Virus record (IMG/VR): IMGVR_UViG_3300033127_000053
Length of the DNA: 20,000 bases
Strand: one strand, 5' to 3'
Source of the DNA: an uncultured virus (IMG/VR IMGVR_UViG_3300033127_000053)
Taxonomy: Duplodnaviria > Heunggongvirae > Uroviricota > Caudoviricetes
A program made the translations under genes and the position numbers. A model generated the notes under the pieces. The model had not been told where the DNA came from and did not search any database. It saw only the letters and a program-made list of their open reading frames with translations. Below, piece by piece: positions 1 through 20,000 of this stretch. Every line of letters starts with the position of its first letter. Position 1 is the first letter of the stretch.

Positions 1-2
1 AA

Positions 3-293
3 AACGTTCCCGATCCGACTATCCAAGTAGACGAAAAACAAGAGCTTGTTAGAGGTATATCGGAAGCGCTCAAAGACGCCGGTTATTTTCATGACCGGAA
101 GATCTTAAGCGGCGGTGATTTGATGCTCTCTTGTTCAAGCAAGCCGTATTATTTCACGATTGTCCACTTCATCACGACCGATGACATGTTTACTTTGAGG
201 CTACCTCGCACGCCGACCAAAGTTTTTCAGGGCACCGCCGACGAGGTCATCGACTGGCTAGAGTCTGAACTTTCGACGTTTTACACCTACTAA
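3..293 (+). CDS. 5'-truncated hypothetical protein
   Basis: Frame 3 is open from the window edge (NVPDPTIQVDEKQELVRG...DWLESELSTFYTY) to TAA 291-293, 5 nt before the next ATG. Not in the supplied ORF track. Confidence 0.7.
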   Translation, partial: NVPDPTIQVDEKQELVRGISEALKDAGYFHDRKILSGGDLMLSCSSKPYYFTIVHFITTDDMFTLRLPRTPTKVFQGTADEVIDWLESELSTFYTY

Positions 294-298
294 TTACA

Positions 299-1114
299 AT
301 GACAAAAAATAAGCCTGCTAAACCAAAACTAAAAGCGTTATCAAGAAAAACACGCGCGCATGCCTTTCTATCACCATCGGCGGCGGGTCGGTGGCTAACT
401 GAATGTATAGCCTCGCCTTACTGGGAAGAAGGATCTCCCTATGCCGACAAGTCCTCACCCGCAGCCCGCGAGGGCACAGCAGCCCATGAGATGTTTGAGT
501 ACTTGATGAACACCGGCGAGATGCCCGCACTACAAACCAAGGCGCAGAACGGCGAGGTGTTCACCGGCGAGATGTGCCAATACGTCAGCGCGGGTCACCG
601 TGGATTAATGCATCGTTTCCCTGATATGACCCAATGGTTATCAGAGATCCATATCCCTATCTGGAAAGCTTTCGACTTCAAATATCCTTGGATATGGGGC
701 ACGGCTGATGTTGTTGCACATGCAGGAAACACCCTACTAATCGCCGACCTTAAGTATGGGATGTTTGACGTCTCACCCGTGGGCAATAAGCAATTGTTGT
801 TTTATGCCCTTGGCGCGGCGCATAAGTTCGAATGGCGACACGATGTCATCGAGCTGTGCATTATCCAACCGCGCACTAAGAAGATCGATCAGATCATTAA
901 AGTGCATACGATCTCAAAAGACGATCTTATTGCGTTTAGAAACACGACTAAAGAACAAATAACCAAAGTTTTACAACGCGGATTTAAGACACCGCCGAAC
1001 GTGTCATCGGCTTGTCATTTCTGTAAGGCTAAGCTTGGATGCCCTGCTATTAAGCAGAATGCAGCCGATAGGGAGTTCTCAGAATATTTACTAGATGAAG
1101 AACTCTCTATCTAA
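299..1114 (+). CDS. DUF2800-family Cas4-like PD-(D/E)XK nuclease
   Basis: Motifs HAFLSPSAAGRWLTEC, EGTAAHE, WGTADVV...IADLKYG, QLLFYALGA and C-terminal CHFCKAKLGCP (1+3 Cys, Fe-S staple pattern). Sits upstream of an SSB and a polymerase, as is typical. Confidence 0.85.
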   Translation: MTKNKPAKPKLKALSRKTRAHAFLSPSAAGRWLTECIASPYWEEGSPYADKSSPAAREGTAAHEMFEYLMNTGEMPALQTKAQNGEVFTGEMCQYVSAGHRGLMHRFPDMTQWLSEIHIPIWKAFDFKYPWIWGTADVVAHAGNTLLIADLKYGMFDVSPVGNKQLLFYALGAAHKFEWRHDVIELCIIQPRTKKIDQIIKVHTISKDDLIAFRNTTKEQITKVLQRGFKTPPNVSSACHFCKAKLGCPAIKQNAADREFSEYLLDEELSI

Positions 1115-1152
1115 TCTTTTCAATTGTTCACCAAATTAATTAAAGTTGCCTC

Positions 1153-1182
1153 TTTACAACTCAGTTCTTAAAGTGGTATTCT
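1153..1182 (+). promoter_or_regulatory. Putative sigma70-type promoter for the SSB gene
   Basis: TTTACA (1153-1158), 18-nt spacer, extended -10 TG-G-TATTCT (1174-1182), in an AT-rich intergenic gap. Confidence 0.5.
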
Positions 1183-1233
1183 TTAATAGTTCGAAAAAAA
1201 GACTATTCACCTGAAAAAAAGGAAACTAATTCT

Positions 1234-2175
1234 ATGGCAAGACGACCCGCTACACCCGCGTATATCAAGAAGTGCAAAACCGATAAAGCGGCGGACAACA
1301 AAGGTTACTTTAGCAACCGCATCACCGACGCCCGTTTGAAGGTTATTGGCGCTGCTGGATATTGTTATACACGCGGCGAAAAGAAGGTTAACAAGAATGA
1401 CGGCAGTGAAGAAAAGTACGTTGTCACTGTGCTTATTCCTAAGAAGATTGACGGCAAGCCTAACGCCAAGTTAGCGGCGCTTAAAAAGCAATTTGCAAAG
1501 GGTGTTAAACAGGCCTTTCCCGGCATTGATAACGAGAACATTAAAGACATTTTCAAAGACGAATCTGCCTTTAAGAACGATTTGCGTTTTGCTCTTTATG
1601 ACTGTGATATCAAGGAAGAGCCCCGCGAAAATGAGATTGGCCATTACGCGTTGGTTCTTAAGTCCACCGATGAAGTGCCTGCGTATCACGGCAATGCTGG
1701 TGAGCTTGAAGACGCCAAGCGTGACCCTCGCAGCGGCGACACAATCGTCATCTCCGGGATCATGTGGCCTTATTTCGTGGCTGAGTCTTCATGTGGTGTG
1801 ACCGCGTTTGTTAACTCTGTCTTCATTGCTAAGTACGGCGAAGGTCCTCAGGGTAACCCCGCTGATACGTTTGCCGACGAGCTGTCTGAGTTTGCAACCT
1901 CTGAGGGCATGAGCGCTATTTCTTCTGACGATGAAGACGACGACGACGAATTCGAAGAAGAGTTTGAAGACGCTGTCGAAGAAGATGAAGAAGACGACGA
2001 GGGCGACGAAGAAGAAGAAGAAGAACCCGCGCCTGCCGCCAAAGCCAAGCGTAAGCCCGCCAAAGCCAAGAAAACCAAGGCTAAGCCTAAGGCTAAGTCC
2101 GATCCGGTTGATACCGAAGAAGATACCGAAGAAGATACCGAAGAAGACGACGACGACGAATGGGACGACCTCTAA
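1234..2175 (+). CDS. Single-stranded DNA-binding protein (DUF2815 / T7 gp2.5-like OB fold) with long acidic tail
   Basis: Position after DUF2800; motifs KYVVTVLIPK, RSGDTIVISG, GVTAFVNSV..AKYGEG, ADTFAD; acidic C-terminus ending DDDDEWDDL. Confidence 0.75.
   Translation: MARRPATPAYIKKCKTDKAADNKGYFSNRITDARLKVIGAAGYCYTRGEKKVNKNDGSEEKYVVTVLIPKKIDGKPNAKLAALKKQFAKGVKQAFPGIDNENIKDIFKDESAFKNDLRFALYDCDIKEEPRENEIGHYALVLKSTDEVPAYHGNAGELEDAKRDPRSGDTIVISGIMWPYFVAESSCGVTAFVNSVFIAKYGEGPQGNPADTFADELSEFATSEGMSAISSDDEDDDDEFEEEFEDAVEEDEEDDEGDEEEEEEPAPAAKAKRKPAKAKKTKAKPKAKSDPVDTEEDTEEDTEEDDDDEWDDL
2110..2145 (+). repeat. 3x 12-bp in-frame tandem repeat GATACCGAAGAA (DTEE x3)
   Basis: Exact copies at 2110-2121, 2122-2133 and 2134-2145. 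Confidence 0.9.
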
Positions 2176-2212
2176 GTCATAGCTGATTTCCTTACGTGTG
2201 CGTGTGTGTGTA

Positions 2213-2251
2213 GGGGCACTGAGTTAATAGCGATTCAGTGCCCTTTTTTTT
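2213..2251 (+). terminator. Rho-independent terminator after the SSB gene
   Basis: GGGCACTGAGTT-aatagc-GATTCAGTGCCC followed by a T8 run. Confidence 0.85.
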
Positions 2252-2275
2252 GTTGTTTCACCCGGTTTCCCCTGC

Positions 2276-2725
2276 ATGAATATTAACGAGCCTAGACAAA
2301 ATGAGAACTTCTATGTGGAGCGCGCAATCATATCTAAGTTCGCCTACAGTCTACAAGCGCGTCAAATAAACACAGAGCATGGCGCGGTCACCTTTAGATC
2401 TAATCTCAATATCATTTTGCCTGTTCTCAAGATAGAAACATCGTTGTATTTGATGTATGTATCTAAAACGGATCAGTACATCTTGATAGATACGAGCGCG
2501 GATGCTTATTACAACGATTTTAAGGCTGTGTTCTTGCTTGAAGCCCAAGTTCTGCAAGCGATTGAGACCGTGCTTAAGATGCATACATTGAACAACCTTT
2601 GTGACACTTTCCAGTTAGGGCGTCCTTACCTAGACATTACTGATCATACGCCGACCACAGAGCCTAAGGGGTTATTTAAGCCTGAATCATTCAGGTTCAA
2701 AGATGAGGATTACGAAACCACTTAA
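2276..2725 (+). CDS. Hypothetical protein
   Basis: 149-aa ORF filling the gap, co-oriented with neighbours; no motif recognised. Confidence 0.6.
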   Translation: MNINEPRQNENFYVERAIISKFAYSLQARQINTEHGAVTFRSNLNIILPVLKIETSLYLMYVSKTDQYILIDTSADAYYNDFKAVFLLEAQVLQAIETVLKMHTLNNLCDTFQLGRPYLDITDHTPTTEPKGLFKPESFRFKDEDYETT

Positions 2726-2726
2726 T

Positions 2727-2763
2727 CGCTATTCACAACGACAACCGCTATTCACAACGACAA
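2727..2763 (+). repeat. Intergenic direct repeat CGCTATTCACAACGACAA x2 (19-bp period)
   Basis: Exact 18-mer at 2727-2744 and 2746-2763, 4 nt before the helicase ATG. Confidence 0.9.
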
Positions 2764-2767
2764 AATT

Positions 2768-4276
2768 ATGAAATGGTCTAAGTATCAAAAAGACATCTTT
2801 AGAGCGATTAGAGACACCGACGAGTCTATCGCTATCAAGGCCGTCCCTGGGTCGGGCAAGACGACAACAATCGTCAGATCGTCTAAGCTGTTAGACTTCA
2901 GCAAGTCTGCGATATTCCTAGCGTTTAACAAGGCGATCGCCTCAGAGTTAAATGAAAAGATATCACCCATATGTGACGCATCTACGTTTCACGGCATTGG
3001 TGCGACGGCATGCGCACAGAATCTTCCTAAAGTTGTTATCGAGCAAAACAAGTATTGGCCGATTATCAGCGCTTACATAGACAGGCCTATAGAGCCATTT
3101 GGCGGCTTGTTCTCGTCTGCCTATCCGTTGCTTCAATTGGTCGACGCCGCGCGGTGTAGGCGCGTTAAGCTGACACCGCGAGGTGTTGAAACGCTAACCG
3201 AGACCATGGGCATTCTGGGTGTTCGCGCAGGTAGCACTCACACATGGGCAGAAGTCGCGAAGCATATCAAAGCGTGCATTAAGCGAGGAACTAAGTTAGC
3301 CCTTAAGCAAGGGGTTATCGACTTCACTGATATGGTCTGGTTACCTTGTTTCAAAGACTGGGATATTCAACCTTACACAACGGTTTACGTCGACGAAGCG
3401 CAGGATCTAAACCCGGTTCAGCTTACCCTTTTGCAAAAGATTGTTGAAACGGGCGGGCGCTTGATCATGGTTGGCGACCCTAACCAGGCTATCTATGCCT
3501 TTACGGGCGCTATGTCTGAGAGTTTCTTCATCACTAAGGAAACGTTTCAAGCCCGCGAGATGCCCTTATCGGTTTGTTACCGTTGCCCGACCTCTCACCT
3601 AGAGATTGCCCGCAGGTTTTGTAAAACCGTTGAGGCTGCGCCTAATGCCGTCGAGGGTAGCGTCGACGAGATTTCGTATAGCTCACTTCAATACGAATTG
3701 TCGAACCACACTAGCAGCAACCTTTTAATTTGCCGTAGCAAAGCGCCGCTGATTAAGACGTTTATCAACCTGCTAGCAGAAGGTGTTGAATGTCAGTTTA
3801 ATAAGGGCACGATTCTAAACTCGATTATTTCCTTGATTGAGATTTTAGAGAATGGCTACGGCGCGTCTATGAGCAATTTAGATCGATATCTTGCGGAGTA
3901 TCACGCCGACGAAAAGACGCGGTTAGAAGAGTCGCACCCCGGCGGGGCTAAGATGGCTATCCGTAATTTAGGCGACAACGTCGAAGCTTTACGCACGTTG
4001 CTATATGCCTTCCGTAGGTCGTGCTCGTCAGTGATCGTCTTTAAGGCGAAGATCCGTTCTTTGGCGAAGAAGAAAGGAAACACGACGTTATCAACAGTGC
4101 ACGGCGCTAAGGGGCTTGAAGCTGACTGGGTCGGCGTGCTTGATTGGGAAAAGATGCCTCTGAACATCAACGGCATGAGCGACGAACAACGTAAGCAAGA
4201 GAAAAACTTACAGCTCATTGCCTCGACCCGATCAAAGCAACACCTGCGGTTAATCCCCATGCCTGATGATGAGTAA
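2768..4276 (+). CDS. Superfamily 1 (UvrD/Rep-like) DNA helicase
   Basis: AVPGSGKT (I), LAFNKAIA (Ia), STFHG, VDEAQD (II), VGDPNQAIYAF (III), YRCP (IV), STVHGAKGLEA (V), ASTRSK (VI). Confidence 0.93.
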   Translation: MKWSKYQKDIFRAIRDTDESIAIKAVPGSGKTTTIVRSSKLLDFSKSAIFLAFNKAIASELNEKISPICDASTFHGIGATACAQNLPKVVIEQNKYWPIISAYIDRPIEPFGGLFSSAYPLLQLVDAARCRRVKLTPRGVETLTETMGILGVRAGSTHTWAEVAKHIKACIKRGTKLALKQGVIDFTDMVWLPCFKDWDIQPYTTVYVDEAQDLNPVQLTLLQKIVETGGRLIMVGDPNQAIYAFTGAMSESFFITKETFQAREMPLSVCYRCPTSHLEIARRFCKTVEAAPNAVEGSVDEISYSSLQYELSNHTSSNLLICRSKAPLIKTFINLLAEGVECQFNKGTILNSIISLIEILENGYGASMSNLDRYLAEYHADEKTRLEESHPGGAKMAIRNLGDNVEALRTLLYAFRRSCSSVIVFKAKIRSLAKKKGNTTLSTVHGAKGLEADWVGVLDWEKMPLNINGMSDEQRKQEKNLQLIASTRSKQHLRLIPMPDDE

Positions 4277-4595
4277 AAAACCAACGCTAACAACTGTGAT
4301 GGTCGCAATGCACAGCCGCGAGCATGAGACGTATTACTTGCAGACGCAAGGCATTTGTAAAAACGGCCTGTGCATCGTTAAGCGCTCGCGCTTCATGAAG
4401 AATGACAGCTCTGACGACCATTCTGTTATCCATCATGGCTCGGGCCAAAAGATTGCTTTGTGCACGTCTCACGCGGACGCCGTGAAGCTCATCAAAAGAT
4501 TGCTTAGCAGCTCGGTTAACTGGCACAAATCAGCCGAAGATCTAAAGAAAGAAAAAGAAGTAATTGAGAGATTATGTGATGAGGAAAACATTTAA
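4266..4595 (+). CDS. Hypothetical protein
   Basis: 109-aa ORF overlapping both neighbours, in operon-like packing. Confidence 0.65.
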   Translation: MMSKKPTLTTVMVAMHSREHETYYLQTQGICKNGLCIVKRSRFMKNDSSDDHSVIHHGSGQKIALCTSHADAVKLIKRLLSSSVNWHKSAEDLKKEKEVIERLCDEENI

Positions 4596-6849
4596 CCCCT
4601 ATGAGCATGTTGCAGTCAAAACGGTCATGGAGTTAGATCAAGAATCGGGGACTATGCTGAGTCATGGATCTAGTTTAATCACCGAAGATGACGAGCTCGC
4701 TAAAAATCTACACTGGAAACCTAAGCCCGTTAAGAAGTTGGCGCAGTGGAAACCGACGCCTGTAGTCCCATACAACGGCTCGTCGAACTCGCCTAACGTT
4801 CTCTATCTTGATATTGAAACCGAGGGGTTGAATCCTCAGACTGACCGGGTGACGATGATCGGCGTTAGAATCGACGGCCCGTGGCCTAAGCTATCAGCCA
4901 AACACCACAAGAAACTATTAACAGGCTACATTTTCCAAGCGTCTAAACCTGATAATGACGCCGCTGAAAAGAGGATATTAGACCGAGTCTCTAAGTTTAT
5001 CCGCAAGAATAACCCCGACATCGTGTCAACACACAACGGCTTCGGGTTCGACATGCCTTTCCTAGCTGCGCGAATGAAGATTCTTGGTAGCAGAAAGATC
5101 ATTCATGTGCTGCCTAATACCCGTGTGATTACGTCGGCTTCTATGTTTGGTAAGCCTATTGAGTTCTACCCGGCGTATTTCAAAGCCCCTAATCAACGGG
5201 GATATGTCGACAACAAGGGCGGGTTTCCGCAGATAGTCGATACGATGTTTCTGGCTGCGCAGCTCGATAAGATTAAGGCGAACATGTCGTCGTATTCACT
5301 CAAATATCTAGGCGAGTATGTCAAGTTCCGCGAAGCCGATGACCGGGTAACCCTCAAGCACGACGAGATCATCGGCTATTGGAAATCACAGGATCCTGAA
5401 AAGCTAGCGATTTTAAGGCAATATCTGATGGATGACTTAGCCGATCAAAAGGCTGTATCTGACTATTTCATTCCGATGATTTGGTTCCAACAGATGTTTA
5501 TCCCCTTGCCCGTGCAAGAGTTAGCCACGGCGAGCCCTGCGAAGAAGTGGAATAAATTAATCTCTGACTATTACGGTTTGCCCTATTACAAGCTGCCTGA
5601 AGCCGACGAGAAGTTAGCTTATGAAGGCGCAATGACTGACTGCATACCGGGGTTGTATCACAACTTCTTTAAGATTGACGTATCGAGCCTGTACCCGTCG
5701 CTCGTAATTAGATACGACCTCGTGCCCCATGAGAAGGATCCCGAGCGCGTCTCTATCGTGGCCTTAGAGACGTTTAGAGACCTGCGGTATGTGTTTAAGG
5801 CGCTAGCCAGTGATACACCGCTTAGAGTGCTTAAAATGCCTGCGTGGGTGGACAATCCCGATCTATTCAAAGACATCGATCCGCATCACATCACCTCGTC
5901 AGAAAAGGCTAACTTTAGCGCTATCGACGGGTCTCTTAAGGTGTGCATTAACGGGTTCTACGGCTTTTTGGGCGTCGCAGGTTACAACTACAATTCTTGC
6001 GCGAGCGCCGCGCTAGTAACCGCATTTGGCCGGGTGCTCATGCGCGAGATGCTAGCGGTCTCAAAACGCTATTGTCACCTGATTAACCTTGACACAGACG
6101 GCCTGTGCTTACAGCCTAGATTTGCCCATGAGGTAGCCGAAGAACACCTCACCGGCGAGGCACATGAGATGTTTGAGCTTAACGCTGACGGCGAGCCCGT
6201 TATAAACCCTGAATTTGTGCACGCTCAGGTTCAAGCAGTGTTACCCGAGGGTATCAATATTGAACTTGAGGACAGATGCCCGACCGGCGCTATCTACGCA
6301 CCCAAAAAGAAGAATTACATCTATTGGGAAAAACCCGACGGCAAGCCCAAATGTAAAGGCGTGTTCCGCAAGCGTAACCGTACAGGCGTGCAGAAGAAAT
6401 TCCCTATTAACTACATTTGGAATAGAGCGTTCAAAGGCGAAGAGGCAGCGGAACAATACTATGATAAAGTGGTTACGTTAATAGAAAAGTCATCTGAACA
6501 GGGGTTATCTATCAGCCATAGCGCGTTGAAAAACCTTGCTATTACTAAGCGTGTGCCTATCTCCGATAAGGCTCTAACAGCGGCCAACGTTGCCAAACAT
6601 GGCGAACAGGCTACCTTTTATTGGGCATCTTGGCAGGAATACACGCCTAAAAAGGGTGATCCTAAAAAGAAATTATCGCGGTTCCCCGTGCGGGTCACTG
6701 ACTTCGACGGCAAGTTGCGTGCAAACTTACAACAAGTGCCTGAGAGTATAGACCCGAAAGACTTGTTTTTTAACCTTAACAAGCAGTGGTATTTGGACGA
6801 CCTAAACAAGATTAAAAGGGAGATTTTAGATAATATTGTGAGGTATTAA
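4579..6849 (+). CDS. Family B DNA polymerase with 3'-5' exonuclease
   Basis: ExoI LDIETEG, ExoII HNGFGFDMPFL, ExoIII YLMDD; motif A IDVSSLYPS, motif B KVCINGFYG, TAFGR, motif C NLDTDG, KKKNY, KCKG. ATG 4579 chosen; TTG 4564 is in frame. Confidence 0.93.
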   Translation: MRKTFNPYEHVAVKTVMELDQESGTMLSHGSSLITEDDELAKNLHWKPKPVKKLAQWKPTPVVPYNGSSNSPNVLYLDIETEGLNPQTDRVTMIGVRIDGPWPKLSAKHHKKLLTGYIFQASKPDNDAAEKRILDRVSKFIRKNNPDIVSTHNGFGFDMPFLAARMKILGSRKIIHVLPNTRVITSASMFGKPIEFYPAYFKAPNQRGYVDNKGGFPQIVDTMFLAAQLDKIKANMSSYSLKYLGEYVKFREADDRVTLKHDEIIGYWKSQDPEKLAILRQYLMDDLADQKAVSDYFIPMIWFQQMFIPLPVQELATASPAKKWNKLISDYYGLPYYKLPEADEKLAYEGAMTDCIPGLYHNFFKIDVSSLYPSLVIRYDLVPHEKDPERVSIVALETFRDLRYVFKALASDTPLRVLKMPAWVDNPDLFKDIDPHHITSSEKANFSAIDGSLKVCINGFYGFLGVAGYNYNSCASAALVTAFGRVLMREMLAVSKRYCHLINLDTDGLCLQPRFAHEVAEEHLTGEAHEMFELNADGEPVINPEFVHAQVQAVLPEGINIELEDRCPTGAIYAPKKKNYIYWEKPDGKPKCKGVFRKRNRTGVQKKFPINYIWNRAFKGEEAAEQYYDKVVTLIEKSSEQGLSISHSALKNLAITKRVPISDKALTAANVAKHGEQATFYWASWQEYTPKKGDPKKKLSRFPVRVTDFDGKLRANLQQVPESIDPKDLFFNLNKQWYLDDLNKIKREILDNIVRY

Positions 6850-7043
6850 TGCCAGCTAAAAAAGACGTTTACGTTATAAATGTGACGCTTAAAACTCACC
6901 CAATAGTATTTTCTAGAATGGCTGCTTTTAAGGGTGTTTTAACGTCATTTTTTAACGGATTAGCTAACTGTAAATACGCGAGTATAGAGGTAACCATCGA
7001 AGATAATGAGCAAAGCACGAAGAAGGAAATCAGTGACTGCTAG
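6849..7043 (+). CDS. Small hypothetical protein
   Basis: ATG overlaps the polymerase stop codon (TAATG). Confidence 0.6.
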   Translation: MPAKKDVYVINVTLKTHPIVFSRMAAFKGVLTSFFNGLANCKYASIEVTIEDNEQSTKKEISDC

Positions 7044-7260
7044 AAAACGCGGTCAACTAGGCAGTTCTAAAAAGGTTTCACCGCTTGATTTAGTTGCCGA
7101 TAAACCGGCGGTGACTCGCTACGAAGTAGAGATATTCACGAAGGTTTTAAGCCATGCTAAACAGGCCGAATTAAAAATGAAGTTGAACACGTTTTTAATG
7201 GAACAAAGTGATCTCCACTCGTTTGATATTAAGACGGAGACGTTAACCGTTGAGCAGTAA
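7006..7260 (+). CDS. Small hypothetical protein (start uncertain; GTG 7033 possible)
   Basis: Fills the gap between the 6849 ORF and VRR-NUC; basic N-terminus. Confidence 0.55.
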   Translation: MSKARRRKSVTARKRGQLGSSKKVSPLDLVADKPAVTRYEVEIFTKVLSHAKQAELKMKLNTFLMEQSDLHSFDIKTETLTVEQ

Positions 7261-7588
7261 GAAAGAAAGTAGAATCGAAAGCGAGTCTGTAGTCGCACTT
7301 TGTAAAATGAGTGGGTTCGCGATAAAGATAGACACCCGCGTCGGGTATCCTGACCGCTTGATTACGTGGACGAACAAACATAATGTCCCGTTGTTTTTTA
7401 ACATTGAATTTAAGACTAAAACGGGACGTTTAAGCCCTGTTCAAAAACATGTGATTTCTAGAATTCCGGGAAACACTTACATTTGCCGATCAGTTGACGA
7501 AGCGATCGCCGCTTTCAATAAAGAAAAGGAACTATTTGACAATGTTACGAGTAGATCAGTTATATCCCGCGCAAAAAACAGCCGCTAA
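7250..7588 (+). CDS. VRR-NUC domain nuclease
   Basis: ESRIES...GYPDRLI...FNIEFKTKTGRLSPVQK...YICRSVDEA; lies directly upstream of a SNF2 helicase, as is typical. Confidence 0.88.
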   Translation: MSSKKESRIESESVVALCKMSGFAIKIDTRVGYPDRLITWTNKHNVPLFFNIEFKTKTGRLSPVQKHVISRIPGNTYICRSVDEAIAAFNKEKELFDNVTSRSVISRAKNSR

Positions 7589-8966
7589 GCAGCTCGCGAG
7601 CGTTAAACAGGTTGCCCTATTTGCGGACCCCGGCGACGGCAAGACGATCACCACGTTGACGGCGATTCGGTTGTTGCAAAAAAGAGATGAAATAGATCCA
7701 AACAAAAAGATTTTGATTGTCGCGCCTGCGACGGTCTGCAAAGAAAAAGTTTGGCTAGATGAGATTGGGCGATGGGCTCACACCCGCCGGTTGAAAGCGG
7801 TTAACTTGCAGGCAGTGAAACCAGACGAACGGTTAGACGCGTTGCTATCGCCGTCGACGCTAGTGTTTACGATTAGTTATTCGTTGATACCGTGGCTAGT
7901 GGATTCGTTACTAAAAGACTGCAAGCCTAAGATGCGGTTAGCTGACCTTTTCAGCGTGATTGTATTTGACGAACTATCGAAGATGAAGTCGCCATCAGCC
8001 AAGACCCGTTTCGGCAAGGTTAGGCGCTATATCAAAGACGTTCCTGTGCGTATTGGGCTAACAGGCTCGCCACTGGGGAACAGCTATCTAAACCTATGGT
8101 CGGAAATGTATACGGTGGCGGGTGAAATGCCTTTAGGTCCACGTTACACGGACTATAAAGAAGAGTTCTTCAAGCCGATGGATCGAAACCGTCATATCTG
8201 GAAAATAAAAGACGGGTCGGCATCTGAGATTACCCGCAGGATAAAACCTTACTGTGTGTATATTCCGAATGCCCGAGGCACTAGCAGCGCAGCCCGAATA
8301 TCGTTCAAGCTCATCAAGTCCTATGTTCCTAAAAAGCTGCGGACTAAATACGACGAGCTGAAGAACGACTATGTAACGTTAATCGGCGACGATGCTATCT
8401 ACTCAGAGCAAGCCGCCGTTGTACATAACAAGCTTAGACAGTTTGAATCGGGCGGGATTTATAAAAATGTCGAGCTTGGCGAAGAGGCTAGCGGCGAATG
8501 GCTTAAGCTGCACGATATTCGCATTGATAAAACTAAGGAATTAATCGATTCTTTGCAGGGCCAACAAATACTTATTGGCTATTCATACAAGCATGAGTTA
8601 GAGCGTCTTAAAAAAGCCATTCCTAGCGCCGTTTCTATTAAGGAAAAGGACGCAGTTAAACGATGGAATAACGGCGAAATACCCGTGTTATTAGCCCATC
8701 CTGCTAGTGCTGGCCATGGGCTTAATTTGCATTACAGCGGCGCGTATAACTTAATGTTTTTTACAACGCCATGGAGTTTCGAATTAATCGAGCAGTTCAT
8801 AGGCCGATTAGACCGCATCGGCCAAAAGAAAATCGTTAATGTATTCGCTTTTAATGGCACTTACATAGCTGATAGGGCGCTCGCTAATTATCGGCATAAC
8901 CTAAAGGAACAAAAAGCCGTAAAACTAGCGGTTGCGTTTCCCGACTTTAATAGATTAGTATCGTAA
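7542..8966 (+). CDS. SNF2-like (SF2) helicase/ATPase
   Basis: LYPAQ (Q motif), LFADPGDGKT, LIVAP, VFDELSKMK, GLTGSPLGN, HPASAGHGLNL, QFIGRLDRIGQ. ATG 7542 follows AAGGA and is preferred over 7494. Confidence 0.92.
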   Translation: MLRVDQLYPAQKTAAKQLASVKQVALFADPGDGKTITTLTAIRLLQKRDEIDPNKKILIVAPATVCKEKVWLDEIGRWAHTRRLKAVNLQAVKPDERLDALLSPSTLVFTISYSLIPWLVDSLLKDCKPKMRLADLFSVIVFDELSKMKSPSAKTRFGKVRRYIKDVPVRIGLTGSPLGNSYLNLWSEMYTVAGEMPLGPRYTDYKEEFFKPMDRNRHIWKIKDGSASEITRRIKPYCVYIPNARGTSSAARISFKLIKSYVPKKLRTKYDELKNDYVTLIGDDAIYSEQAAVVHNKLRQFESGGIYKNVELGEEASGEWLKLHDIRIDKTKELIDSLQGQQILIGYSYKHELERLKKAIPSAVSIKEKDAVKRWNNGEIPVLLAHPASAGHGLNLHYSGAYNLMFFTTPWSFELIEQFIGRLDRIGQKKIVNVFAFNGTYIADRALANYRHNLKEQKAVKLAVAFPDFNRLVS

Positions 8967-8992
8967 CGTTACGCCTTTAACACTTTAAGAAG

Positions 8993-9361
8993 ATGACAAA
9001 ATCAACCGACAGCCAATCAACGACGGTAACGCCTGCATACACTCAGTATTTACTTGAATTTGTAGAGACTTGCAAAGTGCATCATGGCGTGAATTCTACG
9101 CCTGCGCTCGGTAGGATAGCGGGCTTTGATAGGTTTGCGCAAATGGTCAATTGGTGGAAAACAAACACCCTTAAAAGGCCTATCAGCGATAACACCTACG
9201 CAATTCTTTCAAAGTTAGATATGGAGAAACGATCAGCTGATGAGTTAAAGCAATACTTTGAGAACCGCGAGCTTAGCGAACTCAGGGAAGAAAACGACGC
9301 TCTTAAGTCTGAAGTATTGAGGTTGTGCCAAGAATATGGAGCGACTTCAGAGCTAGTTTAA
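8993..9361 (+). CDS. Hypothetical protein, possible HTH DNA-binding domain plus C-terminal coiled coil
   Basis: STPALGRIAGF...MVNWWK...PIS is loosely XRE-HTH-like; ELREENDALKSEVLRL has a heptad pattern. Confidence 0.5.
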   Translation: MTKSTDSQSTTVTPAYTQYLLEFVETCKVHHGVNSTPALGRIAGFDRFAQMVNWWKTNTLKRPISDNTYAILSKLDMEKRSADELKQYFENRELSELREENDALKSEVLRLCQEYGATSELV

Positions 9362-9381
9362 CTAATCGAATAGGTGTAATG

Positions 9382-9418
9382 AATTCCCGCGTCATTTAAT
9401 TGGGCGTGGGAATTTTTT
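9382..9418 (+). terminator. Rho-independent terminator ending the replication module
   Basis: AATTCCCGCGTC-loop-GGCGTGGGAATT followed by a T-run. Confidence 0.75.
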
Positions 9419-9442
9419 ATATGCACCCAATTAACGTTAATT

Positions 9443-9829
9443 ATGGTTTTACACTACGCCGCCGATATCGGTTTTAGCTTCCTACTTTTAGGCATTGCTG
9501 AAGCCATCGTTAAGCCATTTGCAATTGAGTTTGTAGACCGCGTCTTTTTGCCTAACCTGCGTGATATTTACATCGAAGAGATTAACCCACGCTCGGGCGA
9601 ATGGTTCAGTGAAGGTCGCACCCGCGAGGAAATGATCGAAGAGATCAGCGGTGTGATGGCCAATCGGATCAATAACTTTGCTAAGCAGGCAAAACCTATC
9701 AGGAAATATTTGATTAAGCGTTTACGAAGTCAGTACGACTTCGTCGAACATGCTGCGGTCGTTAAAGAAGCCGGGGTTAAAACGGTACCTGCGTCTACGT
9801 CTGAGGAGGTGGTAATAGATGGTGAGTAA
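9443..9829 (+). CDS. Small protein with N-terminal hydrophobic segment (first gene of the lysis cassette)
   Basis: IGFSFLLLGIAEAIV hydrophobic stretch; overlaps the next gene by 11 nt. Confidence 0.7.
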   Translation: MVLHYAADIGFSFLLLGIAEAIVKPFAIEFVDRVFLPNLRDIYIEEINPRSGEWFSEGRTREEMIEEISGVMANRINNFAKQAKPIRKYLIKRLRSQYDFVEHAAVVKEAGVKTVPASTSEEVVIDGE

Positions 9830-10907
9830 TCCTTTATCGGGAGGTGATCAGCTTGAAGACATCGGCGAATCTGCGTATGTTGATCCGAATGACTTCGAAG
9901 TTCCCGAATCGCCTGTTTTCAATCCTGCGTGCCCTAAGAATGCAGAATTGTTTCAGGCGTGTTTTTTAAATGCGCCCATTGCGTTGATGTTAGTTGACGT
10001 CGACACCCGCAGGATTTACGAGTGGAATCCCTATGCCACGTCGTTATTTGGGTTTCAGCGAGATCAGGCCATTGGTGAGACCATCGGTTTGATTATCGAT
10101 CCGAGCACGATGTCAGAGTCAGAGCACGACGACTTTTTTGACAGATATGCTGCTAGGGGTATAGATGCCATGGCTCGAACCTTCGACAGGGGTCGAACTA
10201 TCCGAGGGCGCACGAAAGACGGTCGTAAGCCGTTTATCAGGGTAAAGGTGTTTCCTGCCGTCGGGCCTGATGGTAAGCAGTATATCGGCGCGGCGCTTGA
10301 GGATTTGTCACAGACTAACCAGTTATTGAGGGAAGTTGAATCCAGCAATAAGGAATTAGAGGCTAAACGGCATGAGCTAGAGTCTCTTTATCAGTCTCAG
10401 CTTGACTCTAATAGTAAGCTGTTTAACGATAACGTCGACCTAAACGACGCGCTGATAAAAGCCGAACAAGCGCGCGCCCGCGCTGATTTCCGTATACAGC
10501 AGTTTAGGGGACGGGCGACCATCATCAAGGCGCTACTTGGCGTCATTGTGGTCGGCTTGTTTTTCCCCATGTTGATCAGCGGCTTTAACCGAGTGCCGTC
10601 TGAAATTCTCCAGTTAAACCGTGACCTTCTCATCATCCTTGCCAGTTTATTATCTGCGTTAGGATCGGGCTTCTTTGGCTTGCAAGAAGGGCTTAGGGAG
10701 TCGGCTAATGTATCGCAGACGACTTACACCGGCGGCATGTATTCGCAACCGGCTGTACCAGGGCGCGAAGTAATTAGCCCCGCCCCTGGTGCGGACCCAT
10801 ACGAAGAGATGACCGTTAGGCCTGATTATTCAACGACCCCGCCTGTATCTACCCACACGCGCAGAGAAAGGATAGACACCCGAGAGACCATAAACGATGG
10901 CCCATGA
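9819..10907 (+). CDS. PAS-domain (FixL-like) + coiled-coil + 2-TM membrane protein
   Basis: PAS aa ~43-165: FLNAPIALMLVD, IYEWNPYATSLFGFQRDQAIGETIGLII, HDDFFDRY, GRTIRGRTKDG, AALEDLSQ. Coiled coil aa ~166-230; TMs aa ~235-255 and ~270-288. Strong SD GAGGAGG upstream. Confidence 0.85.
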   Translation: MVSNPLSGGDQLEDIGESAYVDPNDFEVPESPVFNPACPKNAELFQACFLNAPIALMLVDVDTRRIYEWNPYATSLFGFQRDQAIGETIGLIIDPSTMSESEHDDFFDRYAARGIDAMARTFDRGRTIRGRTKDGRKPFIRVKVFPAVGPDGKQYIGAALEDLSQTNQLLREVESSNKELEAKRHELESLYQSQLDSNSKLFNDNVDLNDALIKAEQARARADFRIQQFRGRATIIKALLGVIVVGLFFPMLISGFNRVPSEILQLNRDLLIILASLLSALGSGFFGLQEGLRESANVSQTTYTGGMYSQPAVPGREVISPAPGADPYEEMTVRPDYSTTPPVSTHTRRERIDTRETINDGP

Positions 10908-11545
10908 GACGAATAAACAGATCGATTAACACCTTTTCATCAAGGCTACGCAGATCGCTGACGGACAACCTTATCCCTATCGGTATTTTTTCGGCGATCG
11001 CGCTACTTCTTCAGTACATCTGGGTAGGCGCGTTATCGGGCGCGTGCGTCGTTGATATCGAGTCTGATATCAGTAGTCGCTACATCCCTTTAATTCAAAA
11101 AAAGGTGACTGCTGAGTCGGTGATGAAGACGTATTTTAATAACGAGTTACGCGCCGACTCGATGCGGGTATTTCTGCTGAGCTCAGACTTTAGCTCGCGC
11201 GTTGAATTTGCCGCTGTGGTCAATCCGAATAGCTCACAAAAAATAGGCACGGTGAACTTTGCACCGTTGGTCGGTGACACGTATCTCAATCAAAAAGACG
11301 CCCATGAATCGGGCCGGTGCATCAATATCATTGTTTCTAAAGAAAAACCCGGCGGTTACCGCACCGCCGCCGAACGTGCCAAAGTAGCTGAGTTTATATC
11401 TTGCCCCATATTCTCGCAGCGAAATTTCCTAATCGGCTACACGGCGACCGCCTATGAAACAGTGTTACCCGATTTTGAAATCGATCCGCTCATGGCGAGA
11501 TTGAAGCTAGAGACTGAGTCTTTAGCTGAAATTCTAGCCGGTTGA
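10904..11545 (+). CDS. Single-TM + GAF-like domain protein, resembling T4 holin T
   Basis: Basic N-terminus, TM LIPIGIFSAIALLLQYIWVGAL, ELRADSMRVFLL, HESGRC, FISCPIFSQRNFLIGYTATAY, C-terminal helix ending LAEILAG. 213 aa; ATGA overlap with the PAS gene. Confidence 0.65.
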   Translation: MRRINRSINTFSSRLRRSLTDNLIPIGIFSAIALLLQYIWVGALSGACVVDIESDISSRYIPLIQKKVTAESVMKTYFNNELRADSMRVFLLSSDFSSRVEFAAVVNPNSSQKIGTVNFAPLVGDTYLNQKDAHESGRCINIIVSKEKPGGYRTAAERAKVAEFISCPIFSQRNFLIGYTATAYETVLPDFEIDPLMARLKLETESLAEILAG

Positions 11546-12171
11546 TGTTGATTATGTATAACAATTGGCCCGAGCGAGAACGCAAGATAAACCGAGCTAA
11601 AACCAGACACGCTATTAAGAAATGGCTTGGTTATTTCTTAATTTTCGTCGGGTTTTACGTGTGGCTATGGAAACCGCCGATAGTCTGTGATTACTACACC
11701 GGCGACCCGTATATTTGGTATCAAGATGTAGATCGTGCTTATCGGTTCGAGCGCTTGGCTAACCAGATTAGAGAAACAGCGGCCATGGGCGTTGGCAGTG
11801 ATGTGTCAGCGTTCTATCTAATCAACCGCGAGTCGCTGACGTTGGTAGCCGGTGACGATGAAAGCGACCGTGTTCGCGGCGTGCTCGATTCTCAGCAACA
11901 ACTCTATTATGATCTTGCCAAAGATAAAGGATGTGTGCCTATAAACTTCCGCGCAATCGTCGGGCCATGGGCTAAGACCTACTTAGACGCGGGTATCAAC
12001 CACGCGGTTTTGTGCTCGATTAGATCTCGCGTTGGCCAGATGCGCGGCGCGTTGGCCTTCGGTTATTTTGGCGACGACCCGCCTAATTTTGATGAAGTGT
12101 TCCAAACGGTCGCGCCCTATCGTAAAGAACTCAATGAACTAGCCTTAAAAGAGGCTAACGGGGTGTACTAA
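11545..12171 (+). CDS. Second single-TM + GAF-like domain protein (paralog of the upstream gene)
   Basis: Basic N-terminus, TM WLGYFLIFVGFYVWLW, VGSDVSAFYLIN, AGINHAVLCSIRSRVGQMRGALAFGY, C-terminal helix. TGATG overlap with the upstream gene. Confidence 0.6.
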   Translation: MLIMYNNWPERERKINRAKTRHAIKKWLGYFLIFVGFYVWLWKPPIVCDYYTGDPYIWYQDVDRAYRFERLANQIRETAAMGVGSDVSAFYLINRESLTLVAGDDESDRVRGVLDSQQQLYYDLAKDKGCVPINFRAIVGPWAKTYLDAGINHAVLCSIRSRVGQMRGALAFGYFGDDPPNFDEVFQTVAPYRKELNELALKEANGVY

Positions 12172-12204
12172 GATTTAGGATGTCCACTAACAATTGAACC
12201 GACG

Positions 12205-12918
12205 ATGACAAGCCTTAAAACAATTCGAATCACTGACAAAACGCCGATAAAAGCATCACTAGCAATGATGAAAGACTTAGCGCCCGCCGACATTCACATG
12301 TTGAACGTCGGGCCGCTATATGTTGAGAAATACCCGACCGATTCAGACCGCTCTCACATCTACGTAGTTCCGACTAAACAGGACATTCCAAGCGGTTACA
12401 TTTATGTAGGTGATACCAATTGGGAACCTATTAACACTGAGCCGTCGTCGGTGCGAGGTAACCCAACTTATTATCAGATGCATGAAGACGGGCTGACGTT
12501 GTTGCAAGACTTCGAAGGGTGTGAGCTTCAGGCATATGTTGACTGTTGCGGCGTGTGGACGATTGGCCACGGGCACACGGGATCCGACGTTTACAAAGGT
12601 AAGCGAATTAGCAAACATGACGCCGAATTATTGCTTCAAAAAGACGTCGAATGGGTAGAGCGAAATGTTAAGCAGCTTGTGACCGCTGACATCAGCCTTA
12701 AGGAATTCTCGGCATTATGTTGTTTTGTGTTTAACATTGGCGTCGGCGCGTTTTCCGATAGCACGATGTTAAAACTATTGAACAAGCGTGATTATGCGGG
12801 TGCGTCTGCTCAGTTCCTGAGATGGAACAAAGGCGTCATTGAAGGTGAAGTCAGAGAAATCGCCGGATTGACTCGCCGTCGTCTTGCCGAACAAAGCCTG
12901 TTCGATTCGATTGTTTAG
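12205..12918 (+). CDS. Endolysin, GH24 phage lysozyme with an N-terminal extra domain
   Basis: GLTLLQDFEGCELQAYVDCCGVWTIGHGHT (catalytic E-x8-D-x5-T), FSALCCFVFNIGVGAF..STMLKLLN, FLRWNK, GLTRRRLAEQSLF. Confidence 0.93.
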   Translation: MTSLKTIRITDKTPIKASLAMMKDLAPADIHMLNVGPLYVEKYPTDSDRSHIYVVPTKQDIPSGYIYVGDTNWEPINTEPSSVRGNPTYYQMHEDGLTLLQDFEGCELQAYVDCCGVWTIGHGHTGSDVYKGKRISKHDAELLLQKDVEWVERNVKQLVTADISLKEFSALCCFVFNIGVGAFSDSTMLKLLNKRDYAGASAQFLRWNKGVIEGEVREIAGLTRRRLAEQSLFDSIV

Positions 12919-12970
12919 TGTGCCCATGTTTGCCGCCATCAAGTTTCAACCAAACGTGAGATCTTTCATC

Positions 12971-13336
12971 ATGCCCAAAACTCAAGAATTCTTTCTTTCA
13001 TCTACTGACCTTAAAGAAAAGAACGTCGACACGAGTGACGACGGGGTCATCGGACCCGGTGTGGCACCATCCGTCGAATCATTAACCCCGTCATTTATCA
13101 CGCCTGATTTACAACGCATGGCCGACGAGGCTAGAGATACCCGCCGGGCGATTAATTGGGACGCCTTGCAAGCCGATGTGTCGCCGGGTTCGTCTGTGGT
13201 AGATAAAGTCACCGATTTTCACACCGCAGGGTCGCGGCTTATTCATATGCTGGTGCCCAATTACACCGCGCGTAAGGTGCCTCTATCCCTGCTCAATGCT
13301 ATTTGTGACTACCTCGTCAACAACACTAACGTTTAA
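12971..13336 (+). CDS. Hypothetical protein between the two lysins
   Basis: ORF open from 12884; ATG 12971 (or 12926) avoids overlap with the lysozyme. Ends 3 nt before the M15 ATG. Confidence 0.6.
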   Translation: MPKTQEFFLSSTDLKEKNVDTSDDGVIGPGVAPSVESLTPSFITPDLQRMADEARDTRRAINWDALQADVSPGSSVVDKVTDFHTAGSRLIHMLVPNYTARKVPLSLLNAICDYLVNNTNV

Positions 13337-13339
13337 TTT

Positions 13340-14206
13340 ATGACTACTCAATCATTAATAATTACGCAAAACACCTACCTTAAAGGGTTACCGTTTGGCA
13401 GCAACCGCCTGAAAGCCGATGGTGTGACAAACCAGTTGTTGACCATAACAAAAGACACCGAACTTCCTTTAGTTGATTTAGATCACTTTAAGGGTAAGTT
13501 CGACGGGGTTAACTGCGGCCCGCACTACTACATCGAGCTAGAAAAGGCGCGCGCTGGGTATAAGCGTTGGTTCGTATGGGCGGGGCACGCTGACGAGGTG
13601 CACGCAGAGACCACAGAGCGCACCACACCGGCTAGAATACTCGAAGATGATGAAAAGGTCGCCGCTGCCAAAGCGACGGCTAAAATGAGCACGCAGGCCC
13701 TAGCAGAACCCGAGGCCGAAGTCGACATGGGCGAACGTCTAAGCATTCCCGGCATTTCTACGCCTACCTTCATGAACTCGCCGGTATTCTGGCTAGGTAA
13801 TAAGCCTGCACCGATCACATGGGGCGAAGTGTTGCAGTGGGACATCACCCGCGAACCCAAATCGGCGGCTATCGTCGGTCGTATTCTCAAAGTATGCCGA
13901 GTCATGCTAGAAGTGCGAGCCATGTATGCGCAGCCGCTGATTTTCACGAGCGGTTACCGTGACCCACGTAATAACCGTTTGCAGGGCGGATCGTCTAAGT
14001 CTAGGCATATGCAAGGCGACGCCGTTGACTTCTATCCTAAAAATGAAGGCATCACCGCGTCGGGCTGGAAATCACTTTGTAACCTTCACCGCACGGGCGG
14101 TCTTGCCGCTGGATCTGGATTCATGCACCTTGATTTAAGACCATGGCTTGCACACTGGTTATATGGCGGCGGTCCCAGCTTTGCTAATCGTCGCTATTAC
14201 GTTTAA
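13340..14206 (+). CDS. Peptidase M15A (Zn D-Ala-D-Ala carboxypeptidase-like) with N-terminal cyanobacterial-type domain
   Basis: TSGYRDPRNNRLQGGSSKSRHMQGDAVDF...GFMHLDLR (H, D, H zinc ligands); N-terminal NTYLK...HYYIEL...WFVWAGH. Confidence 0.88.
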   Translation: MTTQSLIITQNTYLKGLPFGSNRLKADGVTNQLLTITKDTELPLVDLDHFKGKFDGVNCGPHYYIELEKARAGYKRWFVWAGHADEVHAETTERTTPARILEDDEKVAAAKATAKMSTQALAEPEAEVDMGERLSIPGISTPTFMNSPVFWLGNKPAPITWGEVLQWDITREPKSAAIVGRILKVCRVMLEVRAMYAQPLIFTSGYRDPRNNRLQGGSSKSRHMQGDAVDFYPKNEGITASGWKSLCNLHRTGGLAAGSGFMHLDLRPWLAHWLYGGGPSFANRRYYV

Positions 14207-14283
14207 TCGACACGCCTGTGTGTCGCTTGTAGGCCTGAGCCACAGCGTTTAACGGCTGCACTATCACGCCGATAGCGACGCAT

Positions 14284-14322
14284 AAAAAATACCCCGTCGC
14301 AAGTCTGACAACTTGGACGGGG
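14284..14322 (-). terminator. Rho-independent terminator at the convergence of the two transcription blocks
   Basis: Plus-strand text AAAAAATA-CCCCGTC(G)CAAGT-ctgaca-ACTTGGACGGGG gives a hairpin plus U-run on the minus strand. Confidence 0.75.
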
Positions 14323-14416
14323 CGGGAAACAGGTTTCAAATCAAAACTCTTTAATTCACAAGACATTGTCTAGATTCCAAAAATAGAGCCTTCCCCCTCC
14401 TAATTTATACAACAGC

Positions 14417-14737
14417 TCAACTATACAACAGAACTACCGACATCGCAGCCATTAACGACAACACGACAGCCAAAGGAACGACACTTATCAGTGTATTTTT
14501 TAGACGCCGGTTGCGCGCTTTCAACAGCTTAATGCGGCGTTGCTGGTAATAGTTCAAGTCGTGACAGTGATAGGCCCGGCGTGTTTGGTAGATGGCTAGA
14601 TTGATGAGCAGATCTCGATCTAGCTTCGAATATTTGAACCTGAGCCAACGCGTATTACGCAAGTGCAGACGCGGCGTTCTTCTTTGTCTAGGTATCCCTG
14701 CGGTTTGCCTGATGGCCCGTTTTTTAAATTCGTTCAT
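14417..14737 (-). CDS. Basic hypothetical protein with a C-terminal TM anchor
   Basis: Arg-rich body; terminal hydrophobic helix LISVVPLAVVLSLMAAMSVVLLYS. Confidence 0.65.
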   Translation of the reverse strand: MNEFKKRAIRQTAGIPRQRRTPRLHLRNTRWLRFKYSKLDRDLLINLAIYQTRRAYHCHDLNYYQQRRIKLLKARNRRLKNTLISVVPLAVVLSLMAAMSVVLLYS

Positions 14738-14782
14738 GGCATCCGAGCGCCTACGTAGGTGTTGTCACTAAAATATACGTAT

Positions 14783-14814
14783 AAAAAATACCCGCGTCAG
14801 TAGCTAGACGCGGG
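14783..14814 (-). terminator. Rho-independent terminator
   Basis: AAAAAATA-CCCGCGTC-agtagcta-GACGCGGG. Confidence 0.8.
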
Positions 14815-14852
14815 CAGTTGAGAGAATTATTATGATGTGATTATTGCACGGG

Positions 14853-15110
14853 TTAGTCGATATCACCTAAATACTTTTCAAAAGTATCAGACCCGGCTTT
14901 GATTCCCCTGTATCGTCGCCACAAAATCAAAGCCACGAACACAGGCCAAGCAATGATGAACGCGTAGGCGTCGCGCTGTTCAGCGGGAGATTTCTCAGCG
15001 AATGAACGGTTCCCCTTTATTTTGAAGAACTCGCAGGCAAACACCGAAACGCCGATGATCCACACTGCAAAAAAGATTGAGGCAATTAACTTAATCATCA
15101 CTAAGATCAT
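14853..15110 (-). CDS. Small 2-TM membrane protein
   Basis: Hydrophobic segments LIASIFFAVWIIGVSVF and AFIIAWPVFVALILW. Confidence 0.65.
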   Translation of the reverse strand: MILVMIKLIASIFFAVWIIGVSVFACEFFKIKGNRSFAEKSPAEQRDAYAFIIAWPVFVALILWRRYRGIKAGSDTFEKYLGDID

Positions 15111-15384
15111 GCGTTTTAACTCCTAAAGTATTTAACAAAGCAAATGCAGCGGAAACCCGAGACAGCGGATCGTCGGCATTAAACCCGCCTTTTAACATCA
15201 TCACTTCGGTTGCTAACGCCGTCGTCGCATGAGTTAGTTCGTTTAAGTAATTGGTTTTAATTACGCTCATTCTAAGCATACCCGCGAGCACTTTTAATAG
15301 TTGTTCCCGTTCAAGCGTCTCGGCTTCTTTGATTGCAAGTTGCAGTCGTAGTTCTTGTTCGACGCTAAGATCTTTAGGGTTCAT
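15091..15384 (-). CDS. nblA: NblA-like phycobilisome degradation protein with C-terminal extension
   Basis: MNPKDLSVEQELRL...ETLEREQLLKVL..ML.MSVIKTNYLNEL fits the NblA pattern (LS.EQ.F.L...MS.EQ....L.........N..K.L). Confidence 0.72.
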   Translation of the reverse strand: MNPKDLSVEQELRLQLAIKEAETLEREQLLKVLAGMLRMSVIKTNYLNELTHATTALATEVMMLKGGFNADDPLSRVSAAFALLNTLGVKTHDLSDD

Positions 15385-15604
15385 GGTTTCTCACTGTAGG
15401 GTTATTCGGAAAAGCGGATATATCAGGCAAACACGTATCTAGAATGACGTGCCCCGACTGATGGTCTATGACTTGAAGTCTCATGGCCCCATTTTCAACG
15501 TATAGAAAATACCCGTGATTAAGGACATCGTCTAGCATTAGGCCTTCGTCATTGCAGGGGTTTTTAACCCAATCTTCTGTTTCTTTTCTAACGTTAAGGT
15601 TCAT
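15374..15604 (-). CDS. Hypothetical protein
   Basis: 76-aa ORF overlapping both neighbours by 11 nt. Confidence 0.6.
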   Translation of the reverse strand: MNLNVRKETEDWVKNPCNDEGLMLDDVLNHGYFLYVENGAMRLQVIDHQSGHVILDTCLPDISAFPNNPTVRNHEP

Positions 15605-16469
15605 AATTCCTCACCATAATTTCAGTTTTGTCGCCTCGGCTTTCACCTTTGCAGTTTATCGACCTGCGGGTCACAACGGTGTCAATGTAAAACTTGCTGT
15701 AGAGTTCACGCGACAGCTTGGTGTCGCTATTACTCAGCAAGAACTTGACGCCGTTATTATCTAACGCTTTGCAATACCACGATAGCGATCGATGCTGTGT
15801 TAATCCAAATCTGTGTTTGCCGTAATTGTAGAATTCCTTATCAGGATTTTCGGGAATGTACGGTGGATCTAAATAAACGAAATCACCGGTAATGACCTTG
15901 CCTGTGACAAAACCGGCTTTACCGATAATCGCGCCGCTGTTGTTAAGTATTTCAGAACATGCATAAATGCGCTTAGGTTCGGCGAATTTTATCTTATATT
16001 TAGCGTCCCCTATTGGGATATTGTGTTGACCGCTGCTATTCTCGCGCCATCGCCCGTTGTACCCAGCCTTAAGCAGAAATATTACCCGCGCCGCACGCTC
16101 TACTTTTGTCCATTCAACAAACGAGTCCTTATCGCGGTCAGCTCCCCTAATTAGGTAGTAATACCCCTCATTTCTTCCCTCTGTTTGAAAATTAGCGGTG
16201 CCGTAAAACATCGCGCCCATCCGTCCCAACGTCGTCAATAACTCGCCGGGTGATTCTCTGATTACCCGCAGGCAGTTAATCAGCTCACGATTATTATCCG
16301 AAATAAAACAACGTTTCCCTGCTAGAACTTCTTCGTATAGCCCAAAGAACACCGAACCCGTGCCGATAAACGGCTCGTGATAATTATTGAATTCCGCAGG
16401 CACGCGATCGCGTATTTCCTCTATCAGGCGCGACTTAGACCCCATAAATTTACAAAAAGAATCAGCCAC
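15594..16469 (-). CDS. dam: Dam-family (D12 class) DNA adenine methyltransferase
   Basis: KFMGSKSRL, YHEPFIGTGSVFF, ISDNNRELIN, GYNGRWRENSSGQHNIPIG, DFVYLDPPY, KFLLSNSDT, RRSIN. GTG start with GAGG upstream. Confidence 0.92.
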   Translation of the reverse strand: MADSFCKFMGSKSRLIEEIRDRVPAEFNNYHEPFIGTGSVFFGLYEEVLAGKRCFISDNNRELINCLRVIRESPGELLTTLGRMGAMFYGTANFQTEGRNEGYYYLIRGADRDKDSFVEWTKVERAARVIFLLKAGYNGRWRENSSGQHNIPIGDAKYKIKFAEPKRIYACSEILNNSGAIIGKAGFVTGKVITGDFVYLDPPYIPENPDKEFYNYGKHRFGLTQHRSLSWYCKALDNNGVKFLLSNSDTKLSRELYSKFYIDTVVTRRSINCKGESRGDKTEIMVRNYEP

Positions 16470-16525
16470 TATCTAACCTCTATTACTTCTTTTCTAGTCT
16501 AAAGTGTAGGCTTTAATTCGTCAAT

Positions 16526-16556
16526 AAAAAAACCGTCAGATCGATTGATCTGACGG
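16526..16556 (-). terminator. Rho-independent terminator
   Basis: AAAAAAA-CCGTCAGATC-gatt-GATCTGACGG (perfect 10-bp stem). Confidence 0.85.
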
Positions 16557-16687
16557 GAGCAAATGAAGTAATCGATAAGAACGGTCAATCCGCCTTATCA
16601 TGGGGTCATTGTACTATTTCGGTTGTTTCATCATGCATGAAGATTTTTGGGAAAATCTTAGAATCGTGTCGACGTGGATATCAGTGT

Positions 16688-17104
16688 TTATCGTTTTTGG
16701 AATGGTTGCCGCGTCGATATTCTACAGTTTGAGTGCTTCAGGTTACCTAGAGTGGTTGCCTTATCAACTTCCGTTGTAAGGTTCGCCTTGTACAGTGTCA
16801 ACCACGCTGTCAGGATATGCGCCATAAATTGATCTTGCGTAAACACTGACGTTTCGGTGACGCCATAGCTAAAAACCAGCCCGCCGTTAGGGTAGATCTT
16901 AATAAGCCCTAGCGGCTTACCTGTGGTTATTTCGACGAGCTTAGCTTCGTCAGGTGTCATAGGCACAACTGAAAGTGCTGCTAGTAAATGCATGGGAAAT
17001 TTCCCATTGCATTTATTCAAGAATGACGCCTGATTGATCTTCACGAATGAATTATTTTCCCGCGCTGGTTCAATGTCAAATGAAATGCTTGTTTCCTTAC
17101 TCAT
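16688..17104 (-). CDS. Hypothetical protein
   Basis: 138-aa ORF with a 1-nt start/stop overlap with the upstream gene. Confidence 0.65.
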   Translation of the reverse strand: MSKETSISFDIEPARENNSFVKINQASFLNKCNGKFPMHLLAALSVVPMTPDEAKLVEITTGKPLGLIKIYPNGGLVFSYGVTETSVFTQDQFMAHILTAWLTLYKANLTTEVDKATTLGNLKHSNCRISTRQPFQKR

Positions 17105-17310
17105 TATCGTCTCTCGTTAACTGCAATATTTCCGTTTCTGATGTGTCCTAAAAGATCGTCTAATTCCGTTTCATGGCTGATTGCATAATTGGAAATCAGA
17201 TGGTTAATTTGCGTCCGATTAATCTGCTTGTGCTGCTTAGCCTTCACGATGGCCAAAACACACTTGTCGACTAAGACTTCGCCTGTTCTTCTGTTAATCA
17301 AGTGTTCCAT
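17104..17310 (-). CDS. Hypothetical protein
   Basis: 68-aa ORF, translationally coupled to the downstream ORF. Confidence 0.55.
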   Translation of the reverse strand: MEHLINRRTGEVLVDKCVLAIVKAKQHKQINRTQINHLISNYAISHETELDDLLGHIRNGNIAVNERR

Positions 17311-17350
17311 GATGCGTTGTTTAACTCAACACAATTATGGTTCCCAAATT

Positions 17351-17752
17351 TCATGCTTGAAGAACATTAACGTAGAAGAACTTTCGATCAAACGTGAGAA
17401 TTTTTTCGTCTACGTTAATCAACTGGCAAATCAAAGCCCACGGCGCTCTGTAATCTTCGCCCGTCACGCCGGGCAATAATACAACGATGTCTTTTTCCCT
17501 AAACGAATAGGGTTTATTGGTGACGATGCTAGACAATGTACCGTCGGCGATCGCACATGCTATAGTCGGGTCCGTGCGCAGGTAATGACATGCACTCGTC
17601 GGATTAATGTCGATATTATTCGGCGCGATGAACCGCCTGATTATTTCTTCTTTTTTGAACAAATCCGAGCTGTGCATCAGCTTGTAAAACTGGTAGTGAT
17701 CAGCCGATAAATGATCGGTGTCAAGTCGTTCTAAATAATTAACGGGGAGCAT
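17351..17752 (-). CDS. Hypothetical protein
   Basis: 133-aa ORF in a tightly packed minus-strand run. Confidence 0.65.
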   Translation of the reverse strand: MLPVNYLERLDTDHLSADHYQFYKLMHSSDLFKKEEIIRRFIAPNNIDINPTSACHYLRTDPTIACAIADGTLSSIVTNKPYSFREKDIVVLLPGVTGEDYRAPWALICQLINVDEKILTFDRKFFYVNVLQA

Positions 17753-17753
17753 C

Positions 17754-17987
17754 TTATAGCCCTCCTTTGGCGACGGATTGCATTAGCTTTTCAATGGCTG
17801 GTACGCTGTCGGGCTCGTTGACCACTTCGTGAGTGATCGTTATTTGAGAGTTAGGTTTAGTACCTTGCACGATTGTTTCATCTTCGGTGACGACTATCAC
17901 CTCGCCAACAGGCGCGACGACGACGGACCCATTAGGGCAACCAAACATGCCTAAAGTTAGGGGTACAAAAAACAGTAAATTTTTCAC
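17754..17987 (-). CDS. Putative small lipoprotein
   Basis: MKNLLFFVPLTLGMFG|C signal peptide with a lipobox-like Cys17. Confidence 0.6.
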   Translation of the reverse strand: MKNLLFFVPLTLGMFGCPNGSVVVAPVGEVIVVTEDETIVQGTKPNSQITITHEVVNEPDSVPAIEKLMQSVAKGGL

Positions 17988-18235
17988 TTTGTTTTCTCCA
18001 AATTAAACGTTGAGGTGATCATAGGTAGCGCTGAGAAGTTCAAGAACACATAGTGGTTAACGTTAAACCCCTTTGCGTTAGAGAACCCGTTTATAATTGA
18101 ATCCTGCAAGTTTGTCCAGCCTGCGCGACTGCTAGGAATATCTTTAACTTCGATGATGCCCGATAGCTCGACGTATCCATCAAACCAAAAAGGGCGGGAA
18201 TACCAAGCGCGGGCACTATAACTCATGAAGATCAT
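17984..18235 (-). CDS. Hypothetical protein
   Basis: 4-nt overlaps with both neighbours. Confidence 0.6.
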   Translation of the reverse strand: MIFMSYSARAWYSRPFWFDGYVELSGIIEVKDIPSSRAGWTNLQDSIINGFSNAKGFNVNHYVFLNFSALPMITSTFNLEKTK

Positions 18236-18582
18236 GACATGTATTCCTCATACGTTTCGTCTTCTTCGTCGTATGCGTGATAGGGATAGTCGTCATCTTC
18301 GGCATCGTCGGTGATATCAGTAACAATGACGATGGGTTCGTTAACAAGTATCAACGTATCTTGGTCGTGCGATTCACGAGCAAACGTGCATTGTAATTGT
18401 GTGCTTAGCACTTGAAAAATCTTGTCAGATAATTCAGGGTGCTCGTCGCTTTCAGGCAGTGTGATCGTCATTCCTTGCGGTGGAATTCCGGGCAAAGCGA
18501 TAAACGTTTTACCGAGCTTGGTGGGGTCGTATTCGACTACGACTCGGTATGAAATGAAATTAGGAGAAAAGTCTTGAGTCAT
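18232..18582 (-). CDS. Hypothetical acidic protein
   Basis: 116-aa ORF with a D/E/Y-rich C-terminus. Confidence 0.65.
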   Translation of the reverse strand: MTQDFSPNFISYRVVVEYDPTKLGKTFIALPGIPPQGMTITLPESDEHPELSDKIFQVLSTQLQCTFARESHDQDTLILVNEPIVIVTDITDDAEDDDYPYHAYDEEDETYEEYMS

Positions 18583-18586
18583 GGTT

Positions 18587-18871
18587 TCAGTCCAATAAAT
18601 TACGGTTTGGTCGGCGAGATTTGATACTGCGGCGTGAAGCCTCTGTCATCATTCGCCGATAGTTGAAAAACAGAATCGTGTAATCACAGATTGCCAGCAA
18701 AACGACTGATGTTCGCCATGCAGATAACACCCACTGAGGCAACGCGGCGGCTACCGTATACGAAAATGTTGAGTAGTAGGCAAATGGGAACACAAGCCCG
18801 TTCAACAGTATTCGTCTAGCGAGTCTAGACGGCGTGAAAACTCGTTTAATGTGATCAATTTTTCTTTTCAT
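18587..18871 (-). CDS. Small membrane protein (paralog A)
   Basis: Two hydrophobic segments; LPQWVL..WR..VVLLAI..Y..LFFNY. Confidence 0.65.
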   Translation of the reverse strand: MKRKIDHIKRVFTPSRLARRILLNGLVFPFAYYSTFSYTVAAALPQWVLSAWRTSVVLLAICDYTILFFNYRRMMTEASRRSIKSRRPNRNLLD

Positions 18872-19208
18872 GGTGTCTTTCTCTTAGAGTAATGTTTGGG
18901 GTAGATGGGCTGGTATTTGTAGGGATATGCGATTCAATCTTTCCAAAAAATATGTATTTTTCGCGATTCATCACCACTATCTCTAAATATCTAAAAAATC
19001 GATCAACGTAACCGTTAATGGCTGATAAAACGACTAGCATCCTAAATGAAAAAAGGACCCATAAAGGGAGTTTTGCTAATGCAACAGCAGAGAAAGAAAC
19101 ACAAAAGCAAAAAGAATAAATTAGCGCTTCTTTCACCGATTCAATTCTTAAGTCGTGCATCGTAGTCATACGTTCTCTCTCAAAGGCTTTACCAATTTTT
19201 CTTGCCAT
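18855..19208 (-). CDS. Small membrane protein (paralog B)
   Basis: LPLWVL..FR..VVLSAI..Y..RFFRY. ATG 19208 is preceded by AGGAG; ATG 19169 is an alternative. Confidence 0.6.
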   Translation of the reverse strand: MARKIGKAFERERMTTMHDLRIESVKEALIYSFCFCVSFSAVALAKLPLWVLFSFRMLVVLSAINGYVDRFFRYLEIVVMNREKYIFFGKIESHIPTNTSPSTPNITLRERHHEKKN

Positions 19209-19737
19209 ATTTCTGACTCCTCTTGAACTTCTTATCGGCTGTACTGCTGACGTCCATAATGATATGAATAACGTCACTCAAACAAAGACCAACGAATGAC
19301 GACAACGTCATATCAATCGGAATGGATAACACAAACTTAAGCGTGCGGCCTAGCGTTTCATCGGGCTCCCATGCGAACGACACAAAATCTACTTGCAGGG
19401 ATAACCAGTAACTAAGATGCACGAGTAACACGTACATTCCTATCAAATATAGGATTCGTAAAAACGTGCCGATAAATGGCCCGTGTGATACCCATGAACG
19501 ATGTGGAATAGCGGTGTCATATGCCCACCACACGAACCCTAGCCCTACCGATTTCCAACGCTTAGTAGAATTGCTGTGTGTGTCTAAATCAGGCGATAGA
19601 ACAAGCCCAGCAAGTGAACCCACAGCCGCGCAAAATAGCCAACGACTATACACGGAACTTCTCAAAAATAGAGCTAAGCCGAATATCCCAAGGGAGACAT
19701 TCAACGTTGCTCTATCGTGTTTGTCTCCGCTACTCAT
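19189..19737 (-). CDS. DUF2227-like putative metal-binding membrane protein/hydrolase
   Basis: MSSGDKHD, LSPDLD, RW...W..Y...IPHRSWVSHGPFIGT..R..YL, IHIIMD. Confidence 0.8.
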   Translation of the reverse strand: MSSGDKHDRATLNVSLGIFGLALFLRSSVYSRWLFCAAVGSLAGLVLSPDLDTHSNSTKRWKSVGLGFVWWAYDTAIPHRSWVSHGPFIGTFLRILYLIGMYVLLVHLSYWLSLQVDFVSFAWEPDETLGRTLKFVLSIPIDMTLSSFVGLCLSDVIHIIMDVSSTADKKFKRSQKYGKKNW

Positions 19738-19972
19738 CGCCGGTCAGCTGTTCTACTTGTGCCCGTAGCTTGAAAACTTCGTTCGCAAGTTCTCGAACAA
19801 TTTTGATGCACAGACCGCTTAAGGTTTTGTGCGAATAATGGCCGTACCGTTCAGACTTGAAGATGAACCCACCAAGTTCGCCTTCGGTGACTTCCCCACA
19901 CAAAGTTTCATTTCCGAATAAGGCGTTAGCGCCTTCAACACTTGTGATCCTTTTTTGCCATGTCATAATCAA
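19730..19972 (-). CDS. Hypothetical protein
   Basis: 80-aa ORF overlapping the start of the DUF2227-like gene. Confidence 0.6.
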   Translation of the reverse strand: MIMTWQKRITSVEGANALFGNETLCGEVTEGELGGFIFKSERYGHYSHKTLSGLCIKIVRELANEVFKLRAQVEQLTGDE

Positions 19973-20000
19973 TTGTTTCCTTTGCTAGTTGTTAGTTAAT

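Follow-up and report, generated by a model that had tools for sequence, protein, structure and literature searches.

We analyzed a 20,000-nucleotide stretch of DNA (hereafter, the window) from an uncultured, marine phage and focused on a plus-strand gene at positions 9819..10907, defined by its open reading frame and its homologues. The sequencing runs containing the window DNA carried the habitat label of macroalgal surfaces and included no RNA run. The gene starts with an ATG preceded by a Shine-Dalgarno-like GAGGAGG run and encodes a 362-aa product (P0001). From the N-terminus, the protein has a FixL/DosP-like PAS domain (aa 40-162, positions 9936..10304), a 70-residue coiled-coil linker (aa 163-232, 10305..10514), two transmembrane (TM) helices (aa 233-256, 10515..10586; aa 268-288, 10620..10682), the second of which ends with GSGFFG, and a disordered tail rich in Pro, Thr and Ser (aa 289-362, 10683..10904). 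An AlphaFold2 (AF2) model agreed with this arrangement, with a confident PAS fold, a continuous helix from residue 164 to 256, a second helix from 261 to 291, and pLDDT values below 50 for residues 285-362. A preliminary description of the DNA had given the same layout, down to the GSGFFG end and the Pro/Thr-rich tail; we could confirm it, and all the peptide strings quoted there were present in the ORF. The entire layout was common to the eight clusters of homologues, thus the architecture is not a product of chance.

The same description had stated that the protein has no catalytic output, and indeed no enzymatic domain was detected with Pfam or NCBIfam. No HisKA or HATPase_c kinase domain was among the Pfam and NCBIfam matches, and the NCBIfam FixL model, at 23.6 bits, fell far short of its cut-off of 850. 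Besides the PAS domain, P0001 matched no other Pfam, NCBIfam or PADLOC domain.

The gene belongs to a plus-strand block of overlapping or abutting genes that starts directly after the replication genes. The boundary is marked by a terminator-like hairpin followed by a U-run (9374..9422, plus strand), predicted by RNA folding. The region 9372-9425 folded at -23.2 kcal/mol (z -5.2) and none of 200 shuffled sequences was as stable; the hairpin was not listed by a consensus terminator scan. The first gene after it (9443..9829, plus strand) encodes a protein of 128 aa whose N-terminal region includes a hydrophobic segment, based on the ORF list and hydropathy, and its end overlaps the start of the PAS gene by 11 nt. 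Searches with its product against Pfam, PHROG, NCBIfam and PADLOC gave no match.

Downstream, the ATG of the next plus-strand gene (10904..11545) overlaps the TGA of the PAS gene. The ORF list and hydropathy indicated a 213-aa product with a basic N-terminus, one TM segment and about 165 aa without an assigned fold; a single-sequence structure model was unusable (pLDDT 40.7). The stop of this gene is overlapped in turn by the start of another one (11542..12171, plus strand; ORF list), whose 209-aa product has a basic N-terminus, a short hydrophobic stretch, read by eye and below the Kyte-Doolittle threshold, and about 150 aa without an assigned fold. Neither product matched a protein family or a phage record. 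Paralogy of the two was not supported (BLASTP E 0.95), and neither was a GAF-like appearance of both, an impression from reading the sequences.

These two genes separate the PAS gene from a GH24 phage lysozyme gene (12205..12918, plus strand; PF00959, 4.3e-41; phrog_7 endolysin, 3.7e-48). The lysozyme has a 95-aa N-terminal extension, its tblastn matches were annotated as endolysin, and no TM or signal segment was found by hydropathy. The last gene of the block (13340..14206, plus strand) encodes a cell-wall peptidase of the Peptidase_M15_3 family (PF08291, 9e-15; phrog_894 endolysin, 1.7e-13), also with no hydrophobic export segment. Both lysins, with their long N-terminal extensions, could differ from classical endolysins. 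The block thus contains the PAS gene, genes for three other membrane-anchored proteins, the lysozyme and the peptidase. No match to a defense system was detected by PADLOC among nine proteins. A cyanophage origin was considered and discarded; the DNA polymerase was closest to the polymerases of Nostoc and Anabaena phages, at only about 28% identity.

Relatives of the whole protein were rare in the collections searched, comprising 17 sequences in eight clusters. One member (P0064) was encoded on a 1.82-Mb contig and is therefore cellular or from a prophage, and the three nearest clusters in the ESM Atlas (53, 163 and 59 members) were almost wholly viral. P0084, P0162 and P0062 are carried on contigs of 91.8, 46.9 and 18 kb, respectively, and the viral ESM Atlas clusters have lengths of 247, 252 and 283 aa. 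No relatives of P0001 or of a second query (A2) were found in the viral contig collection, and the genome contigs had no match for P0064 or A2. A weak, PAS-only match (L001) was the only one from the metagenome contigs. The deposited phage records had no match for P0001, the window DNA, P0064 or P0055, and word-indexed protein searches returned no family members beyond those already found. Literature searches retrieved no paper that describes a heme-PAS or PAS-holin protein from a phage.

The PAS domain was assigned based on Pfam, NCBIfam, sequence matches in the PDB, and AF2 with Foldseek. It scored above the Pfam gathering thresholds for PF00989 (28.5 bits, threshold 22.6) and PF13426 (28.1, threshold 27) and reached 31 bits with TIGR00229 (threshold 22.9). 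FixL (1.8e-5) and DosP (0.024) were the only specific NCBIfam models that matched. When a profile of the family (A3) was searched against the PDB, the top 14 of 26 matches were distinct heme-PAS sequences, with E-values of 1.4e-15 to 1e-12 for FixL, 4.6e-11 to 2.1e-9 for DosP/EcDOS and 2.3e-7 for 10jx. The first PAS domain without heme was that of BvgS (3.4e-5), ten orders of magnitude in E-value from the best FixL match. With P0001 as a single query, 11 of 17 PDB matches, including all of the top eight, were FixL, EcDOS or DosP. The predicted fold gave a similar picture. The PAS core of the AF2 model (pLDDT 82-95) retrieved FixL at Foldseek ranks 1-11 and FixL or DosP at ranks 1-16, with an E-value of 1.4e-9 and a TM-score of 0.82 to the heme domains 1lt0 and 1drm. 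The nearest class by both sequence and predicted fold is therefore that of the heme-binding FixL/DosP domains, as had been proposed from the sequence, and in the alignments to FixL and EcDOS structures that the proposal called for, the best matches were heme-PAS rather than cofactor-less PAS domains. These domains correspond to cluster 3 of Xing et al. 2023. Based on sequence and model comparisons, the PAS domain of P0001 belongs to this class and would most likely bind heme b via His103 on helix F-alpha.

The codon of this candidate proximal ligand (CAC) lies at 10125..10127 on the plus strand, and the residue aligns with the ligand His of both FixL and EcDOS. In HMMER alignments to the FixL proteins of Bradyrhizobium (1dp6) and Rhizobium (1d06), His103 fell on the His and Arg109 (codon 10143-10145, plus strand) on the Arg of 'rHD..i.RY', and Arg126 (codon 10194-10196, plus strand) fell on the Arg of 'igigRivtg'; both Arg codons were read from the ORF. 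We take the two arginines to occupy the positions of FixL R206 and R220, respectively, i.e., the propionate and distal arginines. Asp104 and Tyr110 also align with the FixL 'HD' and 'RY', two hydrophobic residues of the FixL distal strand have Val142 and Val144 as their counterparts, and in the EcDOS alignment His103 stands opposite the His of 'paHpeyi'. The FG region of the model (aa 110-130) had a pLDDT of only 66-72.

Conservation differed among these residues. His103 was kept in seven of the eight clusters (10 of 16 full-length sequences), and Arg126 also in seven, with Ala in its column in the P0064 cluster, while Arg109 was kept in only two. The alignment of all three residues with FixL, proposed from the sequence, stood. 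The expectation that His103 would be conserved in homologues held outside one lineage: all six full-length members of cluster P0090 have Leu at this position and a shorter FG loop, and retain the hairpin. The latter indicates that the membrane function does not strictly depend on His103. Among 693 related PAS stretches from 161 retrieved relatives, His occupied 544 of the 610 non-gap cells in this column, and most stretches also had the 'HD' and an aromatic residue at the tyrosine position of the FixL 'RY'. In passages of a paper on PAS classes (PMC10468136), the distal and propionate arginines are counted as secondary residues, and the His is given as missing from 40% of the sequences in the FixL/DosP cluster, which may have other specificities.

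The linker was delineated from the AF2 helix and heptad scoring. A single register, with Asn at the 'a' positions 177 and 198, ran unbroken from Leu163, next to the Asp162 that closes the PAS domain and is invariant among homologues, into the first TM helix (TM1). Its sequence was poorly conserved (mean identity 0.28), and we rejected an H-box in the coiled coil, given that His184 of 'RHELESL' was not kept among homologues. The length of the linker followed a pattern. Across the eight clusters the distance from Asp162 to Phe256 was 94, 87, 80, 80, 73, 102, 80 and 80 residues, so that lineages differed by -7, -14 and -21, with +8 (P0084) as the exception; three of four independent changes were multiples of seven (binomial chance 0.010). 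Signaling linkers reportedly follow a heptad-length rule, known from work on engineered LOV-FixL kinases. The lengths in steps of seven, together with the one register into TM1, argue for a mechanical coupling of the putative sensor to the hairpin. The earlier suggestion that the coiled coil relays a signal to a membrane element thereby gained independent support.

The hairpin, with a mean pairwise identity of 0.36, was no less conserved than the PAS domain (0.31) and unlike the tail (0.14), and it contains six of the seven invariant columns. TM1, identified from hydropathy, the homologue alignment and heptad scoring, ends at the invariant Phe256. The second helix (TM2; hydropathy and alignment) starts with [R/K]-Asp269, in which the Asp is invariant, has a face of small residues and carries the invariant G284-x-F286-G287. 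A Kyte-Doolittle scan detected hydrophobic segments at 235-253 and 270-288 in P0001 and likewise in homologues, with the second one just below the threshold in one of the eight cluster representatives. The only matches of the hairpin segment alone among deposited phage records, in five cyanophage records (TM stretches of 25 residues, E 0.04-0.05), were judged to be compositional. The tail had seven Lys and Arg residues versus 11 Asp and Glu residues in P0001 and was net acidic or neutral in all eight representatives.

Taken together, the best explanation for these observations is an enzyme-less, one-component membrane sensor with a heme-PAS input that acts via its hairpin, perhaps on lysis timing, and we give this reading as a whole a probability of roughly 0.45. 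The cytoplasmic PAS domain would probably, by homology, bind heme b via His103, with Arg126 as a distal or propionate-contacting residue, and would thereby sense O2, some other diatomic gas or the redox state of the heme. From Asp162 onward, two chains would form a parallel coiled coil that continues unbroken into TM1, so that ligand-dependent changes in the PAS dimer would very probably reach the TM1 pair as a rotation or shift. As the output, the TM hairpin, with the invariant residues Phe256, Asp269, Gly284, Phe286 and Gly287 and small residues along one face of TM2, would be switched in its packing or its oligomeric state within the inner membrane. In the last step, suggested by the gene context and put forward tentatively, the protein could be a ligand-gated holin or, equally likely, an antiholin or holin regulator.

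Holins are usually small, with a charged, usually basic, C-terminal tail, and their timing is usually described as an internal clock, based on concentration, that reacts to a loss of membrane potential. With its two TM helices, P0001 is one of four membrane proteins in the lysozyme and peptidase block that could fill the holin role. At 362 aa, and with acidic or neutral tails in all eight representatives, the family departs from the usual size and tail of holins. No holin family in Pfam or PHROG matched P0001 or its homologues at E <= 0.001. The best PHROG scores were 0.002 for P0064 (phrog_1544, function unknown) and 0.057 for P0001 (phrog_937, 'hemolysin'), and the best match to a 'holin' was that of P0090 to phrog_3427 (E 0.15). 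Reading by eye found no in-frame internal ATG, GTG or TTG with a Shine-Dalgarno-like run before TM1 that would give a hairpin-only product. The proposal of a heme sensor acting on a holin therefore fared unevenly: the PAS class, the coiled-coil coupling and the lack of an enzyme were supported, but the holin or antiholin identity found no family match and is at odds with the acidic tail. Given that the lysozyme and the M15 peptidase encoded in the same block lack export signals, setting or vetoing the onset of membrane permeabilization would be the most likely purpose of the protein, and from this context we favor, with some reserve, a role in lysis timing. The strictest form of the proposal, in which a heme gas or redox sensor with the hairpin as sole output is a ligand-gated holin or antiholin and the bursting of the host is set by its oxygen or redox state, is doubtful.

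The evidence on the sensor and its coupling serves equally well a heme or redox sensor that is anchored in the membrane but plays no part in lysis, and whose hairpin docks onto and regulates another membrane protein. Possible partners are the three neighboring membrane-anchored phage proteins without an assigned fold, but also a sensor kinase of the host, a transporter, and complexes of respiration or photosynthesis; the effect would be to reprogram host physiology or to exclude superinfecting phages according to oxygen or redox state. The lack of holin homology, a tail that is acidic where those of holins are usually basic, and a block that begins right after the replication genes all fit such a sensor. 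However, the two cell-wall hydrolases encoded at the end of the overlapping-gene block can reach the wall only through a lesion in the membrane, and PADLOC matched no defense or exclusion family; we consider this alternative unlikely.

A heme-free PAS domain, serving as a cofactor-less dimerization module or sensing another small ligand, would make the protein a constitutive scaffold or holin whose oligomeric state is set by the PAS domain. The Leu in place of His103 in one lineage and the poorly kept Arg109 are consistent with this, as is the proportion of His-lacking sequences given in PMC10468136. It is nevertheless quite improbable, because His103 and the distal Arg126 are each kept in seven of the eight clusters, heme-PAS structures match the family profile with E-values ten orders of magnitude better than any other PAS, and the 'HD' with an aromatic residue at the 'RY' tyrosine position recurs in most related PAS stretches. 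That P0001 is a decoy, which would use its PAS domain and coiled coil to form a heterodimer with a FixL-like PAS histidine kinase of the host and silence it at the membrane, is very hard to credit. The profile alignment to FixL does extend beyond the PAS domain into FixL's linker helix, and the whole-protein structural neighbors in the ESM Atlas were PAS histidine kinases (TM about 0.5). However, the coiled coil shows little sequence conservation and lacks a conserved H-box (His184 not kept), and the strongly conserved hairpin motifs would be left unexplained.

If this strictest form, a heme gas or redox sensor that is itself a ligand-gated holin or antiholin, is true, P0001 would have the first enzyme-less, membrane-acting output of a FixL-type heme-PAS domain and provide the first direct chemical input to holin triggering. 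The known outputs of heme-PAS domains are kinases, cyclic-di-GMP enzymes and transcription factors, so a hairpin as the only output would be a new route from gas or redox state to the membrane. With such a sensor wired into the lysis region, phages could condition lysis on the metabolic state of the host. On macroalgal surfaces, where we assume swings in oxygen, the sensor might track oxygen changes. With its heptad-quantized linker, P0001 is also a small natural starting point for engineering membrane effectors that a ligand can switch.

Among lysis proteins, the closest likeness is to class II holins such as the pinholin S21, whose two TM helices form a hairpin with cytoplasmic termini and a glycine-zipper-like TM2 face, and whose gene is close to those of the lysins. 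P0001 shares the two-TM hairpin, the small-residue TM2 face and the proximity of lysin genes. It differs in being three to five times larger and in its net acidic tail, with no detectable homology and no dual-start motif seen, and its gene does not immediately adjoin that of the lysozyme. The antiholins lambda S107 and T4 RI illustrate how a partner with a sensing role can set the time of lysis.

Phage-encoded sensing is represented by VqmA-Phage of vibriophage VP882, whose ligand is the quorum-sensing molecule DPO. It was the sole phage-encoded PAS sensor that surfaced in our literature searches. It likewise ties a small-molecule signal to the phage lysis decision, but it joins its PAS domain to a DNA-binding output, acts by transcription and is cytoplasmic, without heme or TM helices.

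Among heme-PAS proteins, FG214 (PDB 10jx) works without a kinase, as P0001 would; it was found by the profile at 2.3e-7 and at Foldseek rank 20, and its output is a transcription factor, according to the PDB title, instead of a membrane hairpin. EcDOS/DosP (1v9y, 1s66, 9cdr) was the second-best class by profile and the best for the single P0001 sequence (3.9e-4). Its output is GGDEF-EAL, in contrast to the membrane hairpin of P0001. The distal ligand of EcDOS is a Met in the FG loop, and a Met that may correspond to it is present in only some members of the P0001 family. FixL (Bradyrhizobium japonicum, 1dp6, 1drm and 8js5; Sinorhizobium meliloti, 1d06) was the best match by both sequence and fold, at about 20-23% identity in Foldseek. 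Like P0001, FixL carries a His on F-alpha, an 'HD..RY' stretch and the distal Arg, and its PAS domain exits through an Asp directly into a helical linker. In FixL the output is a HisKA/HATPase kinase, whereas in P0001, which is phage-encoded and predicted to bind heme, the linker ends in two TM helices without an enzyme domain.

The ORF at 9819-10907 (plus strand) has an ATG start with a GAGGAGG run ahead of it, and encodes a protein of 362 residues (hereafter, P0001). Every peptide string quoted in the preliminary description was found in its translation, with His103 at codon 10125-10127. The proposed layout of a PAS domain (aa 40-162), a coiled coil and two TM helices was confirmed by Pfam, AlphaFold2 and a hydropathy scan. 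The PAS domain scored above the Pfam gathering thresholds of PF00989 (28.5 bits vs 22.6) and PF13426 (28.1 vs 27); no other domain was found in Pfam, NCBIfam or PADLOC, in line with the suggested lack of a catalytic output. In the AlphaFold2 model (input of eight homologues, mean pLDDT 69.2), the PAS core was modelled confidently (blocks of pLDDT 82-95), followed by an unbroken helix (164-256) and another at 261-291, with the remainder disordered. The hydropathy scan placed the membrane-spanning segments at 235-253 and 270-288.

The PAS domain is most similar to those of FixL and DosP. The single P0001 sequence matched 17 distinct sequences among all PDB chains (E ≤ 1), 11 of which, including the top eight, were FixL, EcDOS or DosP. 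A profile of the P0001 family (17-sequence alignment) gave 26 PDB matches, the best 14 all being heme-PAS proteins, i.e., seven FixL sequences (1.4e-15 to 1e-12), six DosP/EcDOS sequences (4.6e-11 to 2.1e-9) and the FG214 heme-PAS (10jx, 2.3e-7); the first PAS outside the heme group was that of BvgS (3.4e-5). When the model was compared to the PDB using Foldseek, ranks 1-16 were FixL or DosP, followed by NifL and LOV domains. The only specific NCBIfam models matched were also FixL and DosP, both far under their full-length cut-offs because the PAS part alone matches.

HMMER aligned His103 with the His that ligates heme in FixL and EcDOS, as expected for the proposed proximal ligand, and heme binding is predicted. 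Arg109 and Arg126 fall, as had been suggested, on the Arg of the FixL 'RY' and 'igigR' motifs, Asp104 and Tyr110 on the 'HD' Asp and 'RY' Tyr, and Val142 and Val144 each on a hydrophobic residue of the distal strand. In Bradyrhizobium FixL, we take the aligned positions to be H200, R206, R220, L236 and I238, and the PDB chain offset agrees. A local phmmer comparison of aa 37-172 with 161 retrieved proteins yielded 693 aligned PAS stretches. With gaps disregarded, the His103 column holds His in 544 of 610 cells and the Arg126 column holds Arg in 411 of 544; since these proteins were selected by similarity to the query, the counts indicate the PAS class and are biased as frequencies. Among those listed, the closest PAS relatives (P0002-P0034 and others) are very large proteins (1,700-5,500 aa), in each of which as many as 13 PAS stretches were matched. 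The FixL-type His is present in most of these stretches, suggesting that metagenomic proteins can contain long series of putative heme-PAS repeats.

HMMER, run exhaustively against 1.84 billion representatives, returned 4423 proteins (E ≤ 0.001), mostly multi-PAS proteins aligned over the PAS part alone, and seven among the 150 listed were near-full-length, single-stretch relatives of similar size (258-366 aa). With cluster members added, the family comprises at least eight clusters and 17 sequences. The longest contigs of its members are 77.9, 91.8, 46.9 and 18.1 kb, and one of 1.82 Mb. All members have the PAS domain, coiled coil and two TM helices, and most have a disordered tail. His103 is kept in seven of the eight clusters, the P0090 cluster having Leu (6/6 full-length members) together with a shortened FG loop; Arg126 is likewise kept in seven (Ala in the P0064 cluster), and Arg109 in two only. 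Seven alignment columns are invariant, one at the PAS exit (Asp162) and six in the TM hairpin (Phe256, Asp269, Leu274, Gly284, Phe286 and Gly287). Mean pairwise identity is 0.36 for the TM hairpin, 0.31 for the PAS, 0.28 for the coil and 0.14 for the tail, from which we conclude that the hairpin is more than a passive anchor. Among deposited phage records, no hairpin lacking the sensor was recovered.

Most clusters also have an acidic N-terminal motif (approximately Y/G-G-E..P.D) before the PAS (aa 1-36 of P0001, alignment columns 1-40), which was modelled as disordered and may be a short linear binding motif. The nearest ESM Atlas clusters are short viral PAS proteins (247, 252 and 283 aa; leads, unaligned by sequence), and that of 247 aa is a structural lead matching P0001 residues 166-296, the coiled coil and TM hairpin (TM 0.78).

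From Asp162 to Phe256, the eight clusters have 94, 87, 80, 80, 73, 102, 80 and 80 residues. Relative to P0001, the independent length changes are -7 (P0035), -14 (a four-cluster subfamily), -21 (P0064) and +8 (P0084, with an additional insertion within TM1), and three of the four are multiples of seven (binomial chance of 0.010). Heptad scoring of P0001 favoured one register from Leu163 into TM1, in which residues 177 and 198 are both Asn in an 'a' position; each of these columns is Asn in six of eight representatives. Asn in an 'a' position is a feature that favours dimers of parallel, in-register orientation. Linkers stepped by heptads are seen in PAS-kinase and engineered LOV-FixL sensors when the angular phase of sensor relative to effector is important. 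Together, the linker steps, single register and Asn positions led us to conclude that the PAS dimer is predicted to be mechanically coupled to the TM1 pair, the best-supported mechanistic statement here. The suggestion that a signal passes via the coiled coil to a membrane element is thus favoured by the heptad-stepped linker and single register, but not by the +8 linker of P0084.

The window is phage DNA, with plus-strand genes for an exonuclease, a Gp2.5-like ssDNA-binding protein, two helicases and a DNA polymerase (4564-6849; PHROG matches). The nearest deposited relatives of the polymerase are from phages of filamentous cyanobacteria (Nostoc N1 and A1, Anabaena Elbi, YongM), at only ~27-28% identity over 88% of the length, with Salinibacter phages ranking next; this distance marks a deep, undescribed phage lineage. 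At the DNA level, nothing similar was found among deposited phage records. The sequencing runs containing the stretch are labeled as marine and macroalgae metagenomes.

A terminator-like RNA hairpin with a U-run (9374-9422; -23.2 kcal/mol, z -5.2), not picked up by a consensus terminator scan, separates the last replication-side gene from a block of membrane-protein and lysin genes, all on the same strand and overlapping or abutting. The gene upstream shares its last 11 nt with the start of the PAS gene and encodes a 128-aa protein whose hydrophobic segment is N-terminal. Downstream are genes for 213-aa (10904-11545; ATGA overlap with the PAS gene) and 209-aa (11542-12171; 4-nt overlap) proteins, a GH24 lysozyme (12205-12918; PF00959, 4.3e-41), a small ORF without assigned function, and a Peptidase_M15_3 (13340-14206; 9e-15). 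The consecutive, translationally coupled 213-aa and 209-aa proteins have the same layout: the N-terminus is basic, one hydrophobic segment follows with a Cys a few residues past it, and then come ~150-165 aa of a fold unassigned by databases. Both were unmatched in Pfam, NCBIfam, PHROGs, PADLOC, PDB and deposited phages, and only by eye do their C-terminal strands look GAF-like. Converging on the block end, a minus-strand gene (14417-14737) encodes a very basic 106-aa protein of tail-anchored layout, its only TM segment being C-terminal, for which no family match was found.

Hydropathy revealed no export segment in either hydrolase, and a membrane lesion would therefore be needed for them to reach the wall. 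By gene context only, a role in lysis is therefore the most parsimonious interpretation of P0001. The proposed holin or antiholin function accordingly draws on the block shared with the lysozyme and peptidase, but P0001 matched no holin family in Pfam or PHROG, is large, and has a net acidic tail. Moreover, the block encodes three further membrane proteins, any of which could be the holin. The long N-terminal extensions of the hydrolases also argue against this role; at ~95 and ~130 aa without a family match, they are candidate wall-binding modules or a sign of a virion-associated role.

Full-text literature searches yielded no publication describing a heme-PAS or PAS-holin protein from a phage, and BFVD holds predicted, uncharacterised viral PAS proteins. 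We rate the putative FixL-type sensor with an enzyme-less membrane output as what is new, in phages, in P0001. The sole phage PAS sensor surfaced by the literature search was VqmA-Phage of VP882, which acts by transcription, whereas the output of P0001 would be an enzyme-less membrane hairpin.
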